Source: Eubacterium sp.
GTDB taxonomy: Bacteria > Bacillota > Clostridia > Oscillospirales > Acutalibacteraceae
Direction of reading: 5' to 3'
NCBI GenBank assembly: GCA_017445905.1
Contig: JAFSRX010000013.1
Coordinates: forward strand, 15,815-79,814
Length of the DNA: 64,000 nucleotides
Within the stretch, counting starts at the first letter, position 1; each line of letters opens with the position of its first letter. The notes under the pieces were generated by a model. It worked only from the letters and a program-made list of their open reading frames with translations. It made no database searches and was not told the DNA's origin. Positions 1 to 64,000 of the stretch are shown here, in pieces. A program made the translations under genes and the position numbers.

Positions 1-99
1 AAAAATATCAAGTTTTAAATCAACAAAAAGTGCAACAACAAGTGCAGCGGCTGAGAATAAATAGAAAAAGATTATTTCATTTTTATACTTCTTTAACAT
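1..99 (-). CDS. 5' fragment of a membrane protein running off the window start (MLKKYKNEIIFFYLFSAAALVVALFVDLKLDIF...)
   Basis: ATG at 99 on the minus strand behind an AGGTGA RBS; open for 33 codons to the window edge; hydrophobic N-terminus. Not in the ORF track. Confidence 0.6.
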   Translation of the reverse strand, partial: MLKKYKNEIIFFYLFSAAALVVALFVDLKLDIF

Positions 100-227
100 A
101 ACATCACCTGTAATTATATTAACAGATTTCAACTTCTCTTTCAATATATCTTATATATTTTTGCTATTATTGATTTTATGTTATATATATGGTATAATGA
201 TAAAAATATTTTGTTCAGGAAAAAGTT

Positions 228-2126
228 ATGTTTGATTGCAAAATGGTAATAAACAGATTAAGTATTGAAGAAAACAAACTTCGTATTTCAGTGGCATTCA
301 GTTGCGAATATAACGCCGATGTTACTTCACCTAAGGCGAAGGTGTTCTTTCAGCAGGGTGAAACAACAAGAAGACTGCCCCTTCTGATGACGAATTATTT
401 TCGCCAGAAGCAAAGAGAGAGCTGCGTTGTTGTTTGTAACTATACTTATTTGATTGATAAACTGTTTTTTAATAAAGACAGTGATGAGGATATAAAAATC
501 AGAATTGATTTTTACTATGGAGAAAACGAAATAACAGGTGTTCCGTTCAGTATTTCATCCAATGTTATTCTTGATAATCCTGATATTGAAGTTAGCGAAG
601 AAAACATTGAATATGAATGCTTTGACGGCGTTGCTGTATTTGACAGTGCTTCTGAATATGAAACATCAAATGAAAAATATTTTGATAAATATAAATTTGA
701 TTTTGATTTCAAAGAAAACCTGATTATTCTTAAAAAGACTGATAAGGCAAGAAAAAGAAGAAAATTCAAGCCTGTTAGTACGCTGATAAAATTCATTTTA
801 TTTGTTTTAAGAGTTTTGCTTGCAGTTGCGTTAGCTCCGTATTTTGTTATTGACGGATTTTTTGCTGCACTCGGAATTGTTCCGAGAAGAGCAACGAAAC
901 AGATTGATACCCTTTCAAAAAATATCTTTGTTCAGATAAAAATCAATTTTTCTTCATTTTTGAAGACAAGCTTCAAAAAATCAAATGTTGTTGAAAATCT
1001 TAGAAAACCGGTTTTAGCCCTTTTCAGATATTACTACAGAGTCCTTTGTGACCATCATGAAATCGTTCCTAACCGAATTGCATTTATGTCGGGGAGAAGG
1101 GACGAGATGGGCGGAAATCCCGAATTTGTTTATAATCTGATTAAAGACAGAGAGGATATCGATTTTAAATTCCTTCTTTTTTCGGACCCGAACGGCCATA
1201 GTAAGCTCAAAAACATTCGCCGCTTTATGCATTTATATGCAACGAGCAAGGTTGTTATTGTTGATGATTATTTCAGGCTTCTCAATGCAGTTGACAAAAG
1301 GGAAGGGGTTAATCTTTTTCAGCTCTGGCATGCCTGCGGCGCATTCAAAACCTTTGGCTTTACAAGACTCGGTAAAAAGGGCGGACCAAAGCAGAATGAT
1401 GTTAACCATAGAATGTATGACTGTGCTATAGTCAGCTCCCAGGAAATTGCAAAGCACTATGCTGAGGGCTTTGGACTCAGCGATGAATGCATTGCCGCAA
1501 CGGGTATTCCGAGAACGGATATATTTATGGATGAGCATTATGCAAAAAGCATTCAAGAACGCTTTTATGAAAAACGGCCTCAGCTCAGGGATAAAAAGAT
1601 TATTCTTTTTGCTCCTACTTTCAGAGGAAACGGTCAGATGAGTGCATATTATCCTCTTGAAGCGTTTGACCCTGCCACTCTTTATGAAAGCCTTTCTGAA
1701 GAATATGCAATCCTTATAAAGCTCCATCCCTTCTGTCAGGAAAGATACGTTATTGATGAGAAGTATAAGGATTATATAATCGATTTATCTGAAGAGGATG
1801 AACTAAATGATTTGCTTTTTGTAACCGACTTGCTTATAACTGATTATTCAAGCGTTATTTTTGAAGCATCTCTTCGCGGTATTCCGATGCTGTTTTATGC
1901 TTATGATTTATATGAGTATATTTCAAGCAGAGATTTCTATTATGATTTTGAGAGCTTTGTTCCGGGTAAAATTGTTTTCTCACAGAGTGACCTTATAAAA
2001 AGCATTAAAGAAAACGATTTTGATACGGAAAAGGTTGACGGTTTTAAGAATAAGTTCTTTGACTCTCTTGACGGAAAATCTTCCCAGAGAGTTGCCGATT
2101 TAATAGTTGATAAGTTAGATATATAA
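228..2126 (+). CDS. CDP-glycerol/ribitol:poly(polyol-phosphate) phosphotransferase, TagB/TagF/TarL family, with a long N-terminal extension
   Basis: Family motifs QLWHACGAFK, GIPRTD, FAPTFRG, KLHP and TDYSSVIFE; directly upstream of tarI-tarJ. Confidence 0.9.
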   Translation: MFDCKMVINRLSIEENKLRISVAFSCEYNADVTSPKAKVFFQQGETTRRLPLLMTNYFRQKQRESCVVVCNYTYLIDKLFFNKDSDEDIKIRIDFYYGENEITGVPFSISSNVILDNPDIEVSEENIEYECFDGVAVFDSASEYETSNEKYFDKYKFDFDFKENLIILKKTDKARKRRKFKPVSTLIKFILFVLRVLLAVALAPYFVIDGFFAALGIVPRRATKQIDTLSKNIFVQIKINFSSFLKTSFKKSNVVENLRKPVLALFRYYYRVLCDHHEIVPNRIAFMSGRRDEMGGNPEFVYNLIKDREDIDFKFLLFSDPNGHSKLKNIRRFMHLYATSKVVIVDDYFRLLNAVDKREGVNLFQLWHACGAFKTFGFTRLGKKGGPKQNDVNHRMYDCAIVSSQEIAKHYAEGFGLSDECIAATGIPRTDIFMDEHYAKSIQERFYEKRPQLRDKKIILFAPTFRGNGQMSAYYPLEAFDPATLYESLSEEYAILIKLHPFCQERYVIDEKYKDYIIDLSEEDELNDLLFVTDLLITDYSSVIFEASLRGIPMLFYAYDLYEYISSRDFYYDFESFVPGKIVFSQSDLIKSIKENDFDTEKVDGFKNKFFDSLDGKSSQRVADLIVDKLDI

Positions 2127-2139
2127 AGGAGATATTAAT

Positions 2140-2853
2140 ATGGTTTACGGAGTTGTTTTAGCAGGCGGAATCGGTTCCAGAATGGGCGGAGATAAGCCGA
2201 AACAGTATCTTGAAGTTAAAAACAAGCCGATTATTATTTATACAATCGAAAAATTCTTTTCAGTACCTGATTTTGAGAAGATTATTGTTCTTTGCCCTAA
2301 TCAGTGGGTTGAGCATACAAAAAATCTTATTGAAAAGTATATTTCTCCTGTTAAAGACAGAGTTGTTGTTATTGAAGGCGGAAATACAAGAAACGAAACA
2401 ATTATGAACGCCATCAAATTCATTGACGGTGAGGGTAAGCTCGACGAAGAAACAATAATTGTTACCCACGACAGCGTTCGTCCGTTTGTTACCCACAGAA
2501 TTATTAAAGAAAATATTGAAGCTGCAAAAGAATTCGGTGCTTGTGATACAGTTGTTCCTGCAACGGATACAATAGTTGAAGCACTTGATAATTCCTTTAT
2601 CAGCGATATTCCCGACAGAAGTAAAATGTATCAGGGTCAGACTCCTCAGTCGTTTAATGCAATGAAGCTCAAGAGGATGTATGATTCGATAACTGATGAA
2701 GAAAAAGCAATTCTGACAGATGCTGCAAAAATCTTCGTTATCAAAGGCGAAAAGGTTGCTCTTGTCGATGGTGAAACATATAACGTTAAAATAACTTATC
2801 CATACGATTTGCGTGTTGCAAGGTCATTCCTGGAGGAACAAGAGGATGATTAA
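2140..2853 (+). CDS. tarI: Ribitol-5-phosphate cytidylyltransferase (IspD/TarI family)
   Basis: LAGGIGSRMG..PKQY, HDSVRPF, QTPQSF and KITYPYDL motifs; paired with a TarJ-like gene. Confidence 0.88.
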   Translation: MVYGVVLAGGIGSRMGGDKPKQYLEVKNKPIIIYTIEKFFSVPDFEKIIVLCPNQWVEHTKNLIEKYISPVKDRVVVIEGGNTRNETIMNAIKFIDGEGKLDEETIIVTHDSVRPFVTHRIIKENIEAAKEFGACDTVVPATDTIVEALDNSFISDIPDRSKMYQGQTPQSFNAMKLKRMYDSITDEEKAILTDAAKIFVIKGEKVALVDGETYNVKITYPYDLRVARSFLEEQEDD

Positions 2854-3871
2854 TACAGTATTTCGATTAGTATCTCCGAGGCGCTTTGAAATAGCGTTTG
2901 AGGATATTGATTTGTTTTCGGGCAATGTAATAGTCAGACCGACAAATCTATCTATCTGCAACGCCGATATGCGCTACTATCTCGGAACAAGGGATGCAAA
3001 GGTTCTTGCCGAAAAGCTTCCAATGGCGCTTATCCACGAGGGAATAGGCGAGATCGTTTTCGATCCGACAAATACCTTTAAATCGGGCGATTTAGTTGTT
3101 ATGGTCCCCAATATGCCCACTGAAGAGGATGAATATATTGGCGAAAACTATCTTCGCTCATCAAAATTCTGCGGTTCTTCTATGGATGGATTTCTTCAGG
3201 AATATGTTGAAATATCACCGAAAAGACTTGTTCTTCTTCCAAAGGAAATTGACAGAAATGTTGCAGCGTTTACTGAAATTGTTTCGGTTTCAGTTCATGC
3301 AATATCAAGGTTTGATAAAATAGCCCACGAAAGACGTAATGTTATCGGAGTCTGGGGCGACGGCAATCTCGGATATATTACATCACTGTTTTTAAAATAT
3401 ACTTTTCCAAATTCTAAGATTGTTGTTTTCGGAACACAGAGAGAAAAGCTCGCCGATTTTACATTTGCAGATGAAACATATCTCGTTCATGAAATTCCTG
3501 AAGGATTTACTATGGACCACGCCTTTGAATGTGTTGGCGGAAACGGAAGTCCTATTGCCATTGAGCAGATTATAGGGCTCATCAAACCCGAGGGAACAAT
3601 ATCAATCCTCGGAGTAAGCGAGTATCCCGTTTCGGTTAATACAAGAATGATTCTTGAAAAGGGACTTCGTGTTTTCGGCTCATCGAGAAGCGGAGTTGAT
3701 GATTTCAGAAAAACAGTTGAAATGTATAAGGCTCACCCTGAAATTATTGATTATCTCGGAAACCTTGTTTTCAGCGTTAATACTGTTAGAACAACAAAAG
3801 ACCTGAAAGAAGCGTTTGAAAGAGATACAAGAAAGCATTTCGGAAAAGTTATTATGAAATGGGAACTTTAA
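2846..3871 (+). CDS. tarJ: Ribitol-5-phosphate dehydrogenase (MDR family)
   Basis: MIN.VF.LVSPRRF start, SICNADMRYY, PMALIHE, GDGNLG. Start moved to ATG 2846 (GGAGG upstream, 8-bp overlap with tarI). Confidence 0.88.
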   Translation: MINTVFRLVSPRRFEIAFEDIDLFSGNVIVRPTNLSICNADMRYYLGTRDAKVLAEKLPMALIHEGIGEIVFDPTNTFKSGDLVVMVPNMPTEEDEYIGENYLRSSKFCGSSMDGFLQEYVEISPKRLVLLPKEIDRNVAAFTEIVSVSVHAISRFDKIAHERRNVIGVWGDGNLGYITSLFLKYTFPNSKIVVFGTQREKLADFTFADETYLVHEIPEGFTMDHAFECVGGNGSPIAIEQIIGLIKPEGTISILGVSEYPVSVNTRMILEKGLRVFGSSRSGVDDFRKTVEMYKAHPEIIDYLGNLVFSVNTVRTTKDLKEAFERDTRKHFGKVIMKWEL

Positions 3872-3891
3872 TTATAATTTAGGAGAATACT

Positions 3892-4296
3892 ATGTTAAGA
3901 AGAATAGTATCTGTTTTAATCCCAGTGGCATTTGGTATTATTATAATTGTTATTGGCTGTGTCAATGTATCGCAGGTTAAAAACTTTCCTGAGGTTAATG
4001 CTGTTGTTACGAAAATAGATATTGACTATTCAACCGATGCGGACGGCGACACAACTGAGGACGAAACTGTTTTTGTTGAATACACTGTTGATGATAAGAC
4101 TTACAACGAAGAACTCAACTATGCTCCGAGCGGACTTGAAGAAAAACAGAAAATAACTGTTCGCTATAATCCTGAAAAGCCCGAATATGTTTCAGGCGCA
4201 ACAAAAAAGAGCGGAATAATTAAAATAGTTATCGGTGCAGCGATTATATTAATTAGCCTTATAGCTAAATTATTAGGAATTCTCAGAGGAAGATAA
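3892..4296 (+). CDS. Small two-TM membrane protein, DUF3592-like
   Basis: N- and C-terminal TM helices around a beta-rich loop with the 'V.Y.P..P' motif (VRYNPEKPE). Confidence 0.7.
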   Translation: MLRRIVSVLIPVAFGIIIIVIGCVNVSQVKNFPEVNAVVTKIDIDYSTDADGDTTEDETVFVEYTVDDKTYNEELNYAPSGLEEKQKITVRYNPEKPEYVSGATKKSGIIKIVIGAAIILISLIAKLLGILRGR

Positions 4297-4314
4297 AACA
4301 TATATAATAAATCA

Positions 4315-4338
4315 AAGCCTCGGCAATCGCCGAGGCTT
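4315..4338. terminator. Intrinsic terminator between convergent genes
   Basis: Perfect 10-bp stem aagcctcggc/gccgaggctt with a 4-nt loop. Confidence 0.8.
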
Positions 4339-5209
4339 AATTTTGTAGTTTTTTATTTATTGTGTTTAAAGTTTTCTTTTTATCAGCACTCCAGAGGGGA
4401 GCGATGAGGTCTTTTTTTGCGCCGTCACCGGTTATTCGATGAACTACAACCTCTTTTGGAATAATATCAATGCACTGTTTTATTATATCTGCGTATTCTT
4501 CAAGTGAAAGTACTTTTACTTTACACTCATTGTATTCTTTTTCAAGGTCAGTTCCTCTTATAACGTGAAGCAGCTGCAATTTGATTCCGTCTGTTTTTTT
4601 GCAAACATATTCAACACTTTCAAGAATATCTTTTCTGCTCTCATTCGGAAGTCCGATAATTAAATGAGTTACAACATTAATATTGATTTTGTGGAGCTTT
4701 TCAACCCCTTCATCATAAACGCTGAGAGGATATCCGCGCCTTATGTACTGAGCGGTTTTTTCGTGAATTGTCTGTAATCCAAGTTCAACGAAAACAGGCT
4801 TGATTTTGTTTATTTCATCAAGTAAATCAATAACTTCTTTGCCGAGACAGTCGGGGCGGGTTGCTATTGAAATGGCAACGATATCGGGGTGATTTATCGC
4901 CTGAAAGTATTTTTCCCTGAGTTCATCAAGCGGTGCGTATGTATTGGTAAAAGCCTGAAAGTATGCAATAAATTTTCCGTCTTTTATTTTCTTTTCAACA
5001 AGGTGTTTTCCCTGTTCAATCTGATTGCTCACTGATAACTCTCTGTTACCAGCAAACTCTCCGCTTCCGCCTTTAGAACAGAAAATGCATCCCCTTGTTC
5101 CAAGAGTTCCGTCTCTGTTAGGGCAGGTAAATCCACCGTCAATGGCAAGTTTATATACTTTACACCCAAAGCGCTCTTTGAGATATGAATTAAGACTTGT
5201 ATAGCTCAT
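4337..5209 (-). CDS. TIGR01212-family radical SAM protein (YhcC/YtqA-like)
   Basis: GFTCPNRDG...GCIFC motif, YFQAFTNTY, IATRPDCL, ELGLQT. True start MSYTSLN at 5209; the track's upstream extension overlaps the next gene. Confidence 0.9.
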   Translation of the reverse strand: MSYTSLNSYLKERFGCKVYKLAIDGGFTCPNRDGTLGTRGCIFCSKGGSGEFAGNRELSVSNQIEQGKHLVEKKIKDGKFIAYFQAFTNTYAPLDELREKYFQAINHPDIVAISIATRPDCLGKEVIDLLDEINKIKPVFVELGLQTIHEKTAQYIRRGYPLSVYDEGVEKLHKININVVTHLIIGLPNESRKDILESVEYVCKKTDGIKLQLLHVIRGTDLEKEYNECKVKVLSLEEYADIIKQCIDIIPKEVVVHRITGDGAKKDLIAPLWSADKKKTLNTINKKLQN

Positions 5210-5954
5210 AGAATTCCTTAATATTCTTATCGTTTCCGCAGATATATGACTGAATTTTTGAGGGGTCAATATCTTTTCCATCGGCAGTTTTTGCAATTCC
5301 TCCAGCTTCCTGAAGAATAACTGTTGCGCCGACCCAGTCCCACGGACGAAGAATAAGCTCGTAATAAAAATCGGCTTTCCCTGCAGCAACATAACAGATA
5401 TCAAGCGCTGCCGAACCCGCTCTTCTGACCTCGATTGATCTTAAAAACAGCTTTTCAGCTAAATCAAATGTTTTATGAGCAAATTCGTGTTCATAGGGGC
5501 AGGTTCCGAAAAGAACAAGGCTGTTTTCAATACTCTCATCAGAAGCAAAAATTCTCTCTCCGTTTAAGAATGCGCCCTTGCCCTTCTGAGCATAGTAGAT
5601 ATTATTTCTGTCGGGGTCAAGAACAACTCCAATATACAGCTCCTTATCCTTAGTTAAACCAACGCTTATTGCAGAATGCTGAAAGCCTTTTATAAAATTC
5701 GTTGTTCCGTCAATCGGGTCAATAATAAAACAAAAGTCGTCGGAAAGCTCTTTTTTCTCATCGCCCTCCTCACACATAAAATGAGCATCGGGAATGATTT
5801 TTGTTAGTTCCTCAATAAGGAACTCCTGAATCAATTTATCATATTTCGTAACGAGATTAACATTTGAGCCTTTTTTGATAATGTCAAGGTCACTTCCTGC
5901 ACTTTTATAGATTTCTCCCGCTTGTTTAACAACTTCAACTATTCTTTCAAGCAT
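5190..5954 (-). CDS. Inositol monophosphatase family protein (SuhB-like)
   Basis: CEEG, IIDPIDGTTNF, RRAGSAALD, WDW motifs. Confidence 0.9.
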   Translation of the reverse strand: MLERIVEVVKQAGEIYKSAGSDLDIIKKGSNVNLVTKYDKLIQEFLIEELTKIIPDAHFMCEEGDEKKELSDDFCFIIDPIDGTTNFIKGFQHSAISVGLTKDKELYIGVVLDPDRNNIYYAQKGKGAFLNGERIFASDESIENSLVLFGTCPYEHEFAHKTFDLAEKLFLRSIEVRRAGSAALDICYVAAGKADFYYELILRPWDWVGATVILQEAGGIAKTADGKDIDPSKIQSYICGNDKNIKEFYELYKS

Positions 5955-6023
5955 AGTGATAATTCCTTTCCCCAGTATGCTTCCATTTTATCATATATTG
6001 AGGATTTTTCAATATAATTTACT

Positions 6024-7352
6024 ATGGTATTTATAACAATTCTAACTGCAAAACTGATTTTTAAGATTTTAAGGCTGCTTGGTCTGGGGGCAACAACCCT
6101 TCCCGGAAAAGTTGCGCTTAAAATGAAATATAATATTCTTAACAAGCTCTCAAGGGGAGTTAAGATAATCTGTATAACAGGAACAAACGGAAAAACAACA
6201 ACCTGCGCACTTGTTGAACACGCTCTGAAATCAGAGGGGTATTCATATTTCATAAATAAAAGCGGAGCAAATATGATAAGCGGAGTGGCTTCATCTTTTA
6301 TTGTGAACTGTTCTGTTTTCGGAAACTGTAAAAAGGAGTATGCAATTCTTGAATGTGATGAAAACAGTTTTCCTGAAATATCAAGATATCTTGATGCAAG
6401 GGTTGTTGCTGTAACCAATATATTTCGTGACCAACTCGACAGATACGGAGAAATTCAGACAACGCTGAATACAATAGTCAGCGCAATAAATAATATGCCC
6501 GATGCTGTTGTTGCGCTTAACGCTGACTGCCCCTTAACATATTCAATAAGCGAAAAATGCGATAATGATATTATAACTTTCGGTATAAATGCGGACTATA
6601 AATTGAAATCCGCTGACGATAACCGCTTCTGTCCTGTTTGCAAAAGTGAACTGATTTATAAATCAAGAGTATATGCTCAGCTTGGTAATTACCACTGTCC
6701 GAAATGCGCTTTTAAAAGGGTTTATCCAGATATTTGTGCAGAGGATATCGTGTCACTTGATGATGGTTATTTTGAGTTCTTTCTAAGATATGGGAGCGAA
6801 AGAAGGTTTAAATCAATTTCACTCGCAGGAATATACAATGTGTATAATTTTTGCTGTGCGTCTGCAATTTTGAAAACTTTGAGTATCAGCACAAACTCGC
6901 TTGATTCCTTTACAGGGGCATTTGGAAGAATGGAAAAATTTTTCGGTGACGGCTATGAGGTGCTTTTACTTCTTGTTAAAAATCCTGTAGGATTTTCAAA
7001 TTGCATTAATTTTGTGTCAAAAATGAACGGATATAATCTTGTATTTGCATTGAATGATAACGAGGCGGACGGAGTGGATGTCAGCTGGATATGGGATACT
7101 TCGTTTTTAAAATTAAAAGAAAAGAAAACACATTTTTTAACTATCGGAAAACGCTCATTTGATATGGCGCTTCGTCTGAAATATGACGGAATATCAGTAT
7201 ATGAAATAATTGACGGTGAGGACTATGAAAAACTTATCAGCTCAATCAATGAAAAGAAAAAGAACACTGTTATTCTCGCTAACTATACTTCTATGATGAA
7301 TATGCGGCGGCATTTTGTCAGCCGTTTCGGAGGAAAGGAGTTTTGGGAGTGA
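6024..7352 (+). CDS. murT: Lipid II isoglutaminyl synthase subunit MurT (Mur ligase with DUF1727)
   Basis: GTNGKTTT P-loop, NIFRDQLDRYGE, two CxxC zinc motifs, LVKNPVG, DGVDVSWIWD; followed by gatD. Confidence 0.9.
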   Translation: MVFITILTAKLIFKILRLLGLGATTLPGKVALKMKYNILNKLSRGVKIICITGTNGKTTTCALVEHALKSEGYSYFINKSGANMISGVASSFIVNCSVFGNCKKEYAILECDENSFPEISRYLDARVVAVTNIFRDQLDRYGEIQTTLNTIVSAINNMPDAVVALNADCPLTYSISEKCDNDIITFGINADYKLKSADDNRFCPVCKSELIYKSRVYAQLGNYHCPKCAFKRVYPDICAEDIVSLDDGYFEFFLRYGSERRFKSISLAGIYNVYNFCCASAILKTLSISTNSLDSFTGAFGRMEKFFGDGYEVLLLLVKNPVGFSNCINFVSKMNGYNLVFALNDNEADGVDVSWIWDTSFLKLKEKKTHFLTIGKRSFDMALRLKYDGISVYEIIDGEDYEKLISSINEKKKNTVILANYTSMMNMRRHFVSRFGGKEFWE

Positions 7353-8047
7353 AGAGAATAAAAATTGTTCATCTCTATCCTAAGGAGCTTAATTTATACG
7401 GTGATATCGGAAATGTTATCTGCCTTTATTACAGGCTGATAAAACGCGGCATTCCTGCGGAAATAGAAAATGTAGGAATAGGGGACAGACTCGGAGAATT
7501 CGACATTCTTGTTATCGGCGGAGGTCAGGACAGAGAGATGAATATAATTTCAAACGACCTGAAAAGAAAGAGTGAAATGCTTTCTTACTGCGTTAACTGC
7601 GGTAAAACTGTTTTTGCTGTTTGTGCGGGTTTTCAGCTACTGGGCAGGAATTATATTGATTCAAATGGACGGGAGGTGAAACTGAGCTCGGCTATTGATT
7701 TTTATACAAAAGCAGGAGAAAAAAGAATGATTGGAAATATAGTTTATAATTCTCCCTTTGGAAAAATAATCGGATTTGAAAACCACAGCGGAAAAACCTA
7801 TCTTTCAAAAAAATATAAACCTTTGGGAAAGGTTATCAGAGGATACGGAAATAACGGTGAGGATGGAAACGAAGGTATATTATATAAAAATACTATTGCA
7901 ACCTACGCCCATGGCGCAGTGCTTCCGAAAAACCCCGCCCTTGCCGATGAAATAATCAAACGTGCTCTTAAAAAAGACAGTCTTTTGGAACTTGATGACA
8001 GTATTGAAAACTCCTGCCATAATAAGTTAATTAATTTATTTAGTTGA
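7349..8047 (+). CDS. gatD: Type 1 glutamine amidotransferase GatD (CobQ-like)
   Basis: LNLYGDIGN, GGGQD, VCAGFQLLG (catalytic Cys), GFENHSG, TYAHG. GTG start overlaps the murT stop (GTGA). Confidence 0.9.
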   Translation: MKRIKIVHLYPKELNLYGDIGNVICLYYRLIKRGIPAEIENVGIGDRLGEFDILVIGGGQDREMNIISNDLKRKSEMLSYCVNCGKTVFAVCAGFQLLGRNYIDSNGREVKLSSAIDFYTKAGEKRMIGNIVYNSPFGKIIGFENHSGKTYLSKKYKPLGKVIRGYGNNGEDGNEGILYKNTIATYAHGAVLPKNPALADEIIKRALKKDSLLELDDSIENSCHNKLINLFS

Positions 8048-8071
8048 AAAAATAATTCTTTATGCTATAAT
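8043..8071 (+). promoter_or_regulatory. sigma-A promoter of the peptidase-ABC-GH2 unit
   Basis: TTGAAA-17 nt-TATAAT with a TG extension (ATGCTATAAT). Confidence 0.6.
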
Positions 8072-8105
8072 TATAAATAATTCTAAACAATTAAGGAACG
8101 TATAA

Positions 8106-8570
8106 ATGACGGAATATACATCAATAAAAGAAATCCTCGAAAAAACAGGAACTTATACAGGACTTACTGTCGGTTCATCCATGGAGCCGCTGCTCCATCA
8201 GCAAAAAGATAATATTATAGTTGTTTATCCTGAGGAAAGACTGAAAAAATATGATGTTGCTCTCTATGTAACTCCGCGCGGAAAATATATTATGCACAGG
8301 GTAATTGAAGTTCATGATGACCACTATGTAATAATGGGAGACAATCTTCAGAAAAAAGAATATGTAAGCGATGATATGATTTGCGGAAAGCTAATCGGTT
8401 TTTATAAAAACGGAAAGAGATATATAGACTGCGAAAACTCAAAACTATATAAGTTTTATTCACGATTAATTGTTGCAGTCATACCGCTCAAGCCTGCTTA
8501 CTATTTTGTTCGCAGATACCTCGGAGCAATAAAAAGAAGAATACTAAAACTGTTTGGGAAGGATAAATAA
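8106..8570 (+). CDS. S24/S26-family serine peptidase (signal-peptidase-like, no N-terminal anchor)
   Basis: GSSMEPLL (catalytic Ser), YIMHRVI (His), GDN motif. Confidence 0.8.
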   Translation: MTEYTSIKEILEKTGTYTGLTVGSSMEPLLHQQKDNIIVVYPEERLKKYDVALYVTPRGKYIMHRVIEVHDDHYVIMGDNLQKKEYVSDDMICGKLIGFYKNGKRYIDCENSKLYKFYSRLIVAVIPLKPAYYFVRRYLGAIKRRILKLFGKDK

Positions 8571-10268
8571 GTGGAAAACAAAGGAAAGAGGAAAATCAGC
8601 AAAAGTGATATAGCAACTTTAAAGTGGATTTATTCTATTTGCAGGAGTGAACGCTTTAAGGTTTATCTTCTTGTTTTAACAAATGTTATTCACGGTGTTC
8701 TGACCATTGTTTTTGCTGGATTTTCAAAAAAGATTATTGATGCTGCAACAGTTGATAAATCGTTTGAAAAGGTTATTTATTATGCTCTGATGTTTCTCGG
8801 CGTTCTTGTTTTTCAGTTGTGTCTTAATTTAATCAGCAGAAGTACTTCTGAGCGCTGCAAGGCTAAAATTGAGTGGCATTTAAAACAGTATATGCTAAAA
8901 AGCATTATGAAAAAGGATTATGCCTCAGTCAGTAAATATCATACAGGCGAACTTCAGAACAGGATGTTTAATGATGTTACCGTTATTTCAGACGGATTTA
9001 CGACCATTCTTCCGAGCGTGCTTTTCTTCCTCGTTAGGCTGATAAGCGCATTCACATATCTTGTTATTATAGATAAAATCTTCGCAGTTGTTTTTCTTGT
9101 TGGCGGTATTGCAGTTTTTCTTTGCACACAGATGTTCAGAAAAACTCTTAAAAGACTTCATAAGGATGTTCAGGCAACGGAGGGAAAAACCCGTTCCTTT
9201 ATTCAGGAAGCAGTAACAAGTCTTCTTGTTGTTAAGTCTTTTTCTGTTGAAAAGAAAATCGCCTCTGAAGCAGATGAACTTCAAAGTGAAAACTATAAAG
9301 CAAAGATGAAAAGAAGATTTTTCGGAATTGCTGCCAATGCAGGAATCAGCTTTGTTTTCAGCCTCGGTTATGTTTTTGCTCTTGGCTTTGGAGCATACAG
9401 ACTTATGCACGGTATCAGCTACGGAACAGTAACCGCAATGCTTCAGCTTGTCAATCAGATTCAGTCACCCTTTGCAGCACTTTCGGGAGTTATGCCAAAG
9501 TATTTCTCACTTGTTGCTTCGGCAGAAAGACTTATTGAAATTGACTCGCTTCCCGATGAAACAAGCGAAAATTCTGCCATAAAGAATCCTGCTGAGGTTT
9601 ACGAAAGACTTAAAAGCATTAATTTCAACGATATTTCCTTCAGCTACGACAGAGATATTATTCTTGATAATACCTCGCTCAATATTAACAAGGGCGATTT
9701 CATTGCAATAATGGGGATTTCGGGAATAGGAAAAAGCACGCTCTTAAAACTTCTTCTCGGAGTTTTCAAAGTCCAAGACGGCAATATCGAGCTTGAACTT
9801 GATAACGAAAAAATTGAGGTTGATAATAAAACAAGAAGAATGTTTTCATATGTTCCCCAGGGCAATTTTCTTCTTTCGGGAACAATCAGAGATAATTTAA
9901 CCTTTATCAATGATGATGTGACTGAAGAGGAGATTGAAGAGGCAATAAGAATTTCGTGTTCGGATTCCTTTATCAGCGAGCTTCCCGAGGGAATTGAAAC
10001 CGTTATCGGCGAAAGGGGAATAGGTCTTTCGGAAGGTCAGCTTCAAAGACTTGCGATTGCTCGTTCTCTTCTTTCAAAGGCTCCTGTTATTCTTCTCGAT
10101 GAGGCAACCTCCGCGCTCGATGAAGAAACCGAAAAACGCTTTTTAACCAATCTTAAAATGCTTGATGAAAAAACCTGCATTATTGTGTCCCACAAAAAAG
10201 CAGCGCTTGAAATCTGCAATAAGCATGTTCAGATTGTTGATTCTAAAATAGTTGTGGAGGAGAAATAA
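8571..10268 (+). CDS. ABC exporter, fused permease and ATPase
   Basis: Six-TM N-terminal domain; Walker A GISGIGKST, signature LSEGQLQR, Walker B LLDEATSALD. Confidence 0.92.
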   Translation: MENKGKRKISKSDIATLKWIYSICRSERFKVYLLVLTNVIHGVLTIVFAGFSKKIIDAATVDKSFEKVIYYALMFLGVLVFQLCLNLISRSTSERCKAKIEWHLKQYMLKSIMKKDYASVSKYHTGELQNRMFNDVTVISDGFTTILPSVLFFLVRLISAFTYLVIIDKIFAVVFLVGGIAVFLCTQMFRKTLKRLHKDVQATEGKTRSFIQEAVTSLLVVKSFSVEKKIASEADELQSENYKAKMKRRFFGIAANAGISFVFSLGYVFALGFGAYRLMHGISYGTVTAMLQLVNQIQSPFAALSGVMPKYFSLVASAERLIEIDSLPDETSENSAIKNPAEVYERLKSINFNDISFSYDRDIILDNTSLNINKGDFIAIMGISGIGKSTLLKLLLGVFKVQDGNIELELDNEKIEVDNKTRRMFSYVPQGNFLLSGTIRDNLTFINDDVTEEEIEEAIRISCSDSFISELPEGIETVIGERGIGLSEGQLQRLAIARSLLSKAPVILLDEATSALDEETEKRFLTNLKMLDEKTCIIVSHKKAALEICNKHVQIVDSKIVVEEK

Positions 10269-11962
10269 TGCTCTTAACAAGGTGGGGCAAGAATATATCT
10301 GAAACTCCGCTCTCTGAGTATCCAAGGCCTCAGTTTAAAAGAGAAAGCTACCTTTGTCTTAACGGAAAATGGCAGCTCTCTTTTTCTGCTCAGAAGAAAA
10401 TACCCGAAGAATTTGATGAAGAAATACTTGTTCCTTTTTCACCTGAAACTCCGCTTTCGGGAGTTTTAAGAGAGCTTAAAAATGATGAATATCTCCTTTA
10501 TCAAAAAAGCTTTACTCTTGATGACAGCTTTAATAAAGGCAGAGTTTTTATCAATTTCGGCGCAGTTGACCAGATTGCCGAAATTTATTTAAACGGCTCT
10601 TTTATCGGAGAGCATCACGGCGGATATACTCCCTTTTCTTTTGAAATTAGTAAGTATCTTAAAGACGGCGAAAACATACTTAATGTTATTGCCCAGGATA
10701 AATGCGAAGAAAATGAGTATTCAAGAGGAAAACAGAAAACAAAAAGGGGCGGCATCTGGTACACAAAGCAAAGTGGGATATGGCAGAGCGTCTGGCTTGA
10801 ATCAACTCCGTGGGAGTATATTAAATCAGTTAAAATAACTCCCGATTATGATAATGAACAGGTTAGCTTTGAATTTGAGAATGCCGACGGAGTTGAAATA
10901 TTAATTTATGATAATAAAGAGCTCATTGCCGACACAACTGATAAAACCGTAAAGCTTCCTCAGTTCAAAGAATGGTCGCCCGAAAATCCGTTTTTGTATG
11001 ACGTTGTTTTCAAATATAAAGAAGACAAAGTTAAATCATATTTTGGCATGAGAAAGTTTTCTCTCGGAAATGATGAAAAAGGAATAAAGCGTCTGTTTTT
11101 AAATAATAAACCCTATTTTCATAACGGACTACTTGACCAGGGCTATTATCCCGACGGATTTCTTACTCCGCCGAGCAATGAGGCGCTTGAAAATGACGTT
11201 AAAACTGTTAAGCAGTGCGGTTTTAATATGTTGAGAAAGCATATTAAAATTGAGCCGCTTCTCTGGTATCATTACTGCGATGTTAACGGAATAATTGTCT
11301 GGCAGGATATGATAAACGGAGGAGGAAAATACGGCGCTGAAATAAGCGTTCTTCCGTTTATGAATATCACTCTTGATGATACAAATTATAAAACCTTTAA
11401 GCGAATAAATGAAAAAGCAAGAGAGCTTTATTATAAAGAGCTTAAAGAAATGGTTGATTTGCTTTATAACTGCCCCTGTATTGCAATGTGGGTTCCTTTT
11501 AATGAAGGCTGGGGACAGTTCGACAGCAAAAAGGCGTATGAAATATTAAAAGGATGGGATAAAACAAGACTTGTTGATTCAGCTTCGGGCTGGCACGACC
11601 AGGGAATAAGCGATGTTATATCAAAGCATATCTATTTCACTCCGATAAAAGTTAAAGCAGGGAACAGACCTTATGTTTTATCGGAATTCGGCGGCTACGG
11701 ACTGAAAAAAGCGGGGCATACTTTTTCTGAAAAAATGTTCGGCTACCGTATTTATAAATCCGAAGAGAGCCTGACTAAAGCATATAAAAGACTTTATGAA
11801 AAGGTTATTATCCCTCAGATTAAAAAAGGACTTTCTGCAACTGTTTATACAGAGATTTCTGATGTTGAGGATGAACTCAACGGACTTTTAACCTACGACA
11901 GAGAAATTTTGAAAATAGATAAAAAAATATTAAGTGATATTAATTCAAAAGTTAAAATCTAA
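10268..11962 (+). CDS. Glycoside hydrolase family 2, cytoplasmic
   Basis: YPRPQF.R....LNG.W, FGAVD, PFNEGWGQ (acid/base Glu), LSEFGGY (nucleophile). TAATG overlap with the ABC gene. Confidence 0.88.
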   Translation: MLLTRWGKNISETPLSEYPRPQFKRESYLCLNGKWQLSFSAQKKIPEEFDEEILVPFSPETPLSGVLRELKNDEYLLYQKSFTLDDSFNKGRVFINFGAVDQIAEIYLNGSFIGEHHGGYTPFSFEISKYLKDGENILNVIAQDKCEENEYSRGKQKTKRGGIWYTKQSGIWQSVWLESTPWEYIKSVKITPDYDNEQVSFEFENADGVEILIYDNKELIADTTDKTVKLPQFKEWSPENPFLYDVVFKYKEDKVKSYFGMRKFSLGNDEKGIKRLFLNNKPYFHNGLLDQGYYPDGFLTPPSNEALENDVKTVKQCGFNMLRKHIKIEPLLWYHYCDVNGIIVWQDMINGGGKYGAEISVLPFMNITLDDTNYKTFKRINEKARELYYKELKEMVDLLYNCPCIAMWVPFNEGWGQFDSKKAYEILKGWDKTRLVDSASGWHDQGISDVISKHIYFTPIKVKAGNRPYVLSEFGGYGLKKAGHTFSEKMFGYRIYKSEESLTKAYKRLYEKVIIPQIKKGLSATVYTEISDVEDELNGLLTYDREILKIDKKILSDINSKVKI

Positions 11963-12010
11963 AGCCTTCTCCTTGAGGAGAAGGGGGACCGCTTGCGGTG
12001 GATGAGGTGT
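11963..12010. repeat. REP-like double hairpin
   Basis: ccttctcc-ttga-ggagaagg followed by accgc-tt-gcggt and ggatgaggtg, immediately after the GH2 stop. Confidence 0.55.
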
Positions 12011-12037
12011 ATGAATTAATAGAAAGGAAATATAATT

Positions 12038-12622
12038 ATGAATCAGCTTGAAATAAAAGAAGGCATAAAAGCAACAATCAAAACAAACAGGGGAGATATG
12101 ACCTTTATTCTTCTTCCCGAGGCAGCACCAAAGGCTGTTGAAAATTTCACAACTCACGCAAAAAACGGATATTATGACGGACTTATTTTCCACAGAGTTA
12201 TCAAAGACTTTATGATTCAGGGCGGCGACCCGAACTCAACAGGAATGGGCGGAGAGTCAATCTGGGGCGCACCATTTGAAGATGAATTTTCCCTTGATGC
12301 AAGAAATTACTATGGCGCTCTTTCAATGGCAAATTCAGGTCCGAACACAAACGGCTCTCAGTTCTTCATTGTTCAGGCTAAAACTGCGCCTCCTCAGATG
12401 CTTTCTCAGATGGAGGAGCTAACCGACAGAGGATATCCGAGAGAGTGCATTGATAATTATAAGGCAGTCGGCGGAACTCCGTGGCTTGATTTTCATCATA
12501 CGGTTTTCGGCCAATTAATTGAAGGCGCAGATGTTCTTGAGGATATTGCAGCAGTTCAAACAGGTATGAATGATAAGCCGTTATACGATGTTGTTATTGA
12601 AAAAATAGAAATATCAGAATAA
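12038..12622 (+). CDS. ppiB: Cyclophilin-type peptidyl-prolyl cis-trans isomerase
   Basis: [43 protein letters not shown]. Confidence 0.95.
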
Positions 12623-12656
12623 TATCGGATATTTATTTAATTTTTTGTTAACCCTA

Positions 12657-12684
12657 TTGACAAATAAAAAAACAATGGTAAAAT
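12657..12684 (+). promoter_or_regulatory. sigma-A promoter of groESL
   Basis: TTGACA (12657) and TG-extended TAAAAT (12679), 16-nt spacer. Confidence 0.75.
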
Positions 12685-12688
12685 ATGG

Positions 12689-12715
12689 TTAGCACTCAGG
12701 TAATGAGAGTGCTAA
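12689..12715 (+). promoter_or_regulatory. CIRCE element (HrcA operator)
   Basis: Exact TTAGCACTC-N9-GAGTGCTAA just downstream of the groES promoter. Confidence 0.97.
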
Positions 12716-12730
12716 AGAATTTGGCAGAGG

Positions 12731-12800
12731 GAGAAATGAGAATATAATAGCTGTCCGCAGCACCCGAAAATCTCCATTCTTCATTCTCCATTTTCAATTT
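12731..12800 (+). repeat. Truncated heptamer-armed mini-element (family copy E1)
   Basis: Core ataatagctgtccgcagcaccc matches the cores at 14861, 16081 and 28575; pyrimidine heptamer arm tccattc-ttcattc-tccattt-tcaattt. Confidence 0.6.
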
Positions 12801-12819
12801 AATATACGAGGTGATATAA

Positions 12820-13092
12820 ATGACTATTAAACCACTTGCAGACAGAGTTCTGCTCAAAGCTGTTGACGCTCAGGAAACAACTGAAAGCGGGCTCATTCTC
12901 GCTGCTTCTGCTCAGGAAAAGCCTGAAGTATCAGAGGTTATCGCAGTTGGACCGGGAACTGAAGAAAATCCTATGACAGTTAAGGTTGGAGATAAGGTTA
13001 TTATTTCCAAGTATTCAGGAACTCAGGTTAAACTTGACGGAGCTGAATATACAATAAGCGAAATCAAAGATATTCTTGCAGTAGTAGAGTAA
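12820..13092 (+). CDS. groES: Co-chaperonin GroES
   Basis: IKPLADRV, GLIL mobile loop, VIAVGPG, VKVGDKV. Confidence 0.98.
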   Translation: MTIKPLADRVLLKAVDAQETTESGLILAASAQEKPEVSEVIAVGPGTEENPMTVKVGDKVIISKYSGTQVKLDGAEYTISEIKDILAVVE

Positions 13093-14767
<1,675 letters not shown>

Positions 14768-14769
<2 letters not shown>

Positions 14770-14794
14770 AAAAAGCCCCATCGGGGCTTTTTTT
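14768..14794. terminator. Bidirectional intrinsic terminator
   Basis: A7-gcccc-atc-ggggc-T7. Confidence 0.88.
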
Positions 14795-14966
14795 AATGAA
14801 TAATTAAGAATTAAGAATTAAGAATTGAGGTTTCTCGCTTCGCTCGGTCAAATAATTATTATAATAGCCGTGCGTAGCCCTTGGAGCGGGCGCCAGACCC
14901 TTTTTTCTTGCAAACTCGACATTTCCCCTAACAGGGGAATAACCCGAAATTTTCCATTTTCAATTT
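14795..14966 (+). repeat. Heptamer-armed mini-element (E2) with an internal hairpin insert
   Basis: Left arm (AATTAAG)x3, conserved core ggtttctcgcttcgctcggtcaaataattattataatagccgtgcgtagcc, insert containing ttcccc-taaca-ggggaa, right arm ttttccattttcaattt. Confidence 0.65.
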
Positions 14967-14970
14967 GAGT

Positions 14971-16044
14971 TTATTTATAAACTCTTTCTATTCTTGGATT
15001 AACCATCAGCGGACTGATATCAACGGTTGCTAAATCGCCTGGTTTTATATCCGTTCCCGTTATATCTACTGCAGTGTGCGAAAGACCGATACCGCCGATA
15101 ACATAGTGCATTTCGCCGTTAATTCTGACATACATCTGCTTCTTTTTCAGAAATGCCTTGAAAATGCTTAAAACATATCTGAAATCATATAGCTCTTTTT
15201 CTTTTCCGAGACCGAAACCGTCATAGTGACCAATGGGAACTATGGCGATTTTTGTTTCTCTTTTTGTTTTATATGTTCCGTTATATCCGATTGAATATCC
15301 CTTGGGAACGGTTTTAACATCAACAACCTCTGCTTCAAGAACTCCGAGGCGGTTGAGCTTGGTTTTGCTTCTTGTTATAACCCTTCCTGTGAACGCTGAA
15401 CCAATGCGAACGGCGTCAAGACAAACGTCGCTGACATTGAGAAGAGCAGGGGAGTTTGCAGCATGGATAATTCCGATTTCTCCGACCTCTTTTTTTATCT
15501 GCTCCATAGTGTCTTTAAATAAAACAAGCTGAGCCTTTGTTAACTCGGCGTTTCTGAAAGCTGAAGAAAAATGAGTGTATGCGCCGATAAACTCAAGGTT
15601 TTCAAATGAATAACACTTGACAGCATCGTTAATCTCGCTCGGAAGAAAACCGTATCTTCCCATTCCCGTATCTATTTTCAAGTGGCATTTAACCTTAACG
15701 CCAAGCTCCTCGGCAACCTTGTTCATAATTTCGGCAGCATTAAGAGAGCCGATTGTTGCTATGGCGCAGTTTTGAGCAATGATTTTTGCTTCCTCATAAA
15801 CGGCTGTTGAGCGCATAACAAGAATATCCTCGTTATCAAGAATTTCTTTTAAAATCGGAATATCGGTAACCTCTGTTACGGCGAAGGTTTTAATCCCGTG
15901 TTTCTTGAGCTCAACGGTAAACTCCTTTATTCCGAAGCCGTATCCGTTGCCTTTAACAACACCGATAACCTCTGTTTTTGCTTTTTCTTTAATAAGCTCA
16001 ATGTTTTCACCGAGCTTTTCTTTATCTATAACATATCTGCTCAT
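14971..16044 (-). CDS. alr: Alanine racemase family protein
   Basis: VVKGNGYG (PLP Lys), HLKIDTGMGRYG, HAANS, IGYNG (catalytic Tyr), PIGHYDG. Confidence 0.85.
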   Translation of the reverse strand: MSRYVIDKEKLGENIELIKEKAKTEVIGVVKGNGYGFGIKEFTVELKKHGIKTFAVTEVTDIPILKEILDNEDILVMRSTAVYEEAKIIAQNCAIATIGSLNAAEIMNKVAEELGVKVKCHLKIDTGMGRYGFLPSEINDAVKCYSFENLEFIGAYTHFSSAFRNAELTKAQLVLFKDTMEQIKKEVGEIGIIHAANSPALLNVSDVCLDAVRIGSAFTGRVITRSKTKLNRLGVLEAEVVDVKTVPKGYSIGYNGTYKTKRETKIAIVPIGHYDGFGLGKEKELYDFRYVLSIFKAFLKKKQMYVRINGEMHYVIGGIGLSHTAVDITGTDIKPGDLATVDISPLMVNPRIERVYK

Positions 16045-16060
16045 ATATTTATCCTAATTA

Positions 16061-16160
16061 ATTACGAATCACGAGTTTTGGGTGCTGCGCACGGCTAGCA
16101 TAATTATTGTTTGAGCGTAGCGAGTAACCGAAAACTCGGAACTCGGCACTCGCAACTCGA
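16061..16160 (-). repeat. Heptamer-armed mini-element (E3), reverse orientation
   Basis: Reverse complement gives the core cggttactcgctacgctcaaacaataattatgctagccgtgcgcagcaccc; arm (AACTCGG)-like x4 at 16133-16160. Confidence 0.65.
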
Positions 16161-16164
16161 AGGT

Positions 16165-17202
16165 TTATCTGATTTTCTTTAATATCTTAGTTCCGAAATT
16201 ATAAAGATTATAAACGGGCTTATTGATAACATAGTCAAATTCGCCGATAAACTCTTTCATATATCCGCCGAAGCCGTGCTTGAATCTCCAAAGTCCGTAG
16301 TGCGGATTGTCGGGGTTCTGACAGTCGCCGCTTATTCCGCCGAAGTCATAAACCTTGCAGCCCTCATCCATGCCCCATTTAATCATTGCCCACTGAAGAG
16401 CATAGTTGGGATAAACATTTCTGTGTGCATTTGATGATGCGCCGTACTGATATTTCATAACGTTCTGTCCCCATTTAATGGCGAGCGTTCCTGCGATTGC
16501 TTTTCCGTCGTAGTATGCCATATAGAGCCTTGCGTCGTCGGTCATACAGTCGAGAATCTTTTCAAAATACCATTTCGGTCTTGTTGAAAATCCGTCTCTT
16601 TCGCCTGTTTCAGCCATAATTGCAACAAAGTCATCAAGCGCTTCTTTACCGCAGATTTTAACCTCAACGCCTTTTTTTGGAGCCTTACGGATTCTGTTTC
16701 TGTAGTCGCTTTTGAAGGTGAGCATAAGCTCGTCCTCATTCATACCGTTATAGTCGAAGCAATAAACAAATCTCGGCTGAACATTTTCAAAATCCATACA
16801 ACCCGGATTGAGCTCAACAAAGCCTTTTTTAACTAAATGCTCTTTGTATGCCTTGTTTTCAATAACAATTTCGGGATCGATTTTTATGCAGTATGCCTTA
16901 TATTCCTTTCCGATCTCAAGAAGCGCGTCAAAAAGCGCATCAAAGGTTTCAAAATCATCCTCATCTGCAACAAAACCTCTGCAGCAATACATAAGTGATG
17001 CTTTGATAACGGGGATTGAGCGGATTAAAACTGCGGCAGCACCTTTGATATTGCCGTTTTCATCCTTGAGCATAACTGCTTCCCATTTCCATGCGGACTT
17101 AACCTTTGCCCATTTGCTTGAATGCTGGAAGAGTCCCTTCGGGTGTGATTTTATAAAATTTTCATATTCTTCAAGATTGTTTTGGTTAACTCTTTCAATC
17201 AT
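16165..17202 (-). CDS. FemABX/MurM-family lipid II aminoacyltransferase
   Basis: FQHSSKWAKVK, IKIDP, QPRF, YQYGAS, NYALQWAMIKW, YDFGGI, GLWRFKHGFGG. Confidence 0.9.
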   Translation of the reverse strand: MIERVNQNNLEEYENFIKSHPKGLFQHSSKWAKVKSAWKWEAVMLKDENGNIKGAAAVLIRSIPVIKASLMYCCRGFVADEDDFETFDALFDALLEIGKEYKAYCIKIDPEIVIENKAYKEHLVKKGFVELNPGCMDFENVQPRFVYCFDYNGMNEDELMLTFKSDYRNRIRKAPKKGVEVKICGKEALDDFVAIMAETGERDGFSTRPKWYFEKILDCMTDDARLYMAYYDGKAIAGTLAIKWGQNVMKYQYGASSNAHRNVYPNYALQWAMIKWGMDEGCKVYDFGGISGDCQNPDNPHYGLWRFKHGFGGYMKEFIGEFDYVINKPVYNLYNFGTKILKKIR

Positions 17203-17284
17203 AATATATTTCTCCTAAAATTTATCTTAAATATTATAACATAGTTGGACGCAGTTGTAAAATGTATTTTCAATAATATTAATA

Positions 17285-17313
17285 TTGAAATTTTTATATA
17301 TTAATGGTAAAAT
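17285..17313 (+). promoter_or_regulatory. sigma-A promoter of the tepA-ftsK operon
   Basis: TTGAAA-17 nt-TAAAAT with a TG extension. Confidence 0.6.
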
Positions 17314-17367
17314 AAACTGATATTGTTTGTTTTGATGTATTTCGGCAATAATATTCTTGGTGATATT

Positions 17368-18069
17368 ATGTGTGAAGAAAAAGAAAACAAACAGGAAAAC
17401 GGTTGTGAAGAGAGCAATTCTTCTTTTGAAACAGGATCAATAACTGTTGAAAGCAGCGGGCATTTTATTCACTGCTTAACTATTATTGGTCAGATTGAGG
17501 GACATTATATTCTTCCCAGCCAGAATAAAACAACTAAATATGAGCATGTTATTCCTCAGCTTGTTGCCATAGAAGAAAGCAAGGAAATCGAAGGACTTCT
17601 GATTATTCTCAATACAGTTGGCGGTGATGTTGAAGCCGGACTGGCTATTGCAGAGCTTCTCTCAACAATGACAACGCCGACTGCTTCCCTTGTTCTCGGC
17701 GGAGGTCATTCAATCGGAGTCCCTCTTGCTGTAAGCTGTCAGAAGAGCTTTATCGTTCCAAGTGCAACGATGACAGTTCATCCTGTTCGAATGAACGGAA
17801 CAGTTCTCGGCGTTCCCCAAACGCTTTCTTATTTTGAAAAAATGCAGGATCGAATTGTTAATTTCATAGAAAATAATTCAAAAATCAGTGCAGAAGATTT
17901 CAGAAAGCTTATGATGAAAACAGGTGAGCTTATTATGGATGTTGGCTGTGTTCTTGATGGCGAGGGCGCTGTTGAGTGCGGACTCATTGATGAGCTTGGC
18001 GGGCTTTCAAGCGCGCTTTCATTTTTAAGCGACAGGATAGGTGAAAACAATGCTCCACACGATAATTAA
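17368..18069 (+). CDS. tepA: ClpP-like protease TepA
   Basis: [37 protein letters not shown] (Ser), TVHPVR (His); classic position upstream of ftsK/spoIIIE. Start set at ATG 17368. Confidence 0.85.
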
Positions 18070-18265
18070 TCTTGACGATGTTTTTTATGATGAAAAAAGC
18101 TTTAATAACGTCAAAAATGAAAGGTCAAGCAACCCATATGATTATATAAGAACAGGCTGGTTTGTTGATAATTCAGCGCTGTTTGAAGGAGTTAACCATG
18201 TCAATTTTAGCAGCAATTATTCAAGCCATATTTCAGGCTGTAACATACATTCTTCCGTTAAGTGA
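18050..18265 (+). CDS. YlzJ-like small protein
   Basis: MLHTII...VF start and SSNPYDY motif; position between tepA and ftsK as in Bacillus. The 3' end overlaps the next gene. Confidence 0.5.
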
Positions 18266-19058
18266 AACAGGGCATTCAGCGATGTTCCACGATTTTGCAG
18301 GCAGATTTGATTCATCTGCCTCAGCAATAACGGGAATAATACATATAGGAATTGCAATCGGAATTATTATTGCAACATATAAACTGTTTCTTTCAATGTT
18401 AACTGAGTTTTTCGGAGTTTTCGGCGATCTTTTCAAAAAGAGGCTTACAACTGTACCTCCGAAACCTGCAAGAAAGTTTATGTATTATACGCTGCTTTCA
18501 TTTGTTCCGATGATTTTGTGGCTTATTCCGCTGGGTGAAAAAGGATTCTTATTCACATTTCTCAAAAACAGCGGATATAATAAAACCTTGCTTGATGACG
18601 GAATATTTTTCCTGATAACAGGCGCGATTGTTCTTTTATGTATCCGCCAGCTAAAGCTTTCAAATAATAATAAAAACGTTAATCTTATTTATTCACTGAT
18701 TATCGGTTTTGCAAGTGTTATTCTTGTACCTGTTTCGGGACTGAGCTTTTTATTCGGAGTTTTCGCAATATTAATGCTCCTCGGAGTAACTAGAAAGATT
18801 TCGCTGAGATATTCTTTTGTTATGAACGTTCCCGTTTTGATTGTGATGGGATTTATTGAAATATTTACTTCAAGCGAAGCGGCAAATATTATTGCTGCAA
18901 TAATCGGCTTTATACTCAGCGCAGCAGTATCATTCCTTTGCGTTAAGATACTCAAATGGATTATCAAAAATGAGAAACTCAAGTATTTTGCATATTATGA
19001 TTTAAGCGTTGGCGCTTTAGCGATAATTATCGGAATTTTCGAACTTATTTTAAGATAA
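18198..19058 (+). CDS. UppP/BacA-family membrane protein with degenerate catalytic motifs
   Basis: Overall BacA pattern ([13 protein letters not shown], multi-TM, F..Y at the C-terminus), but motif 1 and the PGxSRS motif are altered. GGAG RBS before ATG 18198. Confidence 0.75.
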   Translation: MSILAAIIQAIFQAVTYILPLSETGHSAMFHDFAGRFDSSASAITGIIHIGIAIGIIIATYKLFLSMLTEFFGVFGDLFKKRLTTVPPKPARKFMYYTLLSFVPMILWLIPLGEKGFLFTFLKNSGYNKTLLDDGIFFLITGAIVLLCIRQLKLSNNNKNVNLIYSLIIGFASVILVPVSGLSFLFGVFAILMLLGVTRKISLRYSFVMNVPVLIVMGFIEIFTSSEAANIIAAIIGFILSAAVSFLCVKILKWIIKNEKLKYFAYYDLSVGALAIIIGIFELILR

Positions 19059-19072
19059 AAGAGGAAGATTAA

Positions 19073-21667
19073 ATGGCAAATAAAAAAACAACAACTAAAA
19101 AGCCTGCACCTAAAAAAGCTCCTGCAAAAAAAGCAGAGCCTAAGCAGGCCGAAATCAGTCAGGATAATGAAGACGTTAAAAGAATTATCAGCATAGTTAT
19201 TTTTGCGCTTTCTCTGCTGTTTTTCTTTGTTGCGGTTATTCCGGGCGAAGGAGTATGGCTGGCTGTACATAATTTTCACATCGGTTTGTTCGGATGGCTT
19301 GCGGCAATAGTATTTCCGATACTCTGCCTTGTTTATTCGTTTTTATTTACGGTTAAAAAGCCGAAGAAGAATATGACCTTTGAAGCGGTTTCAATAGTTA
19401 TTTTAATACTTCTTGTTTCAAGCCTGATACATATTATAAGAAATCAGCCCGGTGCTGCTTTTGTTGAAACTTTTAAAACTGCTTATCTTGATGCGCCTTC
19501 AACCTTTAACGGAGGATTTTTCGGAGCAGTTTTCGGATGGCTTCTTTTAACTCTCGGAAAAGCACCTGCAATAATTGTTGATCTTATTATCGCATTTACT
19601 GATATTCTTCTCTTATTCAGAGTAACTGTTAATCAGTTCTTTAAAAATACTGCAAAACCCGTTAAAAAGGTTGTTGAAAAGGCAACTCCGTATATTGAAG
19701 AGCGCAGAGAAAAGAGAAGAATAAGCAATATCGATATTCCTCTTGACGAAGAGCCTCCCACAGCGGAGGATGAAAAGCCTAAAAGAAAGAAGAAAAAGTC
19801 CGTCTCAGAAGTTGAAGAGACTGTCTCTGAAACCGGCGACCCGATGGAAGATATCATTCGTGAAATGAATGAGAAAACCAGAAAAAACAGGGAAAAGAAA
19901 AAGGCGGAAGAATCCGAAGAAGAAAAGACCATTGATGAAATAATCGATGATTCCGATAAAAAAGCCGAAGGAAAGAAAGAGAACAAAGAAAAGAAAACAG
20001 AGGAATTCAAAGTCAGCGATGATGATATGAATAAGGCTGTTGCAGAGTATGTAATTCCTCCGGTTGATATTCTTAAATTTATGGCTAAAAAATCTCAGAA
20101 GGATGTTAACAATGAACTCAGGGATAATGCCGAACTCCTTGTTGATACTCTTCATTCCTTCGGAGTTGAGGCTAAGATAACCGATATTTCAAGAGGACCT
20201 ACAGTAACTCGCTACGAGCTTAAACCTGCAGCAGGCGTAAGAATATCAAAGATAACAAATCTTGCCGATGATATAGCGCTTAATCTTGCTGCAACCCATG
20301 TAAGAATAGAAGCGCCAATCCCCGGTAAAGCAGCAGTAGGTATTGAAATTCCGAATACAATCAAGAATGCTGTTTCAATGAGAGAGCTCATTGATTCAGA
20401 CGAATTTAACAGTCAGAAATCAATCCTTTCCGCTGCGCTCGGTAAGGATATTGCAGGTAAAACAATATTCTGCGATGTTGAAAAGATGCCCCATCTTCTT
20501 ATCGCAGGAACAACGGGCTCGGGTAAATCTGTATGTATGAACTCTATTATTGTTTCAATCCTATACAGAGCTAAACCCGATCAGGTTAAATTCCTTATGA
20601 TAGACCCGAAGAAGGTTGAATTTTCAAAGTATGAAAACATTCCCCATCTTCTTGTTCCCGTTGTAACCGATCCGAGAAAGGCATCAGGTGCGCTTGGATG
20701 GGCAGTTTCTGAAATGCTGAGAAGATATCAGTGCTTCTCTGATACAGGCGTTCGTAATATTGAGGGATATAATGCCTTTGTTAAAAAGCATAAGGATATG
20801 GAGCCAATGCCGAGAGTTGTTATCTGTATCGACGAGCTTGCCGATTTGATGATGGCTGCACCTAAAGAGGTTGAAGATTCAATCTGCCGTCTTGCTCAGA
20901 TGGCTCGTGCAGCAGGAATGCATCTTGTTATTGCAACTCAGAGACCTTCAGTTGATGTTGTAACCGGTCTTATCAAGGCTAATATCTCATCAAGAATAGC
21001 GCTAACAGTATCTTCTCAGATTGATTCGAGAACCATTCTTGACACAGGCGGTGCTGAAAAGCTCCTCGGTCACGGTGATATGCTTTATGCTCCAATCAGC
21101 GAAAGCAAGCCACTTCGTGTTCAGGGCGGATATATCAGCGATGAAGAGGTTGAAGAGCTTTGTGAATTTATTAAGTCACAGGGCGAGAGTCAATACAGCG
21201 AAGAAATCGAAAAAGAAATCGAAAGCAAAGCCGCTCAGGAAAAAGGCGCGTCCTCTCCGTTTAAGGATGACGAGCCAGCCGACGACCTTGACCCGCTCTT
21301 TGAAAAAGCAGTTGAGGTTATTCTTGAAAATCAGAGAGCTTCAACCTCATTCCTTGAAAGAAAGCTCGGAGTTGGTTATTCAAGGGGCTCAAAGATTATG
21401 GACCAGGTTGAAGAAAAGGGAATTATCGGTCCTCAGGACGGCGCTAAGCCAAGAGAAATCAGAATAACTATGCAGCAGTGGATTCAGATGAAAGCAAACG
21501 GACCCGCACCTGATTTTACAGCTGAGAATACAGAGCAGATGAGCTTTGAAACATCAGAGGAAGAAAAAGAGAAAGAAAACGATAATTTCTTCGATGATCT
21601 TGATGACGATGAACTTGCAAATACCGATTTAGACAGCTTATATAATATTGATTACAACGATGACTGA
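19073..21667 (+). CDS. ftsK: DNA translocase FtsK/SpoIIIE
   Basis: N-terminal TM region, GPTVTRYE, IAGTTGSGKS, IDELADLMM, ATQRPS, gamma domain GPQDGAKPRE. Confidence 0.97.
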   Translation: MANKKTTTKKPAPKKAPAKKAEPKQAEISQDNEDVKRIISIVIFALSLLFFFVAVIPGEGVWLAVHNFHIGLFGWLAAIVFPILCLVYSFLFTVKKPKKNMTFEAVSIVILILLVSSLIHIIRNQPGAAFVETFKTAYLDAPSTFNGGFFGAVFGWLLLTLGKAPAIIVDLIIAFTDILLLFRVTVNQFFKNTAKPVKKVVEKATPYIEERREKRRISNIDIPLDEEPPTAEDEKPKRKKKKSVSEVEETVSETGDPMEDIIREMNEKTRKNREKKKAEESEEEKTIDEIIDDSDKKAEGKKENKEKKTEEFKVSDDDMNKAVAEYVIPPVDILKFMAKKSQKDVNNELRDNAELLVDTLHSFGVEAKITDISRGPTVTRYELKPAAGVRISKITNLADDIALNLAATHVRIEAPIPGKAAVGIEIPNTIKNAVSMRELIDSDEFNSQKSILSAALGKDIAGKTIFCDVEKMPHLLIAGTTGSGKSVCMNSIIVSILYRAKPDQVKFLMIDPKKVEFSKYENIPHLLVPVVTDPRKASGALGWAVSEMLRRYQCFSDTGVRNIEGYNAFVKKHKDMEPMPRVVICIDELADLMMAAPKEVEDSICRLAQMARAAGMHLVIATQRPSVDVVTGLIKANISSRIALTVSSQIDSRTILDTGGAEKLLGHGDMLYAPISESKPLRVQGGYISDEEVEELCEFIKSQGESQYSEEIEKEIESKAAQEKGASSPFKDDEPADDLDPLFEKAVEVILENQRASTSFLERKLGVGYSRGSKIMDQVEEKGIIGPQDGAKPREIRITMQQWIQMKANGPAPDFTAENTEQMSFETSEEEKEKENDNFFDDLDDDELANTDLDSLYNIDYNDD

Positions 21668-23546
21668 TCAAAATAAATTTCTCCCTATCAGCAAAAATGA
21701 TATGCGCCAAAGAGGATGGGATGAAGTTGATTTCGTTTATATAACGGGAGACGCTTATGTTGACCATCCCTCTTTCGGTGCGTCGATTATAACAAGGGTC
21801 CTTGAAGCAAAAGGATTTAAAGTAGCCGTACTAAGCCAGCCCGACTGGCGTAGCACGGCTGATTTTGTTCGTTTTGGAAAACCGAGACTTGCGTTTTTAA
21901 TAACAAGCGGAAATATTGATTCAATGGTTGCTCACTATACCGTTGCAAAGAAAAAACGCTCAACTGATGCCTACACAGCGGGCGGAGTTATGGGAAAAAG
22001 GCCCGACAGAGCTGTTATCGTTTATTCAAAAATGGTAAAGAGCATATATCCCGACGTTCCCGTTGTTATAGGGGGTCTTGAAGCGTCGCTGAGGCGTTTT
22101 GCCCATTATGATTACTGGGATGATGAGATAAAGCCGAGCATCCTTGTTGAGTCGCTTGCCGATTTGCTGATATTCGGAATGGGCGAAAATCAGATTATTG
22201 AAATGGCGCAAAGGCTTGATGACGGCGAAAGTATAAGTGAACTCCACGATATAAAGGGAACAACTTATGCCGTTGATGTAAGAGAAACGCCATATGTTGG
22301 AATTGAATGTCCGTCCTTTGATAATGTTAAAAACTCAAAAAATGAATATGCGAAAGCCTCCCGTATTCAGCAGGACGAGCAGGATCATATAAGAGGAAAG
22401 GCGATTAAGCAGAAACACGGCAAACTTATGGTCGTTCAGAATCCTCCTATGCCGCCGCTTACAACTCAGGAGCTTGACTGGGTTTATTCTCTTGAGTATC
22501 AGAGAGCCTACCATCCTGTTTATGAAAAGCTCGGCGGTGTTCCCGGTATTCAGGAGGTAGAGTTTTCAATAACTCATAACCGAGGCTGCTTTGGAGCTTG
22601 CAATTTCTGTTCAATAGCTTTTCATCAGGGAAGATATGTTACAACAAGGAGTAAAGAGAGCATAATCGATGAAGCAAAAAAGCTGACTGAAATGCCTGAT
22701 TTTAAGGGATATATCCACGATATCGGCGGTCCGACAGCGAATTTCAGAAAGCCCTCCTGTGAGTTTCAAAAGGAGCATGGACTCTGTAAGGGTAAAAAAT
22801 GCCTTGCGCCAACTCCATGTAAAAACATTGAAGCAGACCATAGCGAATATCTCGATATTTTAAGAAATGTTCGGAATTTACCAAAGGTTAAAAAGGTTTT
22901 TATCCGTTCGGGAATAAGATATGATTATTTGCTTGAAGATAGGGACGATACCTTTTTCAGAGAACTTGTCAAACACCATGTTTCGGGTCAGTTGAAAGTT
23001 GCTCCCGAGCATTGCAGCGCGGCAGTTCTCGATAAAATGGGAAAGCCCCATATCGAAGCGTATATTGAGTTTTCAAAAAGATATTTCAAATATACGTGCG
23101 AGATTAATAAAGAGCAGTATTTAGTTCCTTATCTGATGTCAAGTCATCCCGGCTCAACGCTTAACGATGCGATTGAACTTGCTCTGTTTTTAAAGAAAAA
23201 GCGCATTCGTCCCGAACAGGTTCAGGATTTCTATCCGACGCCCGGAACCATCTCAACAACGATGTATTATACGGGACTTGACCCCTATACAATGAAAGAG
23301 GTTTACTGCGCTAAAAATCCCCATGATAAAGCGCTTCAGAGAGCGCTCCTTCAGTATTTTAACCCGAAAAACAGAGCGCTTGTTGAAGAGGCGTTAAAGA
23401 AAGCAAAGAGATATGATTTAATCGGAAATGGTGAAAAATGTCTTATCAGTGCTCCGAAGAATATGAATTATAATAATCAGAGGAAAGTAACGAATAAGAG
23501 AAACAAAAACAGCAAACCCAAAGGCAGAAATTATGAAAAGCGATAA
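21660..23546 (+). CDS. ygiQ: YgiQ-family (UPF0313) radical SAM protein
   Basis: GDAYVDHPSFG, GNIDSMV, HNRGCFGACNFC, KVAPEH, QVQDFYPTP. Confidence 0.92.
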   Translation: MTDQNKFLPISKNDMRQRGWDEVDFVYITGDAYVDHPSFGASIITRVLEAKGFKVAVLSQPDWRSTADFVRFGKPRLAFLITSGNIDSMVAHYTVAKKKRSTDAYTAGGVMGKRPDRAVIVYSKMVKSIYPDVPVVIGGLEASLRRFAHYDYWDDEIKPSILVESLADLLIFGMGENQIIEMAQRLDDGESISELHDIKGTTYAVDVRETPYVGIECPSFDNVKNSKNEYAKASRIQQDEQDHIRGKAIKQKHGKLMVVQNPPMPPLTTQELDWVYSLEYQRAYHPVYEKLGGVPGIQEVEFSITHNRGCFGACNFCSIAFHQGRYVTTRSKESIIDEAKKLTEMPDFKGYIHDIGGPTANFRKPSCEFQKEHGLCKGKKCLAPTPCKNIEADHSEYLDILRNVRNLPKVKKVFIRSGIRYDYLLEDRDDTFFRELVKHHVSGQLKVAPEHCSAAVLDKMGKPHIEAYIEFSKRYFKYTCEINKEQYLVPYLMSSHPGSTLNDAIELALFLKKKRIRPEQVQDFYPTPGTISTTMYYTGLDPYTMKEVYCAKNPHDKALQRALLQYFNPKNRALVEEALKKAKRYDLIGNGEKCLISAPKNMNYNNQRKVTNKRNKNSKPKGRNYEKR

Positions 23547-23895
23547 AAAACAGACATATGTTATGATTGGAATAGTTTTGCTTATTCTTTCGGGAATAAT
23601 GCTTTATGTAACTATGTCTGCGCCAAAGGTGTATGAGAATAAGCAGTATTCAACAACCTTAACTAAATCAACTACTCAAAAAGAAACAACTATAACTGTT
23701 AAATATCCGCTTAATATCAATACTGCAAGTGTTGATGAGCTTGTATGCATAAAGGGTTTATCCGAGAAAATGGCTTTTTCGATTGTTGCGTACAGGGAAC
23801 AGATCGGAATGTTTGAGGATGTAAGCGAGATTATGAATATTAAAGGAATCGGCAAGAAAACTTATTATGAAATTGCTCCGTATTTAGAGGTCTGA
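23533..23895 (+). CDS. comEA: ComEA-type helix-hairpin-helix DNA-binding protein
   Basis: N-terminal TM; LNINTASVDEL..IKGL, IKGIGKKT. Confidence 0.85.
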   Translation: MKSDKKQTYVMIGIVLLILSGIMLYVTMSAPKVYENKQYSTTLTKSTTQKETTITVKYPLNINTASVDELVCIKGLSEKMAFSIVAYREQIGMFEDVSEIMNIKGIGKKTYYEIAPYLEV

Positions 23896-23899
23896 TTAT

Positions 23900-24610
23900 A
23901 TGATTAAAGAAGCAATAAAGAAGCTTTCTTTTGCCGTTTTTCCAAGGAGATGTGAACTCTGCGGCGAGGTAACAGAGCTTGATGAAGCACGCTGTGAGGA
24001 ATGCAGAAAGCTTAAAAGAATTGAAGGCGAGCTATGCAGAAAATGCGGAATTCCAAAGGATATATGCAGCTGCAAAAATAAAAGGAAAAAATCTGAATAC
24101 AAAGCCTTTATTGCGCCGTTTTATTATGAAAACAGTATTTCTGCAGGAGCAAACAGATTTAAAGACTATGGCTATCCCGAGCTTGCAAAAGCAATGGGAA
24201 AAGAAATGAGCGAGCATATAGAGGATTATTTCGGCGATGTTGAGTTTGATTTTATAACCTTTGTTCCGATGACTAAGAAAAAACAGAACAAGAGGGGATA
24301 TAATCAATCAGAGCTGCTTGCAAATGAGATATCCGAGATTTTGGATATTCCAGTTCTTGCGCTTCTCGATAAGGTTATAAGCACCCGCGACCAGAAAAAG
24401 AAAAGCGCCCGTCAAAGAGCGGTTAATCTTCGGGGAGCGTTTGACCTTAAAGAAGATGCCAATGTTGATGATAAAACTATTCTTTTAGTTGATGATATAA
24501 GAACAACGGGCGCAACGCTTAACGAGTGTTCATATGTTTTAAATGCATACGGCGCTAAAGCAGTTTATGCAACAACCTTTTGTATGACAAAAAAACACTT
24601 GAAAAAGTAA
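23900..24610 (+). CDS. comFC: ComF family protein (zinc ribbon plus PRTase-like domain)
   Basis: Paired CxxC motifs, RGYNQSELL, LLVDDIRTTGATL. Confidence 0.88.
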   Translation: MIKEAIKKLSFAVFPRRCELCGEVTELDEARCEECRKLKRIEGELCRKCGIPKDICSCKNKRKKSEYKAFIAPFYYENSISAGANRFKDYGYPELAKAMGKEMSEHIEDYFGDVEFDFITFVPMTKKKQNKRGYNQSELLANEISEILDIPVLALLDKVISTRDQKKKSARQRAVNLRGAFDLKEDANVDDKTILLVDDIRTTGATLNECSYVLNAYGAKAVYATTFCMTKKHLKK

Positions 24611-24641
24611 TAATAAAATGATAGAATATCAAAGCAAAGAA

Positions 24642-24895
24642 AGTTTCGCGTTTCGTTGTGTTCACAGCACAGTAATTAAACAAAACTAAATATGCGAGTA
24701 TGGCGGAATTGGCAGCATCGTCGCCGAAGCGCTCGCAGTGCGAGATAAAGCGAGGCGGGAATGGCGCAGCGGTCAAAATTCATCGGCGCACCAAGCCGGA
24801 ATGAATTTTGGGCACCGCAAGAGTCTCGCGTGTCGTTGTGTTCACAGCACAGTAATTAAACAAAACTAAATATGCGAGTATGGCGGAATTGGCAG
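24642..24895 (+). repeat. 74-bp direct repeat (tRNA leader plus first 22 nt of tRNA-Leu) around a 106-bp structured insert
   Basis: 24642-24715 equals 24822-24895 except for 2 mismatches; unique GC-rich insert at 24716-24821. Confidence 0.9.
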
Positions 24896-24958
24896 ACGCG
24901 CTAGATTTAGGATCTAGTATCTCCCGATGTGCAGGTTCAAGTCCTGTTACTCGCACCA
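24874..24958 (+). tRNA. trnL: tRNA-Leu (anticodon UAG)
   Basis: Acceptor stem GCGAGTA/TACTCGC plus ACCA, D-arm GGCGGAATTGGCAGACGC, anticodon arm CTAGA-TTTAGGA-TCTAG, long variable arm, GGTTCAAGTCC T-arm. Confidence 0.97.
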
Positions 24959-24960
24959 TT

Positions 24961-24993
24961 AAACAAAGGATACCGTTGCGGTATCCTTTGTTT
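24961..24993. terminator. Bidirectional terminator after tRNA-Leu
   Basis: Perfect 15-bp stem aaacaaaggataccg/cggtatcctttgttt. Confidence 0.9.
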
Positions 24994-25000
24994 AATATTT

Positions 25001-26812
25001 TTATTTTTTTGTTGTAACAGATTTCTTTGAACTCCAGGAAGAATAATACTTCTTGCCGCTTACAGTTTTATATGTTCTGATTCTGACATAGTACTTTTTC
25101 TTTGCCTTTAGCTTCTTAACCGTTGTCTTGGTCGTTTTGTTCTTCTTAACAGTTACGGTTTTAGCATTCTTGAACTTACTGCTGGTTGAATACTGAATCT
25201 GATAACCGGTTGTTTTGGTGGTTTGCTTCTTCCATGTTGCAGTAAATGCCTTCTTACCAGCCGTTACTTTTGAAAGAGAGGTACCCTTCGGGTTAATCTT
25301 ATAAGTCTTTTTAATTGAACCGCCGTAAGCATTTATACCTGTGATTGTAACAGTTGCAGTACCTACGTTTTTGTTGTTTTTATAAGTAACTTTATAGTCA
25401 GTTCCTTTTACAAGTGTTTTTCCGCCGAGCTTTACGGTAACGGTCTGGCTTGTTGCCTTACCTGTATAGGTCTTTGCCTTAATTCCCGTAACCTTAGCTT
25501 TTGCAATGCTGATGAGTTTAGGAACAGTAACGGGAGTTCTGCTGAATTCCTTACCGCAAACAGAACATTTTTCGACCTCGTCGTATGAGCCTGTGGTGTT
25601 AAGTGTTGCGGGGATTATGTTTTCTTTAACAGTAATCTTGGTATGCTCTGCAAGAGGTGCCGGTGATGTAGAAATAACTTCGCCACACTTTACACACTTA
25701 TAGCTTTTTATTCCGTTTTCCGTGCAGGTTGACGGTGTGGTAATGGTTCCACTGTCGGTTGTGCCGTGTACTCTATCCCATTTACGGGTGGAAACGCCCT
25801 GAATAATCTTGCTTGCTACGAGCGGATGGTCGCAGGCAGATTTTACATAAAGATTGTTAGCAACGCCCTTGAACGCCTCATCGCCGATAGAGGTCAAGCT
25901 ATCGGGAATATCCATAATGCTCTTAAGACTTGAACAGCCGCGAAAAGCACCAACTCCGATAGAGACAAGCGACGAAGAGCTGTTAATTAGAAGCTGCTGG
26001 AGAGCAGTGTTGCCTTCAAATGCGTAATCAGCAATAGTAGTAGTTTCATCACGCAGTTCAAATCCTGTGTTTGATTTACCCTGCGGATAGAGAATAAGCG
26101 TTGTTTTATTTTTGTTGTAGAGAACTCCGCTTGCCGAAGAATAAGTTTCGTTTGCTGAATTAACAGAAATACTTGATAAAGCAGGGCAGCCTGCGAATGC
26201 ACCCGATTTGATATCCGAAACTTTGCTGCCGATTGTAACGGTAGATAATTTCGTGCAGTTTGCAAATGCGCCACTAAAGATGGTTTTAACGCTGTTCGGA
26301 ATTGTGATGCTTGTCAGATTTTCGCAATATTCAAATGCGTTTACAGCAATATACTGAAGCTTACTCGGAAGGGTAATGCTCGAAATAGCAGTGCTTCCAA
26401 AAGCAGCCTCACCTATTGTGATTAACTCGCTGCCGCTAGCAAATGTAACACTTGATAAACCGAAGCAAAGATTGAATGCATAGTTATTGATAGTCTTAAC
26501 CGTAGCCGGAATGGTTACACTTTCGATATTATCATTTTCCTGGAATACCTCTTCGCCGATTTGAACAACCGTATTGCCGTTTATTATGGACGGAATTGTA
26601 ATGTTCGCATCGGTAGTACCGGCAGAAAGCGCCTCAAAATCCGTAATCGTAGCCTCGGTTCCGTTGAGGTTATAATAGAAGGTATTACCGCCAAGCGTAC
26701 TTTCCTGAACGTATTTGTATTGGCCTTTGTAGGCGTGTGCCGTAAACGGCAGCGCAGTCAGTGTGGTTAGTATCATCATTAAAGATAATACAAGTGATAG
26801 AGTTTTTTTCAT
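25001..26812 (-). CDS. Secreted BspA-type leucine-rich-repeat surface protein with an Ig-like and a Lys-rich FN3-like C-terminus
   Basis: Sec signal peptide; TpLRR repeats (IGEAAFG, L.SITIPNSVKTI..GAF..C..L); CxxC repeats; GYQIQYS...YYVRIRTYK..WS tail. Confidence 0.88.
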   Translation of the reverse strand: MKKTLSLVLSLMMILTTLTALPFTAHAYKGQYKYVQESTLGGNTFYYNLNGTEATITDFEALSAGTTDANITIPSIINGNTVVQIGEEVFQENDNIESVTIPATVKTINNYAFNLCFGLSSVTFASGSELITIGEAAFGSTAISSITLPSKLQYIAVNAFEYCENLTSITIPNSVKTIFSGAFANCTKLSTVTIGSKVSDIKSGAFAGCPALSSISVNSANETYSSASGVLYNKNKTTLILYPQGKSNTGFELRDETTTIADYAFEGNTALQQLLINSSSSLVSIGVGAFRGCSSLKSIMDIPDSLTSIGDEAFKGVANNLYVKSACDHPLVASKIIQGVSTRKWDRVHGTTDSGTITTPSTCTENGIKSYKCVKCGEVISTSPAPLAEHTKITVKENIIPATLNTTGSYDEVEKCSVCGKEFSRTPVTVPKLISIAKAKVTGIKAKTYTGKATSQTVTVKLGGKTLVKGTDYKVTYKNNKNVGTATVTITGINAYGGSIKKTYKINPKGTSLSKVTAGKKAFTATWKKQTTKTTGYQIQYSTSSKFKNAKTVTVKKNKTTKTTVKKLKAKKKYYVRIRTYKTVSGKKYYSSWSSKKSVTTKK

Positions 26813-26831
26813 ATTGATTTCTCCTTTAAAT

Positions 26832-28490
26832 TTACTTAACTTTTATCGTAACTGTTACCGTTACGGTTTTTGACTTATAGGCTGAAGTGCCTGCGGCTTT
26901 AACCTTAACTTTCACTTTATAAGTGCCTTTTTTAAGACCTTTTTTAACGGTGATTTTTCCGGTTTTCTTATCAACGGTTATCTTTTTGTTGCCGCTTGAC
27001 TTGGCATAGGTAACTGTTCCCTTTGCATTTGAAACGGTGATTGCCTCCTTGCGGGTTATGTACTGCGTCTTTTTCTTAAGCTTTGAATACTTAACCGTTG
27101 GCTTCTTCGCTTTTGCAGAAAGGGTGTTGGTATATTTTTCGCATTTCGCAACGGTCTTTGTTTCTTTTTTGCCGCATTCTTCACAGACGAATTCTATCAG
27201 TCCCGTTTCGGTAGGGGTTGGATATTTAGTTATTACTCCTTGACCGAAAATGTGGTCGCAGAGTTCAATCGCATATCCTCCGTCTGTTTCGCTGCTTCCG
27301 CAGAGAACACATTCGTGATACCTGAGAGCGGTTTTTCCGTAAGTCGCACAGGTAGGCTCAATTTCATCATCTATAATATTCCATTCGCCCCAGTTATGCC
27401 CGATGGAAATGAAATTATAGTTGTTTTTTTCGGCATACGCCTCAGCCGTTGAGCCTTTGCAGGCATAAATCGTCGTTAAGGCTGAGAACTTAGCTTCAAT
27501 ATTAACGGAGTACGAATAGACGTTGACTTTAGTTAAATCGACGCAGTCTGCAAAAGCCATATTTTGAATTCTTTTAACGTTTCGCGGGATATCAATGCCC
27601 TTTAATGAAGCGCATTGGCTGAACGCTGCTTCGCCGATTTCCGTTAAGCTTTCCGGGAGAGAAACATAGGTCATATTAACAAGATTATAGAAAATACCGT
27701 CATCAATACATGTTATTCCCTCTTCAACAAATGCCGTCTTAACATCGTCTTTATAACCGTAAAATCCGGGATTGCCAAAGAAATAATTATCGGTAGAGCC
27801 GGTGCCTTTAATTGTTAAAGCCTTGGTTGTATCGTTGAAAACATAGTATGCGTTGTCGCCGCAGTTACCTGCAAAGCTGTATTCATTAAATTTTGCGCCG
27901 TACAGGCAGATATTGGTTTCGGCGATTTCAATATCATCATTGAAACTGTTAACAGAGTCTGCATAATAAATGAACTCTAATTTTTCGCAGTCCGTGAAAG
28001 CGTCATCCTTTATTGAAACGAGGGCGGTCGGCAGAGATATCGCCGATAAGCTTGTACAGCCTCTGAAGGCGCCTTCGCTGATGACTGAAACAGGTCCGCG
28101 GATAAAAGCCGTTTTAAGGCTGCTGCAACCCTTAAACGCCCAGCCGGCAATTGTTGTAACGCTAAAGGGAATATCAACTCTCTCAATGTTTTCACAATCA
28201 TAGAATGCGGAATCGCCTATTTTTGTTATTCCCTCGGAGATAATAACCTTTTTAAGCGTCGTGTTTGCGTCGAAAACGCTGTCGCCTATGGCAACTACAT
28301 TCTTTCCTCCGAGAGTCGCCGGAATTACAAGCTCCTCCGCGTTGCCGTTATAGCCCGTTATCGTTGCCTGACCTGTGGAAACCGAATAGGTAAAGTCCCC
28401 GTCGGTATCGGCAAATGCCGCAATCGGCGCAGCCGAAAAGACGGACATAATCATAATCAAGGACAATAGGATTGATATGGATTTTTTCAT
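26832..28490 (-). CDS. Secreted BspA-type LRR surface protein with a Lys-rich C-terminal module
   Basis: Signal peptide, TpLRR repeats, HECVLC/CEECG motifs, ...KTVTVTVTIKVK tail. Confidence 0.88.
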   Translation of the reverse strand: MKKSISILLSLIMIMSVFSAAPIAAFADTDGDFTYSVSTGQATITGYNGNAEELVIPATLGGKNVVAIGDSVFDANTTLKKVIISEGITKIGDSAFYDCENIERVDIPFSVTTIAGWAFKGCSSLKTAFIRGPVSVISEGAFRGCTSLSAISLPTALVSIKDDAFTDCEKLEFIYYADSVNSFNDDIEIAETNICLYGAKFNEYSFAGNCGDNAYYVFNDTTKALTIKGTGSTDNYFFGNPGFYGYKDDVKTAFVEEGITCIDDGIFYNLVNMTYVSLPESLTEIGEAAFSQCASLKGIDIPRNVKRIQNMAFADCVDLTKVNVYSYSVNIEAKFSALTTIYACKGSTAEAYAEKNNYNFISIGHNWGEWNIIDDEIEPTCATYGKTALRYHECVLCGSSETDGGYAIELCDHIFGQGVITKYPTPTETGLIEFVCEECGKKETKTVAKCEKYTNTLSAKAKKPTVKYSKLKKKTQYITRKEAITVSNAKGTVTYAKSSGNKKITVDKKTGKITVKKGLKKGTYKVKVKVKAAGTSAYKSKTVTVTVTIKVK

Positions 28491-28510
28491 AAAATCATCC
28501 TTTCTTTTTT

Positions 28511-28632
28511 AATTCGGAATGCGGAATGCGAAATGCGGAATTAGCGGATACTCACTTAGTTCGGACAATTAATTATAAGAGGCGTGCGCAACACCATATA
28601 ACTCCGAATTCCGAACTCTGAATTCATAATAA
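28511..28632 (+). repeat. Complete heptamer-armed mini-element (E4)
   Basis: Left arm aattcgg-aatgcgg-aatgcga-aatgcgg-aatt, conserved core, complementary right arm aactccg-aattccg-aactctg-aattcat. Confidence 0.7.
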
Positions 28633-30489
28633 TTATTTTACTTTTATCGTAACGGTGACCGTTACGGTTTTTGACTTATAGGCTGAAGTGCCTGCGGCTT
28701 TAACCTTAACTTTCACTTTATAAGTGCCTTTTTTAAGACCTTTTTTAACGGTGATTTTTCCGGTTTTCTTATCAACGGTTATTTTGCTGTTACCGCTTGA
28801 TTTAGAGTAGGTCACTGTTCCTTTTGCCTTGCTTACCGTTATTGCGTCGGCACGCTTAACCGTTTGATTCTTTTTCTTTACGGCAGAATACTTAACGGTT
28901 TTTGTTTTGCCCTTTGCCGTTAAGGTGTTTGCCTTTTTAGCAAGCTTTGGAACAACCTTCTGTGCCTCGAGAATTTTTCCGCATTCTGAGCAGTGTGTGC
29001 CGGCGGTCAGTCCTGTTTTTGTATAGGTTGCTGCAACCGGTTTGTCAACAACAACCTTGTGTCCCTTTGCCATAATTGTTTTCTGCGCCTGAATAATCTC
29101 TCCGCAGGCGGAGCAATGGCTGCCCTCGGTTTTTCCCGCCTTTGTGCAGGTTGCGGCAACGGCAGAGTCGGTGACAGGTGTGTGTATGACAATTTCCGGT
29201 GAACTCGCAACAATGTATTCATAATAGTCCATATAGTTATATGAGTCCACCGACCACTCGACGCCGTCAACCGTCACATTCGTACTTTCGCTCAAAGCGA
29301 GTGTATCATTTTCATAGTTATATAAGCCGAAATGACAAATCATTTTATAGGTGCCGCAGGTGAAAGTTTCGCCGACAAGGACCTGCTTCCAACTGTCGCC
29401 GTCCTTTTTGTAATAATTTTTCGTGCCGTTCACATTATAATGTACAGGTGTGCCGACAGTTACCGTTACAGTAGGATTCACCGCTTTATTGCCTACGGCA
29501 AGAATGGAAGCAATATCGGAGGTTGCATCCATATGACTGATACGGGGTCTGTTGTCCTCTCTTTTGGATTTACAGATATTGCAGCGATAATCGGTATCGC
29601 TGTCGTAGATATGCGCTGCTTTTGTGCTATCCACCACTGCGCCGCAGTCCTTGTTTTTGCAGATGTTCCAGTGGTATTCGCCGTCCGACATCCACTGAGT
29701 TCCTGCGTTATGGGGGAGCATATCGCCCACTTCAAAGGTTTCCGTGCCTTTTCTGCCGCATTCGCAGGATTTATAGTAAACTGCTTTGCTGTGGCAGGTG
29801 GCGTCGGCTTTCTTATATTTATCTGCTACGACTTCCTGCGTAAACGAATGAGTGTGCCCAACCTGAGGCTCCATCTCATAATCGCAAACTGTGCAGAGGA
29901 TGGGGTATTCCGCTGTTGCGCTGCCCTCATGGTCGGGAGTGTGCGCCGCCGTGTCCTGTATTGCTCCGCAGTCGGGACATTCGTGCCAGTGATTTGTTTC
30001 ATCATAGTGCCACTCGGTAAAATCGTGAACGGTAAATTCGGGCGAGCGGAATACCATATACTCATATCCGCTCATAGGTCTGTACGAACGGTAGGTCCAC
30101 TCTTCGCCGTCCACCGTCAGGGTAGTATTTTCATCAAGATAATAGGTGCTGTTATCGCCGTTGTATAAGCCAAAATAGCAGGTTAATCTATATGTTCCCG
30201 TAGTAAAGGTATCGCCGGACGAGCACGCTTTGAAATTGCCGTTGTCATCCTTTTTATACCAGTTGATATTGCCTGCGGGGTTATAGAGCGCGGGCGCACC
30301 GACGGTTACCGTAATCGTCGGATTAGTTGATGTGTTAATCGGATTGCCGAAGCCGAGGAGGGACTCTATATTCGAGGTTGCAACAATTTCGGGGATATAG
30401 GTTCTCTCCTCACCGAAAGCAATACCCGACGGTATTAAATTAAATACCATAACTATCGCCGTAACCAAGCTGATTAATGCTTTTTTCAT
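28633..30489 (-). CDS. Secreted surface protein: two copies of an unrecognised ~120-aa beta domain, Cys/His repeats and the same Lys-rich C-terminal module
   Basis: Signal peptide; internal repeat ATS.I.S.L..GN...NPT.TVTVG.P..YN...GTY...C.FGLYN...VDG.EW...SPE; C-terminus shared with 26832..28490. Confidence 0.85.
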   Translation of the reverse strand: MKKALISLVTAIVMVFNLIPSGIAFGEERTYIPEIVATSNIESLLGFGNPINTSTNPTITVTVGAPALYNPAGNINWYKKDDNGNFKACSSGDTFTTGTYRLTCYFGLYNGDNSTYYLDENTTLTVDGEEWTYRSYRPMSGYEYMVFRSPEFTVHDFTEWHYDETNHWHECPDCGAIQDTAAHTPDHEGSATAEYPILCTVCDYEMEPQVGHTHSFTQEVVADKYKKADATCHSKAVYYKSCECGRKGTETFEVGDMLPHNAGTQWMSDGEYHWNICKNKDCGAVVDSTKAAHIYDSDTDYRCNICKSKREDNRPRISHMDATSDIASILAVGNKAVNPTVTVTVGTPVHYNVNGTKNYYKKDGDSWKQVLVGETFTCGTYKMICHFGLYNYENDTLALSESTNVTVDGVEWSVDSYNYMDYYEYIVASSPEIVIHTPVTDSAVAATCTKAGKTEGSHCSACGEIIQAQKTIMAKGHKVVVDKPVAATYTKTGLTAGTHCSECGKILEAQKVVPKLAKKANTLTAKGKTKTVKYSAVKKKNQTVKRADAITVSKAKGTVTYSKSSGNSKITVDKKTGKITVKKGLKKGTYKVKVKVKAAGTSAYKSKTVTVTVTIKVK

Positions 30490-30616
30490 AATTATTCTCC
30501 TTTTTGAGCTTTATTATAAGAGCAGTAAATACAACGGATAATTATTATTCCGTAAGCAGTCCTCCAAATGATATAATGTACCAAATTTATTATAATTAAT
30601 TTTCATAAAATTTCAT

Positions 30617-30634
30617 ATCATCCAAAAGTATGAT
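30617..30634. promoter_or_regulatory. Candidate operator of the NarL-type regulator, box A (ATCATCC-N4-GTATGAT)
   Basis: Near-perfect 7-4-7 palindrome, 22 nt upstream of a minus-strand TATAAT (30589-30594) that serves the surface-protein genes. Confidence 0.6.
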
Positions 30635-30644
30635 TTTAATACAA

Positions 30645-30672
30645 AACAGGATGCGCCTCGGCGCATCCTGTT
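30645..30672 (-). terminator. Terminator of the response-regulator gene
   Basis: 12-bp stem aacaggatgcgc/gcgcatcctgtt with a U-run on the minus strand. Confidence 0.8.
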
Positions 30673-30674
30673 AA

Positions 30675-31307
30675 CTAATCTTTTCTTTTTTTAATTACTA
30701 TTCCGAGACTTCTTGCTTCGCTGACGAGTTCCGTTCGGGTTTTAAAGCCGGTTTTTTCCATTAGGTGCTGAATATGACTCTTGACTGTGGGAAGCGATAT
30801 GTGAAGTCTTTCGGCAATCGCAGTGTTTGTATCTCCCGTGGTAAGCTCTTTGAGAATTTCAAGCTCACGTTCGGTGAAATCGTGGTTTGTTGTGTTGCCG
30901 ATATGAATGAGCGGAGTTTTATCTGGGTATATGTTTTCGCCCGCCATTGTTCTCTCCATAACATCAAGGATGCTATCCTTCTGTCCGTCCTTATACCAAA
31001 AGGAATCAACGCCGATTTTTCTTGCTCTCTCAAGCCACGAATACTCGGGCATCGAGGTAACTATAACAACCTTTATTTCAGGAAATGCTTTTTTGATTTC
31101 TTCTGCGGCGTCAAGCCCGCTGTGACCGAGCTCGGTAAGAACATCCATAAGTATTAAATCAATCTTGTTGTTTGAGCAAATCGACAGAGCTGCCGACGCA
31201 TTGGAAACAGAAAGAAGATGGCTGAACTTTTCACTTGAATTTATATAGATTTCAAAAAGCTGGCGGGGCATATCTTGGTCTTCAACAATAAGAACATTAT
31301 ATGGCAT
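30675..31307 (-). CDS. NarL/LuxR-family response regulator
   Basis: Receiver domain (VEDQ, ILMDV phospho-Asp, VTS, WYK) and LuxR HTH (FTERELEIL..L..G.TN..IA.RLHIS..TVKSH). GGAGG RBS fits ATG 31307. Confidence 0.93.
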   Translation of the reverse strand: MPYNVLIVEDQDMPRQLFEIYINSSEKFSHLLSVSNASAALSICSNNKIDLILMDVLTELGHSGLDAAEEIKKAFPEIKVVIVTSMPEYSWLERARKIGVDSFWYKDGQKDSILDVMERTMAGENIYPDKTPLIHIGNTTNHDFTERELEILKELTTGDTNTAIAERLHISLPTVKSHIQHLMEKTGFKTRTELVSEARSLGIVIKKRKD

Positions 31308-31354
31308 ATTGAACACCTCCAGTTTGATTATACATCAATTCAAAGCAAATGTAT

Positions 31355-31372
31355 ATAAGCCATTCGGATGAT
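31355..31372. promoter_or_regulatory. Candidate operator box B (ATAAGCC-N4-GGATGAT)
   Basis: Same 7-4-7 motif, again 22 nt upstream of a minus-strand TATAAT (31327-31332) that serves the regulator gene. Confidence 0.55.
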
Positions 31373-31385
31373 ATTTCAATAGTTT

Positions 31386-31414
31386 TTGAAATATTTTGTA
31401 TAGTATGGTATAAT
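31386..31414 (+). promoter_or_regulatory. sigma-A promoter of the kinase pair
   Basis: TTGAAA-17 nt-TATAAT with a TG extension. Confidence 0.65.
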
Positions 31415-31444
31415 AAATTTAATTTGTTGCAGAGGAGGGAAAGT

Positions 31445-33097
31445 ATGAACGAAGTAAAAACGACATTCAGGCGGATGGCGCTTTATTATCTGTTGCTTGC
31501 CGTTAATATTATTCCCTGCGGACAACTTATTCCCGATGTTTTTCCAATGCGCAATCTTTCGGTAATCTATCTTCTGACGCTTTGCGTTTGTCATATTTTA
31601 TATTATTCTCACCGCGTTACTCCTATGGGCGGACTTTCCTTTATGATGAAGGCGCTTTCGGCGATGAGCCTTCTTCTGATTCTTTTTAGAGGAATTAAAT
31701 ACAGTGTTTTTGCCGAGATAGGCGTTATTGACCGCCATATATGGTATCTATATTATGTTCCTATGATTTTAATGCCTTTATTTCTTTTTTACATTTCGCT
31801 TTATGTTGCGCCGAAAAAGGATTTCAAAATAAAGAAATGGCTCTGGACTGCTGTGATTTCAGCAGGATTCATTATTCTGATTTTAACGAATGATTTGCAC
31901 CAGCTTGTTTTCAGTTTTCAGCCTGATTTTGAGCGCTGGGACAGCGAATATTCCTATGGGATATTGTTTTATATTATAACTGTTTGGAGATATATTCTCT
32001 ATCTTTCGGCAATTACCATTCTTGTTATGAAATGCCGTATAACATCTTCAAAGAAAAACGCCTGGATAATAATGATTCCTTTTGTTATCGGAGCTGTTAT
32101 GAATACTCTTCTGGTAACAGAAAAAATGCCGAAAATCAACGGCACATATATCATTGAATTTCCGGAGGCGCTTATTTTCACCGCTGCGGTCGTTCTTGAA
32201 TGCTGCATCGGACTCGGTCTTATTCCGACTAATACGGATTACGGAAAGCTGTTTCAGAAGTTTTCTATTGCAGCACAGATTACGGATAAAAACGGAGATA
32301 CCGTTTATTCCTCACTTTGGGCAAGTCCTTTAAGCAAGGAGCAATTTCAGTCTGAAAGCGGAAGCCGAATAAGCGAGCATACGGTTTTGAATAAAATGGA
32401 GATTCCCGGCGGTTTCGGTTTCTGGCAGGACGATATGACCGAGCTTGACCGCCTTAACGATGAGCTTGCCCGTGCTAAAGAGGAACTTTTACAGGAAAAC
32501 GAGCTTATTCGACTCAGAAATAAACTGAAAGAGAAGCAAACGAAAACCGAGCAGCGCTCAGTTGTTTATGATATGATAGCAAAGCGAACGCAAAAGCAAT
32601 CGCAGTTGATTTCCGAGTATGCAAAAACCGCTCGCACCACGGAAGATTTAAGCATTAAGGAAGAATCTCGAAAGAGAATATTACTGCTCGGCGCATATAT
32701 TAAGCGCTATGCAAATCTTATGCTGCTGTCTCAGGAGGACGGATATATTGAAACGGGCGAATTTGCGCTGTCTGTTTCGGAGGTTCTGAGATATCTCAAT
32801 TATTGCGGTATTCCAAGTGAATTTATAAGCAATGCCCAGGGAATAATCAGCGCAGATACTGCACTGAAAACCTTTGAAATATTTGAAACTCTGCTTGAGA
32901 GTAATCTTTCCGTGCTGAAAGGAACCTTTGTTAATCTTTCAACGGAAGAATTAAAAATAACGCTTGAAAACCTCAATGATACCATTTCAAACAGTACGAT
33001 AAATGAACTCAAAAGCTATGGCGTTCAAACGCGGATAAACAGCGAAGATGGTGTTACATACATCTGTTTTACTCTAGGGAAAGGGGGCGAAGCATAA
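31445..33097 (+). CDS. Multi-TM sensor protein, histidine-kinase-like (HisKA_7TM-type N-terminus), probably a pseudokinase
   Basis: About 8 TM helices including ILTNDLHQLVF; coiled coil; YDMI where an H-box His would be expected; no clear N/G boxes. GGAGG RBS fits ATG 31445. Confidence 0.75.
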   Translation: MNEVKTTFRRMALYYLLLAVNIIPCGQLIPDVFPMRNLSVIYLLTLCVCHILYYSHRVTPMGGLSFMMKALSAMSLLLILFRGIKYSVFAEIGVIDRHIWYLYYVPMILMPLFLFYISLYVAPKKDFKIKKWLWTAVISAGFIILILTNDLHQLVFSFQPDFERWDSEYSYGILFYIITVWRYILYLSAITILVMKCRITSSKKNAWIIMIPFVIGAVMNTLLVTEKMPKINGTYIIEFPEALIFTAAVVLECCIGLGLIPTNTDYGKLFQKFSIAAQITDKNGDTVYSSLWASPLSKEQFQSESGSRISEHTVLNKMEIPGGFGFWQDDMTELDRLNDELARAKEELLQENELIRLRNKLKEKQTKTEQRSVVYDMIAKRTQKQSQLISEYAKTARTTEDLSIKEESRKRILLLGAYIKRYANLMLLSQEDGYIETGEFALSVSEVLRYLNYCGIPSEFISNAQGIISADTALKTFEIFETLLESNLSVLKGTFVNLSTEELKITLENLNDTISNSTINELKSYGVQTRINSEDGVTYICFTLGKGGEA

Positions 33098-34332
33098 TGG
33101 TATCCTTTAGTATGCTCCCTGCTTTACTGCGCAGTTTGTTTGCGCTCTGGACATTGCTCCTCTGCCTGATAAATATCGGAAGCGGTGTTCTGGCGGCGGT
33201 AAAAAAGCACCTTGCTTATACTGCTTTCGCAATTTTGCTCTTTGTGCCGTCATACTTTATGTGGCAGGTTATTTTTGACTATTCGCTGATTGAAAAAATG
33301 AAGCATATATCCGAAATTACGCAGCGCATTGTTTTATTTCCCACAGCTTACTTGTTAATAGCTTTTGTTGCTTTAACAATCGCAAGCGCAGTGCTGTTTT
33401 TGCGAAATATTAAATTTGACAGAACCTTTATTACTCCCGGCACTATTAAACTTTATCTTGATAAAGTTCCTTGCGGTATTTGCTGCTGGCGCGAAAACGG
33501 AAGGATTCTGTTTTCAAATGTCTGTATAAATGAGCTTTGTATGGAAGTCTCTTCAACCCCTCTCCTCAACGGCAATCATTTTAATGAGACAGTGAAAGAC
33601 GGAATACTGAAAATCGGCGATAAAGTATGGCGTTTTGTTTGTAACGAAATTGAGCTTGACGGCGAAAAGCTTCGGGAAATGATAGCTTCTGATATCACCG
33701 ATGAAAATGCCAAAACCGAGGCGCTCAAAAACGATAACGCCCGTATTTCACAGCTCAACAGAGAATTGCAGGATTATTATATAAGTATAGACGAATCAGT
33801 TAAAAGAACAGAAATTCTGCAAGCGAAAATGAATATCCACGATGAAATGAACCGCCTTATGCTCTTAACTGTTTCCTGCGATAAGGAGGACGTTAAGAAA
33901 CTTGATAAGGTCTTTTCACTTTGGGAACAAAATTCACTTCTGCTCTGTATGGAAGCGGATAAAAAAGCTTCAAATCAGAAATCGGAGAGTCTTAACGCTC
34001 TTGCAAAATCCCTCGGAATAAATCTTAAGTGGGATATGATGATTCCAAAAACGCTTACGGATGAACAAAAGGAACTCTTTTTCTTTACCTCTCAGGAAGC
34101 GTTGATTAACGCCGTTAAACACGCTGCCGCCAAGGAAATGACAATTTCTGCAGAGTCGGGTGAGGGTGAAGTTGTTTTCAGATTCACGAATAACGGAAAA
34201 ATACCAACGAGTGAGATACACTATGAAGGCGGACTAGCAAATATTGAATATCTTGCAGGAAAACAGGGCGCAACCGTTAGTGTTGAACTCAGCGAAGCAT
34301 TCACTCTTGTCTTGCAGATTAAACTCTCATAA
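33097..34332 (+). CDS. NarX/DesK-type sensor histidine kinase
   Basis: H-box NIHDEMNR, N-box QEALINAVKHA, FTNNG (G1-like), GGLANI (G2-like); 1-bp TAATG overlap with the upstream gene. Confidence 0.8.
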   Translation: MVSFSMLPALLRSLFALWTLLLCLINIGSGVLAAVKKHLAYTAFAILLFVPSYFMWQVIFDYSLIEKMKHISEITQRIVLFPTAYLLIAFVALTIASAVLFLRNIKFDRTFITPGTIKLYLDKVPCGICCWRENGRILFSNVCINELCMEVSSTPLLNGNHFNETVKDGILKIGDKVWRFVCNEIELDGEKLREMIASDITDENAKTEALKNDNARISQLNRELQDYYISIDESVKRTEILQAKMNIHDEMNRLMLLTVSCDKEDVKKLDKVFSLWEQNSLLLCMEADKKASNQKSESLNALAKSLGINLKWDMMIPKTLTDEQKELFFFTSQEALINAVKHAAAKEMTISAESGEGEVVFRFTNNGKIPTSEIHYEGGLANIEYLAGKQGATVSVELSEAFTLVLQIKLS

Positions 34333-34340
34333 AAGAACGT

Positions 34341-34391
34341 AAAAAAAGCATAGCTCCCTTAGAAAAATGTCCTAAGGAGCTATGCTTTTTT
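34341..34391. terminator. Bidirectional terminator
   Basis: aaaaaagcatagctcc...ggagctatgctttttt stem between convergent genes. Confidence 0.85.
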
Positions 34392-34397
34392 GTTTTA

Positions 34398-35105
34398 TTA
34401 TTTGAAATCCTTTTCGCAGAGCGCTTCAACCTCTTCACAAACTGCTTTAAGGCTGCAGGTTTGGCAGTCCATTTTTATATCCTTCATTATATGGTCGAGT
34501 GCCGTTGTTATGTTTTCCGATTTTTGCATTATTGTTTCAAGCTCATCATAAGGAAAATCCTTTGCAGTCACAAAGAGAAGCTTAACCGCTTCAACCTGGG
34601 GCTGTTTTTTATATTCTTCAATAAAGAGTTTTCCAATATCAGAAAAGCTGATTCCATTTTTTATGGCTTTTTTGCTTACTCTTGCGGCTTCCCTGTGGGT
34701 AAATGCGGAAATTCTCATCATATATCCCTCGGGATTGATATGATAGCGGGCATATTCGATTTTTCTTATAGTCTGATATAGCTTTTCGCCAGTTCCCATT
34801 TCATTTTCATTAACACGAATAAGCGCAATTCTTGCGAAAGGTGAATTTGCTTTTATATCGCATAAATCATCACCGATAAGAAGAATTTCGTCACAGGGAA
34901 CATATTCCTCCTTGTCAGTAAATGCAACGCTGCTTACTGCAGGAAGTGTTCCTGAACCGAGTTCATATGCAGTATCGTTTAGAAAAACTATCTGGTTTTT
35001 ATCAGAACTCTTCCATTTGGAAGGGCTGTTTGCTTCAAATTTCTTAACGCAGTGGCTTTTTAAGATTTTGCCAACTCCGTCAAAACATTCATTATATAGT
35101 TTCAT
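34398..35105 (-). CDS. Stand-alone acetyl-CoA synthase (CdhC/AcsB) middle-domain homolog with a C-terminal CxxCx5Cx6C motif
   Basis: AYELG, ILLIGDDL...PFA, INPEGYMMR...RVSKKAIKNGISFSDIG resemble the ACS middle domain; only 235 aa. Confidence 0.7.
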   Translation of the reverse strand: MKLYNECFDGVGKILKSHCVKKFEANSPSKWKSSDKNQIVFLNDTAYELGSGTLPAVSSVAFTDKEEYVPCDEILLIGDDLCDIKANSPFARIALIRVNENEMGTGEKLYQTIRKIEYARYHINPEGYMMRISAFTHREAARVSKKAIKNGISFSDIGKLFIEEYKKQPQVEAVKLLFVTAKDFPYDELETIMQKSENITTALDHIMKDIKMDCQTCSLKAVCEEVEALCEKDFK

Positions 35106-35106
35106 A

Positions 35107-35874
35107 TTATAATACTTTCAGTTTTTTCAGTGCCTCTTTTGTACCGAGAACAACGGGGGACTCCTCAGAGAGCTTATAAACGCTTTCACCCCTCATATCA
35201 TTAAGCGCCATTTCTCTGTCATCGCTAATGCAGGAAAGCAGTTCAAGTCTTCCTGTATCAAGGCTATCCTTAAGTTGTATATCGGGCATTCTGTTGATTA
35301 TAACTCCTGTTTTATCAAACATAACGAGTTCTTTTGCAACCTTGTGAATTGTCTGAATAACCTGCAAGCCTTTTTTGCTGGCGTCTGAAACAAGAACTAA
35401 ATGAGTAACCTTTTCCATAACTCTTCGGTTAACCTGTTCAATTCCTGCTTCACCGTCGATAACAACAAAATCGAAATTATCGGAAATCATGGAAATGATT
35501 TCTTTTAGATATGCATTAACCTTGCAATAGCATCCTGCGCTTTCAGGACGTCCGATTGCAAGAAAAGAAATATTTCCTTTTTCAACAAGCGCATCAAACA
35601 TCTGATATTTCGCTTCACCTAATAGCTCAATAGCGGCGTTTTTGTTTCCTCCTTCAACAGTCTGAACAAATGATTTTCTGATATCATCAACAGTTGAAGT
35701 TATTTCAATTCCGAGCGCAGTTGAAAGACCGACAGCGGGGTCAGCGTCAATAGCAAGTATTCTTTTATCAGGATACGCCTGTGAGAGAAGGCGAACGGTT
35801 ATTGCCGAAAGTGAGGTTTTGCCGACTCCGCCTTTGCCTACAAGGGCGATAATAGTTGTATTAGTTTCTTCCAT
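35107..35874 (-). CDS. cooC: CooC-family nickel-insertion ATPase
   Basis: Deviant Walker A GKGGVGKT, IDADP, GCYC Ni-binding motif, IDGEAGIEQ. Confidence 0.88.
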   Translation of the reverse strand: MEETNTTIIALVGKGGVGKTSLSAITVRLLSQAYPDKRILAIDADPAVGLSTALGIEITSTVDDIRKSFVQTVEGGNKNAAIELLGEAKYQMFDALVEKGNISFLAIGRPESAGCYCKVNAYLKEIISMISDNFDFVVIDGEAGIEQVNRRVMEKVTHLVLVSDASKKGLQVIQTIHKVAKELVMFDKTGVIINRMPDIQLKDSLDTGRLELLSCISDDREMALNDMRGESVYKLSEESPVVLGTKEALKKLKVL

Positions 35875-35876
35875 TT

Positions 35877-36065
35877 TTATTCCGTTTTTAATATAACATA
35901 TCCGTCTGTCAGGCTTGCTTTTAAAAGTGAGCCTTCAACAGTACAGCGCCTGCCCATTAAATCAATTAATATAACCTGATTTTCGGAGCATTCAACTTCC
36001 ATAACATTATTCATTATAGCTGTATCTTCGGATATTTCGTTTTTATATGCAGTTGATAAACACAT
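35877..36065 (-). CDS. cooT: CooT-family nickel-binding protein
   Basis: 62 aa, MCL start (Cys2), 'L.D.MG....V.G.L....L' pattern. Confidence 0.82.
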   Translation of the reverse strand: MCLSTAYKNEISEDTAIMNNVMEVECSENQVILIDLMGRRCTVEGSLLKASLTDGYVILKTE

Positions 36066-36067
36066 AA

Positions 36068-36232
36068 TTATAACTTCTTATCTTTCTTGAGATTATCGTA
36101 GTAAGGCTGCAGCTTATCATATATTTTTCTGACAAGCTTCATATCACTGTTTGTATAGTATATTGAAAAGGTTATAACAAAAAATGCAAACAAAACTGCA
36201 AGGATTATTAAAACAGCTTTTAAAAATTTCAT
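36068..36232 (-). CDS. 54-aa single-TM protein of unknown function
   Basis: ATG 36232 directly after the activase stop; MKFLKAVLIILAVLFAFFVITFSIYY hydrophobic stretch followed by a basic tail. Confidence 0.7.
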   Translation of the reverse strand: MKFLKAVLIILAVLFAFFVITFSIYYTNSDMKLVRKIYDKLQPYYDNLKKDKKL

Positions 36233-36233
36233 T

Positions 36234-37028
36234 TTATTTTGCCATTCCTTTCTGTCTTGCATATTCAGCAGCACCGAGCGCACCCATTAACTGAGGGTCG
36301 GTTTTAAGCTCAACAACTTTAATTTTGAGAACCTTTTCAATAGCCTGTTTTAAACCGTCGTTTTTAGCGCATCCGCCTGTTAAGGTTATGCTGTCTGTTG
36401 CGCCCGCTTTTTTTGCCATAACAAAACATCTCTTTGCAACAGCGAGTTGAATTCCTGCGGCAATTTCATCCATCGGTTTTCCTTCACCGACAAGGGAAAT
36501 AACCTCGCTCTCAGCGAAAACAGTACACTGAGCCGTAATTGGAATTGTGTTCTTTGCCTGAAGAGAAAGTTTTGAGAATTCAGGTAAAGTCATTTCAAAC
36601 GCATTCGCCATTGCTTCATAAAAACGCCCTGTTCCTGCAGCGCATTTATCATTCATAGCAAAATTCTTAACAGTTCCGTCGGTATCAATAGCAATGCCCT
36701 TTACGTCCTGACCGCCGATATCGATAATTGCTTTAACATTGGGGTTTGTAACGTGAACTCCCATTGCATGGCAGGAAATTTCGCTTATGTTTTCGTCTGC
36801 AAAGGGAACCTTGTTTCTTCCGTATCCTGTTCCAACAAGATATGTTAAATCCTTTGCTGAATCTAATCCTTCAACCTGTGATACAGCATCATTTAGCGCT
36901 ATTTCAGCCGACTGAACGGGATTAATTTTACTTCTGTTTGTAACATCGGCAACCATTTTGCCGTCTTCATCAAGTATAACGCATTTTGTGTAGGTTGAGC
37001 CTACATCACATCCGCCAAAATATTTCAT
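36234..37028 (-). CDS. ATP-dependent dehydratase/reductase activase (HgdC/archerase, ASKHA fold)
   Basis: GCDVGSTYTK, TGYGR, SEISCH, IDIGGQDVK, MNDKCAAGTGRF, ITAQCTVFAESEVI (two cluster Cys). Confidence 0.93.
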   Translation of the reverse strand: MKYFGGCDVGSTYTKCVILDEDGKMVADVTNRSKINPVQSAEIALNDAVSQVEGLDSAKDLTYLVGTGYGRNKVPFADENISEISCHAMGVHVTNPNVKAIIDIGGQDVKGIAIDTDGTVKNFAMNDKCAAGTGRFYEAMANAFEMTLPEFSKLSLQAKNTIPITAQCTVFAESEVISLVGEGKPMDEIAAGIQLAVAKRCFVMAKKAGATDSITLTGGCAKNDGLKQAIEKVLKIKVVELKTDPQLMGALGAAEYARQKGMAK

Positions 37029-37041
37029 ATTATTTATCTCC

Positions 37042-38613
37042 TTACCATGCTAAAGTATCGTCAAAATCAACTAATGTCGGGTCAACGGGTTCTTCCTGAA
37101 GAACGGTTGTCATATATTTGTTTATATGCTCGCGCATATCTCTTCTTGAAATAGTGCGCGGGTCCATAAGGTCCTGAGGCACCCAGATAAAGCTGACATT
37201 ATGTTCTCTTGCCTGATCGTCGAAAATTCCGTTTAATCCGTCCATTCCTTTGCAGGAAATCTGGTCATACATAATAACCATATCGGCGTTGAATTCTTCA
37301 ACTATTCTCCAAAGCTCGTCAACAACATTTGCATAACCGCCCTTAGTGTGCTTACGCATTGTTGTTCTCTGAAGTGTTTTAGCAAGTGTTGATAGCGCTT
37401 TTTCTTTATCGTCTGTGTCGTACATATAATAGGAAATCATAGTTTCCATATCCATAACAACATTAACGCCCCAACAGTTTTCAAGCCAGTTTGCAAGACT
37501 GGTATAATAGTTGGCAGGGCAGGACCAGACGATAGCTCTGTGGCGCATTTCTTTTGAACATTTTGTTTTCTTTTCATATGCGTCAAGCATAAGCTTATTG
37601 ACCTTTTTATCGGTCTTTAAGAATCGCTTATCCATACCTCCTGAAATGTGGAAATAAAACAGTCTGTAAAGCCAGAAGGTTGCGCCCGTCATCTGAGGAT
37701 AATCGGTTTTGTTAACTTCCCATTTCTGAATTTCATATTCGGTTTGCTGATTATACTGCTTCATCGCTTTGAAGAAGTGATCCCAGTCCCATTTTTCGCC
37801 TGTTTGTTCTTCAACGAATTTAATAGCGGATTTAATCTCGTCAACCGCGTATTCCTGAACATCCTCGCCGTTATAACGAAGAGGAACATTAATAACCTGA
37901 GTCGGAATATTGAATCTTCTGTCTATGTATGAGGAATTGATAACCGAGCCGTCGCAGGGCATATTACAAGTCAGCGCGCATTTTCCAACAAGCGGATAAT
38001 CATCGTTAATTGCAACGCCTGCCTCAGCGGAGGGAAGGGGGCATACATCGGCGGGAACACCATAGCTCTCTGTTATATCAAGATAGGGGGGAGTTATGTT
38101 CTGGTCAACCATTGATGTTAAGAAAATCGGAATAGTTGTAACATGGTTATCCCTTAAATTAGGAAAGCCTGCAATAAACTCCGACGAAAAAATTTCATCA
38201 ACATTAACAGTTCTGTCAGCCCATTTTGAATTCTCATGAAAATGTCTGTCGTTAGCTAAAAGGAAATTGATTAAATCCGTTGTTGGTTTAACAAGCATAT
38301 TCATATGAAGATGTGTTATTCTGAGTTGAGGACCTCTGAGACCTTCGGTATGTCGGTCAACCCATGCGGGTGCTGATAGATAACTCGCCATCCAACGATA
38401 ATTTGCAAGACCCTTAACTGTTGAAACAGGAGCCTTGCCAGCCATAACAATAATATCTTTCCATGTTATAAGCCAGCGGTAGTAATCGTACATTGTGTCC
38501 GAAATTCCGCGCCACTCTCTGTGTTTGAGCAGTCCTGTTTTATCCTCGTGCAAATCTCCGAGGTTGCTCGGCTCGTTGCGCCAAAGGTTTTTAAGTTTTG
38601 ATTTTAAACTCAT
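37042..38613 (-). CDS. 2-hydroxyacyl-CoA dehydratase / benzoyl-CoA reductase-like subunit (HgdA/BcrB-type) with an N-terminal extension
   Basis: ADVCP, CNMPCDG and ISCKG cluster motifs; FDAD-like (FNADMVI) segment. Confidence 0.8.
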   Translation of the reverse strand: MSLKSKLKNLWRNEPSNLGDLHEDKTGLLKHREWRGISDTMYDYYRWLITWKDIIVMAGKAPVSTVKGLANYRWMASYLSAPAWVDRHTEGLRGPQLRITHLHMNMLVKPTTDLINFLLANDRHFHENSKWADRTVNVDEIFSSEFIAGFPNLRDNHVTTIPIFLTSMVDQNITPPYLDITESYGVPADVCPLPSAEAGVAINDDYPLVGKCALTCNMPCDGSVINSSYIDRRFNIPTQVINVPLRYNGEDVQEYAVDEIKSAIKFVEEQTGEKWDWDHFFKAMKQYNQQTEYEIQKWEVNKTDYPQMTGATFWLYRLFYFHISGGMDKRFLKTDKKVNKLMLDAYEKKTKCSKEMRHRAIVWSCPANYYTSLANWLENCWGVNVVMDMETMISYYMYDTDDKEKALSTLAKTLQRTTMRKHTKGGYANVVDELWRIVEEFNADMVIMYDQISCKGMDGLNGIFDDQAREHNVSFIWVPQDLMDPRTISRRDMREHINKYMTTVLQEEPVDPTLVDFDDTLAW

Positions 38614-39809
38614 TTTGCCTGCTCCTTTTCTTTTTGGATTTTCTTTATTTCAAGGCTTTCAACGAATGCCTGAACTCTTGTTCGTAACTGACCCGAGGCG
38701 TTTGCAGTATATTGACGGTCAACGCATACTGACGGAATACCGAAATCATTTGTTACAATATGTGAAGCGAGCGCTCTCTCATATCCCCAGTATTCACAGA
38801 ATTTGAGCTGCTCATATAAAACGCCGTCAGCATGATAATCTTCAACGAGTTTCTTAACAAAGTCACGTCTGCCCTGAACCTTGTCCTGCGACATATATCT
38901 CGGGCACTGACAGGTTTTCATATAGTGAACAATAATTTGCTCTAAAACATCACCGTCATCTGTGAGATGTATTTCCTCTCTTCCGGGAAGTGAGCCGAAG
39001 CAGAAACGGTCTGCAACAACAAGCGCTCCCGAATCCTCGATTAGCTTGGTAAAATCGGGGTCATCCATTTCTGAGCCAACAACAACAATCTTTGCTCTGT
39101 AGTTCTTCTTCTCATCGGGAACTCTTGTTTTGAGTTCCTCAGCTGTTTCTCTCAGCTTATCGATGATAAGATATTTCGGACAGCAGTAGGTTATTAGATT
39201 GAGAACATGAAATTCATATCCCGTTATTCTCGGATTTTCTTCTTTTCTGTATTCACCGATTTCTGTAATCAGTCGGCAAATCTCATTATGCTCTTCAACC
39301 GCTTTTCTTAATGCGTCATCGCTGATATCAATTCCGTAAACTTCTTTGAGTTTATCGAGAATCTTTTCCTGCATCTGGCTTTTATAGTGCTTGATAGTGT
39401 GGGGCATAATCTTGAACGGAACATCAGAAATAGTAACAAAAAACTTTTCGTTATCAACTAAATTAAGAAGTTCAAAATGCTCATAAGCTCTGTTCATCTG
39501 GGAACAGGTTTCTGTTCCGAAAAGAGCGTTAAGATGCTGATAACCGCCCTCAATGCCTCTTTCAACCAGTGCCTTTGAAAATCCGCACAAAAACGAGCTC
39601 ATATAATATGTAGAAATATCAAGAGAGCCCGTTCTCGGTGCACGAAGTCTTGTTGAAAAGCATCCGGGAAGATTAAGCAGAACTTCCGGAACATGATAAC
39701 ATGTGTAGGCAAGGCATAACTTGCCGTCTTTTTTTGCCTGCTGAACAAGCTCATTATTCGCTTCCTGCAGCAGATTTTCAAATTCATAAAGATACTTTAA
39801 ATCCTTCAT
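38610..39809 (-). CDS. 2-hydroxyacyl-CoA dehydratase-family subunit, Cys-rich (BcrC/DCCP-like)
   Basis: YTCYHVPE, FLCG, ETCSQM, RFCFG, CQCPR, LKFCEYW, GQLRTRVQAFVE. Confidence 0.85.
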   Translation of the reverse strand: MKDLKYLYEFENLLQEANNELVQQAKKDGKLCLAYTCYHVPEVLLNLPGCFSTRLRAPRTGSLDISTYYMSSFLCGFSKALVERGIEGGYQHLNALFGTETCSQMNRAYEHFELLNLVDNEKFFVTISDVPFKIMPHTIKHYKSQMQEKILDKLKEVYGIDISDDALRKAVEEHNEICRLITEIGEYRKEENPRITGYEFHVLNLITYCCPKYLIIDKLRETAEELKTRVPDEKKNYRAKIVVVGSEMDDPDFTKLIEDSGALVVADRFCFGSLPGREEIHLTDDGDVLEQIIVHYMKTCQCPRYMSQDKVQGRRDFVKKLVEDYHADGVLYEQLKFCEYWGYERALASHIVTNDFGIPSVCVDRQYTANASGQLRTRVQAFVESLEIKKIQKEKEQAK

Positions 39810-39822
39810 TTATGTTACCTCT

Positions 39823-40050
39823 TTAAAGTGTTTCAAGCACTTCTTTGAGCAGTGCATTTCCTTTGTTGTACACATTGATTGCTTCCAGCGTTTTTTCAGC
39901 CGAAGTATTCTTCCCGTCTTTTTTTAACCTTTCAGCAATCTGACATAGTTCATCGGTATGTGAAATATTATGTTTAACCATATATTCAACCAATACCTTT
40001 AATTCTTCTTCACTTTCAGCATTAACTGTGTGATGATGGTGTTCGTGCAT
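39823..40050 (-). CDS. Small His-rich helical protein, putative metal chaperone
   Basis: MHEHHHH N-terminus plus YMVKHNISHTDEL; first gene of the operon. Confidence 0.7.
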   Translation of the reverse strand: MHEHHHHTVNAESEEELKVLVEYMVKHNISHTDELCQIAERLKKDGKNTSAEKTLEAINVYNKGNALLKEVLETL

Positions 40051-40188
40051 AAATATCTGCAACCTTTCATTATATTATTACAATAGTAACATTTCTAACA
40101 AATTAAATCAACAAAAATATAAATTTTTCAGTAATAGATGACAATGAAAAATTAATGTGTTATTATTAATCAAACGGGGGGTGATTTA

Positions 40189-40863
40189 ATGATTAAACAT
40201 TTTTATGTTGAAAAGGGTGAGGGCGAGCCTCTTATAATGCTCCACGGAAACGGTGAGAATTGCTATTATTTCTCACATCAGATGGAAGAATTTTCAAACT
40301 ACTATCATATTTATTCACTTGATACAAGAGGACACGGAAAAACGCCAAGGGGCGAAAAGCCGTTTACTCTGGAACAGTTTGCCGATGATTTGCTCGGATT
40401 TATGGATGATCATAATATAGATAAAGCAAATATTCTCGGCTTTTCTGACGGCGGAAATATTGCAATGATTTTTGCAATTAAATATCCTCAAAGAGTCAAA
40501 AAGCTTGTTTTAAACGGAGCAAATTATAACACAAGTGGAACTAAATGGTTTTTTCAGTTTGCAACTGATATTAATTATAAAATAACTTCGAAAATCGCTG
40601 ACAAAAATGAAAAGCTAAAGAGAAAGAATGAACTGCTCGGTATAATGTCTAACGAACCGAACATACCCGAAGATAATATCAAAACTATAAAATCCGAAAC
40701 GCTTGTTATTGCAGGAACAAATGATTTGATAAAAAGAAAGCATACCGAGAAAATTGCCAGCCTTATTCCGAATTCAAAGCTATGTATTCTAAAAGGAAAT
40801 CATGCTGTTGCAAGAGTGAATCCAAAGGAATATAACAGAGAAGTTCTTGAATTTTTGAAATAG
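40189..40863 (+). CDS. Alpha/beta-fold hydrolase
   Basis: LHGNG, DTRGHG, GFSDGG nucleophile elbow, GTND, GNH. Confidence 0.9.
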   Translation: MIKHFYVEKGEGEPLIMLHGNGENCYYFSHQMEEFSNYYHIYSLDTRGHGKTPRGEKPFTLEQFADDLLGFMDDHNIDKANILGFSDGGNIAMIFAIKYPQRVKKLVLNGANYNTSGTKWFFQFATDINYKITSKIADKNEKLKRKNELLGIMSNEPNIPEDNIKTIKSETLVIAGTNDLIKRKHTEKIASLIPNSKLCILKGNHAVARVNPKEYNREVLEFLK

Positions 40864-40954
40864 AAAAAAGTTTTTCTTGCAATAATCATTTTTAAGTGTA
40901 TAATTGATATATGTCTATTAATTTATTATTTGTTTAGAGTTACGGTGAATTACT

Positions 40955-41542
40955 TTGAGATTATTTGTTATTGCAATAATTGTTTTTGATATATTGGTCT
41001 TGCTTATCGGCGCGTTTTTGATTTTTGATAAAATTATGAGAAAAAAGCGCTCGAAGCCCGAAGATCATTATTCTTTGCACCCTTTTGAAAAGAATGAACA
41101 AAGGGGATATGCTCTTTATAACGATGAAGAGAGATATGTTTATTACGCTGTTAAAGAAAAAACAGAGGATAACTGCGAGGTTTACTATTTTAAAAATTGC
41201 ACAACAAATTCTGTTAATCATCATAAGATTTCCGAGATACTCAGAAATAATAATGCACCGAATTTTTCGAGAAAGTCGTTTTATTTCAATGATAAGGAAA
41301 TATGGAAATATCTTGAAAAACAGGGAATCGGTATTCGCGCAACAATTGTTGAAGAAAACCTGACCCAATATAAAATAACTAGGTATTCCGATATTATTGC
41401 TTTTATAAGAAAACGTGCAGGAAGCGGAAGAGTATATACAATGAGAACATATGAAAAAAATCTGGATATATTATTCCTTGTTCTTTTTGCAATTGCTAAA
41501 ACAAACGAAAAAGTTAATAAAGATACAAAAAATGAGCCCTAA
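40955..41542 (+). CDS. Hypothetical membrane-anchored protein
   Basis: TTG start; N-terminal TM; long ORF ending at a hairpin element. Confidence 0.6.
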   Translation: MRLFVIAIIVFDILVLLIGAFLIFDKIMRKKRSKPEDHYSLHPFEKNEQRGYALYNDEERYVYYAVKEKTEDNCEVYYFKNCTTNSVNHHKISEILRNNNAPNFSRKSFYFNDKEIWKYLEKQGIGIRATIVEENLTQYKITRYSDIIAFIRKRAGSGRVYTMRTYEKNLDILFLVLFAIAKTNEKVNKDTKNEP

Positions 41543-41672
41543 GGGGCACCCTGCGAAAATATGGTAGCCCAAAAATGGCATCTTTTTCGCCATAACTTCA
41601 TTAAAAATCACCGCAAGGCGCAAGCCTTACGGTGGTTTTTTGCTTTGTTCTAACAAAAAATTTGCTTATTTT
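41543..41672. repeat. Long imperfect palindromic intergenic element
   Basis: Central aaaaatcaccgcaaggc-gcaa-gccttacggtggttttt hairpin with partly complementary flanks, between convergent genes. Confidence 0.55.
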
Positions 41673-42221
41673 TTAATTGATTTCCATCCTCATAAGAACA
41701 AGCGTCTGAAAGCCGTTTATCGGAGATTTGAAAGCGCGGGGGTTTCTTCCGTATTCTATAAAGCCTAAGTCTTTATAAAGTTTTATTGCTCTTTCATTAT
41801 CATCAACAACTTCAAGTTCAAGCTGTTCATAACCTGCTTTTTTTGCGTATTCAATGCATATCTTTGTCAACTCTCTTCCGATTCCAAGTCCCCAGCATTC
41901 CTGAAGAATACCTATTCCGAATTCTGCACGGTGTCGGGTTTTTATATGCTTCCCCGCCTGCTCAATACCTGCCGAGCCAACAATTCTTCCGTCGATAAGG
42001 GCAACTATTTCAATTTCGTTTTCGCTTTCAGCTTTTTCTTTAAGGAACTTGCTTTCCTCTTCTGCTGTAAAGGTTATTTCTTCGACAACAGAAAGAAGAT
42101 TATCGGTTTCTTTATGGGTCTGAATAAAGACGTCGAGCATCTCTTTTCCGTCTTTTTCGTCGGCATTTCTGATAATGCATTCTTTTGAATTCTTTAGTGT
42201 TATTTTATTATAGTATTTCAT
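41673..42221 (-). CDS. GNAT-family N-acetyltransferase
   Basis: FGIGIL..CWGLGIG motif A, NERAIKLYKDLGF motif B. Confidence 0.9.
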   Translation of the reverse strand: MKYYNKITLKNSKECIIRNADEKDGKEMLDVFIQTHKETDNLLSVVEEITFTAEEESKFLKEKAESENEIEIVALIDGRIVGSAGIEQAGKHIKTRHRAEFGIGILQECWGLGIGRELTKICIEYAKKAGYEQLELEVVDDNERAIKLYKDLGFIEYGRNPRAFKSPINGFQTLVLMRMEIN

Positions 42222-42226
42222 TGCTA

Positions 42227-43369
42227 TTAATCCTTTCGCTTCAGTGATACAACTGTTTCAATATGTTCTGTGAATGGAAACATATCAACACCCTGAATTT
42301 TTTCCGCTGTATAGTCTTTTTTAGTGAGTATTTTTAAATCTCTTGCAAGCGTTTTAGGATTGCAGGAAATGTATATTATTTTCTTTGGTTTCAGTTTAAG
42401 CAGTGAAAGAAGAAATTCTCTGCTTGCTCCCGCCCTTGGCGGATCCATAAAAACAACATCAAAATGTTCTTTTTCTTTTGCTAAATCATCTATTAGCTTT
42501 GTTGCGTCAGCTTCAATGAAATAGATGTTTTTTATATCGTTTTTCTTTGCGTTTGAAACGGCGTCATTAACAGCCTTTTCATTGAGCTCAACGCCGAGAA
42601 CCTGACCTGCCTTTTTAGCGGCAATAATGCCGATTGTTCCGGTTCCGCAGTAGGCATCAAAAACGGCATCGTCTTTTTGTATTTCAGCAAATTCAATAGC
42701 CATATTATATAGCTTTTCGGTTTGAACAGGATTAACCTGATAGAAAGAAGCGGGAGATATTCTGAAAGTGCAGGAGCAGAGAATATCTTCAATATATCCC
42801 TTTCCATAGAGAATATGGCTTTGCTCACCTAAAATCAGATTAGTATCCGTCGGATTGACGTTGTGAATAATTGTTGTTATTTCACTGTGTCTTTTCAAAA
42901 GCGCTTTAACAAAATTATTTCTTGACGGAAAAACAGGGGAGGCGGTAACAATAACAACCATTGTCTCTCCCGTTTTAAAGCCTTTTCTGATTAAAACATG
43001 CCTGAGAAAGCCGCTTTTATTTTTAATGTCATAAGGTCTTAACTTAAAATCATCAGCAAGCTTTCGTATGCTTATTATAATATCATCGGCGCCTTTATCA
43101 TCAAGCATACAGTAATCAATCGGAATAATTCTTTTTGAGGTGCTCTGGTAAACGCCTGATGAACATTTTTGTTTTCTGTAATCAAAATAAAATGCACACT
43201 GAACTTTATTTCTGTAGTTAAAAGGATTTTCCATAGGAATTATTCTTTCAACTTTTGAGAATTCAGAAAGCAGATTATTAAGTCCGTTTTGTTTATATGC
43301 AAGCTGCTTTTCATATTCATCGCTCTGAAATCTGCATGCTCCGCATTTTTTAAACTGTTTACATTGCAT
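42227..43369 (-). CDS. rlmD: 23S rRNA (uracil-5)-methyltransferase, RlmD family, without a TRAM domain
   Basis: CxxxxxCGAC [4Fe-4S] start, YRNK, SFYQVN, DAYCGTGTIG, DPPRAG, YISCNP, DMFPFTEHIE. Start set at ATG 43369. Confidence 0.92.
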   Translation of the reverse strand: MQCKQFKKCGACRFQSDEYEKQLAYKQNGLNNLLSEFSKVERIIPMENPFNYRNKVQCAFYFDYRKQKCSSGVYQSTSKRIIPIDYCMLDDKGADDIIISIRKLADDFKLRPYDIKNKSGFLRHVLIRKGFKTGETMVVIVTASPVFPSRNNFVKALLKRHSEITTIIHNVNPTDTNLILGEQSHILYGKGYIEDILCSCTFRISPASFYQVNPVQTEKLYNMAIEFAEIQKDDAVFDAYCGTGTIGIIAAKKAGQVLGVELNEKAVNDAVSNAKKNDIKNIYFIEADATKLIDDLAKEKEHFDVVFMDPPRAGASREFLLSLLKLKPKKIIYISCNPKTLARDLKILTKKDYTAEKIQGVDMFPFTEHIETVVSLKRKD

Positions 43370-43388
43370 AATTTTTGCCTTTTTACAC

Positions 43389-43633
43389 TTCCCGAAGGGA
43401 AATATCGCATTGAAAATATATCGCACCGAAGGTATATCGCTAATTATTTTTATTTTTAGCAGTTGTTATCGACGCAATTAGTATTCGGCGTATAGTTCCG
43501 CATTTTTTAGAAGTTCTTTTATTGTTTTATCACTCATAAGCAAAAACATCCTTTTGGGGATATGTTGCTGAAGCAACGCGATATATTTGTTTGCAAATGC
43601 GATATTCGCTGAATATATCAGCGAGCGATATAT
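43389..43633. mobile_element. Inverted ATATCGC/hairpin arrays enclosing a gene remnant; probable degenerate mobile element
   Basis: Three ATATCGC units on + (43402-43440) and three on - (about 43578-43633), each separated by a different mini-hairpin. Confidence 0.55.
43440..43537 (-). pseudogene. C-terminal remnant of a four-helix-bundle (TIGR02436/bAvd-like) gene, frameshifted
   Basis: Minus strand reads MSDKTIKELLK / KCGTIRRILIASITTAKNKNN* across a 1-nt shift in an A6 run; by recall this resembles four-helix-bundle C-termini. Confidence 0.45.
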
Positions 43634-43826
43634 ACTTGCATTGCTCGTATGTAATTATAATAACATTTTGATAATTACTTTTCAACTTTCAATTTAGTGA
43701 TTTACCACAATAAAGTTCTAATGTCAAAACATATTTTTATAAATATAATAATATTGCATTATTGATTAAAAAGTGATAAAATATTTAATCATTTTTAGAT
43801 TTTCGGATAAAAACGAGGAGAAAAAT

Positions 43827-45089
43827 ATGGCTGAATATACTAATATGTCGAAAGAAGAATTGCTCAGAGAAAAAGAGCTTCTTCAAAAGAAATATGATGA
43901 ATTTAAAGCAATGGGACTAAGCCTTGATATGTCAAGAGGAAAGCCCTGTAAAGAGCAGCTTGACTTATCAATGGGAATGCTCAGAGCTGATATAGATTAT
44001 ACGGAAAATGGAATTGACACAAGAAACTATGGCATTCTTGACGGAATTCCGAGCTGTAAAAAGCTTTTTGCCGAGCTTTTAGGCGTTGATGTTAAGAATA
44101 TTATTGCAGGTCCAAATGCAAGCCTAACGCTTATGTTTGACTATATAACTCAATGCTTTGCTCACGGTGTTCTTGGCGAAACACCGTGGAGGGAAATTAA
44201 GAATTTAAAGTTTATCTGTCCTGTTCCCGGATATGACAGGCATTTTACAATTCTTGAATACTTTGATATCGAAATGATTAATATTCCGATTAATTCAGAC
44301 GGTCCGGATATGAACGCTGTAAGAGAGCTTGTTAAAGACCCGAGCGTTAAGGGTATGTTCTGCGTTCCTAAGTATTCAAATCCTACAGGAATAACATATT
44401 CCGATGAAATTGTCAGAGAGATTGCAGCTTTAAAGCCGGCAGCAAAGGATTTCAGAATTATCTGGGATAATGCATATTTCATCCACGACCTTGATGATAA
44501 CGGCGACGAGCTTCTTAATATTTTTGATGTTCTTAGCGAATATAATAATGAGGATATGGTAATTGAGGTTTGTTCAACTTCAAAAATTACTTTCTCAGGC
44601 GCAGGCGTTTCCGCTATTGCGGCAAGCGATGCAAATATCAAGCAGATTATGAAAAGACTTAACTGCCAGACAATCAGCTATGATAAGATGAACCAGCTTC
44701 GCCATTCAAGATTTTTCGGCGACGTTTCGGCTGTTAAGGAACATATGAAAAAGCATGCTGCAATACTTAAACCAAAGTTTGAAATTGTTTTAAAGCATCT
44801 TGAAAATGAACTCGGCGGACTTGGTATTGCAAGCTGGGTTAACCCGAACGGCGGATATTTCATCAGCCTTGATGTTATGAACGGCTGCGCTAAAAGAGTA
44901 GGGGAGCTTTGCAAGGGGGCAGGCGTTACATTAACTCCTGTCGGCGCAACATATCCTTACGGCAAAGACCCGAATAACAGCAATATCAGAATTGCTCCGT
45001 CCTTCCCGCCCGTTGATGAACTTGATTTAGCGGCGCAGATTCTTTGCGTTAGTGTTAAAATCGCAGCTATTGAAAAATTGGTAGGTTAG
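43827..45089 (+). CDS. PLP-dependent aminotransferase, class I/II (Rv3722c/AspT-like)
   Basis: LDMSRGKP..EQLDLS, VPGYDRH, VPKYSNPTG, WDNAY, STSKITF (PLP Lys), IRIAPS. RBS fits ATG 43827. Confidence 0.88.
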   Translation: MAEYTNMSKEELLREKELLQKKYDEFKAMGLSLDMSRGKPCKEQLDLSMGMLRADIDYTENGIDTRNYGILDGIPSCKKLFAELLGVDVKNIIAGPNASLTLMFDYITQCFAHGVLGETPWREIKNLKFICPVPGYDRHFTILEYFDIEMINIPINSDGPDMNAVRELVKDPSVKGMFCVPKYSNPTGITYSDEIVREIAALKPAAKDFRIIWDNAYFIHDLDDNGDELLNIFDVLSEYNNEDMVIEVCSTSKITFSGAGVSAIAASDANIKQIMKRLNCQTISYDKMNQLRHSRFFGDVSAVKEHMKKHAAILKPKFEIVLKHLENELGGLGIASWVNPNGGYFISLDVMNGCAKRVGELCKGAGVTLTPVGATYPYGKDPNNSNIRIAPSFPPVDELDLAAQILCVSVKIAAIEKLVG

Positions 45090-45097
45090 TCATTTAT

Positions 45098-45880
45098 ATG
45101 GAAATAGGTGCTTCAACCTCGTGCTTTTATCCGCTTGAAACGGAAAAATCACTTCAGAAGGTTATTGATTTAGGTTTTAAAAGTGCAGAGATATTCTTTA
45201 ATTCCTCAAGCGAGCTCGAGCCTGATTTTGTTATGGAAATGAAAAAGCAGGCTGATGCAGCAGGTGTGAGGATTTTATCGGTGCACCCTTTTTCATCAGC
45301 GCTCGAAAACACCTGTATTTTCGGTGAATACCAAAGAAGATATGATGATTTTATAGATTTATATAAAAAGCATTTCCACGCTGCAGCGCTTCTCGGTGCA
45401 GATGTTGCAGTTATCCACGGGGCTCTTTCAAAACAGAAAAGAGATATTCCTTCGGATTTCTATATTGAACGCTTTGCTTCTCTTATCGAACTCGGAAAAA
45501 CAGAGGGAGTTCGTGTTTGCCAGGAGAATGTTGTTCGCTTTCGAAGTGAGTCGCTGGATTTTCTAAAGGAGATGAGAAAGGCGCTTGGCGATGATTTCAA
45601 CATGGTTTTCGATGTCAAGCAGTCTATTCGTTGTGGGTATGACCCGTTTGAAGTTTTAAATGAGATGAAAAATGATATTGTTCATGTTCATCTTAGTGAT
45701 AATACTCCTGATTGTGATTGTCTTCCTCCGGGAAGAGGAAATTTCGATTATGAGCGTTTATTTAAAGAGCTTGAAAGTGCGAATTATACCGGCGGATATG
45801 TTATCGAGATTTATTCAAAAGGACTTAATGTTGAAGAAGAATTAAAAGCAAGCAAGCATTTCTTTGATAATAATTTTTAG
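45098..45880 (+). CDS. Sugar-phosphate isomerase/epimerase family TIM barrel (AP endonuclease 2-like)
   Basis: QENV, FDVKQ, HVHLSD, VIE metal-binding pattern. Confidence 0.8.
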   Translation: MEIGASTSCFYPLETEKSLQKVIDLGFKSAEIFFNSSSELEPDFVMEMKKQADAAGVRILSVHPFSSALENTCIFGEYQRRYDDFIDLYKKHFHAAALLGADVAVIHGALSKQKRDIPSDFYIERFASLIELGKTEGVRVCQENVVRFRSESLDFLKEMRKALGDDFNMVFDVKQSIRCGYDPFEVLNEMKNDIVHVHLSDNTPDCDCLPPGRGNFDYERLFKELESANYTGGYVIEIYSKGLNVEEELKASKHFFDNNF

Positions 45881-45891
45881 GATTAATAAAA

Positions 45892-46779
45892 ATGAAAAAA
45901 CTAAGCAACAAGACTAAAGGAATTATATGTATTCTCTTTTCCGCTTTATGTTTCAGCGGTATGAGCTCATTTATCAACCTTTCGGGCGACCTTCCGATTG
46001 CCCAGAAGGTTTTCTTTCGAAATCTTGTCGCCTTTTTTATCGCTGCGGGCGCGCTTATAAAGAACCACGAGAGCTTTAAGCCTGTTAAAGGCGCTTTGCC
46101 TTTTCATTTTCTGCGCTCGGCTATCGGTCTTTTGGGCGTTTACGGAAATTTCTATGCAACAACCCATATGACGCATACAGCAGATGCGGCAATGCTGAAT
46201 AAACTCAGTCCGTTTTTTACATTGATTTTTTCGGCGCTCTTCTTAAAAGAAAAGGTTAAACCGAAACAAGCCCTTGCAATTTTAGGCGCTTTTATCGGTT
46301 CCATGTTTGTTATAAAGCCGACATTATCAAATGTTGAGCAGTTGCCGTCGCTTGCAGGACTTATCGGAGGCCTTGGAGCAGGAGCGGCATATACCTGCGT
46401 TCGCCATCTCGGAAATATCGGCGAAAACTCAAGATTTACTGTTTTTCATTTTTCTGCTTTCTCAATAGCGTTAACGCTTCCATTTTTCATTATCAGCTAT
46501 AAGCCGATGACTTCAAAAGAGTTTATATGCTTGCTTCTTGTCGGCGTTTGTGCTGCGGGAGGGCAGTTCGGAATTACCGCTGCATATACCTACGCTCCGA
46601 GCAGGGAAATATCGGTTTATGATTATTCAAATATTGTTTTCGTTGCGATTGAAGGATATCTGTTTTTGGGTCACCAGATACCCGATATTCTATCGATTGT
46701 GGGTTATATTACCATCTGCATAATGGCAATCTGGATGTTCATATACAACAACAAGGGAACAGGACTTCAAAAGCAATAA
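45892..46779 (+). CDS. EamA/DMT-family transporter
   Basis: About 10 TM helices in two EamA repeats; LSPFFT..FS..FLKEK. Confidence 0.88.
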   Translation: MKKLSNKTKGIICILFSALCFSGMSSFINLSGDLPIAQKVFFRNLVAFFIAAGALIKNHESFKPVKGALPFHFLRSAIGLLGVYGNFYATTHMTHTADAAMLNKLSPFFTLIFSALFLKEKVKPKQALAILGAFIGSMFVIKPTLSNVEQLPSLAGLIGGLGAGAAYTCVRHLGNIGENSRFTVFHFSAFSIALTLPFFIISYKPMTSKEFICLLLVGVCAAGGQFGITAAYTYAPSREISVYDYSNIVFVAIEGYLFLGHQIPDILSIVGYITICIMAIWMFIYNNKGTGLQKQ

Positions 46780-46782
46780 AAT

Positions 46783-46841
46783 CATCAATATGTTGTTGTA
46801 AAGTAAAAGCACTTGCATTTTTCTATATCTTGTGTTATAAT
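46783..46841 (+). promoter_or_regulatory. nrdR promoter with two candidate NrdR boxes
   Basis: TTGCAT-17 nt-TATAAT (46813-46841); CAATATGTTG (46786) and CTATATCTTGtgt (46823) match the acaCwAtATaTwGtgt core. Confidence 0.55.
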
Positions 46842-46877
46842 GCATTTTGTAGCGAATTTTCATAAGGAGGATTTATT

Positions 46878-47327
46878 ATGAAATGTCCATTTTGTTCTTT
46901 TACAGACAGTAAGGTTATTGATTCAAGACCTACTGACGAAAATGAACGCATAAGAAGAAGGAGAGAATGCCTTCAGTGCGGAAAAAGGTTTACAACTTAT
47001 GAAATAATTGAAGATGTTCCTATTATCGTTATTAAAAAGGATAAGTCCCGTGAAGTTTTCGACAGAAATAAGATTTTAAAGGGAATGCTCAGAGCTTGCG
47101 AGAAAAGGCATGTAACCGTTGCCGACCTTGAAACAAAGATTTCGGAAATTGAGGCTTCGCTCCAGAGCTCTGTAGATAGGGAAGTAACCTCTGCAAGAAT
47201 CGGCGAGCTTATTATGGAAAAGCTCAAGGAAATCGACGAGGTTGCATATGTTCGCTTTGCATCAGTTTATAAAGAGTTCGACAGCGCAGAGTCTTTCAGA
47301 GAAGAACTTGCGAAACTAAATGACTAA
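46878..47327 (+). CDS. nrdR: Transcriptional repressor NrdR
   Basis: [34 protein letters not shown] cone, [10 protein letters not shown]. Confidence 0.97.
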
Positions 47328-47333
47328 AAATTT

Positions 47334-47365
47334 AACTGCACCGCATAATTCGCGGTGCAGTTTTA
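47334..47365 (+). terminator. Terminator after nrdR
   Basis: 11-bp stem aactgcaccgc/gcggtgcagtt followed by T's. Confidence 0.82.
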
Positions 47366-47399
47366 TAATGTATTAGGGGTCAGACCCCTAATACATTAT
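47365..47399. repeat. Perfect 35-bp palindrome (GGGGTCAGACCCC core), REP-like
   Basis: ataatgtattaggggtc-a-gacccctaatacattat: 17-bp perfect arms, 1-nt loop. Confidence 0.75.
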
Positions 47400-47647
47400 G
47401 CTTGCATATTGGTAAACTTTTGTTTTAGAGTATTGATTTTATCCTGCTGTGCAGTATCGGTCTGATACCAGCCCTTTTCCTGCATTTTCTTATAGATATC
47501 ATCCTGCATACAAAGTGACTCGTTGAGTGCGTTTTTAAAGGTCTGATTGATGTTCTGGGTTGATGATTCAATAGCACCGTGCATATATAAATCGCAAACC
47601 CCTTTTTCAAGCAGGAGAATATCCTGCATTAAATTTTTATCGTCCAT
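47396..47647 (-). CDS. Coat F domain spore coat protein
   Basis: MDDKNLMQDILLLEKG...Y....IES........F...L.....MQ..IY..M..KGWY. Confidence 0.8.
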   Translation of the reverse strand: MDDKNLMQDILLLEKGVCDLYMHGAIESSTQNINQTFKNALNESLCMQDDIYKKMQEKGWYQTDTAQQDKINTLKQKFTNMQA

Positions 47648-47657
47648 TTTCTTCTCC

Positions 47658-47831
47658 TTATAAAAGATTCATAAAACTCTGAAAAATCTGCTGATGCTTT
47701 CCCGTCATTGTCTGAACAGTGTTTCTGAGTTCACTGTCCTGAACATTGTTGATAATTTCGCTGCATTTTGTCTGAAAATACTGCTCGTGGCCAAGAGCAT
47801 CTTCAACATATAAAAGTTCCTTTGATGTCAT
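47658..47831 (-). CDS. Small spore-coat-associated protein
   Basis: MTSKELLYVEDAL..E..., GGAGGTG RBS; typical partner upstream of coat F genes. Confidence 0.7.
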   Translation of the reverse strand: MTSKELLYVEDALGHEQYFQTKCSEIINNVQDSELRNTVQTMTGKHQQIFQSFMNLL

Positions 47832-47931
47832 TTCTTTCACCTCCGCAGTAGTAGTTTTAACAAATAATTGAAATTTATTCCTTTTAGTGATATAATATGA
47901 GCAGTGGTGATATGAAGAAAACAATTTAATA

Positions 47932-47953
47932 GGTACAGAGAACCGTCCCCTGT
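47932..47953 (+). repeat. REP-like hairpin, left of the LRR gene
   Basis: ggtacagagaaccgtcccctgt; 20/22 identical to the reverse complement of 49790-49811. Confidence 0.7.
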
Positions 47954-48010
47954 GTTTCTTGTAACGAAGCAATATAGCTTTAATGATAAAAAACATAAAA
48001 GGAGATTAAT

Positions 48011-49690
48011 ATGAAAAAGTTTTCACAATCCGTATTATCAATTATTATGGTCTTATTAATTATTACCGGTTCCGGAATTTCAGCTTATGCCGCAGATGAC
48101 CTTACAAGCGGATGCTGCGGCGAAAATGTTAAGTATAAGTTTGAAAGCAGTACCGGTACTTTGACTATTTACGGTAAAGGCAAAATGAAGGATTACGGCG
48201 ACCCGAACGACGCTTGGGAGCCAAAAGAAGAATCGCCATTCTCTGACAAAAAGAAAATAAAGCACATTATTGTCAAAAAAGGCGTTAAAAGAATCGGCGA
48301 CAGGGCGTTTTATAATTGTACGCGTGTTGTTAGTGTAACCATGTCGAACACAGTTAAGTCAATTGGAGAACGTGCTTTTTTAAACTGTGATAAATGGGAA
48401 GATATTACTCTTCCCGATAACCTGACGAGTATTGGATGTTACGCATTTGCCAATGATCATCATTATAGTAGTGATGATTATGAAAAAGGTGTAAGGTACA
48501 TCGGCAAATACTTAGTGGAAACATATGAGGGATGGGATAAGGTACCGAAGAATTACACCATTAAAGACGGAACTGAGTTAATTGCAGATGACGCATTTTA
48601 CAATATAACGTTAAAAACAATTAAAATGCCCGACACGGTTAAATATATTGGTGATGGTGCATTTAGTTACTGTACTTCGCTTAAAAGCATTAAGCTTTCA
48701 AAAAATATTAAATCCGTCGGTTCAAATTGCTTCGATGCTTGTTTCAAGCTTTCATCAATTAGTATACCAAAGACTATAAAAACGATACCTGGCGGGGCAT
48801 TTAATAATTGCAAAGCGCTTAAATCCATTAAGATACCGTCTAACATTAAAAGTATTGGCGACAGTGCGTTTAGTGGATGCAACTCACTTAAATCCGTTAC
48901 TATACCTTCCAATATTGAAAGCGTAGATGGCGGTGCATTTGCCGAATGCAAAAATCTTGAAAAAGTAACTATTAAAAAAGGCGTTAAAAAAATCGGTGAT
49001 TACTGTTTTATTGAGGATAAAAAACTTAAAACGGTTACTCTGCCTAAAGGATTAAAAGAAATAGGTGAGGGTGCTTTTTCCAAATGTAACAAGCTTGAAA
49101 AGATTACCATTCCTAAAAGTGTTACCAAAATAAAGAAAGATACATTTTATTGTTGCAAGGGTCTAAAAAAAGCTACAATAAATAACAAAGTAATTTCAAA
49201 AGCCGAATTCTTTGGGTGTGAAAATCTTACCACTGTTGTCATTGCTAAGGGAGCAAAAAAGATTCCCGATTATGCATTTAAAGAATGCTTTAAATTATCA
49301 AAAATAAATATTCCGTCGACCGTTAAAACAATTGGCCTTGATGCTTTTCGCGAAGATTTTAAGCTTAAAAAAATTGTAATACCAAAGTCTGTAAAAACAA
49401 TTAAAGAAGCGGCATTTATGGAATGTGAAAAGCTTAAAACAGTAAAGCTGCACAAAGGACTTAAAACAATAGGCGTGGATTGTTTTGGCAGCACAGCGAT
49501 TAAAACGATAACAATCCCGAGCTCTGTTAAAAAAATAGGCTCACACGCAATTGGCTTTAAAGTCGGATGGAATTATGACCGCAATGTCAGAACTTACTCA
49601 AAAAAGTCGGGAATAACAATCAAGGGCAAGAAAAAGTCTGCAGCTAAAAAGTACGCAAATAAATACAACTTTAAATTTAAAGCAGTATAG
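48011..49690 (+). CDS. Secreted Lys-rich BspA-type LRR protein
   Basis: Signal peptide, GCCGENV...GTLTIYGKG head, many TpLRR repeats, AAKKYANKYNFKF cap; no anchor domain recognised. Confidence 0.88.
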   Translation: MKKFSQSVLSIIMVLLIITGSGISAYAADDLTSGCCGENVKYKFESSTGTLTIYGKGKMKDYGDPNDAWEPKEESPFSDKKKIKHIIVKKGVKRIGDRAFYNCTRVVSVTMSNTVKSIGERAFLNCDKWEDITLPDNLTSIGCYAFANDHHYSSDDYEKGVRYIGKYLVETYEGWDKVPKNYTIKDGTELIADDAFYNITLKTIKMPDTVKYIGDGAFSYCTSLKSIKLSKNIKSVGSNCFDACFKLSSISIPKTIKTIPGGAFNNCKALKSIKIPSNIKSIGDSAFSGCNSLKSVTIPSNIESVDGGAFAECKNLEKVTIKKGVKKIGDYCFIEDKKLKTVTLPKGLKEIGEGAFSKCNKLEKITIPKSVTKIKKDTFYCCKGLKKATINNKVISKAEFFGCENLTTVVIAKGAKKIPDYAFKECFKLSKINIPSTVKTIGLDAFREDFKLKKIVIPKSVKTIKEAAFMECEKLKTVKLHKGLKTIGVDCFGSTAIKTITIPSSVKKIGSHAIGFKVGWNYDRNVRTYSKKSGITIKGKKKSAAKKYANKYNFKFKAV

Positions 49691-49789
49691 CATCATAGCA
49701 AAACCGAATTATTGATTAAAAGCACCTTGCAGCAAAAGCTGTTTGGTGCTTTACTTGGTATCAGCCAATAAACCCCCTGCTATGTAGGT

Positions 49790-49811
49790 ACAGGGGACGG
49801 TTCCCTGTATC
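49790..49811 (-). repeat. REP-like hairpin, right of the LRR gene
   Basis: acaggggacggttccctgtatc; inverted relative to 47932-47953. Confidence 0.7.
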
Positions 49812-49880
49812 TAAAATATGCAAATTACTTCTATGTTTACTTTTAATTCTTTTCGTGATAGAATTAAATCGGTGATAAAA

Positions 49881-50570
49881 ATGAACGAAATAAAAGATTT
49901 TTTATATGAAAATCAGGATATTGATTACCGTGATTTTCAGTCAAAGCTGATTCCAAATGTTGATAAAAGCTATTTCATCGGAGTGAGAACTCCCGTTTTA
50001 AGAAAATATGCAAAAGAGCTATTAAAAGAGGGGAAAACAGCGGCTTTTCTCAGCGAGCTTCCTCATCAGTTCTTTGATGAAAATCAGCTCCACGCATTTA
50101 TTATCAGCGGCATAAAAAATTTTGATGAATGTATTGAAAAAGTTGAAAAGTTTCTGCCCTATATAGACAACTGGGCAACCTGCGACCAATTAAGTCCCAA
50201 ATGCTTTTCAAAGAACAAAAATGAGCTTCTCAAACATATTGATAATTGGATTAAAAGCAAAAAAACATACATAGTGCGCTTTGCAATCGGAATGCTGATG
50301 AGCCATTTTCTTGATGATGATTTTGATGAAAAATACCTTAAAGCAGTTTCATCGGTTAAATCAGATGAATACTATATCAATATGATGATTGCGTGGTTCT
50401 TTGCAACAGCACTTGCAAAGCAATATGAAAAAACTCTTCCGTATATCGAAAATGAAACTCTCGATATCTGGACTCATAATAAGGCAATTCAAAAAGCAGT
50501 TGAGAGTTATCGAATAACGGATGAACAAAAAGCATATTTAAAAACACTGAAAATCAAAACCCGAGGTTAG
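49881..50570 (+). CDS. DNA alkylation repair protein (AlkD-like HEAT-repeat family)
   Basis: IGVRTPVLR, IDNWATCD, YYINMMIAWFFATALAK. GGTG RBS fits ATG 49881. Confidence 0.88.
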   Translation: MNEIKDFLYENQDIDYRDFQSKLIPNVDKSYFIGVRTPVLRKYAKELLKEGKTAAFLSELPHQFFDENQLHAFIISGIKNFDECIEKVEKFLPYIDNWATCDQLSPKCFSKNKNELLKHIDNWIKSKKTYIVRFAIGMLMSHFLDDDFDEKYLKAVSSVKSDEYYINMMIAWFFATALAKQYEKTLPYIENETLDIWTHNKAIQKAVESYRITDEQKAYLKTLKIKTRG

Positions 50571-50580
50571 TCCTCGGGTT
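50558..50580. terminator. Bidirectional terminator spanning two overlapping stop codons
   Basis: aacccgagg-ttagt-cctcgggtt. Confidence 0.7.
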
Positions 50581-51154
50581 CAATTATATTTTTTAATTCT
50601 GTTTTAGTCATATTGTTGTTAAGATATGACAGCAGGGAAGAGGTTGAAAGAAACTCGGGAAGGTCGAGCGCCTTTAAGAGTTTCTTTTTATTCTCCTTTG
50701 CATTAGGTGCTCCCGAAAGTCCGAGTTCAAACAAATCATAATTTGTTATTGGGTCGGGATTATTTTTAATTTCACAGTTAATTTTTGCCTTTTCGAATGC
50801 TTTCAGCAGAGTTTTTGCCTCCATTCCCTCAACGCCGAGCTTGCCCTCTTTTGAGGGGGCATTTTTTCTTTTTTCCTTGCCGTATATGTCGGGAATATAA
50901 ACGTTGGTAATTCTGTCTTTTGGTATTGCCGAGGAGAGATGATTTCTTATCATAAAGCCTGCGGAATCCGAATCGGTGAGAATGATTATTCCTCTTTCCT
51001 CTGCCAGCTTTTTAATGAAGCCAAGCTTTTCCTTATCCTTGAATACCGAAAAGCCGTTTGTTTCAATAATAAAAGCATCGATGATATTTGAGAGCTTAAT
51101 CTTATCGTATTTTCCCTCAACTATAACCGCCTGATTTATCTTGATTTTGTCCAT
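50567..51154 (-). CDS. rnmV: Ribonuclease M5 (Toprim plus DUF4093)
   Basis: AVIVEGKYD, IILTDSDSAGFMIR, GKLGVEG. True start MDKIKINQ at 51154. Confidence 0.85.
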   Translation of the reverse strand: MDKIKINQAVIVEGKYDKIKLSNIIDAFIIETNGFSVFKDKEKLGFIKKLAEERGIIILTDSDSAGFMIRNHLSSAIPKDRITNVYIPDIYGKEKRKNAPSKEGKLGVEGMEAKTLLKAFEKAKINCEIKNNPDPITNYDLFELGLSGAPNAKENKKKLLKALDLPEFLSTSSLLSYLNNNMTKTELKNIIEPED

Positions 51155-51157
51155 TAT

Positions 51158-51436
51158 TAGGTAGGCTGGATTCGGAATCAAACCGTTTCTCAGCTGTCCT
51201 TTCTTGATATTTTCGCCGCAATCTTCTCGATTTACGACAGTAAAACTTCGTCGATTGGCGACGAAACTATCTAATAAATTACTGGCTGAGAAATGCGCAG
51301 CAGTTTTCAGATAGCAGATTTTCTTTAAGACAAAACAAAATTTCGCAGGAATACTTGCGTCTTTCAAGAAATTTTGGGAAGTATTAATGGAAATATGCAT
51401 CTGAAAACCGATTCGATTCCGATTCCAGCCTGCCTA
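51158..51436. mobile_element. 275-bp MITE-like element with ~34-bp imperfect terminal inverted repeats and a TA duplication
   Basis: 51160-51193 is the inverted repeat of 51401-51434; TA on both sides; removing it restores AGGAG-7 nt-ATG for rnmV. Confidence 0.75.
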
Positions 51437-52468
51437 TGCTCCTATAATAAGAAGCTTTGCAACTGTTTCTTCAAGCAAAAGGTTTTTATCAACAGAACTT
51501 GATTTCATAAGCTCGTCAGTATTCTGAAGAACATCTATTGATTCTCTTAGATTTTCAACGGATATGTTTCTACAGTCACGCGAAGCATTTCTGATTATAA
51601 AGTCCCTTCCTTTATAAGAATAGTACTGCGCAATTTCAAACTCACTGACATTCGCTGATTTAGCGCATTTAACCCTGTACATATCAACATAGTATGAAGA
51701 AACAACCGAAAGAATTGAAATGGGATCTTCCTTCTGAGCGAACAGGGCGTTTAAAACATTATAAGCGCCGTCGCTGTTTGATGAGAGAATGAATTTCGAA
51801 AGGTCATAGACTCTTGCCTGGAGCGATTTAACGGCAAGCTCATCTATTTCTTCTTTTGTTATCTCCTTTGATTTTGAAAAAGCACAGATTTTTTCAAGCT
51901 CGTTAAAAAGCGTCTGTATATCATTTCCGACAAGACTGATAAGATATCTTGCGTTATTTAAATCAATAGTGCATTCTCTTTTTTTAGCAAAGCTGACGAG
52001 CAGTTTTGCGAGCTCGCCTTCAGTTCTTTTTTCAAGATTGACGCTGCTTCCTGCTTTTGCAAAGACAGTTTCTATCGATTTCCATTTAGCGCTCTTCTTT
52101 AAATCTATTTCAATATTGTCATACCAGAAAACAAGAACGCAGGTTTCGGGAATATCCTTGAAAAACTCCTTGAGTGCAGTAACATCTTCGCTCGATTTAT
52201 CAAGAGGGTAGTCGCAAACAAGAATAAAAGTGTAATCGCTCATCATCGGAAGAGTCTGAGCGTCCTGAAGAATATCTTCAATAGTAGCGATTTTAGAATC
52301 ATATTGATGAAAGTTGAAATCAGCAAATGCACCGTTTGCGAGCTTGCTTTTAAACTTCTTTATATAAAATTCTTTGAGATAATTCTCTTCGCCGAAAATA
52401 AAATAAACATTTGAAAAAGAGCCGCTTTTTATCTGCTCTTTAAGCTCGGCTTCGTTTATTCTTGCCAT
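51434..52468 (-). CDS. holA: DNA polymerase III delta subunit
   Basis: VYFIFGEENYLK, LPMMSD, NELEKI; syntenic with comEC. Confidence 0.9.
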   Translation of the reverse strand: MARINEAELKEQIKSGSFSNVYFIFGEENYLKEFYIKKFKSKLANGAFADFNFHQYDSKIATIEDILQDAQTLPMMSDYTFILVCDYPLDKSSEDVTALKEFFKDIPETCVLVFWYDNIEIDLKKSAKWKSIETVFAKAGSSVNLEKRTEGELAKLLVSFAKKRECTIDLNNARYLISLVGNDIQTLFNELEKICAFSKSKEITKEEIDELAVKSLQARVYDLSKFILSSNSDGAYNVLNALFAQKEDPISILSVVSSYYVDMYRVKCAKSANVSEFEIAQYYSYKGRDFIIRNASRDCRNISVENLRESIDVLQNTDELMKSSSVDKNLLLEETVAKLLIIGA

Positions 52469-54456
52469 ATGTTAACCCTCCTTACTCTGTAGTTATTATC
52501 TGAAATACGATAGATTATATCTCCGTTTTCAAGCTCAATATATCCGTTTTTATCCTTGCATACCTTATTTATTATGCAAATATCACTTTTATCTGATGAT
52601 GTATTATTTTTGGAAATTTCAATATTGTTTGCTTTAGCAGTGAAATTATATAGCTCTCTCTTAGTTTTGTAATCTATTTTAAGCTTATCCGATATTTCTT
52701 TTTTGTATGTTCGATATATAATTCTGTTACAGTTTAGTTCATCTGCAAGCAGTGATGAATACTGGTTTTTGATATTAGTTCCGATGAAGTCAACTGAATT
52801 ATTCCTAGTTGAAATGAATTTTCTCAGAGAATAGTAATCGCCTTTTGAATTAACTCCGAAAACGGCAGTACTGCTATTTTCGCAAATTGCAACTGCGCCA
52901 TTTTGAGTGACATACATATATGTTGCAGAATTGTTTAACGCCGACATTGAGAAAACCGAAACAACGGCGAAAACAAATGAAATAACCAAAGCCGTTTTAA
53001 TATGCTTTTTATTAATGATAAAGCATATTGCAAGAATAATCAATATTATTGCGGCAACTAATCCGAAATAATTTTCAAAATTTATTATCGCAAATCTCAT
53101 AGAAGCAAATTTTTCAACAATGATGAGAATAGCTCGGTTAACTATTCTGCTCAGAAAAATGAATGGCGCGCCGATTTTTATTCTTATGAAAAAGTTTGTT
53201 AAAAGAGTTAAAATTGTTGCAAAGCTTCCAAGCGGGATGAGAATTACTCCCGAAACAAGAGCAACAAGCGAAACATACCCGAAAAAGAGATAGTATGCAC
53301 AGATTGAATAAGCCATAATGCACAGAGCAGAGGCAAGGGCTTTTAACAAGTATCTGAACGCATTGTTTAATGAGTGGTTTCTGAACAATTTCGAAGCGCT
53401 TATTTTCTTTTCAAAATAAGGATAGCCGGTGCAAAGCGATAAAACACATAGAACACTCAAAACTGCTCCCGCATCGCAAACCGCAAATGGGTTGATTGCA
53501 ATAATGAAGACCGCAAGTCCAAGAGAATTAAGCGGGTCACTATGCCTCCCAAATAAATTACCTAGCATTAAAATGCTCATCATAATTCCCGCTCTGACAA
53601 CGGATTTTGAAAATCCGCAAAGCGCACAGTAATATGCGATAACTCCGAGAGTTAAACAGAAGGATGCTTTATCGGGTAATCTGAGCTTTTTAAGAAGCAG
53701 AAGAATAAATGAACTGATTGCAGTTAAATGAAGTCCGCTGACAGCCATGAGATGAGCAGCGCCCGAAATTCTGAAATTGGTATATATTTCAGGTGAAATA
53801 TCCGATTTATCGCCGATAATAAGCGCCTGAGAAAGTGCGCCTTCATCACCGCCGATTGCACTCAGCCGATTTTTGATACCCTGTCTGGCATTAATTATGT
53901 ATTTCATCGGCGAGCTGACGTATGCTTTTGTCGGAATACAATTAACAGGCTTTGACGAAAGGAAAATATTCTTTCCCCAGTAGCCATAGGAAGAAAATGC
54001 GTTATCTGCAATTCTGTGAAAAACAAGCCGTCCTTTTATTATCTGATAACATTCTGCATTAATCGGATATTTTGTTTTAAGGCGAACTTTTATATTCTGA
54101 GGTGAATTGGGGTAGTTGATTTTTGTAGTTTTAATGATATATGAATATTCGCCGCTGTCGTTTTGCTGAGGCAGTTCGACTATATAAAACTCACATTCAG
54201 CGTTTGAATTATTAAGAATTTGCGCAGGAGCAACATATAAATTCATTGTAAGAGTGAAAATCAAACATGCGAAAACAGCCGCACCCAGACAAATGGGAAC
54301 GGCGAGAGCCTCTTTGTATTTCTTAATAATAAGGCTTGCAATTAAAAGAACTGCAAGCCCGATTATAACATATAAATCATATTTTGCCGGAATGAGGTTT
54401 AACACAAGCATTGTTGTTGCAAATGAAAAACCTATATGTGCAAAAACTCGTTTCAT
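52456..54456 (-). CDS. comEC: ComEC/Rec2 competence channel protein
   Basis: GAAHLMAVSGLHL, SVVRAGIM, multi-TM; C-terminal metallo-beta-lactamase domain degenerate or absent. Confidence 0.88.
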   Translation of the reverse strand: MKRVFAHIGFSFATTMLVLNLIPAKYDLYVIIGLAVLLIASLIIKKYKEALAVPICLGAAVFACLIFTLTMNLYVAPAQILNNSNAECEFYIVELPQQNDSGEYSYIIKTTKINYPNSPQNIKVRLKTKYPINAECYQIIKGRLVFHRIADNAFSSYGYWGKNIFLSSKPVNCIPTKAYVSSPMKYIINARQGIKNRLSAIGGDEGALSQALIIGDKSDISPEIYTNFRISGAAHLMAVSGLHLTAISSFILLLLKKLRLPDKASFCLTLGVIAYYCALCGFSKSVVRAGIMMSILMLGNLFGRHSDPLNSLGLAVFIIAINPFAVCDAGAVLSVLCVLSLCTGYPYFEKKISASKLFRNHSLNNAFRYLLKALASALCIMAYSICAYYLFFGYVSLVALVSGVILIPLGSFATILTLLTNFFIRIKIGAPFIFLSRIVNRAILIIVEKFASMRFAIINFENYFGLVAAIILIILAICFIINKKHIKTALVISFVFAVVSVFSMSALNNSATYMYVTQNGAVAICENSSTAVFGVNSKGDYYSLRKFISTRNNSVDFIGTNIKNQYSSLLADELNCNRIIYRTYKKEISDKLKIDYKTKRELYNFTAKANNIEISKNNTSSDKSDICIINKVCKDKNGYIELENGDIIYRISDNNYRVRRVNIWQE

Positions 54457-57400
54457 ACGGTTTCAATCAAGAAGAATATGCTCTGTTTAACGTTTGCTTT
54501 AACCTTATATTTATCCCTGACAAAAGCCTGACCCGGCATATCTCCGCCAAGTCCCTGCTGAATTGAGTCAACAGTAACAGTTATATCGTTATCTCTTTCA
54601 ACTTCATTGATATGGCTGAATTTTTCAAGGCTATCGGGAGAATAGGGGATAGCACTGAACATTATCGGCTTATCGTAATAAGCTGAAATCTTAATGCCGT
54701 TGCCCTTCTTATCCGTAAGGGTAAAATATCTTACATCTGAACGTGTTGAAGCTTCCTGAGGACGCATATAGTTATATTCAAACTTCTCAATCGGAAGTGA
54801 ATATTTACCGATTTTGTATCCTGTTTTTCTGTCACAGTAGGACGGAGCGCTTCCTCTTCCGTACCAGGTGATATTATCAAACCTTCTGTCTATATCAAAT
54901 TTATAGCCCATTCTGAGCAGGTCTGCTTTAGGTGTTGCAGAGTGAAAAACAGCAATTCTTCCGTCTGAATAAACGGTGTAGGAAACATATGCTTCTTTCA
55001 TATTCGAAACATTGAGTGCAGATTTTATCTTAATGCTTCCGTTTTTCTGTTCAACCTCAGTTTTAACGGCTTTAACAGAGTTGGTTGCCTTCTGCCATTT
55101 ATAATATGGGTTCATATGAATGAAGGGAGGAGCGAAATTGAATATATCAATATCATTATCTGTCAGCGCTCTGAAATAGTTTGGCCTTAAGGGCGATTTG
55201 AAGATTTCATAATTATCAACTATATAACTTTCGATTATTCCATTGTTGATTTCAACATTGAAATTATCGCCCTTAACACTTACGCGGTTGCCGTTTTTAT
55301 CAAAACTTAAAGCGGAAGAGTTATCGCTTGCTGAAGGCTTTGCAGCATTTGTTAAAATAAACTGATCAAAAGCAATTTCAGCATTTTGTTTAAGTCCCGG
55401 AGTCTTTTTCTTAGTGTGGAATGAAATCGTTAAAATGCATTCTTTTTCATCGGGGAGGGAAGAATAGTCATAAGGAATATCGATAAACTCTTCCTGTAGC
55501 GGATTAAGGCTGAATTTTTCTAATTCACCTGAGAGAATTTCGTCGCCCTCACATTCAATCTTCCATTTGCATCTGAAGGATGAAACATCAGTGAATAAGA
55601 AACGTGAACGAACGTTAAATCTGCCTTTTGTAACATCAAATGCTGTTGTAACAATGGGCTGATAAACATGGCGAACTTCCCAGTACTGAGGATGGGGCTG
55701 CCTTGTTGCGCTTATAACTCCGTTAGCGCAGAAATATGTATTTGATCCAGTCATAGCGGTTGTATCAATACCGCTGTACCAGTGACGTGGCTCATCTTTC
55801 TCAAAGTCGGTTCCGTAGAGAAGATTATCATTTCCGTTTTCATCCTTAACTCTGAGCGCCTGGTCAACCCAGTCCCAGATAAATCCGCCGCACATATTAT
55901 CGTATTTCTCAAAATCATCCATATATTCCTGGAAATTTCCAAGTGAATTTTCCATACTGTGGGCGTATTCACAGAGCATAACGGGTTTGTTATACATCTC
56001 TGCCTTAATCGGCTTTGAGTCCGCTGCAAGCTGATTTGCAATGTTATCATAAAGAGAAATTGTTATTGGCTCTTTTTCTCCGAGCTTTCTCATTGTTTCC
56101 TCATCGGGATACATTCTTGATATAACGTCAGATTTTGTAAAATTGAAATCGCCTTCATAGTGGAACTGTCTTGTTGAATCAAGACTGAGAGCGGCTTCCT
56201 TCATTTTCATAAAGTTATCGCCGTCGCCGGCTTCATTACCGAGCGACCACATAAAGATACAGGGAATATTTCTGTCACGAAGAACCATTCTTTCCATTTT
56301 GTCAACAGCAAGTCCTGTCCACAACGGGTTTGACCCGGGAACGCTCTTCCTTCTTACTCCGTGGCTTTCAAGGTCACATTCATCCATAACATAGAAGCCG
56401 TATTTATTCGCATAGTCATAAAATCTTAAATCGTCGGGATAGTGGGAAGTTCTGATTGCATTAACGTTTGCCTGCTTCATTAAATCGAAGTCCTGAATAT
56501 ATCTCTCCTCAGGAACGCTCCATCCGCAGTCACAGTCAAAATCGTGACGGTTAACTCCTCTTATCATAAGAGGCATTCCGTTAAACAAAATCTTCTCGCC
56601 AACAATTTCAACCTTCTTGAAACCGACATCAAAGGTTTTTGTAAAGATCTCGTTGTCGCCCTCAGAAACTCTCATAACGAGTTTATATAAATTGGGCTGC
56701 TCTGCGCTCCATTTTTTCGGATTTTTAACTTCCTGATTGATTGTCAGTTTAGTTTCGTTGTTTGCATCAGCTTTGCCGGTTACTTCACCGAGAGGAATTT
56801 CCTTGTTTGTGTCGGAAATGAGATATGCAAGAATCTTTATATCCTTGCTTTCATCAGAATAGTTCTTTATGAAAAGATCGAGGGTGACTGATGAATTTTT
56901 GTATTCTTCATCAAGATCGGTCTGAATATAAAAATCACGAAGACAGGATTTGGGCTCAGCGTAGATATAAACATCTCTGTAAATTCCGCTCAGCCACCAC
57001 ATATCCTGATCCTCAAGATATGATGAAGCAGCATATCTATATACCTTAGCGCAAACGAGGTTTTCGCCGTCTTTAACATATTTTGTTATATCGAATTCGT
57101 GAGGTGTCATTGAGCCCATGCTGAAACCTACGTATTCACCGTTAACAAAGACTTCAAGCGCTGCTTTGCACGCCTCAAAATGAAGAAAAACTTCTTTTTC
57201 ATTGAAATTTTCGGGTAAAACAAAAGTTCTTCTGTAATATCCGATTTCTTGCATTGAGTGGTCAATTTTCGGAATTTTTGATTTTGAGCGGCTGAGAGCA
57301 CGAGGAAATGTGCTTGCATAATAATAGGGAACGCTGTATCCCTGAGTCTGCCATACGGACGGAACTGCGATTTTATCCCAGTTTGAAGAATCAAAGCTCT

Positions 57401-57599
57401 CTTTTTCAAAATCCGAAATCTGATTTTCAAGTCCTCTCTGCCAGAAAAAGTCCCATTCACCGCTGAGGCTCATTTTATATTTTGAATTTTCGCCTGATAA
57501 TGCTTCATCAATATTATCAAACGGCATTGCAACGGTATGGCCGTCCTCTTTGTTGATTTTATATTTATTCGGATCTTCCCATATGTATTTATAACTCAT
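54453..57599 (-). CDS. GH2 beta-galactosidase, LacZ/EbgA architecture, cytoplasmic
   Basis: EDQDMWWLSGIYRDV, RGVNRH, IRTSHYP, WSLGNE (acid/base), LCEYAHSMENS (nucleophile), GGFIWDWVDQ, small-chain domain. Confidence 0.93.
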   Translation of the reverse strand: MSYKYIWEDPNKYKINKEDGHTVAMPFDNIDEALSGENSKYKMSLSGEWDFFWQRGLENQISDFEKESFDSSNWDKIAVPSVWQTQGYSVPYYYASTFPRALSRSKSKIPKIDHSMQEIGYYRRTFVLPENFNEKEVFLHFEACKAALEVFVNGEYVGFSMGSMTPHEFDITKYVKDGENLVCAKVYRYAASSYLEDQDMWWLSGIYRDVYIYAEPKSCLRDFYIQTDLDEEYKNSSVTLDLFIKNYSDESKDIKILAYLISDTNKEIPLGEVTGKADANNETKLTINQEVKNPKKWSAEQPNLYKLVMRVSEGDNEIFTKTFDVGFKKVEIVGEKILFNGMPLMIRGVNRHDFDCDCGWSVPEERYIQDFDLMKQANVNAIRTSHYPDDLRFYDYANKYGFYVMDECDLESHGVRRKSVPGSNPLWTGLAVDKMERMVLRDRNIPCIFMWSLGNEAGDGDNFMKMKEAALSLDSTRQFHYEGDFNFTKSDVISRMYPDEETMRKLGEKEPITISLYDNIANQLAADSKPIKAEMYNKPVMLCEYAHSMENSLGNFQEYMDDFEKYDNMCGGFIWDWVDQALRVKDENGNDNLLYGTDFEKDEPRHWYSGIDTTAMTGSNTYFCANGVISATRQPHPQYWEVRHVYQPIVTTAFDVTKGRFNVRSRFLFTDVSSFRCKWKIECEGDEILSGELEKFSLNPLQEEFIDIPYDYSSLPDEKECILTISFHTKKKTPGLKQNAEIAFDQFILTNAAKPSASDNSSALSFDKNGNRVSVKGDNFNVEINNGIIESYIVDNYEIFKSPLRPNYFRALTDNDIDIFNFAPPFIHMNPYYKWQKATNSVKAVKTEVEQKNGSIKIKSALNVSNMKEAYVSYTVYSDGRIAVFHSATPKADLLRMGYKFDIDRRFDNITWYGRGSAPSYCDRKTGYKIGKYSLPIEKFEYNYMRPQEASTRSDVRYFTLTDKKGNGIKISAYYDKPIMFSAIPYSPDSLEKFSHINEVERDNDITVTVDSIQQGLGGDMPGQAFVRDKYKVKANVKQSIFFLIETV

Positions 57600-57611
57600 A
57601 AAACACCTCTG

Positions 57612-59282
57612 TTATTCATCTCTGTTGGTTTGGGTTGTATAGTGCTTCAGCTTAATTTTCGATTTACCCTTGAAAACATTTGAATAAATTCCGATGTTTT
57701 CAACGCCTTCGGCTATTATTGGATAAACCTTTTTGTTTTCAAAATTGTTTGAAAAGATTTTTATATTTCTGTGAACAGCAGCTTTAATCTTTCCGCCAAG
57801 AGTTATTGGCTCAATCAGAATAACAGGACTTTCTGATTTTTTAAGACTGTCATCAAAGTCCTTATAAAAACTGTTTGAATAGATTTCCATATCTCTTACA
57901 GGTCCGCTTTCATACCATTCATTTGCGTCATTACTGATATAAATATGCGCCATATAGATATGCGAAAAGCTATTGCCCCATATTCTCGCTTTGCCCGAGG
58001 TTGTGCAGAGAATTCCTCTTGTCGGTATTGCTTCAAACCTGCAGTCTGAAATCTCAACATCGGGGCAGTAGGTAACGTTTTCGATAACAATATTGTTCTG
58101 TCCGTCATAGATTGTTTCAATGTTTTTCGGCAGTTCTTCCTCAAAGGTTAGCGAAACAGATTTACCGTCAATATAATCTATTGCCTGTTTAACGGTATAT
58201 TCTCCGAGCATAGCCTCAAGGCTGTCCCTGTAATAAAACTTAACCTTGTTGCCTTCATGAAAAGCGCTGTATCCGCCCTGCTGGTCGTGAACAAATTCAA
58301 AAACTGCGCTCTTGCTGTCGAGCTTTTCTTTGAATCTCAGAAAAACGCCGTGAATATTAATTGCATCATCATGAGGATGCTCAAAAAGGCATTTTTTAAT
58401 ATCAACTCTGCCCTTGCAGGAGGAAATGTGAATTAAATCTGCAAAAGATGATACCCTGTGATTCTCAGAGGGAACAAAATTACATTCTTCAAAACTTATA
58501 TCGCCACACATCTGAGAGAGCCAGCCAAAGCCCTGAAGGTAATTGATGTTAAGTCTTTTTGCCTTAACATTTTCGCTCTCATTAACAAAAACTCCGCTTG
58601 TGTTTCTGTTTTTATCCTGAGTTATTGCATAAACAGCGCCTTCAATGAATTTTGGCTTTGATGAATATTCTATTTCAATTTTGTTGTTGCCCAGGGCTTT
58701 AATACCCTTAACATTATGGAAAACGCCCTTATCATTATTAACTCTGAAAACATTGCTACCGCTGTGGATAACCTGAATGCTTGAGTTTTCATCATTAATA
58801 TATTTCCAGTAGATTCTTTCAGAAAAAGGACTTTTTTCATAGAATTCAACGGTCTTACCGCTGATATTATAAAATGTGTTTTCGGGAACACTGAAAACAA
58901 CTTTTTTCTTATGAATTTGCTGAACTTTCATCTCGATAACAGACGGTGAATGATACCTGATTGTGAAATCCTTAAGAGTTATATTTTTGCAATTTAAAAC
59001 TCCGAGGGCACAGATATCACCGTGGATAATAAAAGTTGCGCCGTTTCCCTCGATGGTAATATCATCAAGGTTCTCGAGAATCATACCAAAGTATTTGTTT
59101 GGATTTCTCAGAGAATCGGTATTCGACATATGAATTTCGCGCCGCTGCGAGAAATCTTTGTAAAAATGGTATTCAATGTTTTCAAAAGAGAGAATATCTC
59201 CGCTGTTCAGTTTGCTTACAGCGTCGGCAAACCCAGCGGAAAAATTATTTGAATTGCCAAAATCCTTTGCATACAGATTCAT
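57612..59282 (-). CDS. Right-handed beta-helix glycosidase, GH110 alpha-1,3-galactosidase-like, no signal peptide
   Basis: IEGNGATFIIHG, FADLIHIS, HDDAINIHG, RGIL, SNDANEWYESGPV; beta-helix repeats. Confidence 0.72.
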   Translation of the reverse strand: MNLYAKDFGNSNNFSAGFADAVSKLNSGDILSFENIEYHFYKDFSQRREIHMSNTDSLRNPNKYFGMILENLDDITIEGNGATFIIHGDICALGVLNCKNITLKDFTIRYHSPSVIEMKVQQIHKKKVVFSVPENTFYNISGKTVEFYEKSPFSERIYWKYINDENSSIQVIHSGSNVFRVNNDKGVFHNVKGIKALGNNKIEIEYSSKPKFIEGAVYAITQDKNRNTSGVFVNESENVKAKRLNINYLQGFGWLSQMCGDISFEECNFVPSENHRVSSFADLIHISSCKGRVDIKKCLFEHPHDDAINIHGVFLRFKEKLDSKSAVFEFVHDQQGGYSAFHEGNKVKFYYRDSLEAMLGEYTVKQAIDYIDGKSVSLTFEEELPKNIETIYDGQNNIVIENVTYCPDVEISDCRFEAIPTRGILCTTSGKARIWGNSFSHIYMAHIYISNDANEWYESGPVRDMEIYSNSFYKDFDDSLKKSESPVILIEPITLGGKIKAAVHRNIKIFSNNFENKKVYPIIAEGVENIGIYSNVFKGKSKIKLKHYTTQTNRDE

Positions 59283-59438
59283 AGTCTTTCTCCTGCTTTT
59301 TGTGATTTGTTATAATTTTAACATTTTTCGCTTATTAATTCAAGCAACTTGACAATTAATTTTAAAAACTGTAAAATGTCTATCATAGGGGTACTTTTAT
59401 TAATAATAGAAAATCTGAAATAATTGGAGAAAACCAGT

Positions 59439-60953
59439 ATGAAATGGCAGGATATTTATGAAGAAAAGCTCGTTTCCGTCGAGGAGGCAATTAAACTTAT
59501 CAAAAGCGGCGACAAGGTTGTAACAGGCTTTGGATGCGGCGAGCCTTTTGGCATTGAAAGGGCACTTGTTGAGCATTTTCAGGATTATCAGGATGTTGAA
59601 ATTATCAGCATGCTGACTTTGGGAGATTCTCCCTGGTGCAAGCCCGAGATGAAAGGGCATTTTAAACTCAACTGTCTTTTTGCTTCTCAGTCAAACAGAA
59701 AGTCTATTTCTGAGGGTGAGAGCGAATTTACAACCTCGCATTTCTATGAAATACCCGATGTTATAGAAAACTATATCTGTCCGAGAATTTCTTTGGTTAT
59801 GGTATCTCCACCCGATGAACACGGCTATGTTTCATTCGGAACAACAGTTGATTATACCAAGGGAACAACCGACCACTGCGAAATAGTTATAGCTCAGGTT
59901 AATAAATATATGCCCAGAACTTTCGGAAACAGCATTAAGCATGTAAGAGATTTTACATGTTTCGTTGAAATAGACGAGCCGTTGCCCGAAGTTAAAACAG
60001 TTAATATTTCCGATGTTGAAATGGAAATAGGAAAATACTGCGCGTCACTTATAAATGACGGCGACTGCCTCCAGCTCGGAATAGGCGGTATTCCAAATGC
60101 GGTTTGCGCCCAGCTTAAGGACAAAAAAGATTTAGGACTTCACAGTGAGCTTGTCGGCGACGGAGTTGTTGAACTTCTTGAAGAGGGAATAATTAACAAT
60201 AAGAAGAAAAATACAAAAAGAGGAAGAACTGTTATCGGAGCGGCATTCGGCTCTGAGATATTAAACAGATATATTGACAACAATCCTTCTGTTGAGCTTC
60301 ATCCGATTGATTATGTTAACAATCCGAGTAAGATTGCACAGAATGATAATATGGTTTCAATTAATTCATGTATTCAGGTTGACCTTTTAGGGCAGGTTGT
60401 TTCAGATACAATCGGTCTTTCTCAGTTTTCCGCTGTCGGAGGTCAGGTTGACTTTGTAAGGGGTGCAACTATGAGTAAAGGCGGAAGAAGTATTATTGCA
60501 ATGCCTGCAACTGCGAGAAAAGGAACTGTCAGCAGAATAGTTCCGCTTATAACAGAGGGCAGCGCAGTAACAACTCCGAGAAACGATGTTAACTATGTTG
60601 TAACGGAATACGGAATTGCTCAGCTTAAAGGAAAAACGGTTAAAGAAAGAGCAAAAGCGCTTATTATGATTGCTCATCCTGCTTTTCGCCCACATCTTAT
60701 TCTTGAATACAGAAAGCGTTTTAAGGAAGAGCCTTTCACCAAAGATGAATTAATGGGCTTTACTTCCGTTATAAGAGAACGCTCAAAAGAGAGAAGAGAG
60801 CATATCAAGGAAGCAACAAAAGAGCGCGTTGAACAAAGAGTTGAAAACACTAAAGAGAGATTGGAACATCGAAAAGAAAACTCAAAAGAACGCAGGGAAC
60901 ATATTAAAGAAAATATATCGGACTTAAAAACAAGACATAAATCTGAAGAATAA
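59439..60953 (+). CDS. Family I CoA-transferase (4-hydroxybutyrate/butyryl-CoA:acetate type) with a charged C-terminal tail
   Basis: SPPDEHGYVSFG, LQLGIGGIP, LGLHSE (catalytic Glu), GGQVDFVRGA, VVTEYGIA.LKGK. Confidence 0.9.
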   Translation: MKWQDIYEEKLVSVEEAIKLIKSGDKVVTGFGCGEPFGIERALVEHFQDYQDVEIISMLTLGDSPWCKPEMKGHFKLNCLFASQSNRKSISEGESEFTTSHFYEIPDVIENYICPRISLVMVSPPDEHGYVSFGTTVDYTKGTTDHCEIVIAQVNKYMPRTFGNSIKHVRDFTCFVEIDEPLPEVKTVNISDVEMEIGKYCASLINDGDCLQLGIGGIPNAVCAQLKDKKDLGLHSELVGDGVVELLEEGIINNKKKNTKRGRTVIGAAFGSEILNRYIDNNPSVELHPIDYVNNPSKIAQNDNMVSINSCIQVDLLGQVVSDTIGLSQFSAVGGQVDFVRGATMSKGGRSIIAMPATARKGTVSRIVPLITEGSAVTTPRNDVNYVVTEYGIAQLKGKTVKERAKALIMIAHPAFRPHLILEYRKRFKEEPFTKDELMGFTSVIRERSKERREHIKEATKERVEQRVENTKERLEHRKENSKERREHIKENISDLKTRHKSEE

Positions 60954-61021
60954 AATATTGATAAACAATGTATTTTGTGATATAATTATTTCGGTAAAAA
61001 TTATTAAAGGAGTAAAAATTT

Positions 61022-61942
61022 ATGGCATTAAAAGAAAAACAACATTTTGGTATTGCTAGAAAAATTGTTTCCAATATGACCTCGGAAAGCTGGGAACAGA
61101 TTCCTCACGCAACTCTTACATACGAACCTGATGTAACAGAATTTTTGAAAGAATATAAAAAGTTGAATGAAGACTGCACAGATAAAACAAAGAAAATAAC
61201 AATCAATACTGTTATGCTTAAAATTATCTGTGAAGGACTGAAAGCAGCACCGAAACTTAACTCCCATCTTGAGTTTAACAGAAAACTTGTTAGAGGTTGT
61301 CTTAAAACATATGACCATATCGATATTTCAATGCCGATGATTCTTCCAAATGATGAAATGATGACGGTTAACCTTCATAATATGGGAGATAAGTCTTTAA
61401 CAGAGATGACTGAGGTTATTCTTGATACTGCAAGAAGAGCAAAGAATACGGACCTTAATGAGGTTATGTTCGAAGTGTCTCTTGATAATACATTGACAGC
61501 TCTTAAAAGAGGAAAGATTGCTCAGACCATCAACAGACTCTATGGCTCAAAAACAGGTAAACACAAAGTTCATACCCTTTCTGGTCAAGCAAAGAAGGAT
61601 TATTATTCAATTCCTGAAACAGAGAGACTCACAAAGCATGATATTGAGCAGGGAACAACAACGATAACAAATATCGGCTCAATATACCGTCCGTTCAGAG
61701 GCGAGTGCAATCTTCTCGAGATTATTCCGCCCCAGGTTTCAGCATTTGCAATCGGAGCAACTCAGAAAAAAGCTCTTGTTAAAACAGATGAAGATGGCAA
61801 TGATGAAATGTACATCGGCTATACAATGCCGATAACTGTTGCAATGGACCACAGAGCACTTGATTACGGAGATATGGTTCCGTTCTTCGAAAAGCTCGAC
61901 GAAATCTTTGCTGATCCTTCAATTATTCATAGCTGGAAATAA
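61022..61942 (+). CDS. Stand-alone 2-oxoacid dehydrogenase E2-like acyltransferase catalytic domain
   Basis: RK.V...T.ES...IPH, GTTTITNIGS, IIPPQV, AMDHRALD (DHRxxD motif); no lipoyl or E3-binding domain. Confidence 0.82.
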   Translation: MALKEKQHFGIARKIVSNMTSESWEQIPHATLTYEPDVTEFLKEYKKLNEDCTDKTKKITINTVMLKIICEGLKAAPKLNSHLEFNRKLVRGCLKTYDHIDISMPMILPNDEMMTVNLHNMGDKSLTEMTEVILDTARRAKNTDLNEVMFEVSLDNTLTALKRGKIAQTINRLYGSKTGKHKVHTLSGQAKKDYYSIPETERLTKHDIEQGTTTITNIGSIYRPFRGECNLLEIIPPQVSAFAIGATQKKALVKTDEDGNDEMYIGYTMPITVAMDHRALDYGDMVPFFEKLDEIFADPSIIHSWK

Positions 61943-61952
61943 CAATAATAAG

Positions 61953-61992
61953 AAAAAGCTTCGCTTGAGGTAATCCTCAGCGAAGCTTTTTT
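61953..61992 (+). terminator. Intrinsic terminator
   Basis: aaaaagcttcgct-tgaggtaatcctc-agcgaagcttttt. Confidence 0.85.
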
Positions 61993-62089
61993 GTTTGATA
62001 AAACTAACAAAAAGGCGTATAAAATCAACTTGAATTGTTATAAGTATAGTGATAATATATAAATTAGATAAAAATGTGGAGGGAATAGA

Positions 62090-64000
62090 ATGAAAGCAGT
62101 GAAAAGAGTAATGAGTCTGATGCTGTCGGTAGTTATAGTTGTAACAACGCTATCAGCAATGCCTGTAATGGCGGCAAGCAGCGATAAAGACCTGATAATG
62201 AATTTTGATTTGGGAGCAGGCAGCGGAACAAATACAGACTATTCATGTAAAGATTATTACAGCAATGCAAATGCAAAAACGTCTTCGTGGAGCAATATAG
62301 CGGAAGTTAGAACAGTTGGCGAAAAAACAGCGCTGTATAATCAAAACGGATATGTTTTTGCAAATGTAGGTGAAACCGCTTTGTATAATAATGATTCCTG
62401 GCGAATTGAATTTATGTTTCAAAAGAAGGGAAGCGAGCAGAACGACGCCCTTCTTATCGGTCTTGGAACAGCAAACGGAAGCTATGGAATAGCTGATGCA
62501 AATACGGATAATATCTTAACTATTCATCAGGGCGGATATATCTATGTTTGCTCGCAGGAAATAAACGATGCCTCTGCAAACGAAAAACTAAAACTTAATA
62601 TAGACGAGCTTTCATATTATTCAATAATATTCAGCGCGCAGAATAAATATCTGACTTTAACAAAGAACGGTCAGATAGCATTTGAAATGCACTTGAATGA
62701 TGAACAGTCTGAAAGATTTAAGCATGTTGGCTTTATCAGTGCAGGCTGCCATGTCGGCGACGGAAGTATCGGAAGAGGCTGGTACACAGGAACAATAGAA
62801 GGCTACTACTATTACATAAAAGCATATAACGAGCCCGAATGTCCTGAAACAGTTGGAAAACTGACAGTCGATCCCGTAATATATACCCACGGAGAAAAGA
62901 GTTCAACTCAAAACAACTCAACGGGTGATTACGGATATATGATGTACGGAACGCAGATTGCAGACTCCACAGTAAGAGGTGAAGAGAAAACTGCAATAAC
63001 ACTTCCCAAAGGCGCAACGATAGAATCTGTATATTGCCCTGATAATAACTATGTTGATGTTGAAAGAAGCAAGGGCGAATATTATCTTTGCGGAAATTTC
63101 TCAGCAGATGAATATAAAGTCAGCAATAACGAAGAAAAATATGCGAGAATAAGGTTTAAATATACCCTCAATGATAAGCAGTATGTTGAGTGGCATAATT
63201 TCAGCGTTAAAACAAATCCTGTTGCAACTCATTCAATGATATATGCTCAGTCGTATAAATCGGGAACTTTCAGTAATTCCGAACAGTCCGCAGTTGCGTT
63301 TCAGGTAACAGCACTCGGCTCGGTAGGACCCGATTCATCGGGAGCAACCTCAGCAAACTGGGGCTCAACAAGTTTGAAAAGCCATAACGCAAATTCGTGG
63401 AATATATTTGATCCGTTCAGTGATGAACTTCAGTGCAATACAAATAATAACGGCTCGGTTAATCCTGTTTTTATCGAACAGAATGCAAATTCAGTAGTTG
63501 ATAAAACAACGGGATTTGGTGTTGCAGCTTCAAATACAAACGGAGAAGTAAATGTTGGAATATATACCGATTACGCAAAGTATTATGTTGATAAAAGCGC
63601 AGACAGTATTTTAGGCGCAGAGCATAAAGCAGGTGAGAATACATATAGAATAAAACTCTTCCTTGAAAATCTCTCACAGAGCTATACAAGTGGGCAGAGG
63701 GTTGATGTAACAGAACACGGCTCATATTGGATGGAAGAAATTGATATAAACCATCTCGGCGAATATGCGTGGAATGATAAGAGAAAGAGTGAAACAGTAA
63801 CCCTTCAGGGAAATACAGACAACGGAAGCACAACAACGGAATACTGGCACGCTGCCGAAAACCAGGAGGGTAGAAAAGCTAAGGCAACGATAATAACAAA
63901 GATAAGCGTAACTGTATTTGATAAAACAAACGCGAGAAATACGCTTAATAATTCATCACTTTCAAAATATGATTCAAGCTATTATGACGCTGCAAAATGG
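62090..64000 (+). CDS. Large secreted protein, 5' part (637 codons, runs off the window)
   Basis: GGAGGG RBS; signal peptide MKAVKRVMSLMLSVVIVVTTLSAMPVMA; Asn/Ser/Thr/Tyr-rich beta domains. Absent from the track because no stop lies inside the window. Confidence 0.85.
   Translation, partial: MKAVKRVMSLMLSVVIVVTTLSAMPVMAASSDKDLIMNFDLGAGSGTNTDYSCKDYYSNANAKTSSWSNIAEVRTVGEKTALYNQNGYVFANVGETALYNNDSWRIEFMFQKKGSEQNDALLIGLGTANGSYGIADANTDNILTIHQGGYIYVCSQEINDASANEKLKLNIDELSYYSIIFSAQNKYLTLTKNGQIAFEMHLNDEQSERFKHVGFISAGCHVGDGSIGRGWYTGTIEGYYYYIKAYNEPECPETVGKLTVDPVIYTHGEKSSTQNNSTGDYGYMMYGTQIADSTVRGEEKTAITLPKGATIESVYCPDNNYVDVERSKGEYYLCGNFSADEYKVSNNEEKYARIRFKYTLNDKQYVEWHNFSVKTNPVATHSMIYAQSYKSGTFSNSEQSAVAFQVTALGSVGPDSSGATSANWGSTSLKSHNANSWNIFDPFSDELQCNTNNNGSVNPVFIEQNANSVVDKTTGFGVAASNTNGEVNVGIYTDYAKYYVDKSADSILGAEHKAGENTYRIKLFLENLSQSYTSGQRVDVTEHGSYWMEEIDINHLGEYAWNDKRKSETVTLQGNTDNGSTTTEYWHAAENQEGRKAKATIITKISVTVFDKTNARNTLNNSSLSKYDSSYYDAAKW

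Follow-up and report, generated by a model that had tools for sequence, protein, structure and literature searches.

We lean, with slightly better than even confidence, toward the view that positions 43389-43648 hold a decayed copy of a small selfish cassette akin to the intervening sequence (IVS) of 23S rRNA genes, and that its arms act as transcribed, structured RNA. Positions are those of the window, the whole 64,000-nt stretch of DNA that was analysed. A circularly permuted form of the cassette would have entered the stretch that separates the rlmD promoter from the ribosome-binding site of this gene, and a deletion of about 250 nt would afterwards have removed much of the cassette's own gene. 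The practical message for the window is modest. This copy is a relic; the interest lies in the family to which it belongs, which joins two orphans, the Gut-1 RNA motif described in 2010 and the widespread PF05635 family of "23S rRNA intervening-sequence proteins".

An intergenic spacer of 458 bp separates rlmD, whose ATG is at 43369 on the minus strand, from an aspartate aminotransferase gene that starts with an ATG at 43827 on the plus strand, and it carries an array of the heptamer ATATCGC on each strand. On the plus strand, a 13-nt hairpin, ttcccgaagggaa (43389-43401), precedes the first ATATCGC (43402-08), which is followed by attgaaaat, ATATCGC (43418-24), accgaaggt and ATATCGC (43434-40), both spacers being 9 nt long. 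The minus-strand array begins with ATATCGC (43631-25), tcgctgatatattcagcga, ATATCGC (43605-599) and atttgcaaacaaat and continues with ATATCGC (43584-78), gttgcttcagcaac and a degenerate ATATCCC (43563-57). The spacers of both arrays are all self-complementary hairpins, and the sequence reads just as the preliminary description had it, with heptamers alternating with different self-complementary spacers. By exact-match count, the whole window contains 12 copies of ATATCGC or GCGATAT compared to 8.9 ± 3.2 expected by chance. Six of these, three per strand, lie within 43402-43631, and the binomial probability of such clustering in one 230-bp stretch is about 2e-12 (<1e-7 when corrected for all start positions). 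A general scan of the 64 kb for 7-mers that recur three or more times and are separated by hairpins unlike one another matched these two arrays only.

Read in the direction of rlmD, the spacer starts with a sigma-70-type promoter (43657-43685, minus strand; TTGAAA, 17 nt, TATTAT, with TG; 10/12 matches). In alignments this promoter block is common to the window and three sister species (L297, L298 and L296), and it is conserved also in species that have no cassette. Directly after the -10 box comes acgagcaatgcaagtat (43632-43648, minus strand), the leading block of what we call the A-half and the start of the inserted DNA; an equivalent block, ACGAGCAAnGCGAGT, precedes the ATATCGC heptamer in L297, L318, L321 and L324. 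The A-half itself (43557-43631, minus strand) has three copies of ATATCGC, the degenerate ATATCCC and three hairpin spacers of 19, 14 and 14 nt, of which atttgc..caaat and gttgc..gcaac are homologous to hairpins of L021 and L377. The G-half (43389-43440, minus strand) has three copies of GCGAUAU alternating with the hairpins accUUCggu, auuUUCaau and uucccUUCgggaa. It ends about 20 nt 5' of the rlmD ribosome-binding site, a placement seen before other genes in L324, L385 and L453. The rlmD gene (42227-43369, minus strand) encodes a RumA-type 23S rRNA m5U methyltransferase (TIGR00479, 357 bits, cut-off 183.55; PF05958). Its 5' leader contains the cassette and, at about 290 nt from the rlmD promoter, is unusually long and highly structured.

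Two other readings of the arrays were considered and rejected. With regard to a terminator or attenuator, our scan found no intrinsic terminator on the rlmD-sense strand of the leader; the single terminator-like hairpin (43563-43578) is on the plus strand, antisense to rlmD, and the last hairpin of the G-half has no T-run behind it. A CRISPR-like or guide array was dismissed on the grounds that the spacers are self-complementary and the repeats merely 7 nt long. PADLOC gave no match, and an Rfam scan of the window at gathering cut-offs found tRNA alone and no rRNA.

Contigs of the same species (L001-L005) were 100% identical in this intergenic region and offered no variation to compare. Related strains from goat gut metagenomes (runs X5 and X7) differ from the window in both arrays. 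A G>C change at 43558 makes a fourth minus-strand copy of ATATCGC, and the plus-strand array has one additional unit, a heptamer plus an 8-nt spacer, at window position 43416. The restored fourth heptamer and the extra unit show that the heptamer is maintained and that the number of units varies. The hairpins of the window and of L297 differ in sequence yet remain self-complementary in both, which suggests that the arrays stay under selection after loss of the gene they once accompanied.

That gene is represented in the window by a remnant (43440-43537, minus strand) of a four-helix-bundle (4HB) gene of the PF05635/TIGR02436 family, in which a 5' part of about 27 nt (MSDKTIKEL) and a 3' part of about 70 nt (KCGTIRRILIASITTAKNKNN and the stop codon) are joined out of frame. 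Only 98 of 348 nt are left, about 250 nt having been deleted from the middle, and an intact reading frame of about 115 aa is absent. Over its first 24 nt the remnant matches the intact L321 gene without a difference, and the 3' part of about 70 nt aligns to L321, L377 and L385. The 18-aa peptide KCGTIRRILIASITTAKN (43505-43452) is 89% identical by tblastn to the C-terminus of the intact 115-aa protein of L324, which itself scores 80 bits against PF05635 (cut-off 33.8) and 87.9 bits against TIGR02436 (cut-off 24) and matches PDB 2rld with an E of 2e-21. Both reading frames are as first described, the C-terminal one having been recovered independently in the tblastn search, and judged by these alignments the peptide is a true remnant of a 4HB gene, as had been proposed. 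Pfam found no PF05635 match in the two window peptides (32 aa each), only weak chance matches to RRM_1 and GAT, because the peptides are too short and the gene is broken. As it stands, the remnant forms a 19-aa ORF (43478-43537) that is an accident of the ~250-nt deletion; being part of a pseudogene, this ORF does not merit annotation as a gene for a peptide. In the goat gut strains (X5, X7), a T>C change at 43482 alters the final codon of this ORF.

Loci with the same arrays 5' of rlmD were obtained by scanning species-representative genomes with the rlmD protein. In three of them (L324, L318 and L321), the arrays are accompanied by an intact 115-aa 4HB gene. A search of metagenome and viral contigs with an alignment of four 4HB proteins yielded 48 distinct proteins from 83 loci. 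A G-half and then an A-half stand directly upstream of at least 33 of these 48 genes, in the pattern GGG(G)AAA(A) and within about 200 nt of the start codon; five of the remaining genes are on contigs without upstream sequence. In these composites, the G-half consists of 3-5 heptamers of the GYGAWAU type alternating with hairpins, and the A-half of 3-4 reverse-complement heptamers and hairpins. Every locus with sufficient upstream sequence and a 4HB protein at least 63% identical to that of L324 has ATATCGC/GCGATAT arrays, so that the association between these arrays and 4HB genes anticipated in the preliminary description is borne out. When IMG/VR was scanned with three-heptamer patterns, mostly tandem coding repeats and chance matches were returned, and the only genuine ATATCGC arrays were in L021, L092 and L118.

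Six heptamer pairs were observed (GCGATAT, TCGATAT, GTGAAAT, ATGAAAT, GTGATAT and GTGAAGT), distributed by protein lineage, with GCGATAT belonging to the lineage whose proteins are 66-83% identical to that of L324. Whenever the heptamer switches between protein lineages, it does so in both halves at once. The spacers average 4.4-4.8 Watson-Crick pairs, compared to 1.9-2.1 after shuffling, and their sequences are unrelated. At the 5' edge of the G-half is a stretch of 9-13 nt, termed X, which combines a partial heptamer with the 5' arm of the hairpin that comes first. The linker between the halves (X') is its perfect complement in 10 different sequence versions, in the gene-sense orientation alone. 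In most cassettes, the Shine-Dalgarno sequence of the 4HB gene follows immediately on the last A heptamer.

One explanation for the co-change of heptamer and protein is that the heptamers are double-stranded DNA operators to which the 4HB protein, or some other regulator, binds in either orientation so as to control the 4HB gene and, in the window, rlmD. The position of the arrays just upstream of genes agrees with this, and inverted copies of a single site would change together automatically. Operators do not explain why each spacer should form its own hairpin, preserved through compensatory change, or why X and X' should be complementary in one strand orientation only; the spacings of 15-26 bp are irregular relative to the DNA helical repeat, and the covariation-built Rfam model of Gut-1 matches above threshold (see below). 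We regard operators as improbable.

Folding predictions are part of the case for the arrays acting as a single strand. The composites fold far better than shuffled sequences (z of -6.7 and -4.2; -3.6 for the window element), and as single strands they are predicted to zip their G heptamers onto their A heptamers; in the window, the predicted fold pairs the 5' copies of ATATCGC with the 3' copies of GCGATAT. The helix formed by the last G and first A heptamers has compensatory changes at 3 of 7 positions across lineages. RNAalifold on a MAFFT alignment recovered only this G:A heptamer helix and the last hairpin, because the variable hairpins align poorly. Counts of G.U versus A.C wobbles for the folding strand involved very few non-Watson-Crick pairs. 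The loops are dyad-symmetric, GNA/GNRA being the top-strand form in the A-half and the bottom-strand form in the G-half, and would also fit a process on both DNA strands. Taken together, the compensatory hairpins, the strand-specific X:X' pairing, the A-half at the Shine-Dalgarno sequence and the uniform orientation shared with stable-RNA genes upstream speak for a single strand that folds as the sense sequence, for which RNA is the simplest candidate. Transcription was seen in RNA-seq contigs of one cultured organism (runs X17-X24), which has an L454-type cassette of the GTGATAT lineage rather than that of the window; at contig level, tRNA-Arg, terminator, Gut-1 half, A-half and 4HB gene were contiguous at a depth of 1000-4000.

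Two features of the gene neighbourhoods count against the RNA reading, as do the dyad-symmetric loops. The first is that most composites lie right behind a terminator: eleven of 14 non-redundant composites start directly behind a strong hairpin, and 9 of them all told have a T-run no more than 16 nt from X, in the manner of an intrinsic terminator. This hairpin (hp0) itself appears to belong to the element, since near-identical terminator sequences recur in different genomic contexts. The order in an intact member is hp0, X, G-half, X', A-half, Shine-Dalgarno sequence and 4HB gene. The second feature concerns a phage lineage (L282 and L456) that has a near-consensus promoter (TGGACA, 17 nt, TATAAT, with TG) between the A-half and the 4HB start; given this position, the A-half may lie outside the 4HB mRNA. 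At a further set of loci (L324, 1795-1823; L318; L321; L377), the last ~10 codons of an upstream RumA-type gene form hp0 as a perfect 11-12-bp hairpin. Its sequence differs from genome to genome. As the stop codon shares bases with the degenerate heptamer that comes first, the coding sequence and the element overlap.

The G-half resembles a known RNA. In the window, it aligned to the full-length Rfam model of Gut-1 (RF01706) with 23.5 bits (E 0.016-0.028), which is below the gathering score of 50, and its GCGATAT-type relatives L324, L377 and L378 were likewise below threshold. Members of the GTGAAAT, GTGATAT and ATGAAAT lineages scored 50-79 bits, on the plus strand for the G-half and on the minus strand for the A-half. 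The Gut-1 consensus is GUGAAAU alternating with three hairpins, and the window G-half has the same architecture, a conserved heptamer alternating with at least three variable hairpins. A continuous series of lineages carrying the same gene connects the window G-half to the true Gut-1 matches. On this evidence, Gut-1 is one half of a bipartite array that accompanies 4HB genes, and the GCGAUAU version in the window is, by the same comparison, a divergent lineage beyond the reach of the Rfam model. Gut-1 was described as an orphan non-coding RNA from human gut metagenomes only, without gene association (Weinberg et al. 2010). In the literature on Gut-1, PF05635 and TIGR02436, we found no description of an association between arrays and 4HB genes.

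The genomic contexts bear on how such cassettes spread. Sister species share the rlmD promoter with the window, and their rlmD proteins are 77-80% identical to that of the window. Two of them (L298 and L296) have an empty site, in which the -10 box runs straight into the ribosome-binding site, which answers to the earlier proposal that empty sites be sought in relatives. In L297, the same site between promoter and ribosome-binding site is occupied by a more decayed remnant of the window's insertion that opens with the same block. In Acutalibacteraceae, L324 corresponds to L315/L330 plus a 565-bp insert, which is flanked by an identical 112-bp direct repeat containing the G-half. Two phages (L021 and L092), whose major capsid proteins are 73% identical, carry gene-less composites at different intergenic sites among terminase, portal, scaffold-like and capsid genes, and the three copies in L092 are nearly identical. 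A tRNA or tmRNA gene lies just upstream in 15 of 45 non-redundant loci, and the adjacent one is co-oriented with the cassette in all of them. All-against-all clustering of flanking ORFs from 50 related loci found no recurrent transposase, integrase, recombinase, reverse transcriptase or nuclease; the sole recurrent neighbours were RumA-type methyltransferases, at five loci.

Occupied and empty sites in close relatives, several copies and varied contexts were thus all seen, and from presence or absence, copy number and context we infer that the cassette is mobile. The sites after tRNA or tmRNA genes and before an rRNA methyltransferase gene, the gene-less copies among phage head genes and the empty sister sites fit a selfish element without its own recombinase. 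The idea of a relic of a transposase-free cassette is supported to this extent, with mobility itself deduced from sequence comparison and with no transposase or integrase co-occurring.

Several side observations concern the same family. The cassettes that follow tRNA or tmRNA genes lie 30-250 nt downstream of them, usually with a terminator between, and the upstream genes comprise nine types of tRNA (Thr/Tyr, Trp, Ser, Met, Arg, Val, Glu) and a tmRNA (L390, L393, L395, L397, L399, L402, L404, L405, L409, L417, L419, L421, L424, L454 and L457). An 18-bp direct repeat, CCCGGCTAAGCGAGCCGC, flanks the gene-less composite of L021 (4318-4335 and 4530-4547), and the hairpin in front of the G-half takes its 5' arm from the first copy. 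The repeat could reflect duplication of a target site, but some of its sequence is also present behind the L092 composite. Tandem copies were present in L422 (2434-3247), where a 4HB gene is followed by four gene-less G|A composites repeated every ~235-270 bp, in L409 (520-2089), with two tandem 4HB cassettes, and in L282, with two tandem composites before one gene. In L365 (4300-5760), a GTGATAT-type cassette has its 4HB gene cut after 33 codons by ~1.1 kb of foreign DNA, in which there is a gene for a small nuclease of GIY-YIG type; behind the insert, the A-half occurs a second time.

The order of the parts varies. The usual order is G-half, A-half and gene, and the window and L385 have the circularly permuted order A-half, gene and G-half, a layout shared by the decayed remnant in L297. 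The preliminary description of arrays around the gene fits this minority form; most relatives have both arrays side by side upstream. A G-half is present on both sides in L324 and L377 (G-A-gene-G), the latter with an additional 105-aa ORF as cargo, and the order in L383 is G-half, gene and A-half. These permutations could mean that a mobile cassette without transposase uses the arrays at the DNA level, as its ends or attachment sites, which would be compatible with the RNA reading. The A-type arrays would then be the terminal inverted repeats of a linear A-gene-G form and the G|A composite its circle-junction or tandem form, with a host enzyme or the 4HB protein recognising folded single-stranded DNA, as with integron attC. 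L383 (G-gene-A) is no permutation of the same circle, however, and the 112-bp repeat of L324, which agrees with such sites, could equally stem from ordinary homologous recombination. The near-identical gene-less copies in one phage, the tandem copies in L422 and L282, the cargo ORF of the one cassette in L377, the absence of a recombinase gene nearby and the position right behind terminator hairpins and tRNA genes all suit DNA sites, as do the dyad-symmetric loops; hairpins with GNA/GNRA loops are stable as DNA too. A symmetric site needs neither the X:X' asymmetry nor a fixed orientation relative to the 4HB gene and upstream tRNAs, and we saw no circle junction, excision product or target-site duplication, nor any excision joint at the window site in the contigs of four metagenome runs. 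We judge DNA sites to be somewhat unlikely.

The recurrence of RumA-type genes next to the arrays suggests a further explanation, in which the G-half 5' of rlmD mimics the substrate of RlmD, so that RlmD binds its own leader and regulates itself. GCGAUAU and GUGAAAU are each one base off GCGAAAU of 23S rRNA, which in E. coli (L459, rrl) lies at 2205-2211, its final T being nt 1933 of the 2898-nt annotated gene; we take this residue to be U1939, the RlmD target, in 2904-nt numbering, if 6 nt are trimmed from the 5' end. Arrays or cassettes lie directly 5' of RumA-type genes in the window and L297, in L315, L318, L324 and L330 (Acutalibacteraceae) and in L453, where the heptamer is a different one. 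The genome loci were picked via rlmD, however, so this adjacency is biased. Among the 83 loci collected by 4HB protein, a RumA-type gene is next to the cassette at only 2, and the majority of cassettes are located behind tRNA genes or in phages. In the closest sister species, rlmD is regulated with no array present, and the resemblance of the heptamer to 23S rRNA was spotted post hoc. Substrate mimicry seems to us very improbable. At least three lineages have independently come to carry a cassette or a solo G-half in front of a RumA-type gene.

Under the favoured IVS-like reading, the arrays would act as RNA within the transcript that carries them. The complementary halves could zip via 7-bp helices separated by hairpin branches, giving an IVS-like stem that might be processed, for example by RNase III, or bound by a toroidal 4HB pentamer. 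Helices of 7 bp are short for RNase III, which counts against the processing step. The arms may simply pair, or may switch between the X:X' fold and the heptamer-zipper fold and in this way set processing, stability or translation. The pentameric 4HB protein would probably bind the arms; that it does so at the heptamers we purely infer. The relic in the window would now serve only as the long, structured 5' leader of rlmD. A broader and rather unlikely proposal is that PF05635 proteins outside diversity-generating retroelements (DGRs) are the single protein of self-contained, transposase-free mobile cassettes. Four to five heptamers, displayed between hairpins either on the protein's own transcript or on single-stranded DNA in folded form, would be what the pentameric toroid recognises; with their help it would copy or insert the cassette behind terminators, tRNA or tmRNA genes, rRNA helices (the classical IVS) and phage genes, and Gut-1 RNA would be the recognition array of the 4HB protein.

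For PF05635 proteins outside the DGR Avd group, the pairing with arrays offers a concrete candidate for a protein-nucleic-acid target. Since the heptamer changes with the protein lineage and Gut-1 is a half-array, the match between protein and target becomes testable. The Gut-1 motif gains a genetic context, and the signs of mobility without an own recombinase are indirect but consistent. The cassettes also offer a handle on the spread of IVS-type elements, a question dating from the early 1990s.

Several known systems share parts of this design. Like REP/BIME elements, the arrays are intergenic, hairpin-rich, multi-copy and transcribed with their neighbours, and gene-less copies are found here in L092 and L422. 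In REP sequences, however, the palindromes are conserved, whereas here the single-stranded heptamer is conserved and the palindromes vary, and no RAYT-type transposase goes with the cassettes. Integron attC cassettes and pdif modules are small and without transposase, their boundary sites are recognisable by structure and short (7-bp) conserved boxes more than by sequence as a whole, and both arrays and solo sites occur. In contrast to these, the cassettes have no integrase nearby, and their sites are multi-unit arrays. The bAvd protein of DGRs belongs to the same fold family and forms a pentameric four-helix-bundle toroid, and Avd works on structured RNA adjoining its gene. The likeness to bAvd noted in the preliminary description stands at the level of the family but goes no further; the window neighbourhood (rlmD, acetyltransferase, aminotransferase and AP endonuclease genes) has no reverse transcriptase or template and variable repeats. 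Gut-1 shares the three to four hairpins separated by a conserved heptamer, but, unlike Gut-1 as published, the element described here is bipartite, with a reverse-complement half, a closing X:X' pair and a 4HB gene on the 3' side.

The 23S rRNA IVS comes closest. As with the cassettes, its distribution is sporadic, it spreads horizontally and its ORF is prone to decay; this S23p ORF lies between complementary termini, which pair into a stem that RNase III cuts out (PMC4990558). The IVS inserts in helix 25 or helix 45 of the 23S rRNA gene, whereas the window element lies in an mRNA leader, between the rlmD promoter and start codon, and other cassettes are found behind tRNA or tmRNA genes or among those of phages. 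The IVS arm is one continuous stem of ~28 bp, in contrast to the modular arrays of 7-nt repeats and variable hairpins in the cassettes, and most members of the cassette family have both arms upstream of the ORF. In Leptospira, Coxiella, Xanthomonas and Brucella, which host an IVS with an S23p ORF, the same PF05635 family is the only gene of a short element. In the window the layout is that of the IVS, an arm, an ORF and a complementary arm, with ATATCGC present 3-4 times 5' of the remnant and GCGATAT three times 3' of it.
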